A DNA stretch of 64,000 nucleotides from Candidatus Poribacteria bacterium. Lineage in GTDB: Bacteria > Poribacteria > WGA-4E > WGA-3G. Below, piece after piece: positions 1 through 64,000 of the stretch (positions are counted from its first letter, which is position 1; each line of letters opens with the position of its first letter). The stretch is taken from contig OZ243938.1 of the NCBI GenBank assembly GCA_965214095.1, positions 448,001 to 512,000 of the forward strand. Reading direction: 5' to 3'. Position numbers and translations under genes: made by a program. Under the pieces are notes generated by a model that made no database searches, had not been told where the DNA came from, and was given only the letters and a program-made list of their open reading frames with translations.

Positions 1-970
1 ACTTCCGAATTAGTCTGTCTATTTCGGTATCCTCTCCAAATTCGTGTATTCCTGGGGCAATAATAATCAACTCCCCATCGTCAGCCATTACCATACGGGT
101 CCGATAAATCGCTTTGTTTCCGAGCCAAGTGCTTCTAAATTCACGCGGATCCAAATAAACCACAGCTTTATTCAAAGGTTCATCCAAAAAAGTCATATTT
201 ACATTTCTACTCAATTCCGCTGCGATTTCAAATGTCTGCGCATCATCGCCGATGTATAGTCCACGCATAATTCGCTCACCATCTATATCTACATCCATAA
301 CACTCATGATATAGATAATTCCGAGTTGTTTCAGATAGTGGGAATGTGCATAATTCAGTACGCGTCTAACAGATGTATCTGTGCGACCCATTAACTTCTC
401 CATGCCATCAACAGCACCGAGGAAATGTGTCTTATTTATCATTTCAACCCCACCTGTTCCGACAAGTATATTCTTAAATCCGTTAGCAATACCGATAACT
501 TCATGCGGAATCACCTGTCCAACAGAGATAACCAGATCATATTCCCCTTCAACGATGTGACGATTAATTGCTACCGGTATACTATAATCCAGTTTCCCAC
601 CAGATACTTCACGGATAAACTCAGATGGCACTTCACCGAAAGTGAACAAACCAGATCGCCAATTATGTTCATGGTAAACTGCCTTCGGTAGTTCCCCATA
701 CATCTCAGCAATATGTTCACCCGTCATTGGGGCATGTGTACCGATAGCCGGAAGTATGTCAAAAACCTGACCATTTCCACTGTCCCAGAGTTCATATAGT
801 ATACGAGTGAGTTCACCAGCATTTGAATGCAAGCGCGTTATATCAGGCGGAATTATCAGTATTTTCTTGGGTATGCCACCCAACTTGAGCAGTGCCTCAT
901 GAATAAATGCCTTTTTCTCTTCAGTTGAAATAATTGAATCTTGTGCACCATGTGCTATGTATGTTGACAT
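1..970 (-). CDS. LarA/lactate racemase-family (DUF2088) nickel-pincer epimerase, truncated at the window edge
   Basis: Not in the ORF track because it runs off the edge. Hand translation from ATG at 970: MSTYIAHG...KKILIIPPDITRLHSNAG...ILPAIGTHAPMT...VGQVIPHEVIGIANGFKNILVG...STWLGNKAIYRTR. The PPDxTR, GTH and PHE motifs are typical of LarA homologs. Confidence 0.8.
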   Translation of the reverse strand, partial: MSTYIAHGAQDSIISTEEKKAFIHEALLKLGGIPKKILIIPPDITRLHSNAGELTRILYELWDSGNGQVFDILPAIGTHAPMTGEHIAEMYGELPKAVYHEHNWRSGLFTFGEVPSEFIREVSGGKLDYSIPVAINRHIVEGEYDLVISVGQVIPHEVIGIANGFKNILVGTGGVEMINKTHFLGAVDGMEKLMGRTDTSVRRVLNYAHSHYLKQLGIIYIMSVMDVDIDGERIMRGLYIGDDAQTFEIAAELSRNVNMTFLDEPLNKAVVYLDPREFRSTWLGNKAIYRTRMVMADDGELIIIAPGIHEFGEDTEIDRLIRK

Positions 971-1194
971 TATGTCTATCTCTTATGTCTATCTGAAAGT
1001 TATGAGGGTGGAAATGAAGATAACCACCTTCTATACATTGAAACTAAAAGCCCTGGACTCTCCGTTGTTTCTCATGAGTTAGGGATTACACTGACACAAC
1101 AAGGTGTTTGAAAGCAAGCACAAGTCTCAACGAATATCTGGACTGGCCAGGCATAATTGATAACGGAATGTTTTTAAAACTAAACAATCCTGGG

Positions 1195-1240
1195 AAACCG
1201 AACCTACCGTCGTGTGTAAATAATTATGGTTTTACTATAA
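1195..1240 (-). repeat. Partial MITE-like GTAG-REP repeat
   Basis: Reverse complement TTATAGTAAAACCATAATTATTTACACACGACGGTAGGTTCGGTTT is nearly identical to 21372-21419. Confidence 0.75.
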
Positions 1241-1241
1241 C

Positions 1242-2702
1242 CTATAATCTCTGTCGAAGTCTGAGAGATTTGACCCATCTTTGTGCCTTAGGTACCGATG
1301 TGTCAAAAGGTTCTTTCATTTCAAAACACTCGGTTTGTCCAGCATAGATATGGTGCCAGTCAACTATACACTGCATTTTATGCTTTTTGAGGTTTCGCAT
1401 AAGATACCCGCGAACTCTTGCACGTGTGTCAAGAGGGGCGTTGCTGATGGCATGACTAATTTGTTGGTCTGTGATAACACGTCTGATACACCCTTCGTTT
1501 TGAAGTGCGTAGAAGATACCGCTATCGGGGTCAATATTGTGGTATTCTAAATCAATGCTTTTGAGCCACGGGTCATCCCAGGAGAGTTCTTCATCTTCAA
1601 TTAATGCTTCAAGAAACCACTTTTTTGCTGCCCAATCAATCCGAGTTGTGAGTCGTGTCCAATCTACTTCAAGGTCATCAAGCACAGATTCCCACTCGGT
1701 GAGAACCCATTCATCAGTTTCGTTCATGTCAGTTATCATCTCTCGGACAAAGTTCACATATTCGCGTTGAATATCAATAGCCGTGACAACTCTACCGTTC
1801 TGCATCTCAATATCCCATTCAAGGGAAGTATCACGTGAAATATGTTTGATAGCAGCAATGGGGTCAAGGAGATCAATATTGGGCATGGGAAGTTTCTCGC
1901 CATAAATATCGTAATGTTTCTCAATAGCATCAAGGACGAGTGCAGTAGTGCCAACCTTCAGAGCAATGGCATATTCAGACATATTCGTATCACCGACAAG
2001 GAGATGTAGACGGCGGTATTTCGTATAGTCGCTAAGCGGTTCGTCTCGGGTATTGATGATAGCACGACTAAATTGAATCCATTCATAGATTTCAGTTACG
2101 ATATGGTCTGCTCTTTGTGATATTTGGTATCCGACAAAGTCGTCGACGCTATATTGTCCATCACCGAATTCAAGGATATCATCATATCCACCGACTCTCC
2201 CCGCACCAGCAAAAATTTGACGCGTTACGAAGAACGGCAGTAAGGTAGGAATAACAATTCTATAAAAGGGAACATCTCGACGTGCTTGAAAGTTTTCGTG
2301 GCATCCGAATGTGGCACCAGTGTAATGATCTATATTGTTTTTGTAGAAGGCGACGTGAGAAGAACGACTAGTGTCTTGCAGGATTGCAGTGATGACGTGT
2401 TCAATGGCTTTGTCATAAGCGATGAGGTCAAAAAGATTGGCACATTCTGGTGTGGCATATTCAAGGTGTCCCATGTCAATGTATAGTCGGCCCCCGTTGA
2501 ATAGAAAACCTCCATTGCCGGGTGGTTCACCCCAATCGCGATAATGGAGATCGGGGATGCCGAGTTCAAGTATTTTGAAGGTATAGTCCCTAACATTCGC
2601 AGCGACTCCTTCAGGAGATACTTTAATACGTTGGGTCTGCACCGTTGGCGGCTGTATCATGCACCCAAATTCAGTTTCGATTCCCATTATTCTGTGTGAC
2701 AT
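1242..2702 (-). CDS. pafA: Pup/UBact-protein ligase PafA-like
   Basis: RIMGIETEFG, NGGRLYIDMGHLEYATPEC, GCHENF and RRLHLLVGD motifs; last gene of the proteasome operon. Confidence 0.88.
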   Translation of the reverse strand: MSHRIMGIETEFGCMIQPPTVQTQRIKVSPEGVAANVRDYTFKILELGIPDLHYRDWGEPPGNGGFLFNGGRLYIDMGHLEYATPECANLFDLIAYDKAIEHVITAILQDTSRSSHVAFYKNNIDHYTGATFGCHENFQARRDVPFYRIVIPTLLPFFVTRQIFAGAGRVGGYDDILEFGDGQYSVDDFVGYQISQRADHIVTEIYEWIQFSRAIINTRDEPLSDYTKYRRLHLLVGDTNMSEYAIALKVGTTALVLDAIEKHYDIYGEKLPMPNIDLLDPIAAIKHISRDTSLEWDIEMQNGRVVTAIDIQREYVNFVREMITDMNETDEWVLTEWESVLDDLEVDWTRLTTRIDWAAKKWFLEALIEDEELSWDDPWLKSIDLEYHNIDPDSGIFYALQNEGCIRRVITDQQISHAISNAPLDTRARVRGYLMRNLKKHKMQCIVDWHHIYAGQTECFEMKEPFDTSVPKAQRWVKSLRLRQRL

Positions 2703-2716
2703 GGGTTATTCCTCAT

Positions 2717-3487
2717 TTAACTTATATCGCGGGCTGCCTGAATCTCATCTTGTGTTAGGATACGAAACTTTGTATCTGCGGGTAGAGTATCATCTAATAT
2801 ACCCACCTCAATTTCTCCATCCTCTAATTCGGTATCTATTATTTCTTCTATCTCTTCATCAGGCACTTCGGTGTCGTCCTCTGCCTCTTCAGAACGTTGA
2901 CTTAACACCCTACCGACTGCCCATGTTTTGAGTGCTAACTGCAGTGTAGAAGCAAGATCATTATTGTTACCATTTTGGGCAGTAGTCAGGTATTCTTGCA
3001 TTGAATTTTCAATTTCCAAGGTGCCGCCAATCACGGCAGAGTCATGATCTACTTTGACGTTCCCATCGTAGTTTATATGCGTAAATTGTGTTTGTTCATC
3101 ACCATTACCGATTTCGACGAGAAGCATTTTGATAATGTATGCTTCACCGACAATTGCTTCAAACGCTTGTTTGAAGGTATGTGCTAAAACATAATGGGTT
3201 AAACGGTGTAGGTTTACATCTTCGGTAGCACTTTGGAATGCTTGAACGCTTGCGGTGTCTGTTACAAGCATTCGGAGACGTTCAATGTCAGCGGGGTGAC
3301 CGATTGCGGAGAGTGCAATGCGGTCATGAACTTCAAATATTTTTTGGGCACCTTTTGTAACAGTCAATAGGAGGCAACCTTGTTCGTAGGGTAGTCCGAC
3401 AACAGGACTCCCGAGTCTGAGTTGGTCTTCAATATAGTCGCGCCGGTCCTGAATTGCTTCAATCCAACGATACGGCAGATCACGCAT
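2717..3487 (-). CDS. prcA: 20S proteasome alpha subunit
   Basis: PYRW..AIQDRRDYI..QL..GSPVV and KIFEVHDRIA motifs; directly follows the beta subunit. Confidence 0.88.
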   Translation of the reverse strand: MRDLPYRWIEAIQDRRDYIEDQLRLGSPVVGLPYEQGCLLLTVTKGAQKIFEVHDRIALSAIGHPADIERLRMLVTDTASVQAFQSATEDVNLHRLTHYVLAHTFKQAFEAIVGEAYIIKMLLVEIGNGDEQTQFTHINYDGNVKVDHDSAVIGGTLEIENSMQEYLTTAQNGNNNDLASTLQLALKTWAVGRVLSQRSEEAEDDTEVPDEEIEEIIDTELEDGEIEVGILDDTLPADTKFRILTQDEIQAARDIS

Positions 3488-4353
3488 TATGTAGCCTCCA
3501 CGTAACAGTCTTTTAGGAAATCATCAGAGAGTGTTTCTACTCCCTGTTGTGTTATGGTTTTAACAGTCGGAAAAATCTCGGCTTTTGCGTTGTAGCCGCT
3601 GGTTGCAGCGTCATATTCGCTTGCGGTGTCAAGAAGTCTTAAAATGGTGATAGTCGCTTGTTGTTGATCCATATCTTCTAATCGGGTTTCACCCCATCTG
3701 TCAATGTATCGTAGGACACCACGTATCCAGATGGAACCTGAACCGGTAGTAGCGAAATCCACATTCTCAAAATGTGCACCGAGTGCGTCATAGAAGTAAA
3801 TTTTACCACCATTCTCCGATTCGTCAGTTTGTGGTGCATACAAAGCGAAAATCGGAATAACCGCACCAATTCCCTGCAGTGCCATGGGAAGATTATCTCG
3901 GATAAGACGTGAAAGTGTACGAAGTTTACCTTCAATACTCAATTCTTGTAGCTGGCTTCGTCTGAAATATTGGAAAGAGTGTTTTAAAACACGTGCAATC
4001 TCATACGCCGTTGCGGGTGCACCAGAGATTGCAAGCACAGAATGTGAATCAATTGGAAGGACTTTCTCAGCACGGTCATGGATAACAGAGGTACCCGCAG
4101 TTGCACGCCGATCCCCTGCGATGATGATACCTTCGCTATAACGCATAGCAACAACCGTTGTGGCTTCCGGTATCTCCAACGTTTTACCATAAGTTGATTT
4201 TTCTTGCAATGGCAACTCTAACGCATCACGCATCGGCTTTGAAACATGTGTAAACTTTATATTGTCATCCGATGAGAGATTATCCATTTCAGGTGTGTCA
4301 TGCAAGATATCAGGGTGTTTTATCAAACTGAGAAAGTCACCTTTATGGTTCAT
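3487..4353 (-). CDS. prcB: 20S proteasome beta subunit with propeptide
   Basis: About 64-aa propeptide, then A-TTVVAM with the catalytic Thr; AGDRRAT and GSGS motifs. Confidence 0.92.
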   Translation of the reverse strand: MNHKGDFLSLIKHPDILHDTPEMDNLSSDDNIKFTHVSKPMRDALELPLQEKSTYGKTLEIPEATTVVAMRYSEGIIIAGDRRATAGTSVIHDRAEKVLPIDSHSVLAISGAPATAYEIARVLKHSFQYFRRSQLQELSIEGKLRTLSRLIRDNLPMALQGIGAVIPIFALYAPQTDESENGGKIYFYDALGAHFENVDFATTGSGSIWIRGVLRYIDRWGETRLEDMDQQQATITILRLLDTASEYDAATSGYNAKAEIFPTVKTITQQGVETLSDDFLKDCYVEAT

Positions 4354-4550
4354 TATTCCCCCGTTCTCTGACGGTATCGCCGGGATTGGTCTTTGTCAAC
4401 ACGGCGCATACGTTTGAGCAGTTCTTGAGTGTCCGGTCTGTTGACGTCTGGACGTTTCGGTGCATTATTGTCGTCTCCACCATCATCGGGTTCAAACGGT
4501 TTTGTCGGCTTCTGTTTGCGTTCGGGGTAATAGACAATCTGGTCTTTCAT
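4353..4550 (-). CDS. ubact: Ubiquitin-like modifier UBact
   Basis: 65-aa disordered protein between dop and prcB; C-terminus LLKRMRRVD...RYRQRTGE matches the UBact R[TS]G[EQ] end rather than the Pup GG[EQ] end; AGGAG RBS. Confidence 0.92.
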   Translation of the reverse strand: MKDQIVYYPERKQKPTKPFEPDDGGDDNNAPKRPDVNRPDTQELLKRMRRVDKDQSRRYRQRTGE

Positions 4551-4614
4551 CAGAATTTCTCCTTAATTTGCTTTATATAAGCAATTTTATAATCTGCCTC
4601 ATTTATAAAATGGG

Positions 4615-6135
4615 TTAGTTCAATCCAAGTTTTTCAACGAGGGTTTGGGGGTTTGGGGATAAGTCAAGTGCTTCATTATATTTCTGAGCAATTTCAGGAT
4701 TCGCGAGTGAGTTCATATTCACTGTAACAGGTTTGCCATCAATATCAAAGGTAATGCTGTCCCACTGTACAGTTCTGATTGCGTCTTCAAACTTGTTTAA
4801 GGACGTGCCGCGGAAATAAGCCCGTGTGTCAAGTGGAGGCGTGTGCATAGCAGTATGGACCTGTTCGTCTGATATAATCCGTTGCATCTGTAGACCATAG
4901 AACAAACCATCCTCAAGATTTATGTTGTGGTATTCTAAATCAATGCTCTGCAGCCATAGGTCATCCCATTCAATACCCTCCGATTCCACGAATGTCTCCA
5001 ACAACCATTTTTTCGCTACCCAATCAAGGCGATCTGTAAGACGCATTGGATCATCTTCAAGAGCATTCAACGTTTGTTCCCATTCTGTCAACACCCAATC
5101 TGTCTCATCACTTAGATGTGCAAGATGTTTTTGTGCCAGTGCAAGATATTCACGTTGATGATCAATAGCACTCATCATTTTTCCATCAACTTTTTGTATC
5201 ATCCAACGATACGTCTGATCATGCGAAATAATTTTGATAGTATCAATCGGGTTCGCGATTGCAAACGATTTTGGAATAAGCCGTTGTTCTATTAATTCAA
5301 TAACAAGCGCAGTCGTTCCGACTTTGAGAGCGGTCGCGTATTCGGACATATTTGCGTCTCCGACGATACCGTGTAGTCTTCGATATTTCGCAGGATCAGC
5401 GTGCGGCTCGTCCCGAGTGTTGACAATGGGACGTTTGTGCATCGTATCTACACTTGCTTCAACGTGAAAGAAGTCAGCACGTTGTGTAAGTTGAAAATGT
5501 CCGGGGGTTGCAAGTCCTGCTTCTGTTTCTATACCTATTTTCCCTGCCCCAGCATAAATCTGCCGTGTAACAAAAAACGGTAGAATACTGGATTTCAGGT
5601 AATCAAAGGGTACTTCACGTGCCATTAGGTAGTTGTCGTGGCATCCATAACTATGTCCATAAAAATCAGTATTGTTTTTGTATAGTAGGACACGTTGTCC
5701 GAGTTCTTCGCTCCGTCTTTCAGCACATTCTTGAAGTATGCGTTCACCCGCTTTGTCGTGTGCGACGAGGTCAAAAAGGTTTTGGCATTCTGGTGTTGAA
5801 TATTCAGGATGTGCATGGTCATTATATAGACGCGCACCATTGATAAGAATGCGGTCACTTTTTATCTCACGAAAGGAACGCCCCGGTTGCTCTGCAAATC
5901 GTTCCTTATCTTTTTTCTCTTCTTCAACTTCATCTGGATGGTTGCTGAGCTGTTTGGCTCGAAACCCGCGTTCATCCCGAAACGGGTCTTCACCGTCATA
6001 ATCCCATTGCGGTAAAATTTTGTGGTCACACTGATAATGCTTGATTAACTCTATGGATTCCTTAACAGGATCAATTTGCTCAGCATTCTCAAGGGTTATA
6101 CCGTATTCGGTTTCAATTCCAAATAGTCTGTGCAT
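4615..6135 (-). CDS. dop: Depupylase/deamidase Dop (PafA2 family)
   Basis: LFGIETEYGI, W-DY loop and NGARLYNDHAHPEYSTPEC (Dop-type) motifs. Confidence 0.9.
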   Translation of the reverse strand: MHRLFGIETEYGITLENAEQIDPVKESIELIKHYQCDHKILPQWDYDGEDPFRDERGFRAKQLSNHPDEVEEEKKDKERFAEQPGRSFREIKSDRILINGARLYNDHAHPEYSTPECQNLFDLVAHDKAGERILQECAERRSEELGQRVLLYKNNTDFYGHSYGCHDNYLMAREVPFDYLKSSILPFFVTRQIYAGAGKIGIETEAGLATPGHFQLTQRADFFHVEASVDTMHKRPIVNTRDEPHADPAKYRRLHGIVGDANMSEYATALKVGTTALVIELIEQRLIPKSFAIANPIDTIKIISHDQTYRWMIQKVDGKMMSAIDHQREYLALAQKHLAHLSDETDWVLTEWEQTLNALEDDPMRLTDRLDWVAKKWLLETFVESEGIEWDDLWLQSIDLEYHNINLEDGLFYGLQMQRIISDEQVHTAMHTPPLDTRAYFRGTSLNKFEDAIRTVQWDSITFDIDGKPVTVNMNSLANPEIAQKYNEALDLSPNPQTLVEKLGLN

Positions 6136-6201
6136 TATTTGTGTCTTTCTGTTTACTTTGGTATTCTGATAGAAGTGTGAAGTGCCACGTTGAAAATATC
6201 T

Positions 6202-7977
6202 TTAAATAACCGGACTCGGTGATTTACGAGGTTCCCTCTTTTCAGACTGAATAGGAGTAACTTTGACAACATTCACTGGATCATAATCTAATAGTTTGAG
6301 CCAATCCTCTGTAGCCTCAGTCGGTGGGAAAATATCATTTTCGCTAAATTCTGCTTGGAGTGCGTTTAATAGGTCGTCTATGGTTATACCTATATCTGTA
6401 TCAGGGGCTGCGATAGCACGTTTCATCGCCGTTTCTTTTGCCCTTTGAACGACAGACTCAATGATTGCACCACTACAGAGATGACCACGGTAAAGGACAT
6501 CGCGTCTGCCACTGCGGAGTGCAACTTCAAGGAACCGGTTTTCGGATGATTCGCGAAACATTTCATCTGCGACTTGTGCTATCAAATTATCAACTACCTC
6601 TTGGTCTGCTGTTTCTCCAGGTTCAGTTTCAATTGGAAGATCAGGAGTAAGGTAGATACTGAATATATCCTTCGCAGCTTCTTTATTCGGACGTGTCACT
6701 TTAATTTTTCTATCGATACGTCCAGGACGGAGAATAGCGGGATCAATCAAGTCAGGTCGGTTCGTTGCCAGAATAATGACGACCTCTTGTAACGGCTCAA
6801 TACCGTCCATTTCCGCACAGAACATCGGAACTAATGTGTTGGAAATGCTATGTGATCTCATAGCACGACGTGTCCCTAATATAGACTCTGCTTCATCTAT
6901 AAATACAAATGAAAGTTTACCTTCTTCCCGTTTTTCACGCGCAGCCAGAAAGATTTCTCTCACTTTACGTTCCGATTCACCGAGCCACATATTGAGGATT
7001 TCAGGACCTTTAATGTGTAGAAAAGTTCCTTCAATCTCTTCACCTGTTTCAGTCTTGAGTTGTTCTGTTAGGTTGTAAGCAGTCGCTTTTCCAATAAGTG
7101 TTTTGCCACAACCTGGAGGACCGTGGAGCAGAAATCCTTTCGGCACTGAATACTGAAACTTCTTAAAAAGTTCCGGATGCAAAATCGGTTGTTCAATAGT
7201 GTCTTTAATCCGCTGAATGGTTTCGTCAAGTCCACCGACTTTTGACCATGGAATTTCGGGCACTGCTTCAAGGGAGTAGTCGTTCCGCTCTTTAGAAGCA
7301 ATACGTTCAAGTGCCACTCTTAAACTTCCATCAAGTCGGACTTCATCACCTGACTTCAACTTCACATCTACTAAATCTGCAGCACGTTCAATAATAACAG
7401 ATTGTAAACTCGGTTCAGACCCGACACGAAGCCTTCCATCTGGCAGCACATCGGCAATTGTTGCAATTGGTCCTGATTCGTTATAACCAAGATCACCCAC
7501 CACGACGAACGCTTCGTTCAGCAGAACACTCACACCTTTCTTTAGGTTAGCCTTTTCTAGTTGCGGGTCAATATTCGCATAATACTCCGACCCACCAACA
7601 GTGACGCGCGCTGTGTCGTCTTCTGGGACTGCAAGGAGAGTTCCAATACGGTTTGCTGGTGCCGTAAGCTTTTCAATTTGTTCTTCCATCTCAGTATGGA
7701 TACGCATCGCTTCCTGTTCAATAGCGCGGATTCTTTGACGGAATTCCCCTTCATCGTTGATGATCGCACGACGCAATTCTATAAGCATACGCCGTCTTTG
7801 GTCTTCAACCGGTGTATCTGAGATGATTTGATGCACCAATTGTAGAGAATAGCCAGAACTCAATTCTTCTTGCAAATCCTCAACATCATCATATTCCACC
7901 TCATCTTCGTCTTCAAAAAATAGTTTATGATCATCAGGACCTATGCCAGTATTGCTCCGGTTCTTCTTATCGTACAT
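6202..7977 (-). CDS. arc: Proteasome-associated AAA+ ATPase ARC/Mpa
   Basis: N-terminal coiled coil and OB domains, Walker A GPPGCGKT, Walker B FIDE, and SRH ATNRPDLIDPAILRPGRID. Start moved from 8028 to ATG 7977 because of a GAGGAG RBS (7986 is an alternative). Confidence 0.9.
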   Translation of the reverse strand: MYDKKNRSNTGIGPDDHKLFFEDEDEVEYDDVEDLQEELSSGYSLQLVHQIISDTPVEDQRRRMLIELRRAIINDEGEFRQRIRAIEQEAMRIHTEMEEQIEKLTAPANRIGTLLAVPEDDTARVTVGGSEYYANIDPQLEKANLKKGVSVLLNEAFVVVGDLGYNESGPIATIADVLPDGRLRVGSEPSLQSVIIERAADLVDVKLKSGDEVRLDGSLRVALERIASKERNDYSLEAVPEIPWSKVGGLDETIQRIKDTIEQPILHPELFKKFQYSVPKGFLLHGPPGCGKTLIGKATAYNLTEQLKTETGEEIEGTFLHIKGPEILNMWLGESERKVREIFLAAREKREEGKLSFVFIDEAESILGTRRAMRSHSISNTLVPMFCAEMDGIEPLQEVVIILATNRPDLIDPAILRPGRIDRKIKVTRPNKEAAKDIFSIYLTPDLPIETEPGETADQEVVDNLIAQVADEMFRESSENRFLEVALRSGRRDVLYRGHLCSGAIIESVVQRAKETAMKRAIAAPDTDIGITIDDLLNALQAEFSENDIFPPTEATEDWLKLLDYDPVNVVKVTPIQSEKREPRKSPSPVI

Positions 7978-8504
7978 TGTGGACATCTCCTCGGACTGAT
8001 AGAGTGACTTTACGATAAAGTTTACCACATTTCTAACTTAATATGTGAATTTTAATGCATCTTAGCAAATTAATCAACTATCTTCTTTTTGATAGTCTTT
8101 GCTAAAAGTTTGCTTTTCTGTGGCAATTGTCATGAGTCTATCATATTCTGCATACACGTTGCAAGTTAAATGAAGGTGTTTTATCAATTACCTAACCAAT
8201 GAATTGCCATTAAAGAGTACAGGAAATACATTTTTTTAGAAAGTTCTTTAGTTTACCATGCTTTATGCTTCATGACAAGTTAAAAGAGGAGTGTGCATAA
8301 AGAAAAGCAATCTCAAATATGGTCTTAAAAGTAGTAGGCACGCTCCGCGTGCCGTCCACAAGATCAAAGCATCTCTATAGATTATACTACCACAAATGTG
8401 ACAATTATATATAAAGAAATACTTGATGAGAGACGCAGTCAATGTTGGCACATCATATATTTATGCACACCCCTCAGTTAAAAGGAAGATTGGCAGGGTT
8501 ATTT

Positions 8505-8640
8505 ATAGTGAAATTTGAAATTAACAATACACTTTACATTTAGAAAAACGCGTTTGTAGTCGCGCAATTCATTGCACCTCTTACATTCTATGAATAGGCA
8601 ATTGGGACAATATGTTTCATTAAATGTAAATTTTACTATA
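8505..8640. repeat. MITE-like element with an internal GTAG-REP hairpin
   Basis: Terminal inverted repeats TATAGTGAAATTT...AAATTTTACTATA; internal GTAGTCGCGCAATTCATTGCACC recurs at 52372-52394. Confidence 0.65.
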
Positions 8641-8823
8641 GTTTTCGGTTTTTCTGCTATATTTTTCACATTTCAATATAACAACCTACGATATAAACTC
8701 TCAGTAACGTTCATCAATTGAAAATTATTAAAACTAAATAACCCTGAATTTTGATATGACTTGTTCATCAAGATGTGGTATCATGATTAATACGTCCAAA
8801 TGTGCTAAAAGGAGAAACCAACA

Positions 8824-9648
8824 GTGTCTCAACAAAAACACAATGGTTGGGCAGAACGGTATATCAATGATGGTTATCTAATGCTACCAGATGTAATCAC
8901 ACCAGACGAATGTGATGCATTAAAATCGGAAATGTTGAAAATCTTCCGGGGTGATTATGAATGCACCGCAATTCCACCGATGCCAGAAGATGCAACTGAA
9001 ACCGAGATCTTAGACAGAATAATGTGTGTCGGTGAACCACATTCTTTTAGTCCTCTCATCAGAAGGTATGTTGAACATCCCAAAATCTGTACTATCCTAC
9101 AAGAGATTGTCGGTGCACACATCCCCTTCTGGGATGGTGGTGTGAAGTGTATGCAGTCAATGATGTTAGGTAAAGTGCCAGGACATACAGGTAACCCGTG
9201 GCATCAAGACGAACACCCTATACCCACGCGCGACCGATCACTCGTTGGTGCGTGGATTGCATTAGACGATGCCACTGTTGATAACGGATGTATATGGGTT
9301 CTACCCAACAGTCATCGATCCGGTGTGATTTATGATAGGCATCCACACAATAAACGCGATGAGTTTGACAGTTGTCATGAAGCGGCTGGTTTTGACGATT
9401 CAGATGAAATACCAATTGAAATGACAGCGGGAAACGTCCTCTTTTTCAACGGTTATCTGTTGCATCGTTCAAAGAAGAATAGAAGTAACACCTATCGGCG
9501 CGTACTGGTAAGTCATTACTGTTCAACTGCTTCTTGGCTTGGATGGAAAGGACAAAGGAATTATCGTGGTGTTGTTGTCGTTTCGGGGGAAGACCCTTAT
9601 GCCGAAGAGGGGTATATCACGCCAAATGCTTGGGCAAGATGGGAATAA
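8824..9648 (+). CDS. Phytanoyl-CoA dioxygenase (PhyH) family Fe/2OG dioxygenase
   Basis: WHQD, WIALDDAT.DNGC and LLHRS..N motifs; AGGAG RBS with GTG start. Confidence 0.9.
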   Translation: MSQQKHNGWAERYINDGYLMLPDVITPDECDALKSEMLKIFRGDYECTAIPPMPEDATETEILDRIMCVGEPHSFSPLIRRYVEHPKICTILQEIVGAHIPFWDGGVKCMQSMMLGKVPGHTGNPWHQDEHPIPTRDRSLVGAWIALDDATVDNGCIWVLPNSHRSGVIYDRHPHNKRDEFDSCHEAAGFDDSDEIPIEMTAGNVLFFNGYLLHRSKKNRSNTYRRVLVSHYCSTASWLGWKGQRNYRGVVVVSGEDPYAEEGYITPNAWARWE

Positions 9649-9655
9649 AAATGTA

Positions 9656-10444
9656 ATGAATGACCATTTGTCAGTTGAAACACCAGAACAAATCAGCATA
9701 AATTATCAGAAAGCAGGCATCGGATCGCGTTTCTATGCTGCACTGCTTGATACACTGTTACTCGGACTCATTGTCTTCATCGGTATTTATGTCAATTACA
9801 ACTTTCTAAGAGAACTTGGCGGGTTTTTTGGGAACTGGCTTGGCGCAATTGGTGGCGTATTAATCTTTGCTATGTTTTGGGGATACTTTATGGTGTTTGA
9901 AATCACAACCAATGGACAATCTCCCGGTAAACTTGCTCTGGGGTTACGTGTTATTAAGGAAGGTGGTTATCCTATTAGTTTTGGCGACTCAGCAATCAGA
10001 AATCTTGTGCGACTTGTTGATTTTCTCCCGTTCTGTTATGGGACAGGTCTGATAGTAATGCTGATCAACGGAAATTGGCAACGACTGGGTGATCTGGCGG
10101 CAGGAACACTTGTGGTCAAAACCAATCGAAAAACAAATGTTGATTTGAATCAATCTATCTCACCTATCAACATTTCACCAGATGAACATTTATATTCAGA
10201 GTGGATACAACCCTTGTTGGTGACAGACGCTGAATTTGACATGATAAAAGAATACCATCGTCGTCCTGAGTTATCTCCAATACGTCGTTTAGAACTTGCC
10301 AGGACTATTGGCAGACCGATTGCAGAAAAGATGGAGGGTGAAGGTGCTATAAACTATGATAAATTTTTAGCAGAGGTGTATAAATTAAAAATATCAAATA
10401 CAACTAAAAATGTTCACATTAGTACTGAAAAACACGAGGAATAG
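9656..10444 (+). CDS. RDD family membrane protein
   Basis: ETPEQI, AGIGSRFYA, GQSPGK..LGLRV and QRLGDLAAGT motifs; start set at ATG 9656. Confidence 0.9.
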   Translation: MNDHLSVETPEQISINYQKAGIGSRFYAALLDTLLLGLIVFIGIYVNYNFLRELGGFFGNWLGAIGGVLIFAMFWGYFMVFEITTNGQSPGKLALGLRVIKEGGYPISFGDSAIRNLVRLVDFLPFCYGTGLIVMLINGNWQRLGDLAAGTLVVKTNRKTNVDLNQSISPINISPDEHLYSEWIQPLLVTDAEFDMIKEYHRRPELSPIRRLELARTIGRPIAEKMEGEGAINYDKFLAEVYKLKISNTTKNVHISTEKHEE

Positions 10445-10447
10445 AAA

Positions 10448-11452
10448 ATGATAACTATATCAGAGAGAAGTCAATATGTAAGTGTTTCTGAACTCTTTCG
10501 AAGCATATTAAGATTATATCAAAATCATTTCAGTCTTTTCTTGAAACTGATGATACCAATTCTCGTACTCAGTCTGTTCATTGACATATTGTATTATTGT
10601 GGAATTAGCTATGTTTTTCCAAACTCATCATGGGAAGTGAGTACTTCATTCGGGTTAACTGTATATACAGATTTGACGCAATCATTAAATATACAGTTTT
10701 CTTCTATTTTTTTTATCTTTGCATGGTTTGCTTTGTCAATGCTTGTACTAACTACATATAGGATATATCGTGGTAACAATGTTTCATTTCAAGAGATTTG
10801 GAAACAGACATATCATAGAAAAGGCACAATTTTCTGTACAGGTTTATTAGGTTTTTTAGGTTTCTTTTTTTTTATAATATTCATGGTGGTTCTTTCAGGA
10901 CTATTAGGATCCATTATCAGCATAATTGGATTCTTCTCTATTCTAATATATTTTGGTGTCCGATTGAGTCTTGTTCACCAGGGGATTATGGTAGAAAACC
11001 TAACTGCAGCAAGGACCATCCAACGAAGCAGTGAATTGGTTAGTGGGAAATGGCTAAAGGTTTTTGGTAGATTGTTTTTACTGACCTGGATTTCATCGCT
11101 AATTTTAAATCTGACTTTAGCATTTACATTTTTCATACTATCGTTCGTATCAACAGAATTAGTACCGATTCGCGAATCATTTTTATCAGGTGAGATTTTT
11201 ACTCTGTTTTACGGAATACCTATATCTTTTCACTTTAACGATATAAATGTATCTGTTGGGAATATTACTATGTCTTTGTCTCAAACTCCCAGCTTCTGGA
11301 TAATATTAGTGATAGATACAGTCAATACCTTTGTTTCTGCACTATTGATACCTCTCTGGGCAATCTTAACGACACATTTATATTCGGAGAAAACTGAAGG
11401 GGAAGAGATTAGAGGTGAAACCCGAGCAGATGTTATGGAGGCACAGATTTAG
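10448..11452 (+). CDS. Multi-pass membrane protein (GPDPase membrane-anchor-like)
   Basis: Many hydrophobic segments and an RS.ELV.GKW.KVFG motif; commonly found next to RDD genes; very AT-rich. Confidence 0.6.
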   Translation: MITISERSQYVSVSELFRSILRLYQNHFSLFLKLMIPILVLSLFIDILYYCGISYVFPNSSWEVSTSFGLTVYTDLTQSLNIQFSSIFFIFAWFALSMLVLTTYRIYRGNNVSFQEIWKQTYHRKGTIFCTGLLGFLGFFFFIIFMVVLSGLLGSIISIIGFFSILIYFGVRLSLVHQGIMVENLTAARTIQRSSELVSGKWLKVFGRLFLLTWISSLILNLTLAFTFFILSFVSTELVPIRESFLSGEIFTLFYGIPISFHFNDINVSVGNITMSLSQTPSFWIILVIDTVNTFVSALLIPLWAILTTHLYSEKTEGEEIRGETRADVMEAQI

Positions 11453-12585
11453 TTGAATTCTTGGAGTGCATCTTGAACTTCAGAGATTACATCTGGATCA
11501 ACTTCACATGTTAATTGATTTTCCAATGTTTGCTTAGCTTTTTTTCCACCGATTTGTCCTAATGCCCACGCAGCATGTCCACGAATCAACGGTTCATCGT
11601 CAAGTAATGCCTTTTTGAGTGCAGGCACTGCAGTTTGAGAACCCCAATTGCCAATGGCGATGAGAACATTCCGTAAGAATCCTCGCCGTTTTGCTCGTTT
11701 TATTGGACTCCCTTTGAACCTTCTACTGAACTCATTTTGCGTCATGCTCACAAGGGACAGCAATTCCGGGGTAAGATTGCCATCACGCGGATGAAATGCT
11801 TGTTCTGTTGTTGAGTTTGCTTTGCTATTCCATGGACACACCTCTTGGCAGATGTCACACCCAAAAATCAAGTTACCCATTTGTGGACGAAGTTCCACTG
11901 GAATACTATCTCTCAATTCAATTGTCAAATAGGAGATACATAGCCTTGAGTCAAGCCAATTCGGTTCAACTATCGCATCTGTAGGACACGCTTCAATACA
12001 TAATGTACAAGTGCCGCAACTTCCCCGAAGTGGTTCGTTTGTATCATATTCTAATTCAAGGTTGACAAGAACTTCAGCAAGGAAATACCATGAACCTGAA
12101 CGCCAGTTTATCAAGTTTGTGTTTTTACCTATCCACCCGAGTTTAGCTTTTTGAGCAAATTCCCGTTCCAGAACAGGTCCTGAATCCACAAAAACACGAC
12201 TCTTGATTTCGGTCTCAGCAGTGTTTCTAATATATTCAACAAGTTCAAGAAGTCGCTCTCGAATTATATCGTGGTAGTCATCACCCCATGCATATCGGGA
12301 GATTTGGCCTCGTGAGGGATCTTTTACAAGATTGTCAGGCGGGTCCTTCGTGTAATAGTTCATCGCAAGACTGATGACTGATTTGGCTTCTTGGAGTAGT
12401 TGACGGGTATCTTCCTTGAGCGGCAAGTGTCTTTCAAGGTAACCCATTTCACCTGCATATCCGTTATCTATCCATTTCCGGTAACGTTGGATAGTCTGGC
12501 TCTGTTCTGCAGGTGTAATACCGACAAGTTCAAAACCGAGTTCATGTGCGCGGTGTTGAATTCTTTCGGTGAGTGTGTTTGCCAT
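11449..12585 (-). CDS. queG: tRNA epoxyqueuosine reductase
   Basis: SRYAWGDDYH, GWIGKN, CGTCTLCIEACPT and FGCDICQEVCPWN motifs; C-terminal HEAT repeat. Confidence 0.95.
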   Translation of the reverse strand: MANTLTERIQHRAHELGFELVGITPAEQSQTIQRYRKWIDNGYAGEMGYLERHLPLKEDTRQLLQEAKSVISLAMNYYTKDPPDNLVKDPSRGQISRYAWGDDYHDIIRERLLELVEYIRNTAETEIKSRVFVDSGPVLEREFAQKAKLGWIGKNTNLINWRSGSWYFLAEVLVNLELEYDTNEPLRGSCGTCTLCIEACPTDAIVEPNWLDSRLCISYLTIELRDSIPVELRPQMGNLIFGCDICQEVCPWNSKANSTTEQAFHPRDGNLTPELLSLVSMTQNEFSRRFKGSPIKRAKRRGFLRNVLIAIGNWGSQTAVPALKKALLDDEPLIRGHAAWALGQIGGKKAKQTLENQLTCEVDPDVISEVQDALQEFN

Positions 12586-12648
12586 TGTTCTCTATTTGAG
12601 ATAAGGATTTATTCAGTAGCAAAACTATATTTGAGTGATGGATTGACT

Positions 12649-13713
12649 TTATTTCGCGCCGCGTGGGTAGGAACCGAGTATCTTTACATCTCTACACAAG
12701 TCATCAAGATTGTCAAGCACGGAATGGACGTTGTCATCGTCAAGATGTCCTTCAATATCAGCAAAAAAGATGTATTCCCAAGGACTACTACGTGATGGAA
12801 GTGATTCTATATAACAGAGACTAAGGTCATGCTTCTTTAACACACCCAGAATTTCATACAACGCTCCGACCCTATCCCTGATTGCAAAAAAGATAGACGT
12901 ACAGTCATTCCCTGTGCTACCTATAACTTGGTTACCGATGACAAGAAACCGAGTCGCATTATCCGGTTCATCCATAATGGAATCAACAATCACAGGTACA
13001 TCGTATATCTCGCTGGCTAACTTACTTGCAATAGCTGCAGTGTTTGGTTCCTCTGCTGCACGCATAGCAGCATCAGATGTACTTACCACTTCAACCTGCT
13101 CAATAGATTTCATGTTCTTATTGATCCATATTCTGCATTGAGCGAATGGTTGACTATGAGAATAGATACGTTTTATCTCATTAAGCGGCGACTTTGAGAT
13201 GAGATGGTGTCTGATGGGTTGGTATATTTCCGCACAAATATTTAGAGAGGTATGTTGAAAACGTTCCAACACATCACGGACAGTCCCGAAGACTGAGTTC
13301 TGAATTGCAACTACTCCAAAATCAGCGCGTTCTGTTTCCACTTCCGTAAAAATATCGGTTTGAGGAGTAATAGGAACCATTACCGAATAAGCTCCAAAAA
13401 AGGAGAGACTTGCCATGTGTCCGAAACTACCGGACGGACCAAGAAACGCAACCCGATTTGGGTGTTGCACAGAACGTGAAGCAAGAAAAATTTCTGTCCA
13501 AATCTTTTCTATCGCTTCTAAAGGATATATTCCATGATTCAACGCTTTTAGACGATCGAGTATTTCATTCTCACGATGTGGGACATGAACGACTCCACCC
13601 GTATCGGCTTTTAAGGAACCTACCTTCTTTGATACCTCTGCGCGTTCTTGAAGTAATCGTAAAAGTTGTTCGTCTATATTGTTTATTTCTTCACGTAATT
13701 CTTTCAAGTCCAA
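12649..13713 (-). CDS. pheA: Chorismate mutase/prephenate dehydratase
   Basis: N-terminal CM domain, FLGP.GSF, SHSQPFAQCR, NATRF motifs, and an ACT domain with IESLPSR and LGSYP. Confidence 0.93.
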   Translation of the reverse strand: MDLKELREEINNIDEQLLRLLQERAEVSKKVGSLKADTGGVVHVPHRENEILDRLKALNHGIYPLEAIEKIWTEIFLASRSVQHPNRVAFLGPSGSFGHMASLSFFGAYSVMVPITPQTDIFTEVETERADFGVVAIQNSVFGTVRDVLERFQHTSLNICAEIYQPIRHHLISKSPLNEIKRIYSHSQPFAQCRIWINKNMKSIEQVEVVSTSDAAMRAAEEPNTAAIASKLASEIYDVPVIVDSIMDEPDNATRFLVIGNQVIGSTGNDCTSIFFAIRDRVGALYEILGVLKKHDLSLCYIESLPSRSSPWEYIFFADIEGHLDDDNVHSVLDNLDDLCRDVKILGSYPRGAK

Positions 13714-13838
13714 GTAACTATCTCCATTGTGAGATGTAGTGCATTATATGGGCAAATTTCATTTATTGATATATGGGGTATCCGGCAGGAGTATTACCCA
13801 CCGGATAACGAGAAACTGCCGTGACTTAAAAATGACAT

Positions 13839-14084
13839 TTAGCTGCTTAACTTATTCATTGCAGCAATCATTTCATCATCTGACGGATTGTTTTCTACCA
13901 TCTCAACAAAATCTTCAGCTGAAATATTATGTTCCTCCAGGAACATTTTGTCCTGTGGTCACGGATAAATATATTCTCCGATGATGCCTTGAAGTTTTGC
14001 ATTTGCTTTATCGGATATTCTTGCAAGCCAAGGTATCCCTCCGATTATCATATCTCTGTGACGTGGTTTCCAATCAAGTGACAT
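13839..14084 (-). CDS. DUF5069-like small protein with in-frame UGA (candidate selenoprotein), 81 aa
   Basis: GGAGGTG RBS at 14091-14097 and ATG at 14084. Translation MSLDWKPRHRDMIIGGIPWLARISDKANAKLQGIIGEYIYP-U-PQDKMFLEEHNISAEDFVEMVENNPSDDEMIAAMNKLSS*. TGA at 13959-13961 falls at the Cys of the DUF5069 GEYxYxCPxD motif. Confidence 0.8.
13934..13958 (-). promoter_or_regulatory. Candidate bacterial SECIS hairpin
   Basis: Immediately 3' of the UGA: CCACAGGACAAAAUGUUCCUGGAGG (CAGGA/UCCUG stem, CA/UG upper pairs with a bulged U, CC/GG base). Confidence 0.6.
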
Positions 14085-14145
14085 CTGTTTCACCTCCTTC
14101 TTGAAATGTCAGTGTTCTCTAAACTATACGGGTTGTAAGTTCATA

Positions 14146-14811
14146 TTATGTTTGTGTGCGTAGTCGCTCAATCTCCGCTAAAGCATGAGCAAGTTTTTTC
14201 TCAGCAATTTCAGCGCGTGCTTCAGCAGCATCTACGCGTTCTTGTGGTGGTTGCAACCATTGCGAGCGGTTTGGATCATATAGCCGTAACATGCCTGCAT
14301 GTTCACCTAACTCCAAACCTAAAGTTTCTGAAGGGAGCCGGTCATTCACTGAAGCAATTTCTTGATATTCACCGTCAATCAGTTTATATCCGACAAAACT
14401 CGGTATTATTTGACCCAACGGATCATATATGTAATATTCTTTTACCGACAGAACTGAAGCATAAAGTTCCTTCTTCTCTCCAATATCTTTTGATACAGTC
14501 TTTGGACTTGCTACTTCTAATACAAAATCAGGTGTATTCGCTTCTTCCCATATCAAGAATGTTCGTCTTAGTTTCTTTTCTACACCGAATGCAACGAAAA
14601 CATCAGGTGAGAGACATTTTTTAGGGTTACCTTCAACGTAATACATCAGTATGTTTCCCGATACGTAAACATCTTTATCGTGTTTATAATGGCCTTCAAG
14701 CATTAGGATGAAATCCATCATTAACTTCCGGTGCTGATCGGTTTCAGCCATAGGTTCTCCGTCTGATTCCGGATAGACTATTGTCGGCGCAGCGTGTATT
14801 TTTTTCTGCAT
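14146..14811 (-). CDS. Uma2 family (DUF820) PD-(D/E)XK endonuclease-like protein
   Basis: YPESDGEPMAET, SPDVFV, PDFVLEVASP and VKEYYIYDP motifs. Confidence 0.92.
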   Translation of the reverse strand: MQKKIHAAPTIVYPESDGEPMAETDQHRKLMMDFILMLEGHYKHDKDVYVSGNILMYYVEGNPKKCLSPDVFVAFGVEKKLRRTFLIWEEANTPDFVLEVASPKTVSKDIGEKKELYASVLSVKEYYIYDPLGQIIPSFVGYKLIDGEYQEIASVNDRLPSETLGLELGEHAGMLRLYDPNRSQWLQPPQERVDAAEARAEIAEKKLAHALAEIERLRTQT

Positions 14812-14843
14812 CGTGTTATCTCCCAGTATCGTTTGTGAAATTT

Positions 14844-14872
14844 AGTATATTAAAAAATATAGGTGATGTCAA
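14844..14872 (-). promoter_or_regulatory. Sigma70 promoter for the Uma2 gene
   Basis: TTGACA-17 bp-TATACT. Confidence 0.65.
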
Positions 14873-14928
14873 GGGATTTTGTTTTTTAAGACGTGTAAAG
14901 TTTCTGGCAAAATATGATTACAAAACCT

Positions 14929-15030
14929 ATAGGAGCGATCTCCGAATCGCGATATAACTCAGAGATAATCGGGAATCGGAGTTCACTCCTACATATCCAA
15001 AATGTCCAATTAACTCAAGAATCTACCATA
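14929..15030. repeat. REP doublet/MITE-like repeat
   Basis: TAGGAGCGATCTCCGAATCGCGA...TCGGGAATCGGAGTTC..TCCTAC, with a related copy at 33393-33444. Confidence 0.7.
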
Positions 15031-15036
15031 AATTGA

Positions 15037-18000
15037 TTACTCTTGAGCACTTTCTTCAAGTTGTTTCAAGGTTTGTTCTAAGAGCTGTTGATTACGTCCA
15101 TATTCAGCCCAATCGCCACTACGTTGTGCCTGCAGAGCATTGTTGAAATAACTGTTCGCCTGTTGAATCAAGCCGCGTACTGATGTTGACACTTGTGGAT
15201 CACCGGTTGTGTCTAATGTTACATCAGCAACAGAAGGTTCGTTTTGTGAACCGATTCTATTAAGGAACATCTCTCTGAGGGCATCATCAAGCGTTTCACC
15301 CCAAACAATTTGCGGATTGTCGTCTTCTATTTTCTTATAGCCAACTACCACCCTGCGTAGTTCAGGTATCGCAGTATCCTCATCATCCGATTGAATATAG
15401 ATCGGTTCAACATATAAAAGCGAGTCATTCATCGGCAAGATCAACAAGTTACCACGGAGTACACGAGTCCCTTGAGTGTTCCACAGACTAATCTGCTGTG
15501 AAATCTCTGGTTGTTGACTAATAAAGATCTCAGCCTGCATCGGACCGGGAACCAATGCTTGTTTAGGAAATCTATAGACAAGCAGTTGTCCATATTGTGG
15601 TAAATCACATCGTGCGCCGAGCCATGCAATGAGATTCGGCTTGTTTCGTGGTGTGTATGGAAGCATCAACATAAACTCCGATTTCTCTTCACCAGGGAGT
15701 TTGAGAATGACATAGTATGGCTCAACAGGTTGGACATTACTTGGCAATTTTCTCTCAACTCTAACTTGAGGCGTAAGTGGACTGGTAGGCTGCGGCGTAG
15801 TTACCTGTTGGGTTTGTGCGTCCGTATTGTCATACATTTCCGTGCCAATTTCCCACTGGTCTTCACTCGCATAGAATGTAATTGGGTCTTTCATGTGGTA
15901 ATCTTGATAGACACGGGACTGGATGAGGAACATCGTTGTGGGATAACGTATATGAGATTGCAAGTCTTCAGGCATTTCGTCAAATGACTTGAAAAGGTCA
16001 GGGAATATCTTACGATAACATTCAACGATAGGATCTTGTAACTGATCTATCAAGTAAAAATCAACCGAACCGTGGTATGCATCAACAACAACCTTTACAG
16101 AATTACGTATATAGTTTCCCCACGGTTTCCCATCACGTTGCGTTACAGAACCTGCTAGTCTTCTACGTTGAATGAATTTCTGCATTGAGACCGAATATGG
16201 ATAGCGATGCGTGATTGTATACGCGTCAATCATCCAGACAAGTCTTCCTTCATGTATGACTGCATACGGATCACCATCATATCGTAAGAATGGCGCAATC
16301 TTGTGAATACGTCTCTTAATGTTACGTTCATATAACACTTTACTTGATGAATCAATTTCACCCGGAAGCACAAACTTGATTTCGTTATTAAACTTGAGCA
16401 TATATACAAATTTACGCCAGAATGATGAGAGTTCAATGCCACCAGTGCCTTGATAGGCGTAATTCGCGTATTGTTGACCTGTTTGCGGATAGTCAAACTC
16501 AAGTAGAGATTCAGTGCGTTTTGGATGCACTATGGCATACCTATCTGTGCGTTCTCCGTAATAGATACGGGGACCTGGTTCTGCATTGAACCTGTGCGGC
16601 CATTCATCTTCATATTCAATCGGCGGTAAACCCTTGATATACATGTTAGGACTTCCATCGTCAATTTCATTCACAGGACTGACAACAGCACCATATCCGT
16701 GTGTATATGTATAGGTCTGTTTATACCAATCGTTCTTGACAGCGTCGGGTAGTTCGTTAATATTGAGTTCACGTGCCGAGAGCATCACTTGCTGGATGTT
16801 GTCGTTGACTAAGTATCTGTCAATATCAACATCAAAGAAATCGTACTGAGAACGCAATTCTTGGAGTTGTCTGAAAGTTCTGCGTAATGGACGCCAGTCC
16901 CACAGTCTAATACTATTCAGAACAGGTTCGTTTTCGGGACTCGTTATATCAGCATAAGAAAGTGTTTCTGTAATGGGGTATTCTTGCTCGGTTACAGTAT
17001 TATTCTCTAAACCGTAAGCATTCAGTGTTGCTTTAATATTATAGTTGATATATTGTTCTTCTAATACCTGTTTATTAGGTTCCACCCGCCATACCTGAAT
17101 AAGTCTTGGATACAATTGACCAAGGAATCCTGCAGCGATAAAAATTATGAGTGCAGTAATTGCATATTTATTTTGTTTCAAGAAGATGTTTATAACAAAT
17201 ACTGCAGCACAAATTCCTGTGATGACCAACATAATCCATAGGATGGGAAGTCGGGCGTTTATTGCTGCAAATCCACCACCACCCCTTACAATATCGTTAG
17301 ACGTGTATAAGAGGTCATACATTACAAAAAGGTAGTTCCATGCACGAAATAGTAGTGTTAATGCAACTAAGATGAATAGATGTGTTTTCACGCGGGCGGG
17401 AGGGCGAAAACGAAATTGATTTGTATCACCTGTGATTAATCCGTGGAAAAAGTAGATTATAACCGCAAATATAGTAACTAATAGAAAAGTACCGAACAAT
17501 GTGCCGATGATATATCTCTCCATCGGCATTTTGAAGACATAATACGCAACATTCTTATCAAATATTGGATCTCGTGCAAGCGATTTGAAATACGCTTTCT
17601 GTCCAATTTCTGCTTGAATTGTCTGATCTAATTGGAGTCCAATCGGTTTCCCATCTTCCTTTAATAACACATTCTGGACTTGTGCAACAATAGGATCATT
17701 TCCATCAATATAGATACTTACTTCATCACCGACTTGTATACGTTTTGCTTCAAGTTCCAATGTTTGTACAGATATTTCATTAGAATCTACATTTTCGTCA
17801 ACTACAATAGGTGTAGCGGATTGGAAATTTAGATTCTCTGCGTGTGTATAACGTAAAAAAACTTCCCACTGTTCAGTCGCAGAATATCCCATTAGTACAC
17901 TAAACAGAACTGCAAGTACCGTGAGTCCTCCGTAAATCATCTTACGGGTACTTTTATCACCACCAGTAAATTCTGTTCCACCAAGGAATGCGGGACTGAG

Positions 18001-18240
18001 ATGGGCTGGGGTAAACCGATAAATGATATATAGATTTACCAAAAGGATTATGAGGTAGACAATTCCAACGCTCACTCCGACGAAGATTTTTGTTGTAAGT
18101 ATCTTCAGGTATACGCTGGGATATTGTACCATTTCAAACCATAGTAAATCAGGGAATATGTTGACCCATGCTGCAATTACACCACCGAGTACCGCTAAAA
18201 TTCCTATAGAGATAATATAACGTTTTAGTCGTTTTTCCAT
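15037..18240 (-). CDS. UPF0182 family membrane protein
   Basis: DLLWF, DPIF.KNVAYYVF, IRLWDWRPL, YTHGYG, NYIRNSVKVVVDAYHG, LLYVEPIY and GDWAEYG motifs. Confidence 0.93.
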   Translation of the reverse strand: MEKRLKRYIISIGILAVLGGVIAAWVNIFPDLLWFEMVQYPSVYLKILTTKIFVGVSVGIVYLIILLVNLYIIYRFTPAHLSPAFLGGTEFTGGDKSTRKMIYGGLTVLAVLFSVLMGYSATEQWEVFLRYTHAENLNFQSATPIVVDENVDSNEISVQTLELEAKRIQVGDEVSIYIDGNDPIVAQVQNVLLKEDGKPIGLQLDQTIQAEIGQKAYFKSLARDPIFDKNVAYYVFKMPMERYIIGTLFGTFLLVTIFAVIIYFFHGLITGDTNQFRFRPPARVKTHLFILVALTLLFRAWNYLFVMYDLLYTSNDIVRGGGGFAAINARLPILWIMLVITGICAAVFVINIFLKQNKYAITALIIFIAAGFLGQLYPRLIQVWRVEPNKQVLEEQYINYNIKATLNAYGLENNTVTEQEYPITETLSYADITSPENEPVLNSIRLWDWRPLRRTFRQLQELRSQYDFFDVDIDRYLVNDNIQQVMLSARELNINELPDAVKNDWYKQTYTYTHGYGAVVSPVNEIDDGSPNMYIKGLPPIEYEDEWPHRFNAEPGPRIYYGERTDRYAIVHPKRTESLLEFDYPQTGQQYANYAYQGTGGIELSSFWRKFVYMLKFNNEIKFVLPGEIDSSSKVLYERNIKRRIHKIAPFLRYDGDPYAVIHEGRLVWMIDAYTITHRYPYSVSMQKFIQRRRLAGSVTQRDGKPWGNYIRNSVKVVVDAYHGSVDFYLIDQLQDPIVECYRKIFPDLFKSFDEMPEDLQSHIRYPTTMFLIQSRVYQDYHMKDPITFYASEDQWEIGTEMYDNTDAQTQQVTTPQPTSPLTPQVRVERKLPSNVQPVEPYYVILKLPGEEKSEFMLMLPYTPRNKPNLIAWLGARCDLPQYGQLLVYRFPKQALVPGPMQAEIFISQQPEISQQISLWNTQGTRVLRGNLLILPMNDSLLYVEPIYIQSDDEDTAIPELRRVVVGYKKIEDDNPQIVWGETLDDALREMFLNRIGSQNEPSVADVTLDTTGDPQVSTSVRGLIQQANSYFNNALQAQRSGDWAEYGRNQQLLEQTLKQLEESAQE

Positions 18241-18287
18241 AATTTCTCCTATTCTGGAAATGATAATAAAGCTCTTTCTCTCAATGT

Positions 18288-18392
18288 TTATGGTGAAGTA
18301 TGAAATAATATCTACACTTTCTTTCCACGGTAGGCGAGGTTTCCTAACCTCGCCTAAGCATTGTATAGAATTAATTCAATAATTTACCACAA
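18288..18392. repeat. MITE-like element with GTAG-REP (GGTAGGCGAGGTTTCCTAACCTCGCC)
   Basis: Near-identical to 27401-27505 and related to 24921-25112. Confidence 0.8.
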
Positions 18393-18420
18393 TATGTTAG
18401 ATCACATGATCGGTTTTATT

Positions 18421-21333
18421 CTAAAATGCTTGACCTAAACCGAAATGATATTTGATACCCGGTTTTATGCTACGCAAATCTGTGTGTCTCGCGGCGGCAA
18501 AGTCTAATGAGAAAATGCCAAGTCGAAGTCTTAATCCTACACCGACAGAACCTTTTAGGTCTTCAAGTTGAATCCGTAATCCATCACGATGAAACAGTTT
18601 ATAAGGATTATCTGGTCCGTATTCGTAATCTACCCATGTGCCACCAATATCTGCGAAAAGGATACCCCCGATACCCCCGATTGACCATCGCACAGGCCAT
18701 CCAAAATATAGGACATCAATGAATGGAATTCGAAACTCAATGTTGAACAATCCAAGACGAGAACCAGCCATGTCTTCGTAATTATAACCACGTAATGTAT
18801 CAATGCCACCAAGATAAAAAAGTGATTTGTCAGGACCGAAGCTACCACCAAGTAATAACCTTGTAGCAATGGTTGTACGTCTGCCTATGCCGAAATAATT
18901 TCGGTAATCAAATATTGCATTGGTAAGAGATAACTGACTTCCAAGTGTAGGGAACGATCGTTCAATTTGAAAACGATATCGCGTGCCTCTATACGGAGCA
19001 TACTCACGCCACATCGTGTTGTCACTTACAAATGCAATAGAACCGAGAGATAGAAATCCACGGTCATAATAATCAAAGGGGTCACGCGTCTGAAAATTGT
19101 AAGACAATGGTGTTGAATATAATGAAAAATGTAAGTCTAAACGGTGATACCGATCAAACGGATAACTGACAAAACCACCTGCCCCCGTAATACGTTGTAA
19201 GACACCTTGTTGATTACGGATTGAGCCAAGCAAATGGTATTGATGGTAGTTATACACGACTGCACCGATATCTGCACGATGTGTCAAGAACCCATACTGT
19301 CCAATAAAATCAGGGACAAGATACCCACTGGATTGATTGATCACACTCATCTCAACGCGATGATTACCCAACATATCGCTTGCACTCAACTGAATTTGAC
19401 TACGGAGTAATCCATCTGCACCATAACTGAACTCTGGGAAAATTGCATCAAGTCGGAAGGAAGACCTTGTGCTATACTTACGTTTAGCAATCCTATAATT
19501 TGGTTCAGGAATGTCTGTTTCCAAAATGATAGGAACTGTCTGTGTTTCATAAGGTGGACTCTCTATTTTCTCATCTCGTATATTCTCTGTTTCCATAACA
19601 CAAATATCGTATTTTCCATTATCATAAGCACTAAACAGCAAACGTCTCTGGTCAGGAGAAAAAGTTGGATTGAAACAACCCGTTATGAGATTAGTGAGCC
19701 GCGTCATCTGCATATTTGTAGTATCAAGTTTATATGCATCAAACACTCCCATCCGATCATCACAAAATAGCACAGATTCCCCATCAGGCATCCATACAGG
19801 ACTGATCGCATTTGAGGAACTGTCCGTGAGAATTCGTTCTGTCAGTTGATCAATGTCAATTATAACAAGTCTATTCTTGCTGTTGCGTTCAGATGCATAT
19901 ATGATTTTATTTTCTGAGGGATGCCATGAAGGATGCGTATCGTTATATGGGTCTATTGTTAATCTACTAATCGCTTCAGTATCTAATTCTAAAATGTAGA
20001 GATCTGTTTGCCCCTCTTTTAATGCTGAGAAAACGATACGTTTACCACTACTATCATAATTTGGAGAATTAACATTATCATAATCAAGCAAAATGTACTG
20101 TGTGAGTTTATGTGTAAGAATATTGACTTCAATGAGATAATTTGCGTCTCTGTGCTTACCGATGAAAGCAATATGGTCCCCATCAGGTGACCAAGCAAGA
20201 CTTTGATCATATCCACTGGAATCTGTCCTGATTTCTTCATATTTGTTACGGAAAAAACGTCTTGTAATACGGTCCAACTTTTCACCGGTCTTGGCAGACA
20301 TCAAAACAATCTCTAAAAAACCATCATTGGCAGTGATATATGCAATTAGGTCACCACTTGGTGACCAAACGGGTTTGATATTGTGAGAGAATCTTGAGTC
20401 TTCCGTGAGTTTTTTTGAAACTATGTTTGGTAAATCCTTATCTTCGATCAGGGGCCAATAACGTTTTCGTAACATCTGTCGATAGCCTAAGTCAAACTCC
20501 TTTAGACTGACTCCAAGCACATCTTTGAAGACTTGATCGATATTCTTTGTTCTACTCTGTCGTAGACCACGCAGGATTTCAGCGATATTTTCGCGTCCGT
20601 AAGTCTGTACAAGGTATTCAGTAGCTAACTGCCCCATTTTATAGCCGATATAAGGTGAACTAAGACGGTTGAAGTTCTGTAATTCTGTCAGTGGTAAAAT
20701 ATTATCATTAAAACTTGCATCTCTAAGAACCATTTCGCCGATAGCATCGTTATCTTGAGCAAAATAATCCGCCATACCTTCTATAAACCAAATTGGCGGG
20801 GCATACAGAAACTCCCCACTATAAATGCTCGCATGAGGTTTTTGATAGAGGATATCAAATTGAAATATATGTATGAGTTCATGGAAAATGACCTCGCGAA
20901 AAGCCTCAAGTGAACCTGTAAATGGAATAACAATCCGATGTTTGAAGAGTTCAGCGAATCCTCCAATCCCTTCATGTAATTCCATCAGTATTACATTAGT
21001 TTCCTGAAAATCCTTATGTGATTTATAAAGGATTAAAGGAGTTCTATTTTCAAGTTCGTGTTCAAAGTCTTCACTGTGTTTTTCATAAGCTTCTTCTGCA
21101 ATAGCCGCCATCACAGGCACAAGTTTCGCTTCGCTCGGATAGTAATGTATGTCAAAGTGTTCAGTTCGGTGTATGTGCCAATCAAAACGTTTTGTTGTAA
21201 TCTTGTTTTTCCCAAAACCTTGAGCAATTACGTTTGATGCTATGAGGGTGCAGAAACATAAATAGAGCAATAGAAGCACGATTCTTTTAAGATGACCGCT
21301 GTATTTTGTTGTGTATTTTCTTTTACTATGCAT
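18421..21333 (-). CDS. Omp85/BamA-TamA family barrel fused to a peptidase MA-like domain and PD40 propeller
   Basis: Signal peptide, HELIH...WFIEG metalloprotease motif, WSP.G repeats, LGG..TLRGY, and a C-terminal GQAF beta-signal. Confidence 0.85.
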   Translation of the reverse strand: MHSKRKYTTKYSGHLKRIVLLLLYLCFCTLIASNVIAQGFGKNKITTKRFDWHIHRTEHFDIHYYPSEAKLVPVMAAIAEEAYEKHSEDFEHELENRTPLILYKSHKDFQETNVILMELHEGIGGFAELFKHRIVIPFTGSLEAFREVIFHELIHIFQFDILYQKPHASIYSGEFLYAPPIWFIEGMADYFAQDNDAIGEMVLRDASFNDNILPLTELQNFNRLSSPYIGYKMGQLATEYLVQTYGRENIAEILRGLRQSRTKNIDQVFKDVLGVSLKEFDLGYRQMLRKRYWPLIEDKDLPNIVSKKLTEDSRFSHNIKPVWSPSGDLIAYITANDGFLEIVLMSAKTGEKLDRITRRFFRNKYEEIRTDSSGYDQSLAWSPDGDHIAFIGKHRDANYLIEVNILTHKLTQYILLDYDNVNSPNYDSSGKRIVFSALKEGQTDLYILELDTEAISRLTIDPYNDTHPSWHPSENKIIYASERNSKNRLVIIDIDQLTERILTDSSSNAISPVWMPDGESVLFCDDRMGVFDAYKLDTTNMQMTRLTNLITGCFNPTFSPDQRRLLFSAYDNGKYDICVMETENIRDEKIESPPYETQTVPIILETDIPEPNYRIAKRKYSTRSSFRLDAIFPEFSYGADGLLRSQIQLSASDMLGNHRVEMSVINQSSGYLVPDFIGQYGFLTHRADIGAVVYNYHQYHLLGSIRNQQGVLQRITGAGGFVSYPFDRYHRLDLHFSLYSTPLSYNFQTRDPFDYYDRGFLSLGSIAFVSDNTMWREYAPYRGTRYRFQIERSFPTLGSQLSLTNAIFDYRNYFGIGRRTTIATRLLLGGSFGPDKSLFYLGGIDTLRGYNYEDMAGSRLGLFNIEFRIPFIDVLYFGWPVRWSIGGIGGILFADIGGTWVDYEYGPDNPYKLFHRDGLRIQLEDLKGSVGVGLRLRLGIFSLDFAAARHTDLRSIKPGIKYHFGLGQAF

Positions 21334-21371
21334 GTGTTTTTCCTAATGTAAGTTTTCTCATCGCGTCTAAA

Positions 21372-21538
21372 ATTATAGTAAAAATCATAATTATTTACAC
21401 ACTACGGTAGGTTCGGTTTACACTAATCTTGTAGGTCGGGTAGAGGCACGAAACCCGACATGCAGCCATTTATCATCAATATGCGTCGGGTATCGTTTCT
21501 CTACCCGACCTACAATGTCCGAATGGACACTCCAGTAG
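21372..21538. repeat. Composite repeat: truncated TATAGT-MITE joined to a CTAG-type element carrying a REP doublet
   Basis: 21372-21419 matches the reverse complement of 1195-1240; 21419-21538 matches 28993-29111. Confidence 0.8.
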
Positions 21539-21568
21539 TTGTTTTAACGACAAATCCGTATTTAGGTA

Positions 21569-22345
21569 TTACCGCATCAAAAATCTATCTTCTTGTTCAT
21601 AGTGTGGTGATATATCCTGCGTGAATTTAGCAAGTGCACGTTTGCTTAACTCTCGCATTGTTGTTTCTTTGGGTGCCATTTGAGAAAAGACTAAAGAACC
21701 GAGAGAATGCGCTTCTGCAGTTCTTTGCAGATAAGATTCATCCCAGATTATCTTTCCATCATCAACATCAAGTATCATCACACGGAGTGAAAGTAGATAT
21801 GTCTTCTGCATATAATCCGTATAATCCATGACATACCGTTGTTGTTGATGTGAGTATTTCTCGCCATAATAACGCCTGGGACGTGTGTCTGTATGAAAAA
21901 GATAACTTCCTACTATAATACCTTTCACTTCAAAATACTCACCTAATTCGCGCAATCTTTCGGTATCATCCAACCATTTTTCCTCTTCTATCTCCTCTCC
22001 TGTCATAAGTCGGTTTGTTTCCTGTTTATCCACAATCATAAATTGCTTCTGCCGTGATAATTGACTTCTTAAGATTTGGGCAATTTCGCCGCCTATTTCA
22101 ACAGGTATATCCTCTATTTTTGATGAAGATGTTTGTGCGACAAATGGAAGCACTGCAAAATTTGAATATGTGTTGATGTCAATTTCTGATTCTACTTTTA
22201 CCGGAATTGGAACGCGCGTAACTTTGTTACCACAGGAACTTAACATTAAAGCAAATATAGCAATAACGCAAGTAGTGGAGTATCGCTGCATTGCAATCCA
22301 GATCCTATGAAAGTATGGATGAGGTATATATATATTCTTATACAT
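21569..22345 (-). CDS. Putative lipoprotein (CsgG/TolB-N-like fold)
   Basis: LSSC lipobox, AVLPF and D...GKIIW motifs; the true start is probably the second Met. Confidence 0.6.
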   Translation of the reverse strand: MYKNIYIPHPYFHRIWIAMQRYSTTCVIAIFALMLSSCGNKVTRVPIPVKVESEIDINTYSNFAVLPFVAQTSSSKIEDIPVEIGGEIAQILRSQLSRQKQFMIVDKQETNRLMTGEEIEEEKWLDDTERLRELGEYFEVKGIIVGSYLFHTDTRPRRYYGEKYSHQQQRYVMDYTDYMQKTYLLSLRVMILDVDDGKIIWDESYLQRTAEAHSLGSLVFSQMAPKETTMRELSKRALAKFTQDISPHYEQEDRFLMR

Positions 22346-22361
22346 GAGTGGGATCCTAAGA

Positions 22362-22769
22362 TCAATCTGCTGTAGAGTTTTCAGAGGGTTTAGATTCTGT
22401 TTCTTTACTTTCAGTTTCGCTGCGGCGAATATGTAGGCGACATCTACGGTAATTTATCCTATAATGTTTGCTATCAGGATCAAGTTCAGTGGCTCGTTGA
22501 TATGCTGCCTTTGCTTCTTCTATTTTCCCCAATGCCTCATATCCGACTCCAAGATTGTTATGTGCGACCGCATTATCCGGGTCAATGGATAAGACCTGTT
22601 TCCAACGGAAAATTGCTTCATTCCAAAGTCCTGCCTGTGCAGTTCTTATAGCAAACTGATTATAATCATGGACTCTCGCAGCGTTATGGGTTCCACAACC
22701 GAAAATAGTCACAGATGCAAAAATCAATTTTATGAGGATTATCTGATAAGTTAATCGCATTCTTTCCAT
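22362..22769 (-). CDS. TPR-repeat protein, probable lipoprotein
   Basis: IFGC lipobox-like sequence; AHNNLGVGYEALG..EEA..AY.RA TPR motif. Confidence 0.8.
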   Translation of the reverse strand: MERMRLTYQIILIKLIFASVTIFGCGTHNAARVHDYNQFAIRTAQAGLWNEAIFRWKQVLSIDPDNAVAHNNLGVGYEALGKIEEAKAAYQRATELDPDSKHYRINYRRCRLHIRRSETESKETESKPSENSTAD

Positions 22770-22907
22770 CCTTTACATTCAATTTTACCTTGTGTATGTC
22801 TCAGATGTCAAGGAAAAAGAAACATACTAAACAGAATAAGTTTGGAATAAAACGAAAAATTTGATATGCTAAAACAAAACTTGGTGAGAATAAACAAGGA
22901 GAATGAT

Positions 22908-24020
22908 ATGTCTAACATTACACCTTTGCGAACAGTGATTGTCGGTTGCGGTATGATTGCAGCAGGTGGATATCAACCACGTTGTCAAGCATATCCAGAC
23001 CATATTGAATTGGTTGGTTTTTATGATCAGGACGAAGGACGCGCGTCAGCACTTGCAGAGAGAGATGGTGGCAAAGTCTATCCATCTCTTGAAGCAGTAT
23101 TCAACGATCCAAATGTAGAAGCCATTGTTAATTTAACACTACATATCTCACATTATCCCGTGTCGTTGGCTGCTCTGAAAGCTGGAAAACATGTCTATTC
23201 TGAGAAACCGATTTCAATCACCACTGATGAAGCAAATGAACTTGTGGAAACAGCAGAGAATATGGGATTAAAACTTGCATGTGCTCCATCTGCGATTCTC
23301 GGATATGTCCAACAGAATGTATGGAAACGGATTCGTGATGGAGAAATAGGCGATGTGATTTCTGCGATTGGCAACTTCGGTGGACCTTTGGAACATTGGC
23401 ATCCAAGTGCAGATGCGTTTTTGATGCATGCGGGTCCATTCAGAGATGTTGCACCATATCCCCTAACCGCTATGACAACAATGATTGGACCTGTAAAAAC
23501 AGTGCATGGATTTGCAAGAGTTGCTGTTCCTAAGCGGGTCTTAACAACAGGACCACGCCAAGGTACTGAATTTGAAGTGACAGAAAAAGATCACGGGTTT
23601 GCTGTGCTTGAGTTTGACGTTCCTCAAGCAGGAGGATCTCACGGCTTCATCTATCATAGCTTCACCGTGACTTCACAGATTCCGCCGTATGAGATACACG
23701 GTACAAAAGGTGGTTTCTCACTACAAGCACATGATGATGGACGCGGTATTAAGAAGTTCACACCGCAGTCTGGATGGCAAGATGAATCTTCTCCACCAAA
23801 ATCACATACAGGGCTGGACTGGGGGAAAGGTGTAGCCGATTTTGCAGACGCAATAAGAAATGACCGGAACCCGAGGTGCAATGGGGCGCAAGCGCGTCAT
23901 GTGATAGAAATATGTGAACGAGTGCTTGAATCATCTGATTTGGGAAAACCTGTGGATGTTACAAGTCGTTTTCCCGCACCACCGGAAGTTGGTGAAATCG
24001 CACCTTGGGAAACCAGTTAG
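22908..24020 (+). CDS. Gfo/Idh/MocA oxidoreductase
   Basis: VGCGMIA and AGKHVYSEKP motifs; AGGAG RBS before ATG 22908. Confidence 0.9.
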   Translation: MSNITPLRTVIVGCGMIAAGGYQPRCQAYPDHIELVGFYDQDEGRASALAERDGGKVYPSLEAVFNDPNVEAIVNLTLHISHYPVSLAALKAGKHVYSEKPISITTDEANELVETAENMGLKLACAPSAILGYVQQNVWKRIRDGEIGDVISAIGNFGGPLEHWHPSADAFLMHAGPFRDVAPYPLTAMTTMIGPVKTVHGFARVAVPKRVLTTGPRQGTEFEVTEKDHGFAVLEFDVPQAGGSHGFIYHSFTVTSQIPPYEIHGTKGGFSLQAHDDGRGIKKFTPQSGWQDESSPPKSHTGLDWGKGVADFADAIRNDRNPRCNGAQARHVIEICERVLESSDLGKPVDVTSRFPAPPEVGEIAPWETS

Positions 24021-24063
24021 ACTATAAATATCTGTTGGAACTCAGATGCTAAATCTGATTGGC

Positions 24064-24888
24064 TTATAACTTGAGGGTGTTACGCAACATCTCCACACTC
24101 TGTGGAACACCGTTATGTGCATCCTCTTTACCCTCAAACTCAATGGAAACATAGCCATTGAATCCGACATTCCGCAGTATCTCACCTATCTGACCATAAT
24201 CAAGATCAAGCGTATACCACTCTCCCTCGCCATAGTATGTTTTTGCATGAACAAGCACTGCTTCCGGTGCTATCTGCTCCAGTTTTTCATACGGATTAGA
24301 GAGGAAATTCCCACAATCCATGGTAACTTTCAACCATTCTGAATCTATCGCAGAAACGATACGATTAACGCCTTCTGGTGTACAAGTCAATCCCCAATGG
24401 TTTTCAAGTCCAAGAATAACACCATATCTTTCTGCATCAGGTAGACATTTTTCAATTGATGCAATAACCCAATCAAACGCTTCATCTTCCGTATGATCAG
24501 GAAGCGATGGTTCTTGTCCTTCAGTTTTCATCAGATCGGTGAATGATTTAATAGTTCCCCACCGTCCTGAATTCAGTCGTATTGAAGGTATTCCAAGTTC
24601 ATGCGCTAAACGTATACAGTGTACAGTGTGATTGATATTTCTTTGCCGTGTTTGTTCGTCTGGTGAAACGAAACCTTGATGAATTGAGAGCGCGTAGAGA
24701 TCAAGTCCATGAATGAATGCATGTCGTTTGAGTTTCTGTAGATATGGAGTTGCTTCTGATTCCATCTGTTGATGTAAGATTTCAATGCCATCCAGTTCCA
24801 GTCGTGCTGCTTCTTCAATGACGTGTTCAATAGGGACTCGTTCAGGAGTGAAATGCCAATAGGAATATGTAGATACACCGAGTTTCAA
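24064..24888 (-). CDS. Sugar phosphate isomerase/epimerase (xylose isomerase-like TIM barrel)
   Basis: LENHWG, DCGNF, HAK and SIEFEG motifs; TTG start at 24888 after GAGG (the longer ORF runs into a repeat). Confidence 0.88.
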   Translation of the reverse strand: MKLGVSTYSYWHFTPERVPIEHVIEEAARLELDGIEILHQQMESEATPYLQKLKRHAFIHGLDLYALSIHQGFVSPDEQTRQRNINHTVHCIRLAHELGIPSIRLNSGRWGTIKSFTDLMKTEGQEPSLPDHTEDEAFDWVIASIEKCLPDAERYGVILGLENHWGLTCTPEGVNRIVSAIDSEWLKVTMDCGNFLSNPYEKLEQIAPEAVLVHAKTYYGEGEWYTLDLDYGQIGEILRNVGFNGYVSIEFEGKEDAHNGVPQSVEMLRNTLKL

Positions 24889-24920
24889 TTTATGTTTTAC
24901 CTCTTTTATTTGTATTGATA

Positions 24921-25112
24921 TATAGTGAATTATAAATATAAGTTGACACTTTCGACCCACGGTAGGCGAGGTTTCCTAACCCCGCCGATGCAGAGTGTTC
25001 AAGTAATTTCAAAATCTACTATAAATATAAGTTGACACTTTCGACCCACGGTAGGCGAGGTTTCCTAACCCCGCCGATGCAGAGTGTTCAAGTAATTTCA
25101 AAATCTACTATA
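24921..25112. repeat. MITE-like REP element with an exact 89-bp tandem duplication
   Basis: 24931-25019 is repeated at 25020-25108; TATAGTG...CTACTATA ends. Confidence 0.9.
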
Positions 25113-25266
25113 TAATACCATGAAAACTGTTTGAATCTCTATAGGATTTTGATTCTTCAATACTGTTGTATTCCATACAAAAATCTCCCGATAAGGACAC
25201 AAGTGTCTATATCGGGAGATTATCAAAAAATTTGAATTAGAACTGAATACTAACGAAAGCAAGTCG

Positions 25267-26748
25267 TTAGTCAGTCGCGCCAATTTTGGCTGCTTCTGGT
25301 GCCCGAGTTGGAAGTTCTTTCTGTGCTAAAGTATCTTCGGGAACATAACCAGAATAATCAGAAATCTTACCGTGTGTCAATGCATAAACAACAACGTTTG
25401 TCATAAAGCGATAGACACCAGGTGAATAGTGGACACTACGTGTTGGCAGACTGACAGATTCCATCGCGCACATATAATCACGACGCACGACGAGGACCGA
25501 CAATTTATCGCCAACTGAGAATCCTTCAAGATAATTCCGTCTCGGAGGTCTTGTTCCCCACCAGAAAATATCAAATCCAACCGGAGGTCCACCCATTTCA
25601 TAGAAGTTATCATAAATCTCGTGTTGGTTGTCAACACGTTCAATCTGATATTCAGGCATGACATAACGCATCTGTGAAATGAACAACCGTACCATTGCTT
25701 GTGCAGGAGCATTCACACCGCAGTCATCAAAGACAAGGAATCCACCTCTTTCAACAAGGTATTTACGGAGACCAGCGGCTTCAGCTTCGGTAAATCTGCT
25801 ATCCATTTTACCACCACCATACTGTTTTCCGAGCAGGTTACGTGAACGCACCATTGCGGGATCATGACCTGTCAAGAATGCAAGTGGAGTCTTATATAAG
25901 TTTGCGTCTGTCAGTTTGAGAGAACCACCTTCAACGTTCATATCTGTTTTAATTTTGGTTTTCTCGTTGAGCCATTTGGTAAGCGCGTTCAAAGATGAAG
26001 AATCTGCCCACCAGTCAGAAAGTGTATGACGAATCCGTGTGAAACGAAGCACGCCACGAATGTCACGACCTTTACCGATGACACGTCCACCCGGTTCGCC
26101 TTTGGGTAATGGAGGAACTTCAACGTTCCCAAGTGTGATGCTCTCAGCAACATCACCCAACGCGTCACGGGCAACACCAACGTTTTCAACCATTGCTAAG
26201 CCAGCGGGACGTTTAAATGTCATTTTCACCTGCACTGGACTTCCTGCAATACCACGAGCAATGTTCGTGGGACCTGCGGAAGGCGCACTCGCTGCGGGTC
26301 CAGCAAATGCTAAAGCACTTGGTGCATCAGACACTGGAAGATCCGTATGTGTAACTACCTCAGGTATTGGTGCATTCGGATTAACTACCTTCGGCACATT
26401 TGGATTGATGGGTGCATCAACCTTCACTGCTTGGTTAGAAAACTGTAATGATGTTTGGGTTACATTTTCAGTTACCTTTGGCGAAAATGCTGTTGTTAAA
26501 CGGGGTTGAACTTGTACCTGTTCAATAACTACCGTGCTTTCTACCGGTACTATCGGCTTGACAATCTTTTCAACGATTGGTTTCCGCACTTTAGGTTTCG
26601 GCGGGTCTGGGGGTTCAAGTGTTTCAACCCCAACTAAATCCTTAAATGTCTGCGTTTGCGTCACAAAATAGAGACCCGCAATCGCAATAAGGAGTCCGTG
26701 AATCAGCAATGCAGTCATTAATGCTGCTGATGTTCTTTTTGCACTCAT
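25267..26748 (-). CDS. DUF4159 domain protein with N-terminal membrane anchor and Pro-rich TonB-like linker
   Basis: ALLIHGLL TM helix, PPDPPKPK linker, and FLTGH, LRKYLVERGGFLVFDDC and NVVVYALTH motifs. Confidence 0.8.
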   Translation of the reverse strand: MSAKRTSAALMTALLIHGLLIAIAGLYFVTQTQTFKDLVGVETLEPPDPPKPKVRKPIVEKIVKPIVPVESTVVIEQVQVQPRLTTAFSPKVTENVTQTSLQFSNQAVKVDAPINPNVPKVVNPNAPIPEVVTHTDLPVSDAPSALAFAGPAASAPSAGPTNIARGIAGSPVQVKMTFKRPAGLAMVENVGVARDALGDVAESITLGNVEVPPLPKGEPGGRVIGKGRDIRGVLRFTRIRHTLSDWWADSSSLNALTKWLNEKTKIKTDMNVEGGSLKLTDANLYKTPLAFLTGHDPAMVRSRNLLGKQYGGGKMDSRFTEAEAAGLRKYLVERGGFLVFDDCGVNAPAQAMVRLFISQMRYVMPEYQIERVDNQHEIYDNFYEMGGPPVGFDIFWWGTRPPRRNYLEGFSVGDKLSVLVVRRDYMCAMESVSLPTRSVHYSPGVYRFMTNVVVYALTHGKISDYSGYVPEDTLAQKELPTRAPEAAKIGATD

Positions 26749-26883
26749 TATTTCACCTCATAAATAATGTATCTTATTAGTTTTTGATACAACCTACTAA
26801 TACTAATAGTGTTACGAATCGTTTTTAATACAACCTACTAAAATAATTTGAAAAAGTATAATACTAAACCTACTACTATGCTA

Positions 26884-26899
26884 TGCAATTTATATGCCA
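26884..26899 (-). promoter_or_regulatory. Sigma54 -24/-12 promoter
   Basis: TGGCATATAAATTGCA matches TGGCAC-N5-TTGCW and points toward the DUF4159 gene. Confidence 0.75.
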
Positions 26900-26950
26900 A
26901 AACTGAAGTTCAAGTATATGCGATAGTATGGACTATAAGTGATAAGTTGT

Positions 26951-26998
26951 TGCACAATATTGTGCATCTCAAATCTTAAGCTGCACAAAATGGGGCAG
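26951..26998. promoter_or_regulatory. Tandem palindromic enhancer-binding-protein sites (NtrC-like UAS)
   Basis: TGCACAATATTGTGCA and TGCACAAAATGGGGCA, 31 bp apart, upstream of the sigma54 promoter. Confidence 0.6.
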
Positions 26999-27345
26999 CT
27001 TTCTCAACTATGGCACACAAAAATGTATATTGTTGATTTAATATATCAGATTTAGGTAAATTTGTAAACATCTTTTTTATTGTTCCACAGAGATATTTAG
27101 TTTTAAGATTTCGTAATTAATGATATGCCAATCCTTGCGGAAAGCTCAACCACAATTCACGGTAAGTAATTTTTGTATCCATTTCTCTGTTTCTCAATAT
27201 AGGGCGTACTAAAATTTTGAAAAACGCAAACATCCGATAAACCCGATGCCTACGCAATTTAGTCAAAATTACAGAGGGGCACTTTTTTAGTACCCTCCCC
27301 TAATTTGATACCTACAATTTATTGCCAAATTACAACTATTGTTCT

Positions 27346-27381
27346 GTCTACACTAATCTTGTCCGAATGGACACTCCACTA
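27346..27381. repeat. REP-less ('empty') copy of the CTAG-type element
   Basis: GTCTACACTAATCTT-GTCCGAATGGACACTCCACTA, which is the flanks of the 21419 and 28990 copies without the REP doublet. Confidence 0.75.
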
Positions 27382-27400
27382 TTGCTGTGTCCACTCTTAT

Positions 27401-27505
27401 TCATGGTGAAGCATAGAATTATATCTACACTTTCTATCAACGGTAGGCGAGGTTGCCTAACCTCGCCTTAGCAAGGTGTAGAATTAATTCAATAATTTAC
27501 CAAAA
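27401..27505. repeat. MITE-like element with GTAG-REP
   Basis: Near-identical to 18288-18392. Confidence 0.8.
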
Positions 27506-27807
27506 TATCCAATATCTACTCAATTTACGTTAAGTTACTAATTGGTAAAATTGGTAATTTTTTGATCGGAAAAATCCAGTCATAGACAAGATTCGTGTAC
27601 AGAAAAAATTACCAATTGCCTAAAAGTATCAACACTATATCACTCTAATTGACATTTGGAAACGATTCTGTCTGAACGATCCGCAGTCTAAGAACCGCTA
27701 CTCAAATATGCTATCAAAATCGGCTGGACACGCGTGTCCAGATTAGAAGCCATGCAAATACGTGGTGGTAATATCTTCGGGTTTTATTTTAATGTAAACA
27801 AATCAGC

Positions 27808-28917
27808 CTATATACCCAAATTCTCAATTGTCTCAATTACATCTTTAACTTGGATTTTTGCCATGCAACCTTCTTCTCCAAATTTACATGAATCACCTTT
27901 GCAAGGAGGACAATCATATTTCTTCTGAATTACATCACATTTCTCACCTACAGGTCCAAACCTTGTCGGATCTCCTGGACCGTAAAGTCCAACCGTTGGT
28001 GTGCCTACAGCAGCAGCAAGATGCATAGGTCCACTATCATTACCGATAAACATACGACTATTCTTTAAAATAGATGCTAACTGTGGGATAGTTGTTTTTC
28101 CTACAATATTAGTGGAATTGTTCTTCATCAAATCTTGTATCTGTGTAACTATCTGGATTTCATCTGGCACACCGACAAACAGAATCTGTGCCTGTTTCTG
28201 GACAATCAACCAATCCGCCAATTCGGCAAATCGTTCTGGTTGCCACCTTTTTATACTAATTGGGGATCCTGGATGAATTGTGATTATAGGAAGTTCACAC
28301 TTTATATCTTGTTCTCCAAGAAATTTGGATGTCCATTCTTCGTTTTCTTCAGATATAGAAAACGTAGTGTTGAGTATAGGTGTTGGAATGCCAACTTGCT
28401 TGAGGACATCCAAATTTCTGCTTGATTCATGTCTGCTGCTAAACTTTTGAAAACCTAACTTATTTGTTATCTGAAGGGAAGCACGACATAAACGTCTTGG
28501 ACTTACCTTTAGGAAAGAAAACCAGATAATACGCCAATCTCCGCGTAGTTCTATTAACAGATCATAATTTTGATGACGCAATTGCTTTAAAAGTTGTCGT
28601 GTCTGACTTAATGATGTAGGCACTTCAGACCTACAAAATGCAGGGGAATTATACTCAATTACCTTATCTACATCGGGATGGTTTTCAAGAATAATACGAC
28701 TCCATTTTCCACAAAGAACGTGAAGTTCAGCATCTGGATATGCCTGTCCAAGATTAGAAAAAGCGGGAGTAGCTAATAGGACATCACCAATATGATCAAG
28801 TTTTACCACAAGTATACGGTTAGGTGAGAAGTCTTTAGACAGCCGTTGACCATACAATACCCACTGCACAAGTGAAGAAGCAATTAGTCTGAGAATTTCA
28901 GCTGCATTCTGAAGCAT
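27808..28917 (-). CDS. Glycosyltransferase family 9 (heptosyltransferase-like)
   Basis: ILVVKLDHIGDVLLATP, HPG...KRW and IGNDSGPMHLAAA motifs. Confidence 0.92.
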   Translation of the reverse strand: MLQNAAEILRLIASSLVQWVLYGQRLSKDFSPNRILVVKLDHIGDVLLATPAFSNLGQAYPDAELHVLCGKWSRIILENHPDVDKVIEYNSPAFCRSEVPTSLSQTRQLLKQLRHQNYDLLIELRGDWRIIWFSFLKVSPRRLCRASLQITNKLGFQKFSSRHESSRNLDVLKQVGIPTPILNTTFSISEENEEWTSKFLGEQDIKCELPIITIHPGSPISIKRWQPERFAELADWLIVQKQAQILFVGVPDEIQIVTQIQDLMKNNSTNIVGKTTIPQLASILKNSRMFIGNDSGPMHLAAAVGTPTVGLYGPGDPTRFGPVGEKCDVIQKKYDCPPCKGDSCKFGEEGCMAKIQVKDVIETIENLGI

Positions 28918-28979
28918 TAATCTTGTCTACTTATCTTTGAAGAGATACACTCCAGTAGAATGTATTCAGATCACTAATC

Positions 28980-29111
28980 CTAGTGGAGCGTCTACATTAA
29001 TCTTGTAGGTCGGGTAGAGGCACGAAACCCGACATGCAGCCATTTATCATCAGTAAAGTCGGGTGTCGTCCCTCTACCCGACCTACAATGTCCGAATGGA
29101 CACTCCACTAG
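28980..29111. mobile_element. MITE with CTAG-bounded terminal inverted repeats carrying a REP doublet (REPIN-like)
   Basis: CTAGTGGAGCGTCT...TGGACACTCCACTAG ends; internal inverted GTAGGTCGGGTAGAG...CTCTACCCGACCTAC. Confidence 0.75.
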
Positions 29112-29131
29112 TTCAGACATCACAACTGTCT

Positions 29132-30286
29132 TTAAGGATCAATCTGCTTATAGAATTGCTTTACTCCATCTGTGATTGTGAAAATCACTGCACTCTTAGT
29201 GGGTTGACGGAGTTCGTTATAGCTTGCAATGTTTGTGGCACCGACATAGTTATCTGTAACAGCGAGTTGATCACGAATTGCTTCTGAGTCCAAACTTCCC
29301 GCTCTCTCTATCGCTTCAAACAACAATTTTACTGCATCGTAACTGACTGCAACACCACCTGTCGGTGTGGATCCATAGATAGATTCATAAGTATCAACAA
29401 AAGCGCGTGCATTGGGTTCATCAGTATCCGGTGAAAAGTGTCCACTGAAGTAACTTCCTTCAATCTCTGCATTTTCATCATCAAATAACAGAATGCTGTC
29501 CCAAGAATCTGCGCCAAGAAATATAGTCGGTTCACCATTAGAATTCTGCATCGGTATTGCACGTGCTTGTTGCGTGATTGATGCAATATCTTGAACAAAG
29601 CCTGCAGTGAAGAGAGCATCTGGTTGCATCTCGGAAATGCGCGTTAGATGGTCTGTAAAGTCTGTAGTGTCTGCTTCATAGAATTCATGTATAGCCACAG
29701 TCCCGCCAAGCATATCAAAGTTTGTAGCAAAAAACTCTGAAATACCCTCAGTGTAAAGATCCCCTTTACGTGTTATGATCGCAGCAGTAGTAATACCGAG
29801 TTCCATTTTCGCAAATTGTGCCATGACTGCCCCTTGAAAACTGTCTGTGAAGGATGCCATGAAAACAAAATCACCCGCTTGTGTAACAGCAGGATTGGTA
29901 GCAGTTGTCGTCACCATCGGTATCCGATGTTTCTGTGCAACCGGTCCTACGACAGCAGCATGTGAAGATCGATTTGGACCAATCAGTGCAACGATACCGT
30001 CTTCAACAATTAATTCTTCCGCGAGTTGGACAGAATCATCCAGCACCGCCTCTGTGTTAATATGACCTATCAGTTCAACAGGCATGCCAAAAAGTCCACC
30101 TTGCTGATTGATTTCTGTTACAGCCATCTCTGCACCATTTGGATAAGTCACACGTTGACCAGCAACAATAAAACCTATTTTTATAGTCGGTTCAGGTTTA
30201 GGAGTCAGAACCCTTTTTACGTTATCACAACTCAAGGATGAAAATACGATTACACATAAAAACAATATTGTAAACAACTTCTGCAT
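29132..30286 (-). CDS. ABC transporter substrate-binding protein (LivJ/branched-chain amino acid family), lipoprotein
   Basis: SLSC lipobox, GAEMAV.EIN..GG..G, DSFQG and YDAV.LL..AIERAGS motifs. Confidence 0.88.
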   Translation of the reverse strand: MQKLFTILFLCVIVFSSLSCDNVKRVLTPKPEPTIKIGFIVAGQRVTYPNGAEMAVTEINQQGGLFGMPVELIGHINTEAVLDDSVQLAEELIVEDGIVALIGPNRSSHAAVVGPVAQKHRIPMVTTTATNPAVTQAGDFVFMASFTDSFQGAVMAQFAKMELGITTAAIITRKGDLYTEGISEFFATNFDMLGGTVAIHEFYEADTTDFTDHLTRISEMQPDALFTAGFVQDIASITQQARAIPMQNSNGEPTIFLGADSWDSILLFDDENAEIEGSYFSGHFSPDTDEPNARAFVDTYESIYGSTPTGGVAVSYDAVKLLFEAIERAGSLDSEAIRDQLAVTDNYVGATNIASYNELRQPTKSAVIFTITDGVKQFYKQIDP

Positions 30287-30506
30287 ATTTAGTTCCTTTC
30301 AAATTGAAAAGTCAACTTTCAAAAAAATCCTTTTCTTTGTATCAAAATTCTGTTAAAATTAAATAACGTTTTCTGACAGTGTTCCTCCACTATTTACGAA
30401 CATAGTTTATTTGGAGGATAACTTCAGTGAATATACTTTAATTTATATCATTAAATGAATGAGATAAGCAAGTTATTTCTTAGTTTGTTGGATTGAATCA
30501 GAATCT

Positions 30507-31241
30507 ATGGAAACCATAATCACAGTGATAGGACGAGGACATTCTGGCACGCGTGCCATTTCACATACATTGTATGCAAGCGGGGTCTATATGGGAAGTC
30601 AACTGAATCCATCTGGAGATAAGATCCCACCTTTTGCTATGTACGACGCATGTAGAGTCATGGCAAAACACGTCAAATGGAAAGGAGGATTATCTTGGAA
30701 TTTCGATCCACTTTTCACAATGTCCATTGACCTCGAATTTGAGGAACTCATCAACACATATCTTAAGGATGTGTTACAGGACAAATCAGCATACAAAGGA
30801 TGGAAGATACCAGAGACAACACTTGTATACCCTTGGATAACAAGAATGTTTCCTGATATAAAATATATTCATTGGATTCGGGATCCAAGAGATTGTATAT
30901 TGGGTAGTCACAAAACAGATAATCTACGTGACTTTGGTATAGAGTATGAACATACTGATGATATCTACGAAAGACGCGCAATATCTTGGTACTATCAATA
31001 CCAGTTGATGAAAGCTACACCAAAACCGAAACATATTATTCAAATCCGCTTTGAAGATTTTGTGTTAAAGCAAGAGGAAACACTTAAAAAATTAGAAGAA
31101 TTTTTAGATATGCCGTTAGGGCGGATAATTGTCCGTCCAGAGGCGGTTGAACGTTGGAAACGGGTGGACCGACCTTGTGAATTACCATTCGGTTTTTTAC
31201 AAGAAGCAATCGTTGAAAATGGATATTCACTAACATTATAG
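30507..31241 (+). CDS. Sulfotransferase family protein
   Basis: IGRGHSGTR PAPS-binding loop, GWK.P, IRDPRD and IRFED motifs. Confidence 0.85.
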   Translation: METIITVIGRGHSGTRAISHTLYASGVYMGSQLNPSGDKIPPFAMYDACRVMAKHVKWKGGLSWNFDPLFTMSIDLEFEELINTYLKDVLQDKSAYKGWKIPETTLVYPWITRMFPDIKYIHWIRDPRDCILGSHKTDNLRDFGIEYEHTDDIYERRAISWYYQYQLMKATPKPKHIIQIRFEDFVLKQEETLKKLEEFLDMPLGRIIVRPEAVERWKRVDRPCELPFGFLQEAIVENGYSLTL

Positions 31242-31270
31242 TCCCATATACCATAAAGAGAGGAATACTT

Positions 31271-32293
31271 ATGCCAAAAAATGGAATATACCAAGTTGGA
31301 CTTGTTGGAACTGGCGGAATTGCCCGCGCACATGGCGGCGCCTGTCAACATGCACCAAGTGCTGAATTGGCTGCTATCTGTGATGTCTCTGAAGGTGCAG
31401 TAAAAGGGTTCGGTGAGCAGTTTGATGTACCTGAAGAAAAACGTTATACCGATATGGATGAGATGTTGGAAAAAGAGGATTTGGATATTGCTGTAATATG
31501 TACGTGGGGGGCTTTTCATGCTGAAGTTGGAATTCAAATCTCAAAGTCACGTCAAGTGAAAGCTATTCTATGTGAGAAACCTTTCACATCCACATCTGAA
31601 GAAGCAGAGGCATTCGTTGGGGCAGCACAAGACAACGGAATCCTCGTAGCAGAAGCGTTTAAGTTCCGGCACCATCCGATGCATATCAAAGCAAAAGAAT
31701 TAGTCGATTCAGGTGCAATCGGTGAATTTATGACACTCCGCAGCACCTTTTGTACCGGTGGTGGTGGCGGTGGTCCTGACACTCGTAAACCAGAAGCAAA
31801 TTGGCGGTTCAACAAAGCTAAGGGTGGTGGTAGTATATATGATTTGGCATGTTACAATATACACCATGCTCGGTTCATGTTCGGGGCAGAACCGATTCGC
31901 GTGTCAGGAGCATCTCAAGCAGGAATGGAAGTGGATGATGCTTCCTATCTACTCTTAGTGTTCCCTGATGAGAAAACTGCTCAGATTTCTACAGGTTTCA
32001 ATTGTGCGGGTGGTCAATACGCTGAAATGACAGGACTCGGCGGTATGCTACGAATTGATGCCGCATGGAACAATGGCGGTTCTCCTGTTAGTATTGTCCT
32101 ACAGAACAGAGAAGGTCATCAAGTGATAGATATTGAGCCTGTTAATCAGTTTGCAATGCAGCTTGAACATATGTGCGAATGTTTGAAAACTGGACAGCCG
32201 CACCGAATTTCACCAGAAAGTTGCATCAATCAGATGCGTGTGATTGACGCAGCATTTGAAGCAATGGCTACCGGTAGAACGGTGGAATTATGA
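31271..32293 (+). CDS. Gfo/Idh/MocA oxidoreductase
   Basis: VGTGGIA, CEKP, EAF.FRHHP and GGGSIYD motifs. Confidence 0.9.
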   Translation: MPKNGIYQVGLVGTGGIARAHGGACQHAPSAELAAICDVSEGAVKGFGEQFDVPEEKRYTDMDEMLEKEDLDIAVICTWGAFHAEVGIQISKSRQVKAILCEKPFTSTSEEAEAFVGAAQDNGILVAEAFKFRHHPMHIKAKELVDSGAIGEFMTLRSTFCTGGGGGGPDTRKPEANWRFNKAKGGGSIYDLACYNIHHARFMFGAEPIRVSGASQAGMEVDDASYLLLVFPDEKTAQISTGFNCAGGQYAEMTGLGGMLRIDAAWNNGGSPVSIVLQNREGHQVIDIEPVNQFAMQLEHMCECLKTGQPHRISPESCINQMRVIDAAFEAMATGRTVEL

Positions 32294-32422
32294 TAACAGG
32301 TTTAATTTGAGAATCTTACCATTATGTAGGAGGGGTTTCTAACACCGATTCACAACTTAGGTCTTACAGAATCGTGTTGACACACCCCTCCAACAAGTGG
32401 TGATAGATATTTATGGTATATT

Positions 32423-33121
32423 ATGACTAAAACTAATAACACAAAAGTACTTACCTTTGACCTATTTGGTACAATATTAGATTTAGGTGGAAGTCTAATA
32501 CCATTCATCCATGAATCTTTAGATGTCCGTGATATTAAAAAGGTAACTGCTGATGCCTTTTGGAAACAGTGGCGATATAGACAGCGGATTGAACAATATC
32601 AGGATACGCTCTTGATGCTTGGGCATAGTGGATATCTGGAGACGGCGCGGCGCGCACTTCATTGGACACTTAGGCTAAACGGAATTGATACTTCAAATGA
32701 TACTGTTGATGAGTTTATGCATGGATGGCAGCATCTATCACCATTTCCAGAGGTATTACCTGCGCTTGAACGCTTGCAATCTGAATACAAGTTAGTCGTA
32801 TTATCTAACGGAGATCCAGATTTTTTAGATCATCTTGTCATGCAAAGATTAAAATGGGATTTTGACAATGTAATCTCAGTCACATCTGTGGGGGCATTCA
32901 AACCACATCCCGCAGTGTATCGTTGTGCAGCACGTAGGTTAGGTTTTGAAGTGACCGATTGTTTGATGGTATCAGCAAATTCATTTGATGTTATGGGGGC
33001 GCGTTCTTGTGGATATCGTGGCGCGTATGTTAACCGTTACGATTTACCTTATGAGAAAACGCATTTTCAACCCGATGTCACGGTGGACAATTTCACGGAA
33101 TTGGCTGACGCTTTATTATAG
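32423..33121 (+). CDS. Haloacid dehalogenase type II
   Basis: FDLFGTILD, LSNG, FKPHPAVY and VSANSFDV.GA motifs. Confidence 0.9.
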   Translation: MTKTNNTKVLTFDLFGTILDLGGSLIPFIHESLDVRDIKKVTADAFWKQWRYRQRIEQYQDTLLMLGHSGYLETARRALHWTLRLNGIDTSNDTVDEFMHGWQHLSPFPEVLPALERLQSEYKLVVLSNGDPDFLDHLVMQRLKWDFDNVISVTSVGAFKPHPAVYRCAARRLGFEVTDCLMVSANSFDVMGARSCGYRGAYVNRYDLPYEKTHFQPDVTVDNFTELADALL

Positions 33122-33392
33122 ATACCCAAGTTGCCTCCTATTATTTGTTAGAGGGTTGTACCCCAATTTATTTCTGAATCTCGGATTTCCACGGATTACT
33201 CAGATAACACGGATAATTCCCTCTCCCATTTAACGTAGCATCCTCAAAGCGATCAAACTTGAGAAAACCTTTCTCATCCGTGCAAATCCGAGATTTAAAC
33301 AAATCGGGTGACGATAAGAAGGACCTTAAATCAAAATAAACCTGCATGACTTGGTGTATGTAAAGTTCTTGACAAAATATACACAGACATCC

Positions 33393-33444
33393 TGTAGGAG
33401 CGATCTCCGAATCGCGAACTGTCGGGAATCGGAGTTCCCTTACC
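33393..33444. repeat. GTAG-REP doublet
   Basis: GTAGGAGCGATCTCCGAATCGCGA...TCGGGAATCGGAGTTCC, as at 14929. Confidence 0.7.
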
Positions 33445-33498
33445 ATGAATTATGCCGTTAATGCCGAAGACTTTACACCCCCTTGACATATAACAGAT

Positions 33499-33527
33499 TT
33501 GCAATTCGTTACATATTAGAGTATAAT
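33499..33527 (+). promoter_or_regulatory. Sigma70 promoter, probably the original gapA promoter
   Basis: TTGCAA-17 bp-TATAAT, just outside the left end of the TnpB element. Confidence 0.55.
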
Positions 33528-33595
33528 TAACAAGGATTTATACGGTTTTATATCAGTAATATAATTGATTTATGGACTTAATGAAGGGAATTGAC

Positions 33596-34961
33596 TGGCA
33601 ATCCCAAGCATTTATGCTTGGATCCAAAAACGCTTGACATTTAGAGGTATTTTGAGTAATAGTTATAGGACTAGTTCAGTGTGGGAGGTTGTTGACTGCC
33701 ACACACCGCAACAACGGGAATCAGAAACTTATCAAGAACCAATATTATTATGCCATACAAAACCCACAAGATAACATTAGATCCGACTTTTAAGCAGCGT
33801 CGTTGGTTTGCCTCTCAATGTGGCTATGCCCGTTTTGCATATAATCAAGCTTTAGCAGATTTTAGAGCGGGATTAGATCAGGACACCTTTCAATCGTGGC
33901 AGACACTTAACGTCAATTTCAATAAAAGGAAAAAACGTTTTGATTGGACACGTGCTCAAGACCAACGTGCTGCGTTATATGCTATCAACAATCTTGGGCA
34001 AAGTATTGCGAATTGGATTGGCAAACGTGCGAAGTTTCCGAAGTTCAAGAAGCGTGGTTGTCGTCAATCCTATACCACAGATGAGCAATCTGTCCGAGTT
34101 GAAGGCACACGTATTAAGTTGTCTAAAATCGGTTGGATTAAAATGCGTCAAGCGTTACGTTTTGTCGGGAAGTTTATCAAGGTGACTATCTCAAGAACGG
34201 CACATAGATGGTTTGTATCCATCACTGTTGACACAGAGGACACCGAAGTTGTTGATAATTCAACACATCCTGTGATTGGCATTGATGTCGGTATAAGGAC
34301 ATTAGCAACTTGTTCAGATGGCACCAAATATGATAATCCCAGACCCCTCAAACGTTATGAGCGAAAACTTAAACGAGAACAACGCAAGTGGAGTCGCAAA
34401 GTGCGAAAGTCTAAAAACTGGTTTAAGCAGAAATGGAAAGTTGAAAGGGGACATTATCGGATTGCTTGTGTCCGAAACGATGCCCACCACAAAGCAACGA
34501 CTGATATTGTCAATAACGCAAGTGCTATTGGTATAGAAACACTAAAGGTCACCAATATGCTAAAGAACAAGAAACTGGCAAAGGCGTTATCGGATAGTGC
34601 ATTAGGTGGCTTTCTCTCTAAACTCAAGACGAAAGCAGCGGCACGAGGTATTCCTGTAATCGAAGCAGACCAGTTCTTCGCATCGTCAAAAACTTGTAGC
34701 AGTTGTGGACACAAAAAAGAGGACTTGACGTTAAAAGAGAGAACGTATCATTGCAGTCAATGTGGTGTCTCTATAGACAGAGACATCAACGCTGCAATAA
34801 ACCTTAGACCAACTACCGTCGGATAGACGGGAAGTTACGCCTGTGGAGTCCAAATAAGACCTCATGCGGTTCAGGAGGGAGGCACGAGAGACGGAAGCAG
34901 GAATCACATAGGCGAGTCGTGTGCTAAAGAAGCACACGACTTTAGTCGTCGTGAGTATCAA
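33596..34961 (+). mobile_element. IS200/IS605-family (IS1341-type, tnpB-only) element
   Basis: Preceded by TTGAC; left-end hairpin CCAAGCA-TTTA-TGCTTGG; right-end hairpin CGAC-TTTA-GTCG followed by a TCAA end. Confidence 0.8.
33750..34826 (+). CDS. tnpB: RNA-guided endonuclease TnpB
   Basis: HTH, GIDVG, IETL, CSSC/CSQC zinc finger and DRDINAAIN; the RuvC D-E-D triad is intact. Confidence 0.93.
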   Translation: MPYKTHKITLDPTFKQRRWFASQCGYARFAYNQALADFRAGLDQDTFQSWQTLNVNFNKRKKRFDWTRAQDQRAALYAINNLGQSIANWIGKRAKFPKFKKRGCRQSYTTDEQSVRVEGTRIKLSKIGWIKMRQALRFVGKFIKVTISRTAHRWFVSITVDTEDTEVVDNSTHPVIGIDVGIRTLATCSDGTKYDNPRPLKRYERKLKREQRKWSRKVRKSKNWFKQKWKVERGHYRIACVRNDAHHKATTDIVNNASAIGIETLKVTNMLKNKKLAKALSDSALGGFLSKLKTKAAARGIPVIEADQFFASSKTCSSCGHKKEDLTLKERTYHCSQCGVSIDRDINAAINLRPTTVG

Positions 34962-34967
34962 TGATGA

Positions 34968-35986
<1,019 letters not shown>

Positions 35987-35987
<1 letters not shown>

Positions 35988-36754
35988 TGGGAAAGACAAT
36001 GCGAACACCGATAATTGCAGGAAATTGGAAACTCAACAAGACTATTTCAGAAGCAGTTGAACTCACTACAGAATTAAAGGATTTAGTTCCCACAACTAAC
36101 AATGTTGAAATAGTCGTCGCACCACCTTTTACTGCGCTTGATGCAGTGAGCAATGTCATTAAGGACAGCAATATATCACTTGCTGCACAAGATGTCTACT
36201 GGGAAGACAGTGGAGCGTTCACAGGTGAAGTGTCAGTGCCAATGTTGAAGGATGCAGGATGTGATTACATCATCGTAGGACATTCAGAACGACGACAATA
36301 CTTCAATGAGACAAACGAAAAAGTCAACCAAAAAGTAAATGCAGTATTATCACACAACTTGAAACCGATAATCTGTGTCGGTGAACTACTTGAAGAACGT
36401 GAAGCAGGACGTACAGAAATTGTTATAGAGGATCACGTTTCTGGAGCAGTAGAGAACTTAACATCGGATGCGGTGTTGTCTTGTATAATTGCGTATGAAC
36501 CGGTATGGGCAATTGGTACTGGAAAAACTGCAACGCCTGAACAAGCACAAGAAGTACATAACTATATTCGGAATTTATTGAAGGAGACCTATTCTGACGA
36601 GATTGCATCACAAGTACGCATACAATATGGCGGTAGTGTTAAACCTGAAAACGCAGCTGAACTCATGGTACAACCTGATGTAGATGGTGCACTTGTTGGA
36701 GGGGCAAGCCTTCAAGCAGAATCTTTCGCGCAAATCGTAAAAAACGCAATGTAG
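35987..36754 (+). CDS. tpiA: Triosephosphate isomerase
   Basis: AGNWK, GHSERR, AYEPVWAIGTG and YGGSV motifs. Confidence 0.97.
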
Positions 36755-36796
36755 TCTAACTAAATAGCATTTAATGAAATTAGAGAGGATTATCTA

Positions 36797-37246
36797 ATGG
36801 GTGTTTTTGTAACAATAGCAATTATTGTTTTCGTTCCAGTCTGTATCGTATTAACTTTGATCATTCTTTTACAAGACAGCAAGGGTGAAGGACTTTCATC
36901 AAGTGCTTTCGGTGGAGCAGAAATGCAGTCTGTCCTTGGTGGACACGGTGCTGCATCATTTCTGAGTAAGCTTACAACTTGGGTAGCTGTCGGTTTTATG
37001 GTAATATCACTTTTCTTAATGAAATTTTACGGTGAATCTGGCACAAATGCGCTTACACCACTCAACGAAGAAGCGGAACAGCAACAAGAAGCTGCAGATA
37101 CCGGAGATGCCGTAGATATTGTAACAGATGATGAAAATCCTAAAGGGGCAATTAAAGTAAAACAGGATGATACGGAACAACCAGCAGAAGAAACTACGGC
37201 TGAAGATACAAAAGCAACAATTGAAGATACACCCGGTGATGAGTAA
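36797..37246 (+). CDS. secG: Preprotein translocase SecG with an acidic C-terminal tail
   Basis: ILLQ.SKG.GL..AFGG, two TM helices, conserved position after tpiA. Confidence 0.9.
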   Translation: MGVFVTIAIIVFVPVCIVLTLIILLQDSKGEGLSSSAFGGAEMQSVLGGHGAASFLSKLTTWVAVGFMVISLFLMKFYGESGTNALTPLNEEAEQQQEAADTGDAVDIVTDDENPKGAIKVKQDDTEQPAEETTAEDTKATIEDTPGDE

Positions 37247-37263
37247 GTAGGGTATGAAAGCAC

Positions 37264-37740
37264 ATGGTTGTTAATGAAGTTGATTCTGCTACATCTATGT
37301 CTGACCGTTCACACTTTGACGAAATCTCCTGGTGTGTTCACCCTCTTGTTGAAAATTGGAAACGGACAGTGATCTTAGTGGTATTTCTGTCCTCAATCCT
37401 TGTCATACTCTACATCGGATTCCAGTCTATAGTAATTGTCTTTCTATCTGCACTACTGTTAATTGGTCCCCTTTACAAATACTTCTTACCTTTTCATTAC
37501 CATTGCAGACAAGATAAACTCGTCGTCAGTGCGTGTTGCTATAATCTTGAACGTCCGTGGTCTTCGTTCCGAAGTAATTACATCGACAAGAATGGCGTAT
37601 TTCTCAGTCCTTTTGCTAAACCCACTCGTCTTGAAAACTTCCGCGGCATTTACGTAAGATTCGGAAAACACCCACCTGAAGAAATCGTAAACTATATTCA
37701 ACATCAACTTAACTCGGAGTCTAAGGATGAACGAACCTAA
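37264..37740 (+). CDS. Hypothetical membrane protein
   Basis: Two TM helices followed by GVFLSPF..PTRLENFRG. Confidence 0.6.
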   Translation: MVVNEVDSATSMSDRSHFDEISWCVHPLVENWKRTVILVVFLSSILVILYIGFQSIVIVFLSALLLIGPLYKYFLPFHYHCRQDKLVVSACCYNLERPWSSFRSNYIDKNGVFLSPFAKPTRLENFRGIYVRFGKHPPEEIVNYIQHQLNSESKDERT

Positions 37741-38992
37741 TCATATAGAAACATCAAATGAATTAAAAACCGTCGTTTCAGATGTAGTTGATAATCAGAA
37801 AATCTTGGATATTCATACACATCTATTCAGTCCGCCTTTTGGTGAACTTCTGTTATGGGGGATTGATGAACTCCTTACCTACCACTATCTTATAGCAGAA
37901 GTGTTTCGCAAGTCAGATGTATCGTATCCTGCATTTTGGGCAATGACAAAATCAGAACAGGCAGACTTAATTTGGCAGACTCTCTTCATAGAAAACTCAC
38001 CAATCAGTGAAGCATGTCGCGGTGTTGTTACTACTTTAAACGAATTAGGTTTGGATGTCAGTTCACGCAACCTCAATGACTATCGTACATATTTTGCTGA
38101 TACGTCTGAAGAGAACTTCATTGACACAGTGTTCGAAAGTTCCAATGTATCAAAAGTTGTCATGACAAATGATCCTTTTGACCCTTTGGAAGCACCAGTG
38201 TGGGACTCAGGTGACGTTGGTGATACACGATTTGAAGCTGCACTACGGATGGATGTGCTTATCAACAGTTATCAAGAAACTGCTTATGAGCATCTCCGAG
38301 GACTCGGTTATGATGTGGATCCGAATCTTTCAACAGAGAAAGGCTATAAAGAAGTTAGAAGGTTCTTAGAGATGTGGATCCAGCGGATGAATCCAAAATA
38401 CATGGCTGTCTCACTACCTCCAGATTTTCAATATCCGAATTACGGTGTACTGGGTCGTCTGTTTGATAATTGCATATTACCTATCTCGCGTGAATTCAAT
38501 GTACCATTTGCCTTGATGATCGGTGTCAAAAGAGCAGTAAACCCTGAACTCCGAATGGCAGGTGATGGTACGGGTAAAGCGGATCTCACAAGCTTGGAAA
38601 ATCTTCTTAGAGAAAATCAAGAGAATAAATTTCTTGTAACGCTCTTATCGCGAGAAAACCAACATGAACTATGTGTCATCGGACGCAAATTCAAAAACTT
38701 GATGATATTCGGCTGTTGGTGGTTTATGAACAATCCCAGTATTATTGAGGAGATAACTCGTGAGAGGATAGAGTTGCTCGGTCTGAGTATGATTCCGCAA
38801 CATTCGGACGCAAGAATATTAGATCAACTGGTTTACAAATGGAAACACTCGCGTAAGATCATTGCAGATGTCTTGGTAGAAAAATATCAATCTCTGATAG
38901 ACGTTGGTTGGACTCTTTCAACTTCAGAAATAGAACGTGATGTCAACAACCTATTTGGTGGTAACTTTGAACGGTTTCTGAATGAGAGTTAA
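37727..38992 (+). CDS. uxaC: Uronate (glucuronate) isomerase, amidohydrolase superfamily
   Basis: DIHTHL, LLTYHYL, FGCWWF and QHSDAR motifs. Confidence 0.85.
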   Translation: MNEPNHIETSNELKTVVSDVVDNQKILDIHTHLFSPPFGELLLWGIDELLTYHYLIAEVFRKSDVSYPAFWAMTKSEQADLIWQTLFIENSPISEACRGVVTTLNELGLDVSSRNLNDYRTYFADTSEENFIDTVFESSNVSKVVMTNDPFDPLEAPVWDSGDVGDTRFEAALRMDVLINSYQETAYEHLRGLGYDVDPNLSTEKGYKEVRRFLEMWIQRMNPKYMAVSLPPDFQYPNYGVLGRLFDNCILPISREFNVPFALMIGVKRAVNPELRMAGDGTGKADLTSLENLLRENQENKFLVTLLSRENQHELCVIGRKFKNLMIFGCWWFMNNPSIIEEITRERIELLGLSMIPQHSDARILDQLVYKWKHSRKIIADVLVEKYQSLIDVGWTLSTSEIERDVNNLFGGNFERFLNES

Positions 38993-39043
38993 TAGTGAGT
39001 CATCTCCCTCACGATCTTGGAAAAAACAATACAACATCTATAA

Positions 39044-39328
39044 TTAACAACTACACGGTGTGGCATGGCATTTAGGACATCCTTCAGCATAAATTTCTGC
39101 AGCATCCTCAAGTGAAATGCCGAGAAGGCTTGCTAAGGTAGATAACCAAGCGAAAACATCAGCAAACTCTTCGCGTAATCGATCCATATCTTGCGGTTCT
39201 TTACGAATCTCCTTTGCTAATTCACCTACCTCTTCTACGAACCATGTGAATGTTAATGGAACACCTCGTTCAGCATCTTTTTTGAAATAGATTGCTTCAA
39301 TCTGTTGTTGAAATTTTTGAATTGTCAT
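39044..39328 (-). CDS. MazG-like nucleotide pyrophosphohydrolase
   Basis: EEVGEL, EEFADV and C-terminal CPKC...PCSC motifs. Confidence 0.88.
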   Translation of the reverse strand: MTIQKFQQQIEAIYFKKDAERGVPLTFTWFVEEVGELAKEIRKEPQDMDRLREEFADVFAWLSTLASLLGISLEDAAEIYAEGCPKCHATPCSC

Positions 39329-39472
39329 AACTCTCCTTTTTCAGTATAATAACCTAATCGGTTTTTGATTGTCAATTTAATTGTCTCTACAACATTTTAC
39401 CTGAACTAATAAAAAGTCAGTTGGAATTATTCGCATTCGTTACTATTATTCTTTGTCAAGGAAACACACTTC

Positions 39473-39864
39473 ATGTTGAAACCGATTATTATTGATCAAT
39501 CAGAACTGGAATGGGAAGTTGGGAAGACCCAAATATTACAGCAAAAAGTCCCGTGCGTTGGAAACTACTAATCTCAAGTGATCGCTGTCAAAGTAGCGGA
39601 ATCGTCACTGGCATCGCAGAAGTGCCACCTGATGCTTCACTATTACTTCATAACCATGAACCTGAAGAAACATATTATGTTATTAGTGGTAGGGGATATA
39701 TGAAGATTGACGATTGCGAAGGGGAAATTGTACCAGGAACAACAGTCTTCATTCCACCTAATTCAAAGCATACTGTCAGTTGCACAGGAACCGAACCGTT
39801 GGTTTTCATATTCACGTTTGCTCGTGATTCTTTTGAAGAAATTGAATACATATTTGACGAGTAA
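39473..39864 (+). CDS. Cupin protein (DddW-like), apparently frameshifted near its 5' end
   Basis: HNHEPEETYYV and FIP.NSKH cupin motifs. The RBS-preceded ATG at 39473 gives MLKPIIIDQSELEWE in a different frame from the body at 39511-39864. Confidence 0.65.
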
Positions 39865-39911
39865 ACAATACATCACATTCAACCTGATTTTTCACTACTT
39901 AGGTAAATAAA

Positions 39912-40901
39912 ATGTCATCCAACAAGAATTTAGAACGAAAAGCTATCGTCAACAACGACCAAGCAAGTCTCTACGATATAAACGATGGTATTGCTTATTT
40001 TGAACTACATAGCAAACTAAACATTATTGAGGATACTACAATAGAGATTCTTAATACTGCGTTGCATGAGGTAGAAACCAATTTCTCAGGTATGATAATA
40101 GGCACTCAAGCTGACCATTTCTCTGTTGGCCTCAACATAATACAATTGTTGGAACGTGCCAGAAGCAACAACTGGGATGCAATATCAAACACAGTGAAAA
40201 ATCTACAAAATGTATGTACTCGACTAAGTATGTCAACAAAACCTGTCGTAGCAGCAACAAACGGTATGGCGTTAGGCGGTGGTTGTGAACTTGCATTTGG
40301 AGCAGATACAGTTTGTGCATTAAACAACAGTCAGTTTGGACTTGTTGAGTTGCGCGTTGGACTTATTCCATGTGGTGGTGGAACAACGGAGATGGTATTA
40401 CGCAGTTTGGATGGACAACAGACATCTGCATCAATTCAGGAGTTAATACAACCTGTCATTTCTACCTATGAAACAATTCGGCAATCCAAGGTGTCTAAAG
40501 ACGCTGATGACGCATTAGAATATGGGTATCTGCGTAGGTCTGACCAAATTTCTACACATAGAGACAATCATCTGAATGATGCTAAACAATTGGCACTTTC
40601 ACTGTGGAATGATGGATATTCGCCATCACAACCACAGCAGGTGTATGTATTAGGTGAAAAAGGATATAATCAAATAATGCAACACCTTCAACAATTACAT
40701 CAAATAAATACCATAAACGAATATGAACAGTATCTTGCTGAGAAATTAGCTTATGTGTTTTGTGGTGGAATGCTACCTAAACCACAATATGTAACGAGAC
40801 AGTATCTACATGACCTTGAGCACGAGATCGCTCTTAGTCTCTGTGGCGAACAAAAAACACATGCTATGATTGAATCTACCCTTAAAAAGGGAAAGAAATA
40901 A
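39912..40901 (+). CDS. Enoyl-CoA hydratase/isomerase family (C-terminal FadN-like domain)
   Basis: FSVGLN, ALGGGCE and GLVE.RVGLIP.GGG motifs. Confidence 0.85.
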   Translation: MSSNKNLERKAIVNNDQASLYDINDGIAYFELHSKLNIIEDTTIEILNTALHEVETNFSGMIIGTQADHFSVGLNIIQLLERARSNNWDAISNTVKNLQNVCTRLSMSTKPVVAATNGMALGGGCELAFGADTVCALNNSQFGLVELRVGLIPCGGGTTEMVLRSLDGQQTSASIQELIQPVISTYETIRQSKVSKDADDALEYGYLRRSDQISTHRDNHLNDAKQLALSLWNDGYSPSQPQQVYVLGEKGYNQIMQHLQQLHQINTINEYEQYLAEKLAYVFCGGMLPKPQYVTRQYLHDLEHEIALSLCGEQKTHAMIESTLKKGKK

Positions 40902-40958
40902 AAGTACCAGTACCGTTTATGTAGACTATTAAGCTTCTATTCATATAAGAGGAAAAAT

Positions 40959-42020
40959 ATGCAAACACACCTTTATCTCTCCATGGCAGGAGAAAACAGA
41001 ATCGCAATTTATACTTTTGATGTCAACAATGGATCAATTGAATTCCAAGAGAATGTTGACGTTAGCGGTTCACCTGGACCATTGACACGTTCACCATGTG
41101 GAAACTATCTGTACGCTGGACTCCGTTCCAGTCGAGAAATCGCAACCTTCAAAATTGATGATGAAACGAAACAACTGACGCTATTACGGACTATCAAACT
41201 TGATGCTGACACATGCTACATAGCAACCGACAACACGGGAAAATATCTACTCTCTGCATACTATGGTGCAGGAAAAGTTACCGTTCATACAATAGGTGAG
41301 GATAAAACCGTGCAAGAAGGAGCGATCCAAACTATCGAAACTGCTCCGCATGCACACTATATTGAAACTGATGTTTCAAATAGATTTGCCTTTGTGCCAC
41401 ACACCGTACCACGGAACGCAATCTATCAGTTTCATTTTGATGAATCAAACGGCAAATTAACACAGAATTTCTTTGGGAATCATAATCCTGATGATCCTGT
41501 TGGTCCTCGCCACTACTGTGAACATCCTACAAAACCGATCTTTTACTTCTCAAATGAAAACGGATCAAGTGTATCCGCCTACAACCTTCAGAAAGGTGAC
41601 CTAGATGTCACTATACCAAAGGCTGGTACACCCGACTATACAGTGAATGATGCCCCTGGCTTGTTATGGGAATTTCAATCACTCTCCACACTTCCTGACG
41701 ATTTTACTGAAAACAATACTTGTGCTCAGATCCATATTGATCCACATGCAAAGTTTCTTTATGTCTCAAATCGAGGGCATGACAGTATTGCGATTTTCTC
41801 TATCAATGACGAGAATGGGAAATTAACTACAGTAGGACATCAACCTACCGAACCCACTCCACGTGTATTCAACATTGATGAAACGGGTAATTATCTATTT
41901 GCTGGTGGACAAGGCTCCGGTAAATTGGCAACTTACCGGATCAATAGGGATACGGGAATGCTCTCTGAAATTGATACAATTGAGGTGGGTAAGAATCCAA
42001 TGTGGGTACTATTTCTGTAG
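40959..42020 (+). CDS. Lactonase (6-phosphogluconolactonase-like beta-propeller)
   Basis: HAH, GPRH, LYVSNRGHDSIA and PR.FNID motifs. Confidence 0.9.
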   Translation: MQTHLYLSMAGENRIAIYTFDVNNGSIEFQENVDVSGSPGPLTRSPCGNYLYAGLRSSREIATFKIDDETKQLTLLRTIKLDADTCYIATDNTGKYLLSAYYGAGKVTVHTIGEDKTVQEGAIQTIETAPHAHYIETDVSNRFAFVPHTVPRNAIYQFHFDESNGKLTQNFFGNHNPDDPVGPRHYCEHPTKPIFYFSNENGSSVSAYNLQKGDLDVTIPKAGTPDYTVNDAPGLLWEFQSLSTLPDDFTENNTCAQIHIDPHAKFLYVSNRGHDSIAIFSINDENGKLTTVGHQPTEPTPRVFNIDETGNYLFAGGQGSGKLATYRINRDTGMLSEIDTIEVGKNPMWVLFL

Positions 42021-42047
42021 GTAACACTGACTACATAATATACAAGA

Positions 42048-42080
42048 AAATGGGTATGACTTTCAATGTCATACCCATTT
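42048..42080. terminator. Bidirectional intrinsic terminator
   Basis: Perfect 13-bp stem AAATGGGTATGAC/GTCATACCCATTT between convergent genes. Confidence 0.8.
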
Positions 42081-42086
42081 CAAAAC

Positions 42087-42317
42087 TTATATTTTGTCGA
42101 TTGCAGTGGTGATTTGGTCTTCGGATGGGAATTTGCGTTGCTCAAGCTTGGAGAAGAGCAATTCCTCGTTTACATATACTTCAAAAGCACCGCCACTGCT
42201 TTCCACAAGTTTAACTTTCTTCACCTGACCACTATATTTCTTTTCAAGGACTTCTGCCAAACTGGCTGCCCGTGGTTGATAGTTTCAGGAAGTGCAATAC
42301 TCTATTCTAATGTCCAT
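42087..42317 (-). CDS. SelT/SelW/SelH (Rdx) family selenoprotein, CxxU, 76 aa
   Basis: GGAGG RBS and ATG at 42317. Translation MDIRIEYCTS-U-NYQPRAASLAEVLEKKYSGQVKKVKLVESSGGAFEVYVNEELLFSKLEQRKFPSEDQITTAIDKI*, with TGA at 42285-42287. Confidence 0.93.
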
Positions 42318-42356
42318 TTGATATATTTCCTCCTTATATACTGTGAATACATCATA

Positions 42357-42385
42357 ATTTTACCAGATTTTATTGGAATTTTCAA
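42357..42385 (-). promoter_or_regulatory. Sigma70 promoter for the Rdx selenoprotein
   Basis: TTGAAA-17 bp-TAAAAT. Confidence 0.55.
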
Positions 42386-42428
42386 GTCTTTTGATGTTGT
42401 AAAACACATACAAATAATGATGACATTA

Positions 42429-43851
42429 TTGACATACTCACCGAGCTAAAGCTCCGGTGATTCTTTTGAAGAATCACACAAGCGATTGTGGTATCAACAA
42501 GGGGTGCTTGCCAAAGCAAGTCTGATCCCCTCTACTCCAAAGGTAGATGCCCCTACCTTATGAATATTAATAGCAGCGTTTATATCGCGGTCATGTTGGA
42601 TTTGACATTTATGACAATACCAATTGCGAATACTCAGATCAAAGAACATTTGGATTTGCCCGCAGGCATGACAGACTTTGCTTGTAGGTGTCCATCTGTT
42701 AATTGTTTCAACGCGTTTGCATCTTTTCTGTGCTTGCCACTTGATTTTCTGCATGAAGTCGCCAAAGGCATAGTCAGAAACTTTACGTCCCCAAAGACGT
42801 TTCATGCCTTCAAGATTCAGGTCTTCAAAGAAACAGACATCAAACTTTCGGACAAGTTCAAGAGCGAGTTTCCAGTGATGGTCTTCGCGTTGCCGATTGA
42901 TTTTTCTATGCACGCGTGCCAAGTGTTTCCTTGCACGTTGGCGATTATTACTGCCTTTTTGCTTCCGAGACAACGCACGACTCGCACGTTTTATCAGTTT
43001 AGAAGCAGACTTATAGAATTCAGGAGATTGATATTTCGTGCCATCGGAACAAGTGAGAAAATCCTTGAGTCCAAAGTCAAACCCTGCTGTCTTACCAGTC
43101 TTAGGTGCAGGCTCAAGTCCTTCAGCATCTGTTGTGATAGTGATATGCCAATCGCCTACTGCGTCTTTCTTAACGGTAACCTGTTTGATATTACCTTCAA
43201 TAGGTCGACTATACCAGAAGCGATACCATCTTCTATTGATACGGATTTTCGCAACGGGGCAGCCATATATTTTGTCAATGGGTTCTATTTTAACTTGACT
43301 TCCATCAAAGGTCATAGATTTGTATTTATACCGACTTCTAAATTTGGGCGGACGCTTAGCTCTACTTTCAAAGAAGTTTTTCCAACCTCTGTCAACGCGT
43401 TGGATACATTCTTGCAAACACCAAGAATATGGGATCGTCCAGTGTTGATATTTAGCAAGTCGTTTCAGTTTTGTCAAATGCTTAATCATCCGAAATGCAC
43501 TCGGTCGCTTGTAACCTTCGCATTGTCCATATATCCTGTAGTGCCGTTGCCACAACGCAACAAAATGGTTGTGGACATGGGCAATGATATGCAGGTCTTT
43601 TTGCAAATGACGATTTCTTTTATGTTTTTGTCCCTTGTATTTGTAGGTTCGCATTACATATCCTTTGCATTACAAGACCACTTTCAAATGGTGCGGTGGC
43701 ACTCTCAAGCGAGAGGTCATATCCACAACTGTAATGCTGAATATAGTATACTACAAATACACGAAAATGTTAAGTCTTATTGATTCATAAATGTGTTAGC
43801 GGTGTCTACATCCCCGTGCTAAAGCATCGGGGTCTTGACACCGAAGATATG
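42429..43851 (-). mobile_element. IS200/IS605-family tnpB-only element
   Basis: Left-end hairpin CCCCG(A)TGC-TTTA-GCACGGGG; right-end hairpin TCACCG(G)AGC-TTTA-GCTCGGTGA ending in TCAA at 42429. The left boundary is approximate (preceded by TTAT). Confidence 0.8.
42494..43654 (-). CDS. tnpB: RNA-guided endonuclease TnpB
   Basis: GFDFGL, FEDLNL, CHAC/CHKC and DRDINAAIN motifs; catalytic residues intact. Confidence 0.93.
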   Translation of the reverse strand: MRTYKYKGQKHKRNRHLQKDLHIIAHVHNHFVALWQRHYRIYGQCEGYKRPSAFRMIKHLTKLKRLAKYQHWTIPYSWCLQECIQRVDRGWKNFFESRAKRPPKFRSRYKYKSMTFDGSQVKIEPIDKIYGCPVAKIRINRRWYRFWYSRPIEGNIKQVTVKKDAVGDWHITITTDAEGLEPAPKTGKTAGFDFGLKDFLTCSDGTKYQSPEFYKSASKLIKRASRALSRKQKGSNNRQRARKHLARVHRKINRQREDHHWKLALELVRKFDVCFFEDLNLEGMKRLWGRKVSDYAFGDFMQKIKWQAQKRCKRVETINRWTPTSKVCHACGQIQMFFDLSIRNWYCHKCQIQHDRDINAAINIHKVGASTFGVEGIRLALASTPC

Positions 43852-43930
43852 ATAATTGTTTGTGTTATGCTTAATTTTACTCAATTATTGTTAGGAAATT
43901 AAAACCTAATTCGCTATGGAGGAAGTAACA

Positions 43931-44716
43931 ATGAAATTCGTGGGTTGTTTTTTCACATATATCCTTACTGTATTTCTAATAACTGGATTAACTTTACCAG
44001 CATTGAGTCAGGGAGAAAAGCAAGATGATCTGATTGGTCACTGGACATTCGAAAAAGGTGTTGAATTAGAAGACCTTACGGGTCATTTTGGTGATATTGA
44101 ATTGAGGGGTGCCAAAGTTAATGATGGGAAATTGCACTTAGGTGACAATGAATGGGGATTGACAACTGGATATAAAGGACCACAGATTGGGCCTGATAAA
44201 ACCTTAGTCACGTGGCTCTATTTAGATGATCTCAATGTCACAAGGGGCGCGACAATCGCAGTAAATAAGAGCAGTGCCGACACATTTGATGCTATTGTAT
44301 ATGCTGAAAAGCATGCAAATCACTGGATGGCAGGTAGCAGTTTCTTTAGGCGTACACATAACGATCCACACGGAACACCTGAAAAAGAGACCGGTAAACT
44401 CATTCAATTGGCAATTTCATACGAAGATGATAACAGTAATGCTAAGATAATGATATACCGCAATGGAGAGATAATTGGTGATTATACACAGGGACCAATT
44501 AAATCTTGGACAGAGGGGGATGTAGAAGCACTTTTCGGTCCACGTGCTCTCATTGCTGGAACAGCTCACGGTTGGGTGGTAGCACGCGTTGAAGATGCAC
44601 GAATCTACAATGCAGTTCTCAGTGAAAATGATATTAATAATTTGGAAGCAGATACGCTTGATGTTGAACCGCGTGGCAAACTGGCAACGATCTGGGGAGA
44701 TATTAAGAAATATTAA
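43931..44716 (+). CDS. Secreted LamG-like jellyroll protein
   Basis: Signal peptide, LIGHWTF, DARIYN.VLS and a C-terminal VEPRGKLATIWGDIK tail. Confidence 0.8.
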   Translation: MKFVGCFFTYILTVFLITGLTLPALSQGEKQDDLIGHWTFEKGVELEDLTGHFGDIELRGAKVNDGKLHLGDNEWGLTTGYKGPQIGPDKTLVTWLYLDDLNVTRGATIAVNKSSADTFDAIVYAEKHANHWMAGSSFFRRTHNDPHGTPEKETGKLIQLAISYEDDNSNAKIMIYRNGEIIGDYTQGPIKSWTEGDVEALFGPRALIAGTAHGWVVARVEDARIYNAVLSENDINNLEADTLDVEPRGKLATIWGDIKKY

Positions 44717-46800
44717 GGGTCTAACTTCTGTTTGATATATTCCCAATCCCACAGAAGGACAGTACCATCTCTGCTTGCAGTGGCTAAAGTCTTACCATCT
44801 GGAAAGAATGCTAAATCGTTGACCCAATCGGTATGTCCTTTGAGTATGTTTGAGACGTTGAATGTCCGTGTTTCATGCAATTGTATTGTCCCGTTAGATC
44901 CGCCAAAAACAATGCTTCTCTCATCAGGAGAAAACTGTAGACTCCCACAAACTTCATTCGTATGACCTGAAGATATTCGCTCACCTGATAACACATGCCA
45001 GATATAAATTTCATCATCAATCATACTTGCCAATAATTTTCCACTTGGTGAGAATACTAACCTACGTCTTGTAAACCTACGTATTGCATTTTTCTGTCCA
45101 GTTAGTGTATGCCGTTTAGTCCCCGTCTCTACGTCCCACAAGTGAATTATCTCATCTTTGCCACCAGTTGCTAATAGGTCCCCCTTCGGTGATAGTGCCA
45201 ATGTACTAAGAGAACCTGTGGATTCATTAAGAGTGTAGACTGGTGCTATCGTCTTGGCATTAGTCGATAACCTTTTCAATAAAGGTTTTGTCTGCTTCGG
45301 AATGTTCCATATATGAAACTTAACGATTTGTTCATTCTGAGTTGCAGTTGCCAATCTATTCCCATCATTAGAGAAAACGAAATTTGGTATCATATATAAG
45401 GGCACTTCAATCCCAGTTAAAGTAAATCTCTTACTTTTTTCGGAGGCATCCCACAGTTCATAAGTATTTTCAGGACTCCAATCCTTTATTACAATATACT
45501 TTGCATCTGATGAAATTGCCTGAGGGCTTTTCAAGTTGAGGAATGTCCCTGTCAGGTGATGACCGACATTGATGTCCCAATTCTGTATTTGATAATTGAA
45601 AGAATGCACAGTTATTAAAGCATTATTCTCATCCGAAACGGCTAAATTATCGACTTCTGATGCATGTCCTGAACACGTAAGTTGCTGTTGACCAGTGTTA
45701 GCATCCCAAACCCGAATTGTTCCATCTTTGCTGCCTGTAAGAAATCTTTTTCCATCAGGTGAATATGTTATGTTTGAGATAGTGTGTTTATGTCGAGTCA
45801 GTCTTTTCTTGGGTAAGAAACGACCTACTTTTCCAAGCCAACCTTGTTGTTTTGCTGTTGCATCCCATAGATATATACTCCCATCGTGCCCACCACTAAC
45901 AAGGGTTTTGCCATTCGGTGAAAATGCAAGCGCGGAAAAACTTACAGGTGCTTTGAATGATATCCGTGATTCCTGTGTATTCATATCCCATAACTTGATA
46001 GTATGGAAATCATCACCACTTGCCAGTGTCTTACTATCTGGCGAAAAAACTAAGGATTCAATAGACCGTTCATGTCCCGTTAGTGTAAACAGAAGCTTAG
46101 AAGTTGTCGTGTCCCATAAATGAATTGGAGATCTTCTCATTGGGTTGTTTGTTGACACTGCTAATGCAAGAAAACGTCCATCAGGTGAAAGACTAATTAC
46201 TGGATTATGTGCATCCTTAAAATCGAAATTTATATTCTTTATTTCGATCGGTTCTGGTTCTGAACGTTCATTAAAATACCAATGGACTATCTTATTCTGC
46301 GGCCTGTCTAAACCGATCATTTCAGGACGATTCTCAGAGAAGAAACACGCTGAATGCTTGATTTTTTCATTAAAGAAAATGGTTCGGAGTTTACCAGTAT
46401 CTACATCCCATTCTATTATTCTTCCTTTTGAATTTGATCCAATAAGCGTCCGTCCATCCAATGAAAACATTACTCCTATAACATTCTGTCTTTCTCCTTT
46501 TAATAGTGAAATTTCTGTTCCCGTCTTTGCATCATACGTCCAAAGGCCGATCGTGGTTGCCACTGCAAACGAATTACCGTCGGGTGAGAATTTGATGTCA
46601 TTTATACTGCCTTTACCTAAACGTGCTTTGGCACCTTCAGGTAACTGCCATTGGGAATAGTTTACATTTGATGTAGGGAATGTCAATTCTATTGTATCAC
46701 GATTCATCAACCTTCTGACGAATAATGTCAAGGCAAGAACTGCAAGGATAGATATAAGGATCACTATGAGTATAGCAAAAGAGCGACGAGATAGTTTCAT
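44713..46800 (-). CDS. WD40-repeat protein with an N-terminal TM anchor
   Basis: LPEGAKARLGKG and multiple GH...FSPDG..LASG...LWD repeats. Confidence 0.92.
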   Translation of the reverse strand: MKLSRRSFAILIVILISILAVLALTLFVRRLMNRDTIELTFPTSNVNYSQWQLPEGAKARLGKGSINDIKFSPDGNSFAVATTIGLWTYDAKTGTEISLLKGERQNVIGVMFSLDGRTLIGSNSKGRIIEWDVDTGKLRTIFFNEKIKHSACFFSENRPEMIGLDRPQNKIVHWYFNERSEPEPIEIKNINFDFKDAHNPVISLSPDGRFLALAVSTNNPMRRSPIHLWDTTTSKLLFTLTGHERSIESLVFSPDSKTLASGDDFHTIKLWDMNTQESRISFKAPVSFSALAFSPNGKTLVSGGHDGSIYLWDATAKQQGWLGKVGRFLPKKRLTRHKHTISNITYSPDGKRFLTGSKDGTIRVWDANTGQQQLTCSGHASEVDNLAVSDENNALITVHSFNYQIQNWDINVGHHLTGTFLNLKSPQAISSDAKYIVIKDWSPENTYELWDASEKSKRFTLTGIEVPLYMIPNFVFSNDGNRLATATQNEQIVKFHIWNIPKQTKPLLKRLSTNAKTIAPVYTLNESTGSLSTLALSPKGDLLATGGKDEIIHLWDVETGTKRHTLTGQKNAIRRFTRRRLVFSPSGKLLASMIDDEIYIWHVLSGERISSGHTNEVCGSLQFSPDERSIVFGGSNGTIQLHETRTFNVSNILKGHTDWVNDLAFFPDGKTLATASRDGTVLLWDWEYIKQKLDP

Positions 46801-46807
46801 GTGCTTA

Positions 46808-47413
46808 TTACCTTATTGAGTTTTGTATATTCTCATAGATAGATTGTGCTTTTATATAATCCTCTGGTCTGTTGACATTGAAGAAGGATATCCCCTCAAA
46901 ATCATACGATTTCCACACTTCTGGATGCACACACAACACATTCGCATGTTCTTGCAATTTGTGGACACGTAATTCAGATTGCTGCAACATCCCTTCAATA
47001 ATCGGTATGCATCGTTTTGAATACACTGCACAGAGCGTTTGAAGCCGATCATGAGTATCTAATGGCATAGCTGCATCATAATTTTCTAACTCAGAGACAA
47101 GATAATTGAGTAGATTTGGTCTCAAGAATGGACTATCGCAGCCGACACATATTACAGTTTCATGAGATGCATGTGTCAACCCTGAATGAATACCTCCTAA
47201 TGTGCCTACATTTTGTATGATGTCGTTATGCATTTCCATATCCAGATGTGCATATTCATCAGGATTGTTTGTGATAAGCAGTAGTTCATCGGTGATTGAC
47301 TTCAAGCACGAAATTACATGACCGATGAGTGTGTCGTTTCCTAAGCGCAGAAATGCCTTATTTTCTCCCATCCGGCGACTTTTTCCGCCTGCTAAGATAA
47401 CGCCTGTTAACAT
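46808..47413 (-). CDS. mobA: Molybdenum cofactor guanylyltransferase
   Basis: ILAGGKSRRMG.NKA and FFNVN.PED motifs. Confidence 0.9.
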   Translation of the reverse strand: MLTGVILAGGKSRRMGENKAFLRLGNDTLIGHVISCLKSITDELLLITNNPDEYAHLDMEMHNDIIQNVGTLGGIHSGLTHASHETVICVGCDSPFLRPNLLNYLVSELENYDAAMPLDTHDRLQTLCAVYSKRCIPIIEGMLQQSELRVHKLQEHANVLCVHPEVWKSYDFEGISFFNVNRPEDYIKAQSIYENIQNSIR

Positions 47414-48810
47414 TTCATCGGATCTCTATTATTTTCTACAAGTCTCGGACCAAACCGACTTTCCATCGTTGACCGTAACTCTTGAACTAATTCCTTATTA
47501 GATTCAGCGATGTTATTCAATTCTTCTGGATCGTCTTCAAGATTGTATAATTCAATGAAACCGTCCCGACTTTCAATTAACTTGTGCGTATGCGTCCGAA
47601 TACAAGTGAAGTTGATCAGTTTGCTGACTGCTTCATTGCGGTGTGTATCGGTTTCTCTGTGAAGGACTGGGGCAATAGATTGTCCATCAATGTTTTCTAA
47701 CACTGGGACACCCGCCATTTCGCAAATAGTTGGATTTAAGTCATTCAGTTCAACCAATGTATTGGAGATGCGGTTTGGTCCTATTCCTGGACCTGCTACA
47801 ATGAGAGGAACCCGTAGCGATGCTTCATAGGCTAAACTCTTGGTATATAACCCGTGGTCTCCGAGCATTTCACCATGGTCACTTGAGTAGATGATGTAGG
47901 TATTTTCAAGCATGCCACGTTCTTCCAAGGCATTGAGCATGTTGCCGATTTGATCGTCTATCAGTTCAGTTGCAGCACAATATTGTTGACGTGTGATTTT
48001 AACTTCTTCAGGTGTGACATTGACGACACGTTTTTTTACCCAGTCCGGTTTTCCTTCCATATCGTCTTTAATGTGTGCTGGCATTTCAGCTTGGCGATAC
48101 TTGTCTCCGTATTCCGTTGGTGGATCAAACGGATCGTGCGGTCCGACGAAACTGACAAATAAATGCCACGGAAAATCATCAGGTATGGTTTGAATGAATT
48201 CAGTTGCGCGCCTACCGATATATGAATCTTCAAAATCCTCAGTCGGTAGCACAGAATCGTAAGAACCGTTTTTTATCCAACCCCCTGAAGAACTTCTATT
48301 TCGGTAATCTTGATGAAATTTTTCTAATAGTCCTTTTTCCTGTAGATAATGCGTATAGGGACCGATGGGAGTAGGTGATCTACCAGCATGCATCTTTCCT
48401 TCACATTCTTCTGGATGTGTGAATCCCCAACTATATGCGCGGGGACGGTCTCCATAACGACCGTTATATCCATCAGGTTTTGCCAAGTCAAGTTTTCCTA
48501 CACATCCAACACGATAGCCGTAATCGCGAAGTTGTTGGTAATAGGTTGGGACGGTGGCAGGTAAGAAACTACCATTGGCGAGTGAACCGAGACGCGAAGG
48601 CTGTATTCCTGATGCTAGTCCGATTCTGGATGGTGCACAGACGGGCGCGTTTACGGTGCAATTTGGAAAATTCACTCCCATTTCTGTTAATCTTCGCAGA
48701 TTCGGTGTGTTGAGTGCTTTCGGAGCATTTTCATCTGTTTCCACATAGTCATATCTATGTTGATCGGACATGATGAATAGGACGTTGGGGCTGTCTGTTT
48801 TTCTGTTCAT
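47407..48810 (-). CDS. Sulfatase (Cys-type, choline-sulfatase-like)
   Basis: PNVLFIMSDQHR, CAPSR, PHDP and SDHGEMLGDHG motifs. Confidence 0.92.
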   Translation of the reverse strand: MNRKTDSPNVLFIMSDQHRYDYVETDENAPKALNTPNLRRLTEMGVNFPNCTVNAPVCAPSRIGLASGIQPSRLGSLANGSFLPATVPTYYQQLRDYGYRVGCVGKLDLAKPDGYNGRYGDRPRAYSWGFTHPEECEGKMHAGRSPTPIGPYTHYLQEKGLLEKFHQDYRNRSSSGGWIKNGSYDSVLPTEDFEDSYIGRRATEFIQTIPDDFPWHLFVSFVGPHDPFDPPTEYGDKYRQAEMPAHIKDDMEGKPDWVKKRVVNVTPEEVKITRQQYCAATELIDDQIGNMLNALEERGMLENTYIIYSSDHGEMLGDHGLYTKSLAYEASLRVPLIVAGPGIGPNRISNTLVELNDLNPTICEMAGVPVLENIDGQSIAPVLHRETDTHRNEAVSKLINFTCIRTHTHKLIESRDGFIELYNLEDDPEELNNIAESNKELVQELRSTMESRFGPRLVENNRDPMKC

Positions 48811-48942
48811 ATTCCTCCGCTCTTTTCATTATATGGGTTATTAAGGGGTTAGAAAACCAATGTCGGTGTGTTATCTCTACCTGAAGATGATTGTATCATA
48901 GATATGTTGTTTAGTCAATATATTGTCAAAAATACATACAAA

Positions 48943-48971
48943 TTGAAAATCTTGTCTATCTGTGGTATAAT
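48943..48971 (+). promoter_or_regulatory. Extended -10 sigma70 promoter, probably giving a leaderless mRNA
   Basis: TTGAAA-17 bp-(TG.)TATAAT, with ATG 6 nt downstream and no RBS. Confidence 0.65.
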
Positions 48972-48977
48972 ACTCTT

Positions 48978-49346
48978 ATGAAAGACTATATACTCTTAAT
49001 ATTTAACGTTTTGCTGACAGTGTTTGGACAAATCTTACTCAAACAAGGAGTCAGTGAAGTTGGACGTATCAACAGTTTTCGTGAACTTTTTCCTAAACTA
49101 ACACAAGTGATTTTTAATCCATTTGTTTTAGGTGGGATTTCTGTATACGGATTTACTACCTTCGTTTGGCTTGTTATTCTTTCCCGTGTAAAACTTAGTA
49201 TCGCATATCCAATGTTGAGTTTAGGTTATGTCCTTGCGATCCCACTCTCATGGTTATTCTTTAAAGAATCTATTCCAAGAGTTCGTATTATCGGAGCGAT
49301 TATAATATGTATCGGTGTATACCTTGTTGCACAAGGGGAAGCATAA
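48978..49346 (+). CDS. Small DMT/EamA (ArnE/F-like) membrane transporter
   Basis: Four TM helices; GQILLK and LS.AYP motifs. Confidence 0.85.
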   Translation: MKDYILLIFNVLLTVFGQILLKQGVSEVGRINSFRELFPKLTQVIFNPFVLGGISVYGFTTFVWLVILSRVKLSIAYPMLSLGYVLAIPLSWLFFKESIPRVRIIGAIIICIGVYLVAQGEA

Positions 49347-49349
49347 AAC

Positions 49350-49823
49350 ATGCATGAATCTGCTTCTCAATATCAATCAGATCCGAACCAGCAAATGCAA
49401 GCGTCCCCATCGCGTTCTTATACTGCTATGATATTGTCTGGCATAATACCAGGTTTGGGTCAGTTATATTTACATAGATTGATAAAAGCATTTATTATAT
49501 TTTTCCTGTTTTTGACAGGTGTGGTATTAATCTATCTCAATTCATATCCTGTAAGAGAATTGAGCGATCTTTTCAGATTTGAATCAGATGCCAGTAGTGG
49601 ATTTGTTGCCGGTGATAGTGATGATGAGACTGTTCAAAATGCTATTCAACTCTGGACATTTGATGATGGAAAGAGCTTGTGGTTTCGTCCGTCTATGATT
49701 CTGAAAGTTACTGCACTTATACAAATAATATTATGTTGGTTCTATGCAGTCTATGATGGTTGGCGTGTTGAACATGAAATAGACATTAGGACATATCAAA
49801 GAAACAGAACATCCGAGATTTAG
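49350..49823 (+). CDS. Hypothetical membrane protein
   Basis: S.IIPGLGQLY and WFYAVYD motifs. Confidence 0.6.
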   Translation: MHESASQYQSDPNQQMQASPSRSYTAMILSGIIPGLGQLYLHRLIKAFIIFFLFLTGVVLIYLNSYPVRELSDLFRFESDASSGFVAGDSDDETVQNAIQLWTFDDGKSLWFRPSMILKVTALIQIILCWFYAVYDGWRVEHEIDIRTYQRNRTSEI

Positions 49824-49973
49824 AACCTGTATAAGTTTGATATAAGCGAACTGAAGTATATTGTAGGTTGGGGTGAGGAATCTAACACAATATACAACTG
49901 CAGCACAGACTCAAATGAGACTGACCTCTGCGCGTTCATCCTATTACCAACTGCAAAAGTTGTTAAACCTAAT

Positions 49974-51317
49974 ATGTTTAGAACAAAACTAATATATACA
50001 TCACTCATATTATTTTGTTCATTGTCTGCACTCTTACTTGGATGTCAATCTGACGATTTCAGAGAGATAGAAGAATTGCTGGATAGTGGTGATGCACAAA
50101 CAGCATTAGAGAAATTGGAGGGTTATTTACAAACCGAACCGAAGAATCCCAAAATCCTTATGCTACTTGGCAAATCCTACAACGAATTGGGACGGTACAA
50201 TGAAGCAGTCCTGCAGTTTGAAAATGCCACAGAACTCTATGCATCAGAACCAGAAAAACTTAATGAAGCAAAGCTTGAATTAGCATATACTTATCTTCAT
50301 ATTGGAGATAGAGATTCGGCATTTCGTTTAGTTAAAGAAGTGCAAAAGCGCGCGAAAAACACCAAAATTATACAAAAATTCATCGAACTTGTAGGGGATA
50401 GCTACAAAACAAAACAACTAACGAATGGAGATTCCGACAACTATTCTCCTGTCTTTTCACCAGATGGGACACAACTTGCATTTGTGTCATTCCGTCTTGA
50501 CAATGGCGAAATCTATTTGATGGATTTGAATGGTCGAATTACACGACGGGTAACATATTCAACAGATTTTAATGACAATTCTCCTGCATTTCTTCATAAA
50601 CCTGATTATATTTTCTATAGTAGTGAACCTAAAGATACTCGTGAAATCAAACTTCTAATACAAAGTAGCGGATCAACCCCAATCTTCGCAGGTTTAAACC
50701 TAACCCATATCCACAGCAAAACTACAAGTAATGTAATCCCAAATAGTTTCGGTACTCGTGTACCACAATCTTCACGCGAAGGGAACAAGGTTGTCTACGA
50801 ATCAAATGTTGATGAGAACTTAGAATTATTTCTACTTGAATTAAGTGAACTTGATCTTACCCAATTCACTTCAAAACACATCACACCTAAACGTATTACC
50901 TATAATGATACGGATGAAGGTAGTCCAAGTTTCTTTCCTGATGGCAAACGAATTATTTTTGTGTCTTCACGGGACGAGGTGAACCAACTGTATACTATCA
51001 ATATAGACGGAAAAAATGAGAGGCATTTTAATCCAAACCGATTTGACAGCTATACTCCTTCAGTTTCTCCTGATGGAAAGACAATTGCATTTATGTCTGC
51101 AAGATATGGGGACTGGGAAATATATCTCGTTGATGTGAATGGTAAAAACGAAAGACAGATTACAAATGACATTGGAAGGTCAATACAACCTACATTCTCT
51201 CCCGATGGTCGCTATATTGCTTTTGTTTCGGATAGGAGTGATGCGTTTCATATCTATTTAATGGATTTGAATAAGCCTATCACACAACAAGATTTAGTGG
51301 AACGTCTACATCGCTAA
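49974..51317 (+). CDS. TPR + PD40 (TolB-like) lipoprotein
   Basis: LLGC lipobox, TPRs, and repeated P.FSPDG..IAF.S. Confidence 0.85.
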   Translation: MFRTKLIYTSLILFCSLSALLLGCQSDDFREIEELLDSGDAQTALEKLEGYLQTEPKNPKILMLLGKSYNELGRYNEAVLQFENATELYASEPEKLNEAKLELAYTYLHIGDRDSAFRLVKEVQKRAKNTKIIQKFIELVGDSYKTKQLTNGDSDNYSPVFSPDGTQLAFVSFRLDNGEIYLMDLNGRITRRVTYSTDFNDNSPAFLHKPDYIFYSSEPKDTREIKLLIQSSGSTPIFAGLNLTHIHSKTTSNVIPNSFGTRVPQSSREGNKVVYESNVDENLELFLLELSELDLTQFTSKHITPKRITYNDTDEGSPSFFPDGKRIIFVSSRDEVNQLYTINIDGKNERHFNPNRFDSYTPSVSPDGKTIAFMSARYGDWEIYLVDVNGKNERQITNDIGRSIQPTFSPDGRYIAFVSDRSDAFHIYLMDLNKPITQQDLVERLHR

Positions 51318-51367
51318 AGTCATGGATTTGTTTGAGATAATGTCTCGTTATTTTGAGGAGGTGAAAT

Positions 51368-52327
51368 ATGTATCGAGTAATAAAACCTGAAGGTTTTGGG
51401 AATATACAACTTGAGGAGGTAGAAACACCTGAAGTAAACGAAAATCAGATACGGGTTAAGACTGATACCACCCTAATTAGTCGTGGATCGGAACTTTTTA
51501 GACGATACATCCTTGAAGAAGCGGTTTCACCGTCAATCATGGGGTATTCGCTAACAGGCACTGTGGATGCTGTAGGTGAACAGGTTGTTGACTATGAACT
51601 TGGTGATAGAGTGATGGCAGTAGCACCGCATGCACAATATGTGGTAATGGAACCTAACCCGACAGATGGTAGAGTTGTTAAATTACCGACTGGAGTTTCT
51701 TTTGAAGCAGGGACATTTTTACCTCTGGCGACGAGTGCCGTTGCATGGGCAGATTCATCGGGTGTGAAGTCGGGTGACACCGTGGTTATTCTTGGACAGG
51801 GTTTAGTAGGTAGTTTGATGATGCAGGTTATCCGCAATTATTCACCTGAAAAGATAATTACTGTGGACGCGCTGGCTTTTCGTTGTGGGGTATCTGCTAA
51901 ACTCGGTGCTGATGTTTCTATCAACGCTGATGAGGAAGACCCTGTTCAGGCAGTGCGTCGCTTAACAGATGGCAAAGGGGCAGATTTGGTCATTGATTGT
52001 GTCGGTGGACATGCGGGTGTTAAGTCTTTTGAACAAGCACAAGATATGGTGCGGCAATTTGGTATAGTTCAACTTATCGCCCTGTACCAACAGAAACCAC
52101 TGCCATTACATTCATCTAAAATGATGAGCAAACGTTTAGTTGCAGGCACCCTAACAGATGAACCACGCGTCAATTTAGCGGCGCGCGCATTGCAAAAAAT
52201 ACAGGACAGAGAAATCCATACGGGTGATATGATTACACACCGTTTTGATTATACAGATGCAAAAGCAGCCTTTGATTTGTTGTGGAATACTCCGGGAGAT
52301 ACTCTTGGTGTATTGATTAAGTGGTAA
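51368..52327 (+). CDS. MDR/zinc-binding alcohol dehydrogenase family
   Basis: ISRGSE, GYS..G and GQGLVG motifs. Confidence 0.85.
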   Translation: MYRVIKPEGFGNIQLEEVETPEVNENQIRVKTDTTLISRGSELFRRYILEEAVSPSIMGYSLTGTVDAVGEQVVDYELGDRVMAVAPHAQYVVMEPNPTDGRVVKLPTGVSFEAGTFLPLATSAVAWADSSGVKSGDTVVILGQGLVGSLMMQVIRNYSPEKIITVDALAFRCGVSAKLGADVSINADEEDPVQAVRRLTDGKGADLVIDCVGGHAGVKSFEQAQDMVRQFGIVQLIALYQQKPLPLHSSKMMSKRLVAGTLTDEPRVNLAARALQKIQDREIHTGDMITHRFDYTDAKAAFDLLWNTPGDTLGVLIKW

Positions 52328-52479
52328 TGCCATTTTTAACTGATAACTTGTCATTATCAAAATAAGTGTTCGTAGTCGCGTAATTCATTGCGCCTCGGAC
52401 CTTCTCTGTCTTAGTTTGAGTTCACAATCTCATAGTGAACTATTTTTTATTAGAAATGGTATAAGGTAGATTCCAAGAT

Positions 52480-53052
52480 ATGAACAGAGACATTCCAACA
52501 GAGATAACCTTTGACGCTACATTATGTGGATACGATTTAACCTTTACGACAACATGGGGACTATTTTCACCAAAGACAATTGATGCTGGAACGCAACTAT
52601 TGATTGAGTATATGGAAATTAACAAAGGTGATACCTATCTTGATCTTGGATGCGGTTATGGTGTTATCGGTATTACGATGGCGAAATGTGCATCAAATGC
52701 AGAAGTCTATATGGTGGATAAGGATTTCATCGCCGTGGAGTATGCACAAAAAAATGCTAAACAGAACAATATACAGAATTGTCACGTTCAATTAAGCAAC
52801 GGATTTAGTCATCTTCCAGATACCCAATTTGATGTGATTGCATCTAATCTCCCTGCTAATGTTGGCAGAGAACTTATGCATATTTTTTTCTGTGACGCAA
52901 AACGGTATCTAAAACCTAATGGAAGAATATATGTAGTTACGATTTCCGGACTACGCGAATTTATCAAAAAAAATTTTATGGAAATATTCGGGAACTATTG
53001 CAAGATAAAACAACGAAAAACACATACGGTTGCAATGGCAACGAGAATGTAG
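52480..53052 (+). CDS. Class I SAM methyltransferase (RsmC/MTS-like)
   Basis: GLFS...IDAGT, LDLGCGYG and SNLP motifs. Confidence 0.85.
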   Translation: MNRDIPTEITFDATLCGYDLTFTTTWGLFSPKTIDAGTQLLIEYMEINKGDTYLDLGCGYGVIGITMAKCASNAEVYMVDKDFIAVEYAQKNAKQNNIQNCHVQLSNGFSHLPDTQFDVIASNLPANVGRELMHIFFCDAKRYLKPNGRIYVVTISGLREFIKKNFMEIFGNYCKIKQRKTHTVAMATRM

Positions 53053-53101
53053 AATCGTTCAAGAAAAATGTGCTTTAAAATACAAAAATGGAGAATTCAT
53101 C

Positions 53102-54595
53102 GTGAAATTATTACGGATAATCACACTATATTTCATAATGCTTTTTACAATATCCTCATTCTGTGTAGCAGTGGAGCGTGAAAAGGTGGAAACAGACAAG
53201 GATTCGAAATATCCTCAAGAACATTGGTATAACTTAACCATGATGGGTATGAAAATTGGGTATGTTCATCAATTTATTGACGAAACAGTTTACCAAGGTG
53301 AGCAGATGCTTCGGACAAAAACAGACATGGTAATGCAATTTAAAGGGGGTGGAAACGACCTTCGAGTGGAGAACAACAGAATAGAATATTCTGATGCGAA
53401 ATTCATGCCGCGTTACTTTGTCATGACTTCTAATGAATCTGGTGAGAAGCGGGTTGAAGGCAAGATAATTGATGGTGTGGCTTACATCACAACAACATTA
53501 AATGGCGAAGAAACGGAAGCAGAAGTTGCTATTCCTCCAAATACAATTTCAGATGCTGCCGCAGTCGATAATCTACTTTCCCAGAACCGATTGAAAGCAG
53601 GGGAGCACCTGGCATATCAAACATTCAATTTGGACATACAAGAGATAGTTAATTGTGAATTGAGTGTAATAGAAGAATCAGAATTATCATATCAGTCTGA
53701 AGATAAGCAGGTTTATGTAATTGATACAAAAGTTGATATGTTGGGTGGAATTACCATTCGTTTAATGGTTGATCGTGAAGGAATAACTTACAAATTCACT
53801 ACTGAAATGTCTGGGTTATCCGTTGTCGCAACGAAAACTGATAGAAAAATCGCACTTGGTGAAATTGAAGAATTGGATATCGTGCTGCGGACTCGTATTA
53901 TTCCCTCTGGAAAGAATCCGAGAAAAGGTGCAAATCAGTTCATTGCCAAAGTTCAACATTCTGAAGGTAGTCTGACAGATATTATCATGTCAAATGATCA
54001 ACAAACACTCAAACTGGATACTGAAATGGCAGGCACTCTTCAGATTGAGATGGCTGAGGTAGATGAAGAAAAATCTCCTGAACTACCCATTCAAAGTCCT
54101 GAACTTGAAAAATATCTATCATCAACAGTATTTATAGAGTCAGATCATCCAGATATTCATGCACAGGCATTGAGAATATTAGATGGAGAAACGAATTCAT
54201 GGCGTGCAGCAAAGAAGTTAAGCAGATGGGTCTATAAATCCATAGATGAAAAAGGTTTAAGTGGTGGCTACAGTTCATCACTGACAACGTTAAAAACTCT
54301 TTCAGGCGATTGCACAGAGCATACTGTTCTACTGATAGCACTAGCTCGTTCTGTTGGTATTCCTGCACGAATATGCGCTGGACTTGTTTATGCAAGAGAC
54401 GCATTTTATTATCACTTTTGGCCTGAAGTGTATGTGGGTGAATGGGTTCAAATGGATCCAACTTTTGGGCAAGTGATTGCTGATGCTAATCACATACTAC
54501 TCCAAGGTGGTATGCTTGAATCCGGTACGATGGTTGAGTATACTGAAGGTGTATACAAAACTCTGAATCAACTTGAAATTGATATTTTAGAATGA
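53102..54595 (+). CDS. Secreted transglutaminase-like protein
   Basis: GDCTEH, HFWPE and MDPT triad; GTG start after GGAG. Confidence 0.85.
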   Translation: MKLLRIITLYFIMLFTISSFCVAVEREKVETDKDSKYPQEHWYNLTMMGMKIGYVHQFIDETVYQGEQMLRTKTDMVMQFKGGGNDLRVENNRIEYSDAKFMPRYFVMTSNESGEKRVEGKIIDGVAYITTTLNGEETEAEVAIPPNTISDAAAVDNLLSQNRLKAGEHLAYQTFNLDIQEIVNCELSVIEESELSYQSEDKQVYVIDTKVDMLGGITIRLMVDREGITYKFTTEMSGLSVVATKTDRKIALGEIEELDIVLRTRIIPSGKNPRKGANQFIAKVQHSEGSLTDIIMSNDQQTLKLDTEMAGTLQIEMAEVDEEKSPELPIQSPELEKYLSSTVFIESDHPDIHAQALRILDGETNSWRAAKKLSRWVYKSIDEKGLSGGYSSSLTTLKTLSGDCTEHTVLLIALARSVGIPARICAGLVYARDAFYYHFWPEVYVGEWVQMDPTFGQVIADANHILLQGGMLESGTMVEYTEGVYKTLNQLEIDILE

Positions 54596-54653
54596 GAAAT
54601 TAATCTTGCGTAAATCTAAATTGGAATCCGTATCAAGTAGGAGATAATATCGA

Positions 54654-56735
54654 TTGGCATTTCTCAATCCACTGTTTCTCTTAGGTTTATTCGCTGCTGC
54701 AGTGCCTTTGCTCATACATCTTTGGAGCCGTCGTCAGGCGGTAACCGTAGATTTTAGTAGCATCATGTTTTTGGTGGCTGCGCATCGTCAAAATGTGCGG
54801 CGTGTGCAGCTCAAGCAGCTTCTAATTCTTCTTCTACGCATGCTAATTATTGCCTTGATTGCACTGGCATTGGCGCGTCCCTTTCTCACGCTCGGATTAC
54901 CGCTCGCAGCAGTACGGGCCAAGACTGATGTAGTCATCGTGTTAGACAATTCTTATAGCATGCAATATGAAGATGTGGATGGTGTCTGGTTTGAAAAAGG
55001 TAAGAATGTCGCATCGGATGTGTTGCGTTCATTAAGACACGGGGACTCTGCATCACTCATATTGATGTCTGATATTCCACAACCTGTTTTTCGTCAACTC
55101 ACACCGGACATAGACAGTGTAATTACTGCAATCCAAAATGCTAAAGCATCCTTTCGAGCAACGAGTGTACAACCGAGCATTGAACTCGCACACGAGATTC
55201 TCTCTGAATCTAAACAACAGAACAAAGAAATTTACATAGTATCAGATTTTGCTAACAATGGTTGGGATGGATGGGGTGTTCTTCCTAACCGCTCAGGCTC
55301 ACGAATTGTATTACTTCCGATTAGGAAGAGTGTTTCACATAATACTTATGTTGAAGAAATAACACCTTCACATCAACTAATCGGTGTTGAATTGCCATTT
55401 CATCTTAATACTACGATATACAATCAATCTGATACACCGATAGCAGAAACGACATTGACTTATGTTGTAGATGATCAAAAAAAGAAAACACAGACCTTAT
55501 CTGTTGACGCAAATGAATCCATAATGACAAAGATGACACATACTTTTTCAAATCCAGGAACGCATACGGGTTTCTTTGAGTTGACTGATGATCGGTTGAA
55601 TACCGACAATCGTAGGTATTTTGCTTATGAGGCATTGGGTGAGATTCGGGTGCTTGTTGTGAGTGAACAGGCAGAATACCTATCCTTGGCTCTTAATCCT
55701 TTAGCTATTAAACAGACAACGGGAGCACTCGTAAAGTCATCAATGATACAACCGAGTAATTGCACGCCAGAGGTTTTTGAAACATATCCGCTTCAGGACT
55801 TTGACATCGTTCTCATTGCGGATATTTCTAAGTTGTCCTCAGAATCAGATGTGCAGTTACGCGAGTTTATCCGACAGGGAAAGCATGTGATTGCATTTGC
55901 ATCAGATACCAGTAATAAATCGTGGCTGCCAGTTCAGTTCGGTCAATCTATGACATGGCAAATACCGCAAAAAGTCAGTAAATATGATGAGACACATCCT
56001 ATTTTTGAGATTTTTCCTGATAACGTCCTTTCGGGACAATACGGTCCGCAGTTTTACCAGAGTATGTCTGTAACCCAAGCTTCCGAGAAGACAATAATTG
56101 CGCGCTATGGTGATGATACTCCATTCCTAATTCAGAGTCGCGTTGGAAGTAGCCATATATTGCTGTTCAACTGTAGTCTACAACAACAAAACAGTAGTAA
56201 CGAATTTCTTGTAAATCCTTATTTTTTGCCACTCATCCAACAGTGTGTACTTTTTGTCATGCATAATGCTGCACAAAAGAACATCACCATTGGAGATACA
56301 TATAATGCAAGTTTTCCTCAAAATCCGGGAGGACGTGCTTGGATAAAACGTCTTGATTCTAATGAATCCGATGCGATGACTGCAGTGCCAATTTCCGAAG
56401 ATGGCACGATGCGCTATGAATTAGCTAAAGAACCGGGAATCTATCAAGTAGAGGTAAAGACACAAGATAGATTGTACAGAGATTTCTTTGCAGTGAATAC
56501 ACCTGCAGCTGAAGCGGATTTGACACCAATATCATTCCAACAAGCATCTCAACGCGTTGATGCACAAACTGAGATCACGCCTGAAACCGGAGTGTTGGAT
56601 ACAGAAGAATTAGACATCAGAAGGCATGGCAGAGAAATTTGGGGAGAATTGCTAATTATCACCGTCTGTCTATTGCTCCTTGAAGGTTTCTTATCTAACC
56701 GGGCAAGTAAGTCTACGCCGAGTGAAGCATCATGA
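54654..56735 (+). CDS. BatA/VWA domain membrane protein
   Basis: FLNP..L..L....P.LIH, LLR.L...L..LALARP, DNSYSM MIDAS motif, and a C-terminal TM helix. Confidence 0.88.
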   Translation: MAFLNPLFLLGLFAAAVPLLIHLWSRRQAVTVDFSSIMFLVAAHRQNVRRVQLKQLLILLLRMLIIALIALALARPFLTLGLPLAAVRAKTDVVIVLDNSYSMQYEDVDGVWFEKGKNVASDVLRSLRHGDSASLILMSDIPQPVFRQLTPDIDSVITAIQNAKASFRATSVQPSIELAHEILSESKQQNKEIYIVSDFANNGWDGWGVLPNRSGSRIVLLPIRKSVSHNTYVEEITPSHQLIGVELPFHLNTTIYNQSDTPIAETTLTYVVDDQKKKTQTLSVDANESIMTKMTHTFSNPGTHTGFFELTDDRLNTDNRRYFAYEALGEIRVLVVSEQAEYLSLALNPLAIKQTTGALVKSSMIQPSNCTPEVFETYPLQDFDIVLIADISKLSSESDVQLREFIRQGKHVIAFASDTSNKSWLPVQFGQSMTWQIPQKVSKYDETHPIFEIFPDNVLSGQYGPQFYQSMSVTQASEKTIIARYGDDTPFLIQSRVGSSHILLFNCSLQQQNSSNEFLVNPYFLPLIQQCVLFVMHNAAQKNITIGDTYNASFPQNPGGRAWIKRLDSNESDAMTAVPISEDGTMRYELAKEPGIYQVEVKTQDRLYRDFFAVNTPAAEADLTPISFQQASQRVDAQTEITPETGVLDTEELDIRRHGREIWGELLIITVCLLLLEGFLSNRASKSTPSEAS

Positions 56736-58720
56736 AAACTCCATTCCTATCCACTTCCGCCAATGTTTTTGGGGTACATAGATTGACTTATGGGACTGTC
56801 GTTAAAGGAATGTTCATCAGCCTCATAGCATGTTTATTATTCCTACTGATTGGACAGTCGGTATACGGCAATCAGGCGCGGACGGTCAAGAGTATTGTTA
56901 TCAGAGAAAAGAATACCTATTCAATATCAAATGAAAAGCACATGCTACAGTTAATGCAGACAAAAGTTGGTAGTGATTTTGATGAAAACGTCTTGGAACA
57001 GGATCTCTCCACTATCGTCCGCTATTTTAAGAATAAAGGATATACTTATGCACGAATTGATAAGACAGGTGAATCTGTTAAACTTGTTGATAATGAAATT
57101 CATATTGGTATTGTGATTGATAAAGGTGTTGTTGGAGAAATCACACTTGAGGGAAACCGAAAAACACATGATGCTGTAATTCTGCAAGAACTCCTCTTCA
57201 AAACTGGCGAAATATATACGAAGGATGATAGAGAAGAAAGCGAAAGAATTATTCGTCAAAAGAGGTATATTAGTGACGCACATATAGACTCCTCTTGGGA
57301 TGAGGAGTTGGAAGCCGTAAAAATAAGTGTAAGTGTTACTGAAAATTGGTCTATTACAGGCGCAATTGATGTTCCTATAGGTAGGAATAGTTCAACGTTT
57401 CTATTGAATATTCAAGAGACTAATCTCAACGGTTCTGGTCATGGCACACAATTGCGATATGAACGGATCAATGAAATCGATGAACAAGCACGTAGTTATT
57501 TTAAATGGCAGTACAAGATGCCGCGCTTATTCAGTTCATATTGGAACATTGATGGTGAATATATACAAAAGCGCGAAGGTGACTCATGGGTCGTTTCATT
57601 AGATAGACCGCAATATACATTGAAGAGTCGTTGGAGTACAAGGTTTGTCCTTTCCGAAGGTGTGGATCGGGTGAGGTGGTATGAAGCAGGTGAGAAAACA
57701 GCAACCTTCAATCGAAATGTCCAAATTGGTTCAGGAGATATGATGCGATATTTTGGTGAAAGGCATCAGCAGATATATACTGGACTATGGATACGTTCTC
57801 AAAGATCGAGATATGTTGCAGTGGAAAGATTGGAAGATTCTACAGCAACACCGTTAGACAGAAATATCAACAGAATCGGCATTATTGTAGGACGTAAAAG
57901 AGTCTACCACCGAAAAACAAGATTTCTCAAAATGATGGGACCCGTTGAAGACTTTAATACTGGTGCTGAATACAATGTCTCCTATGGGTACGCAACTCCT
58001 TGGTATGGATCAGATAGGAAAGAGTCAATATTTGGCACAGCAGCGCGGTCAGGATGGACAATAGGAGATAAATTCTTAAGTGAGACTATTGTCGGTATCC
58101 GTTCAATCTTCACTGATCGGTTTGAACGTTCTGTGCTACAGGCACATACCACGCTGTTTTTTAAAGATACATTTAACTCAGGTGATGATATCTATACGGT
58201 AGCAAAAGGGTATCGTAAGAATGGTCTTTTTGACTTTTACCACTCATTTGTTGTTCAATTTAAGACAGAGATGCAGTTTGGATTGAGCGGCGAAAGTCAA
58301 GTTATCCTTGGCTCGTTCAGCGGGTTAAGAGGCTATGATTATCGACAGTTTAGTGGTGAAAAAATGATGTTACTCAGATTGGAATCCCGCACTATTTTTG
58401 GCGGTATGGTTTTTGAGAAAATTGACGATGCAGTTGCCACAGTAGTAACATTTATTGCCAGTCCATTTGTCAAAGGTCCGATCCGACTTGGACTTGTGTT
58501 GGGTGGAACCATCTTTGCTGATGTCGGCTATATTTGGAATGGGACACGGACATTTGATATCCTTGAACCGAAGCGGAGTGTTGGCTTTGAACTACGGGGT
58601 GGTCTTTCAAGAGTTAGTAATGCGGGTGTTTTTCGACTTGAACTCGCATTCCCACTGGATCCTCCATTCTCTCCTTCCCTGAAACCGAAGTTTGATTTTG
58701 GGTTTATGCGAGCGTTTTAA
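56732..58720 (+). CDS. POTRA + Omp85 (BamA/TamA) family outer-membrane protein
   Basis: POTRA motifs (Y.N.GY, EGN.KT), GLRGY, FADVG and a C-terminal F. Confidence 0.8.
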   Translation: MKTPFLSTSANVFGVHRLTYGTVVKGMFISLIACLLFLLIGQSVYGNQARTVKSIVIREKNTYSISNEKHMLQLMQTKVGSDFDENVLEQDLSTIVRYFKNKGYTYARIDKTGESVKLVDNEIHIGIVIDKGVVGEITLEGNRKTHDAVILQELLFKTGEIYTKDDREESERIIRQKRYISDAHIDSSWDEELEAVKISVSVTENWSITGAIDVPIGRNSSTFLLNIQETNLNGSGHGTQLRYERINEIDEQARSYFKWQYKMPRLFSSYWNIDGEYIQKREGDSWVVSLDRPQYTLKSRWSTRFVLSEGVDRVRWYEAGEKTATFNRNVQIGSGDMMRYFGERHQQIYTGLWIRSQRSRYVAVERLEDSTATPLDRNINRIGIIVGRKRVYHRKTRFLKMMGPVEDFNTGAEYNVSYGYATPWYGSDRKESIFGTAARSGWTIGDKFLSETIVGIRSIFTDRFERSVLQAHTTLFFKDTFNSGDDIYTVAKGYRKNGLFDFYHSFVVQFKTEMQFGLSGESQVILGSFSGLRGYDYRQFSGEKMMLLRLESRTIFGGMVFEKIDDAVATVVTFIASPFVKGPIRLGLVLGGTIFADVGYIWNGTRTFDILEPKRSVGFELRGGLSRVSNAGVFRLELAFPLDPPFSPSLKPKFDFGFMRAF

Positions 58721-58741
58721 GAAATATGGAATTATACAGTT

Positions 58742-60649
58742 ATGGATAAACCTTCACATCCGATAACTGAGAACATCACATGGCGTGCCATTGTTTTAGG
58801 GCTGCTTTCGCTTCCGCTCAATATCTATCTTGTTGTTCAAACTGAGACCGTATGGACAACACAATATCCCACCACGATGGCGATCCTCTTCAATGCCATC
58901 TTTACGCTCTTCTTTATTGCTATCTGTAACCTACTTCTCACCCGTTTTACACCAAAATGGCAGCTGACACAAGCAGAAATGTTGACGGTCTACCTGATGG
59001 TGACGTTGGCATGCGTTGTTTGTGGTCATGATCTATTACAGGCAACGATGTGTATTCTTGGACATGCAAGTTGGTTCGCCACACCTGAAAACGAATGGCA
59101 ATCGCTGTTTTTCCGATACATTCCTGATTGGATTGCTGTGATGGATCGACGTGCCTTAACAGGTTATTATGAAGGCACTTCAACTCTGTTTGAGTTGGCT
59201 CATATACGCGCTTGGTTGACACCTGTGCTGTTCTGGACGCTCTTCTTCTCGGCACTTGCCTTTTCTATGATGATGTTAAGTGCTATTCTAAGGAAGCAGT
59301 GGATTGAACATGAAAAATTGAGTTATCCAATAATCCTACTGCCTTTTGAAATGACCAAAGGACCAACATTCTATCGAAATAAACTTCTATGGGTCGGTTT
59401 TGGTATTGGATTTGGACTAGACTTACTGAATGGCATGAATTTCCTTTTTCCAAATATACCTGCAATCCCTATTCGCCACGATATTGGAGGGATGTTCACA
59501 GAGAAGCCACTCAATGCAATCGGGTCAACGCCGATCCATCTGAATCCCTACGCCATCGGTATCGGCTTCTTGATGCCACTGGATTTGTCGTTATCGTGTT
59601 GGTTATTTTATCTGTTCTGGAAGATGCAGCTTGTGTTCGGTTCAATGACAGGACTCAATCAAACACCCGGTTATCCTCACATTGACATGCAATCACTTGG
59701 TGCGTATTTTGGTCTTTGTTTCTTTGCGCTTTGGATTACGCATAAGCATTTATGGAAAGTGTTTCGCAATATCATTGGTGTCCAGACAAACATAAATGCT
59801 GAAGGAGAACCGATAGGATATCGCACTGCGTTTTTTGGGTTTTTGATTAGCATTGCCGTTGTATTTGGATTCTGCCTTAAAGCAGGGATGTCGTGGTGGG
59901 GAATACTCGGTTTCTTTAGTGTTCACTTCATATTGGTCTTAGCGTTCACACGGATGCGTGCTGAACTTGGCACACCAACAATGGATTTCTATCGTGCGGG
60001 TCCAGGTTTTTTCCTTACTTCACTCTTTGGTTCAAGAAAGATTGGTGCACAGACACTAACTGGATTCTCATTCCTATATGGGTTCACACGTAACTACCGG
60101 TCACAACCAATGCCGAATCAGTTGGAAGGATTCAAACTTGCGGACAAAGGTGCAATCAACAGTCGTCAGCTGCTGTGGGTCATGTGGGGTGCAACTGTCG
60201 TTGGTCTAATGATCGGTTTTGTTGCATTCCTGCATGCAGGTTATAAACATGGTAGTTTAGGCACGTGGCGTGGACAAGAGGCATTCAGTGACTTGCAACG
60301 TTGGTTGACACTGCCAAGTGATACGGAGTGGCGGCATATCGGTTTCTTTGGGTTTGGTATTGTCCTAACGCTCTGTACATTATTTATGCGGTTGCGGTTT
60401 ATCTGGTGGCAACTGCATCCGCTTGCTTACCCGCTTGCAGGAAACTGGAACTTCGGCAGACTTTGGTTTCCAGTTTTTCTTGCTTGGTTGATAAAGACCG
60501 TATTAGTACGTCACGGTGGCATTGGTGCTTATCGTAAGGCACTCCCTCTATTTTTCGGTGCAATGCTCGGTGAATTCGTTATGGGTAGCCTATGGGCAAT
60601 TTTAGGTCTGTCAACAGGACAAAGGATGTACTCCTTCAAGCATTGGTGA
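58742..60649 (+). CDS. Polytopic membrane protein, DUF6785/DUF6784 (OPT-like peptide transporter)
   Basis: E.L.YPI..LP, RMRAELG, WWQLHP.AY and FFG.MLGE motifs. Confidence 0.7.
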   Translation: MDKPSHPITENITWRAIVLGLLSLPLNIYLVVQTETVWTTQYPTTMAILFNAIFTLFFIAICNLLLTRFTPKWQLTQAEMLTVYLMVTLACVVCGHDLLQATMCILGHASWFATPENEWQSLFFRYIPDWIAVMDRRALTGYYEGTSTLFELAHIRAWLTPVLFWTLFFSALAFSMMMLSAILRKQWIEHEKLSYPIILLPFEMTKGPTFYRNKLLWVGFGIGFGLDLLNGMNFLFPNIPAIPIRHDIGGMFTEKPLNAIGSTPIHLNPYAIGIGFLMPLDLSLSCWLFYLFWKMQLVFGSMTGLNQTPGYPHIDMQSLGAYFGLCFFALWITHKHLWKVFRNIIGVQTNINAEGEPIGYRTAFFGFLISIAVVFGFCLKAGMSWWGILGFFSVHFILVLAFTRMRAELGTPTMDFYRAGPGFFLTSLFGSRKIGAQTLTGFSFLYGFTRNYRSQPMPNQLEGFKLADKGAINSRQLLWVMWGATVVGLMIGFVAFLHAGYKHGSLGTWRGQEAFSDLQRWLTLPSDTEWRHIGFFGFGIVLTLCTLFMRLRFIWWQLHPLAYPLAGNWNFGRLWFPVFLAWLIKTVLVRHGGIGAYRKALPLFFGAMLGEFVMGSLWAILGLSTGQRMYSFKHW

Positions 60650-60668
60650 TGTAAAATACCCTTGGGTG

Positions 60669-60800
60669 TTAGGTGCTTATCAGAAACTGTCCTTGTGCTA
60701 TGATAAACTTAATTCGCTCCTGTGTGTCCTGCCCTAACCGCCTGATGAAATTCTCTACCTTTCTTGGAAGGGGTGCAAGTGTGTATGGTCGAAAGTTCAA
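60669..60800 (-). pseudogene. Truncated RelE/ParE-like toxin remnant
   Basis: TTG overlapping the upstream TGA gives MNFRPYTLAPLPRKVENFIRRLGQDTQERIK and stops after 43 aa. Confidence 0.45.
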
Positions 60801-61138
60801 AGTCCAATTTCCTGCTTAATCTGGGACCATTTCTTTCCCCCATCAGTTGCTAATTCATTTTCTGCTTCAACAATATCAGCTAATACACCTGCTTCTGAAT
60901 TAATCAGAGCAGTTTCACGCCATTCGGTGAGAAAGATTGAAAGTGTTTCAACATCTTTCTTACCTTCCGATATCTGTGTTAACAACTTGAACAATTCTGC
61001 AAAAAACTCAACAAGTTCTTCTGCTTCTAACCATTTGAGCCAAGCAAATGATTTTGAAGAGGGAACAGATTTCACGAACAATTCATCGTTCATGAGATGT
61101 CCAACGACAAGTTTTGAATTTTTCATCTGAAACCTCAA
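60797..61138 (-). CDS. Putative antitoxin
   Basis: Acidic 113-aa protein with WL.WL, EWRETA and a G.KW..IK.EIGL tail, coupled to the RelE-like remnant. Confidence 0.55.
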   Translation of the reverse strand: MRFQMKNSKLVVGHLMNDELFVKSVPSSKSFAWLKWLEAEELVEFFAELFKLLTQISEGKKDVETLSIFLTEWRETALINSEAGVLADIVEAENELATDGGKKWSQIKQEIGL

Positions 61139-61333
61139 ATCATAGTATTATGTTAATACCAATTATTCAAGTTTTAAATGTGAATTTCAAGGAAATATTA
61201 GCGCGCACTGATGAAGTATCAAGTTAAAGTTCAGCAATATTAAGGACTGTCACGATTCCCTTTGTTGGTGACATCTTATACGCGCTTACTGCAAAACATT
61301 ACTGCTGAACCGTAATCAATACTTCATCGGACG

Positions 61334-61897
61334 CTATTCTTTCTCTTCCTTTTTGTCCTTCTTGTTCTTTTTAGGACGCATTTCTTGAAGTATCTGGACG
61401 ACCGTTTCCATCTGTTCTTCAAGCTTCTCAAGTCGCGGTTCTACTGGATCAAGTGTATCGTCATCCTCAATTTCAACGACTTCAACTGTGGTAGAACCAT
61501 CAGAATCGGGATCCTCAGAATCTTCCGTTGCACTGAAAATAGTGCGACTTACAACTTCACCAACATCTTTCATAATGTTGCCGATAGTTTCCTTTTCCTG
61601 CTTAAATTCGTAATCTATATCAAATCCGAACCCTTCTTTGAGGTAAGTAGAAACTTGATTGTAGGCAAAACCGATATCTCCGAGAGATGCGTTTTCTTCT
61701 AACGGATCAAACAATCCTTCTGGCAATGCTTCTAAATCATTTAATCTTGCCAAAGCGTTGTTGAATTGTCGGATGCATCGTGCTTCCCCATCCGATAAAT
61801 TGTCTAATACGGAGGCACGTTCAAGATGCTTCGATGTTGTCTCCAACATACGGACAATTCTCCGAATTTCCCTTTTAGTATCACGTTCGTTACTCAT
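61334..61897 (-). CDS. Hypothetical protein
   Basis: 187-aa ORF with AGGAG RBS; helical N-domain and coiled-coil C-terminus. Confidence 0.65.
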   Translation of the reverse strand: MSNERDTKREIRRIVRMLETTSKHLERASVLDNLSDGEARCIRQFNNALARLNDLEALPEGLFDPLEENASLGDIGFAYNQVSTYLKEGFGFDIDYEFKQEKETIGNIMKDVGEVVSRTIFSATEDSEDPDSDGSTTVEVVEIEDDDTLDPVEPRLEKLEEQMETVVQILQEMRPKKNKKDKKEEKE

Positions 61898-62019
61898 TTC
61901 AAATCTCCTTAATTATGGCATTTGATATAATAGAGTCTTGACTGTTGTAAAGGATAGTTAAATATCAAAAAAAATTGTACACTTTCTATCCATTTGACAT
62001 ATTATCAATTTGGGAATAA

Positions 62020-63228
62020 TCAATCCTCCTTTAGTTCTCCAACATTCCGTCTAATTTTGATTGCCGCCTTGATGATGTCTTCCATGTCCTCCTCTGTCCC
62101 CATCAGTACATTCTGGCTCAAGGCAAGTCCTGATTGGCAGATTTTCTCTGTTTCTGGACAGTGAACATCCGAATAGTCAAGGTCTTGACCAAATAGGGTG
62201 GTCTGTAAGAATGTAGAACGATACATCGGAGTTGTATACCAATATCCAATAGGTATGCCTTCAGCACGCATCGCATCAAGGAACACCTTTCGTGAGATCC
62301 CCTCAAACTCCTCTGAATCAAAAATTGCTTTATATCCGTGTGAGCCGCCTCGGGTAGCACGAGGGTCTAACCGTGTGACTTTAATACCGGGAATCTCGCC
62401 GAACCACCCATCTAACCACCGCATATTCATGTGTCTTAGGTTCGTTTCCTCTTCAAGTCGGGTTAGACGTGAGAGGAGTAGTGCGGCTTGCCATTCTGTC
62501 ATTCTGAAATTCCCACCAAAAGGTTCAATATTACCTAATTCGGCATCGGAAGGCGTGCGTCCGCAGTTGTGGAGGGCATACGCGCGTTCATAGAGTTCTC
62601 TGTCGTTCATTATGATGATGCCGCCTTCACCTGCACAAAGATTCTTGGAGGATTGAAAACTGAAACAACCAAAATCTCCCCAACTACCAACACCTTTGCC
62701 ACGCCATTCGGCTCCGTGTGCTTGTGCACAATCTTCAACAATCTTGATGTTGTGTTTTTCAGATATATCAACGAGTGCATCTAAATCAGATGGGTATCCT
62801 GCAATGTGGACAGGAAGGACGGCTTTCGTCTTTTCTGTAATAGCATCTTCAATCTTGGACACATCAATCAGAAAACTGTCGGGTGCAGTATCCACAAAAA
62901 CTGGCACTGCGTGTGTCATGAGGATAGCGACGACAGTGGCTTGGAATGTATATGACGTAGTGATTACTTCGTCCCCAGGGTTCACACCAGCGGCTTTCAG
63001 TGCGATATAGAGTGCAGTGGTGCCACTATTGACACAGACACCGTGTTTTGCACCTTGAAATTCAGCAAATTGTTGTGCAAATTCAGGAACTTTTGTGCCA
63101 CCGACTCCCCAACGTCCACTATTATAGATACTTTCAAACGCTTCTATATCAGATGGGGCAAGTGTAGGCCAAGATGGAAACGGTTCTGTTCTGATCGGTT
63201 CTCCGCCATTTATCGCTAAAGTTGACAT
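62020..63228 (-). CDS. DegT/DnrJ/EryC1/StrS PLP aminotransferase
   Basis: NSGT.AL, EDCAQAHG and FSFQSSKNL.AGEGG motifs. Confidence 0.93.
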   Translation of the reverse strand: MSTLAINGGEPIRTEPFPSWPTLAPSDIEAFESIYNSGRWGVGGTKVPEFAQQFAEFQGAKHGVCVNSGTTALYIALKAAGVNPGDEVITTSYTFQATVVAILMTHAVPVFVDTAPDSFLIDVSKIEDAITEKTKAVLPVHIAGYPSDLDALVDISEKHNIKIVEDCAQAHGAEWRGKGVGSWGDFGCFSFQSSKNLCAGEGGIIIMNDRELYERAYALHNCGRTPSDAELGNIEPFGGNFRMTEWQAALLLSRLTRLEEETNLRHMNMRWLDGWFGEIPGIKVTRLDPRATRGGSHGYKAIFDSEEFEGISRKVFLDAMRAEGIPIGYWYTTPMYRSTFLQTTLFGQDLDYSDVHCPETEKICQSGLALSQNVLMGTEEDMEDIIKAAIKIRRNVGELKED

Positions 63229-63229
63229 G

Positions 63230-63742
63230 TCAATGCTCCACTGGTATTTCAGTTTTGAAATTTATCACAAATCCTGGTGGAAAATTACCCGATTCAACTT
63301 CATCTATGAGTTTGTTTAGGGCAATTTGTGCTTTATTTGCTAATTCTGCATCTATTATACCATTTTCAAGTGCGGTTTCAAATTCATCCTCATCTTGAAT
63401 TTCGTAAGTGCCATCAGGTGAAACCCATAAATCAAGAAATAGGTCAACGATTTCAAATTTATCAGGAGTGCGTTCAACAGGTAATATTATATCACAATAG
63501 TAGCCTGTCCATTCGTTCTTTAGGTTATAGATTTTACCGATGTCATACCACAATCCTGTGAATACAAACCATACTGCAGTGAAATTATCACCTAAAACCG
63601 TTTCACCATCTATTACTATTGGGGCAGAAGGAGTAACCCTTTGTGAAGTAACGATTACCTCTTTGTCTTTATACAACAACTGCTGTTCAAAATAATTAAC
63701 ACGATCCGGAAGTCTTTTATAGGTGAGTGTGATTGTTTGCAT
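63230..63742 (-). CDS. DUF402 (FomD-like) domain protein
   Basis: YYCDI, DL.LDLWV.PDG and DEDE motifs. Confidence 0.88.
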   Translation of the reverse strand: MQTITLTYKRLPDRVNYFEQQLLYKDKEVIVTSQRVTPSAPIVIDGETVLGDNFTAVWFVFTGLWYDIGKIYNLKNEWTGYYCDIILPVERTPDKFEIVDLFLDLWVSPDGTYEIQDEDEFETALENGIIDAELANKAQIALNKLIDEVESGNFPPGFVINFKTEIPVEH

Positions 63743-63750
63743 TGTTATGT

Positions 63751-64000
63751 TTAAGCATCAATTGCATTGCGGAACGTCTTGATGTGCGCGGGAGTTGTAC
63801 CACAACACCCACCTATCAAATATGCACCTGTATCAATAAGTGCGGGGACATACTCTGCCATCTCTGTCGGTGATTGCGAATAAACTGTCTTATAGTTTTC
63901 ATCAAGTTCAGGCATGCCTGCGTTTGGATATGCCATCATCCGTATGTCGTCAACATTCATCTCTGACATTGCTGAATGCAGTTGATGTGTGCCTGTAATT
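63751..64000 (-). CDS. Homocysteine S-methyltransferase family protein, C-terminal part (5' end outside the window)
   Basis: YPNAGMP and IGGCCGTTPAHI motifs. Confidence 0.85.
   Translation of the reverse strand, partial: ITGTHQLHSAMSEMNVDDIRMMAYPNAGMPELDENYKTVYSQSPTEMAEYVPALIDTGAYLIGGCCGTTPAHIKTFRNAIDA

Follow-up and report, generated by a model that had tools for sequence, protein, structure and literature searches.

The gene described here lies in a window of 64,000 nucleotides (positions 448,001 to 512,000 of contig OZ243938.1, assembly GCA_965214095.1) from a Candidatus Poribacteria bacterium, a member of a group of sponge symbionts. On the minus strand of this window, a Shine-Dalgarno sequence is followed by a frame of 81 codons whose sole in-frame TGA is situated within the motif GEYIYP-U-PQD (Table 1), and the translated product of 81 residues contains no Cys, as had been claimed on the basis of the letters alone. 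The original prediction had listed a ribosome-binding site, an ATG, an 81-codon frame and a single TGA; all of these are present, but on the minus strand, which it had left unstated. (Note that the plus-strand frame at the same positions was considered and rejected, as it is not a gene.)

Table 1. Features of the predicted DUF5069-type selenoprotein gene (positions are those of the 64,000-nucleotide window)
Feature	Position	Strand	Comment
Shine-Dalgarno sequence GGAGGTG	14091..14097	minus	6-nt spacer to ATG; read off the sequence
CDS, 81-residue DUF5069-type selenoprotein (predicted)	13839..14084	minus	ATG 14084..14082; predicted Sec codon 42; TAA 13841..13839
In-frame UGA, residue 42	13959..13961	minus	aligned with the Cys conserved in YPCPxD
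Putative bSECIS-type hairpin, 7-bp form	13929..13946	minus	A-U and U-A pairs extend the core
Hairpin core	GUUCC 13944..13940; loop UGGA 13939..13936; GGAAC 13935..13931	minus	starts 14 nt past the UGA

With Cys standing in for the residue specified by the TGA, the product matches the Pfam family PF16798 (DUF5069) with an E value of 2.2e-13 and a score of 51 bits, above the gathering cut-off of 27, and the resemblance to DUF5069 proteins that had been recognized by eye is therefore borne out. The match places residues 7-78 on positions 4-75 of the 133-position profile; the protein ends at profile position 75 and so represents a short form rather than the whole domain. NCBIfam gave no match for the protein at E ≤ 1. 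A profile built from 69 homologs matches 3omd_A (E 1.9e-39), which belongs to the only solved PF16798 structure, that of an uncharacterized protein of Leptospirillum rubarum. Consistent with this, an AF2 model of the protein (pLDDT 92.7) superimposes on 3omd_A with a TM-score of 0.86 (query-normalised) and an rmsd of 1.1 over 74 columns, indicating that the two share a fold. Both contain the motif R..DK...G.Y.YxCPxD, and residue 42, which in the model is immediately N-terminal to a helix (residues 43-51), aligns with the Cys of the structure. Unlike 3omd and PF16798, however, the protein has a predicted Sec in place of the Cys and, at only 81 residues, lacks the C-terminal half of the domain. 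In a Foldseek search of the PDB, 3omd_A was the sole match at E ≤ 0.001 and offered no functional lead; likewise, our searches found no literature on the structure (used as a term, 3OMD returned papers on 3-O-methyldopa).

The UGA is conserved. Orthologs were identified in 168 of the 176 genomes of the Poribacteria phylum, and 160 of these genomes, which are independent assemblies spanning 25 genera, carry the TGA, down to ~59% identity; the concern that it might occur in one assembly only thus fell away. Within the order, the ortholog contains exactly one TGA in 61 of 61 genomes, and TGA occupies the codon at every one of the 133 genome-derived loci where the motif was located. The other eight orthologs, all from one family, are free of stops and have TGC (seven) or TGT (one), which is the alternation between TGA and Cys codons among relatives that the original prediction had proposed to look for. 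At the metagenomic loci, TGA is present in 44 of 58, with eight Cys forms. Moreover, Cys occupies the site in 121 of the 179 rows in an alignment of wider homologs (leaving out the query, in which C had been substituted) as well as in 3omd_A, such that the UGA is indeed aligned with a conserved Cys.

Not every homolog follows this pairing of Sec and Cys. The same alignment (180 rows with the query included) contains 23 rows with Ser, 12 with Trp and 14 entries that end exactly at P41. Not all members of the fold need the residue, given those 23 rows and a triple-repeat DUF5069 paralog in the genome itself, which has Ser at all three sites. Trp at this position, which had been named beforehand as evidence that would count against Sec, has a different origin: the 12 rows are all close orthologs, and because the one that was traced (P0020, which corresponds to locus L177 and is 99% identical) has TGA in its DNA, we regard the Trp rows as code-4 gene calls rather than as Trp. 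TGG was found at the codon in none of the 133 genome-derived loci and in none of the 53 metagenomic loci in which the motif was located. A tree of 155 rows, which is based on 83 columns and on midpoint rooting only, needs five changes between Sec and Cys, at least three of which are forced by well-supported branches. Two of the Cys forms (L190 and L152) retain near-intact remnants of the hairpin block described below, and these remnants suggest that in both of them the change ran from Sec to Cys.

Selection on the codons 3' of the TGA is purifying: codons 52-80, past the hairpin, have a pN/pS of 0.32, compared with 0.18 upstream of the TGA (10 genes, all pairs). Family-like sequence continues beyond the TGA, as had been stated earlier. 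At codons 47-51, pS falls to 0.008, as opposed to 0.73-0.91 across the rest of the gene. The hairpin region encodes M-F-L-E-E-H, and its stem is 6-7 bp long in most lineages. From 97 unique TGA forms, RNAalifold returned one consensus helix of 5 bp with no broken pairs, the pair types being GC95/GU1/AU1, UA96/UG1, UA97, CG97 and CG96/UG1. The arms of the hairpin covary. In particular, in a set of 66 distinct rows that includes metagenomic clades, the core is 87.7% paired (79.2% when shuffled) and the covariation score is 0.206, compared with 0.084 in shuffles; none of 500 shuffles scored as high, slid controls gave at most 0.082, and the closing pair takes the forms GC55/CG7/AU1/GU1. Even between clades whose proteins share only ~45-50% identity, the 12-nt core UUCCUGGAGGAA hardly varies. 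A hairpin of 5 bp or more is present in every one of the 44 metagenomic TGA forms, beginning 15-17 nt away when counted from the U of the stop codon; two of these forms (L195 and L197) have different hairpins without GGAGG, and in L195 neither of the first two bases of the loop, CUUGA, is a G. The 14-nt block is kept in none of the eight genome-derived Cys orthologs, from which the E-E residues are gone too. A hairpin at that offset can also arise without a UGA, because the Cys form L211 has one, of 6 bp and with G-U pairs.

According to published rules, a bSECIS element has a loop of 3-9 nt, a stem of 4-16 bp, a G at one of the first two loop positions with G or U after it, a spacing of 16-37 nt between UGA and loop, and an MFE of ≤ -7.5 kcal/mol (PMC13188914, Fig. 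2 legend). The conserved hairpin, with its 4-nt loop U-G-G-A, stem of 5-7 bp, UGA-loop spacing of 19 nt and evaluated energy of -7.9 kcal/mol in the 7-bp form (-5.7 kcal/mol for the 5-bp core alone), agrees with these rules. It is among the smallest elements that they permit, and its first loop base is U, not G. A search of the whole 64-kb window with Rfam at the gathering threshold gave no match, and hence none to a bacterial SECIS. The stem originally put forward as the SECIS, CAGGA...UCCUG, did not survive comparison with orthologs. It is the MFE fold of the window's own sequence (-8.2 kcal/mol) and competes with the conserved hairpin, and single-sequence folding does not single out the GUUCC-UGGA-GGAAC element; the z-score of the region's fold is only -0.65, and 48 of 200 shuffles fold equally well. 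We rejected this stem because 64.7% of cells pair across 66 distinct orthologous sequences, as against 64.6% when shuffled, and because three of its pairs are broken in ~60% of them. It is not conserved, and GUUCC is the 5' arm of the conserved stem, not a 3' arm.

The genome contains the machinery for Sec, the lack of which would have spoken against the original prediction: we found SelA (538.8 bits), tRNA-Sec (78.1 bits), the wing domain of SelB (71.7 bits), and a SelD with AIRS domains and an in-frame TGA of its own, which is presumably Sec-containing. About a dozen other genes in the genome contain a TGA, most of them in known selenoprotein families; the hairpins of these other selenoprotein genes start at 17-19 nt and have the loops GUU, GGA, GGU or GUC. 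The CxxU Rdx gene that had been cited in support of Sec decoding is present on the minus strand of the window at 42087-42317 (PF10262, 77 bits, one TGA). The selenoproteome of the Poribacteria is thereby indicated to be sizeable, and in the literature searched, joint mention of selenoproteins and Poribacteria was scarce.

We consider it highly probable, from the comparative sequence data above, that the UGA at codon 42 is decoded as Sec by way of the GUUCC-UGGA-GGAAC hairpin in a protein with the DUF5069 fold. Were translation instead to stop at the UGA, a 41-residue peptide would be made, and the GGAGG block could act as a Shine-Dalgarno sequence at which synthesis of a separate downstream peptide restarts. 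The loop and 3' arm do contain GGAGG, a strong word of this kind, and public gene calls do end at P41. However, the aligned sequences have no start codon at a conserved 5-10 nt past GGAGG, a Shine-Dalgarno site does not require that the arms covary (as G-C, C-G and A-U), L195 and L197 keep TGA and hairpin without GGAGG, in the Cys orthologs a single uninterrupted protein includes the same C-terminal half, and the 3omd_A fold spans both halves; we therefore judge such a restart to be very improbable. Still less probable is decoding of the UGA as Trp or some other standard amino acid, whether by a changed code or by near-cognate read-through. Although W stands at the site in 12 database proteins, the entry among them that was traced proved to be TGA, and TGG is absent from the site at genome-derived and metagenomic loci alike. 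Moreover, TGA closes 446 of the 2226 long open frames in the genome, which is not what a table 4-type code would give, the conserved Trp codons of the gene itself are TGG, the homologs have Cys and not Trp, and the hairpin tracks the TGA. To a pseudogene or an error of assembly we give next to no credence: beyond the in-frame stop itself nothing speaks for it, whereas the same TGA recurs in 160 genomes of 25 genera and in metagenomes, selection acts on the sequence downstream, and the TGA is unchanged in contigs from RNA libraries.

It is also unlikely, we think, that a genuine selenoprotein family has here been rediscovered after having been described under another name, for example as 'hypothetical protein GOS_A' in 2008. 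DUF5069 was added to Pfam only after 2008, and the gene turns up often in metagenomes (one scan gave 44 loci that bear the TGA), both of which would fit a rediscovery. The 2008 Global Ocean Sampling study (PMC2398784) lists GOS_A without a conserved domain and with two Sec sequences and 155 Cys homologs, and it was not carried into the 2026 catalogue (PMC13188914). By its description, our family is like GOS_A in being a marine metagenome candidate with many Cys homologs and without a domain in 2008 (PMC2398784). Against a rediscovery, neither DUF5069 nor PF16798 was found in the full texts searched or among the 119 prokaryotic selenoprotein families of the 2026 catalogue (PMC13188914, Table 1), so that in these sources DUF5069 has no place among the described selenoprotein families, as the original prediction had it. 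Our comparison with the catalogue was made through NCBIfam and Pfam models, and PF16798 is the protein's only Pfam hit; because no NCBIfam match was obtained at E ≤ 1, the families in the table that are defined by NF or TIGR models, including GOS_B and GOS_C, are excluded. In addition, two NCBI-sourced entries, P0015 and P0018, are nameless and stop at the TGA, and no names were found in the database for five related protein entries.

DUF5069 thus appears to be a genuine selenoprotein family that is apparently uncatalogued. Like the predicted DUF3179, DUF166, DUF1573, DUF1858 and DUF523 families (PMC13188914), it combines an in-frame UGA, Cys homologs, a downstream stem-loop and a Sec-utilising genome, and unlike them it represents a different fold and family. 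Its support, from 160 genomes and several metagenomic clades, is wider than that for some of the listed families; DUF523 is listed without a TGA homolog in other organisms (PMC12013277).

As to mechanism, we infer that the stem-loop within the coding sequence serves as a bacterial SECIS element, and that SelB with Sec-tRNA(Sec) would bind this hairpin while the UGA occupies the ribosomal A site, leading to the insertion of Sec. Since the element is in the reading frame, the peptide F-L-E-E would be fixed. With the E-E dipeptide retained only alongside the UGA, this gene would be a clean natural case of a SECIS constraining a protein sequence. The inserted Sec would substitute for the one conserved Cys of the family (Y-P-C/U-P-x-D), just ahead of the helix in the model.

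To our knowledge, Sec is almost confined to positions that are catalytic in redox chemistry or that bind metals or chalcogens, which makes the Cys of YPCPxD the place to begin mutagenesis and assays; in this way a domain of unknown function gains a nominated active-site residue. With Sec at the site of the conserved Cys and no further Cys in the product, residue 42 would most likely form a single-selenol redox or transfer centre, to be recycled by an external thiol system. We lean towards a redox role for residue 42, a reading that draws on what is generally known of selenoproteins and on one neighbour gene that is lineage-specific. This neighbour, a fusion of glutaredoxin and pyridine-nucleotide-disulfide reductase, is directly upstream in 15 of the 130 loci whose flanks were long enough, in one family only, and provides a weak hint of function. 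Sulfur carriers of the TusA/SirA type have a Cys at the N terminus of a helix in a C-P-x-P motif; judged by that motif, the DUF5069-type protein is like them in that its lone conserved Cys site precedes a Pro where a helix begins. Among the Cys homologs, P0053 carries a fused DUF2249 domain, which we take to be TusA-like. Unlike a protein of the TusA/SirA type, however, ours gave 3omd_A alone in the Foldseek search, and no sequence or fold match to that type was found.

On balance, we favour a broader picture in which the short DUF5069 proteins would constitute an uncatalogued and old Sec family that is near-universal in Poribacteria and present in at least two further marine metagenomic clades. 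Sec would be older than several independent switches to Cys, the SECIS core UUCCUGGAGGAA would dictate F-L-E-E throughout, and Sec would be the catalytic residue of a non-thioredoxin fold that may represent a new one-selenol type of redox or chalcogen-transfer protein. If this is true, the prokaryotic selenoproteome contains one more family, with a fold unrelated to thioredoxin, and the public annotation of the gene is systematically wrong, being either cut at residue 41 or given a false Trp.

The gene for chorismate mutase/prephenate dehydratase, pheA, follows the DUF5069-type gene in 32 of 37 examined loci, Cys forms included. In the two other metagenomic clades pheA is not the adjoining gene, and the genes nearby encode an SBP_bac_5 protein, an HDOD/HD response regulator and an unassigned protein of 415 residues; we therefore regard pheA as lineage synteny rather than as a functional link. 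RNA-library contigs from at least two studies cover the gene with the TGA unchanged, although these contigs (from four runs) may include DNA and show presence, not transcription or translation. Word shares in the RNA runs were 0.17-0.29, and the data sets X3 and X4 look like one set filed twice.

The gene that the original prediction placed at positions 13839-14084, with a ribosome-binding site, an ATG and 81 codons interrupted by one TGA, is present as described, and lies on the minus strand, which the prediction had left unstated; the plus-strand frame over the same interval is crowded with stops and was ruled out as a gene. As had been claimed, its translation contains no Cys. With C put at the TGA (codon 42, hereafter U42), the product matched the DUF5069 profile PF16798 (E 2.2e-13; 51 bits, cut-off 27), with residues 7-78 aligned to profile positions 4-75 of 133; the protein is thus a short form of the domain. 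NCBIfam yielded no match to the 81-residue product at E<=1, which excludes the selenoprotein families defined by NF or TIGR models, and Rfam yielded none in the entire window at gathering thresholds.

Coordinates of the DUF5069 selenoprotein gene and of other genes discussed. Positions are those of the window unless preceded by a locus (L) or by G000:C1 (the genome containing the window); the Shine-Dalgarno, start and stop sites were read from the sequence.
Feature	Position	Strand	Remark
Shine-Dalgarno GGAGGTG	14097..14091	minus	6-nt spacer to ATG
Start ATG	14084..14082	minus	
Sole in-frame TGA of 81 codons	13961..13959	minus	context GEYIYP-U-PQD
Conserved hairpin	13944..13931 (core); 13946..13929 (7-bp form)	minus	GUUCC-UGGA-GGAAC
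Stop TAA	13841..13839	minus	
Uma2-family gene	14146-14811	minus	
SelW-like/Rdx gene	42087-42317	minus	TGA 42287..42285
Triple-DUF5069 paralog	L150:1974-3254 = G000:C1:1620813-1622093	plus	271 bits
Grx/reductase fusion gene	L215:961-2361		
AhpC/TSA trio, L166-L168	G000:C1:4477030-4479961		TGA in UxxC in each
WD40 protein, L169	G000:C1:648553-650241		563 residues; GMTUSAC
HMA-domain protein, L170	G000:C1:4077497-4077850		118 residues; GMTUxxC-type
TGA candidate L171	G000:C1:4078017-4078400		GMTUxxC-type motif
TGA candidate L173	G000:C1:2185258-2185950		
TGA candidate L176	G000:C1:547945-548286		

The TGA is not an error of one assembly. Within the same order (4 families, 8 genera) every one of 61 genomes carried an ortholog with exactly one internal TGA, at 59-99% identity, and across the phylum 168 of 176 genomes had an ortholog at E<=1e-15, with TGA in 160 and no stop in 8. 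The stop-free orthologs come from all genomes of one family, f8, and have TGC (7) or TGT (1) at this codon. The eight genomes lacking an ortholog comprise two 81%-complete members of an otherwise positive genus, three f5 genomes, and three more from families f10 and f11. Codon 42 was TGA in 133/133 fetched loci in which our pattern found the motif (99 distinct 87-nt sequences, as the locus sets share genomes); one additional match, to the paralog locus L147, proved spurious. When a metagenome scan was seeded from a more distant clade, 58 loci were obtained, with TGA in 44, TGC in 6, TGT in 2 and CGT in 1, the motif not being located in 5. In a maximum-likelihood tree of 155 rows and 83 columns, from which the Sec/Cys site was masked and in which many forks are unresolved, Cys forms adjoin or sit inside Sec clades, and 5 Sec/Cys changes are needed, at least 3 of them forced by well-supported branches; the tree root is not established, and any direction of change is inferred.

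Among proteins, U42 aligns with the family Cys, as proposed. A search of 1.84 billion representative proteins gave 226 matches at E<=0.001; the best 150 of these, together with matches from another search, made up 180 domain rows (165 proteins), in which the site holds C in 122 (one being the query's own substituted C), S in 23, W in 12 and other single residues in 8, while 14 rows stop exactly at P41 and 1 gives no cover. U42 also aligns with the Cys of PDB 3omd_A, the sole solved member of DUF5069. In an alignment of 69 homologs R22, K26 and C42 were invariant and P7, R8, D25 and D45 nearly so; that C42 never varies is partly by construction, since these homologs were picked among Cys-bearing rows. 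A genuine Trp at the site would have spoken against Sec, and every one of the 12 W rows is a close ortholog (52-89% identity), most coming from short contigs. However, the metagenomic locus L177, at 99% identity to entry P0020, has TGA as its codon, and so do L141 and L215, whose sequence context entry P0012 shares. The W is therefore a gene call rather than Trp, apparently made under genetic code 4. W is borne by entries P0002-P0012 and P0020; those cut at residue 41 include P0015-P0018, P0025 and P0036 (P0015 and P0018 being NCBI-sourced and without a name), and entries cut at the TGA often have a spurious upstream start. None of the family's public gene calls shows U.

A hairpin just 3' of the UGA was predicted and one is conserved there, but it is not the one drawn. 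The predicted pairing, CAGGA...UCCUG, is the minimum-free-energy fold of the window's single sequence (-8.2 kcal/mol), in a region that folds no better than shuffled sequence (z -0.65; 48/200 shuffles fold equally well); across orthologs it was paired in 64.7% of cells versus 64.6% in shuffles, with a covariation score of 0.011, and we rejected it as the functional element. Instead, RNAalifold applied to 97 unique 60-nt TGA-form stretches returned one helix only, in which GUUCC pairs with GGAAC around the loop UGGA; no pair is broken, and the four stem variants all still pair (G-U, A-U, U-G, U-G); within one genus the closing pair is G-C (L134), G-U (L135) or A-U (L136, L137). All 44 metagenomic TGA forms have a 5-7 bp hairpin that begins 15-17 nt from the UGA's U, and in 42 the core is UUCC-UGGA-GGAA (GGGA in L186); one clade has C-G in place of the closing G-C, and L195 and L197 carry other hairpins in this position. 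For a 7-bp structure we combined 33 of the 97 genome-derived sequences, every stem variant included, with all 36 unique metagenomic ones (66 distinct rows): 87.7% of cells were paired versus 79.2% in shuffles, and covariation was 0.206 versus 0.084, a value reached by 0/500 shuffles and compared with at most 0.082 in slid controls. In the window's sequence the 7-bp form evaluates to -7.9 kcal/mol, and the 5-bp core to -5.7. Set beside the bacterial SECIS rules (PMC13188914, legend of Fig. 2), the element has a stem of 5-7 bp and a loop of 4 nt with G at position 2 and another G after it; the loop lies 19 nt from the UGA.

The eight genome-derived Cys orthologs do not keep the hairpin block, the E-E encoded there being lost (FLEK, FLER, FLQR, WLQK etc.), and among eight metagenomic Cys forms a hairpin at that offset occurs only in L211 (6 bp with G-U pairs) and weakly in L209 (4 bp). 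Nei-Gojobori proportions over 10 diverse orthologs gave pS 0.83 and pN/pS 0.18 for codons 1-41, 0.91 and 0.23 for codons 43-46, and 0.73 and 0.32 for codons 52-80; in the hairpin codons 47-51, pS was 0.008 and pN/pS is not meaningful. The silent sites of the hairpin are frozen, and the remaining gene evolves as protein on either side of the TGA. In two metatranscriptome runs the assembly splits into short high-depth contigs exactly over the UGA-hairpin block (13927-13967); the probable cause is that this stretch of about 41 nt is common to many co-occurring strains that differ on both sides.

The genome (5.25 Mb, 94% complete) encodes the Sec machinery that the prediction called for: SelA (539 bits), tRNA-Sec (78 bits) directly adjoining a SelB wing-domain gene (72 bits), and SelD. 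TGA is also a normal stop there: of the 2226 open frames with 300 codons or more, 446 end with it. The SelW-like/Rdx gene in the window, with C-T-S-U near its N-terminus, was confirmed (PF10262, 77 bits) and is a known selenoprotein family. Scanning for in-frame TGAs with coding-like sequence on either side revealed about a dozen more candidates with classic motifs; the ten scanned against Pfam included four with AhpC/TSA (a fifth, L168, lay outside that scan), SelD itself (AIRS domains) and a thioredoxin-like protein. In seven of these genes a hairpin with a 3-nt loop (GUU, GGA, GGU or GUC) begins at 17-19 nt, counted from the UGA's U; on this scale the DUF5069 hairpin starts at 17. The Cys-form family f8 has not lost the Sec trait, as SelA is present in 7/8 of its genomes, the sole miss being 61% complete. 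Family f5 (G064-G066, same class, 76-95% complete) lacks both SelA (E<=1e-20) and the DUF5069 ortholog in 3/3 genomes; selenocysteine use may have been lost in this lineage.

Several of these candidates have features of their own. The tandem AhpC/TSA trio has near-identical hairpins (CAACUC-GGA/GGU/GUU-GAGUUG), two of its genes carry N-terminal carboxypeptidase-regulatory-like domains, and two more TGA-containing AhpC/TSA genes lie elsewhere (L165, L174). The GMTUxxC-type metal-binding motif of L170 accompanies an HMA domain match; the GMTUSAC segment near the C-terminus of L169 looks HMA-like, HMA not being among the 25 Pfam families shown for that protein. Of L173 and L176, one is secreted-looking, contains the motif W-C-U-G-P and matches F5/8 type C weakly, under the Pfam cut-off (E 8.5e-06), and the other has 114 residues, U-N-S-C and no Pfam match.

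We rate DUF5069 as a new selenoprotein family on standard bacterial Sec machinery. Neither 'DUF5069' nor 'PF16798' appeared in the literature searched, and PF16798 is absent from the entire Table 1 (119 families with model identifiers) of a 2026 review (PMC13188914), in keeping with the original claim of novelty. Nothing related was found in the accessible parts of the deep-Sep (PMC12013277) and BSepDB (PMC13326102) papers; on selenoproteins in Poribacteria, the literature searched yielded only work on NiFe hydrogenases, judged by its listing, and on selenocysteine in sponge symbionts no selenoproteome study was found by title or abstract. The family could correspond to 'hypothetical protein GOS_A', for which PMC2398784 gives 2 Sec sequences, 155 Cys homologs and no domain.

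What U42 does can be approached through structure and neighbors. An AlphaFold2 model with C at residue 42 (pLDDT 92.7) is a short beta-hairpin plus four helices, in which residue 42 directly precedes helix 43-51; Foldseek gave 3omd_A as its sole match (TM 0.86, normalised to query), so the fold offers no functional lead. Flanking genes vary between clades, and only in family f4 (15/130 loci) does a fusion of Grx with a pyridine-nucleotide-disulfide oxidoreductase lie directly upstream and in the same orientation, its end some 25-30 nt ahead of the selenoprotein gene's start (L215; homologs L139-L144, L199-L227). Sec is used at redox or chalcogen-transfer type sites. On the basis of this usage, the position at a helix start, the lack of a second Cys and the f4 neighbor, we lean slightly towards U42 being a putative one-selenol redox or chalcogen-transfer center that would be regenerated through an external thiol system; U42 may instead bind a metal or metalloid or serve some other role. 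Fusion partners in longer Cys homologs are an AI-2E transporter, a methyltransferase, cupins (2), a dienelactone hydrolase and DUF2249, a variety in line with a small accessory or sensing module and not with one fixed pathway. The genome's own paralog (427 residues) has three full-length DUF5069 repeats with Ser at the site in each, and most related genomes encode comparable triple-repeat proteins, about 430-450 residues long.

Four RNA-library runs yielded contigs over the gene (90-99% likeness), among them one of 509 nt spanning 13848-14272, with no difference listed at the TGA; the runs bear three study codes, two looking like one data set filed twice, and the contigs, being assembled and possibly including DNA, indicate presence in such libraries and nothing more. 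In family f4, a dodecin-domain gene lies further upstream of the Grx/reductase fusion. A Uma2-family (putative restriction endonuclease-like) gene separates the selenoprotein gene from the UPF0182 gene; in a comparison of 37 loci it was found in the window genome's locus alone, which suggests a recent insertion.
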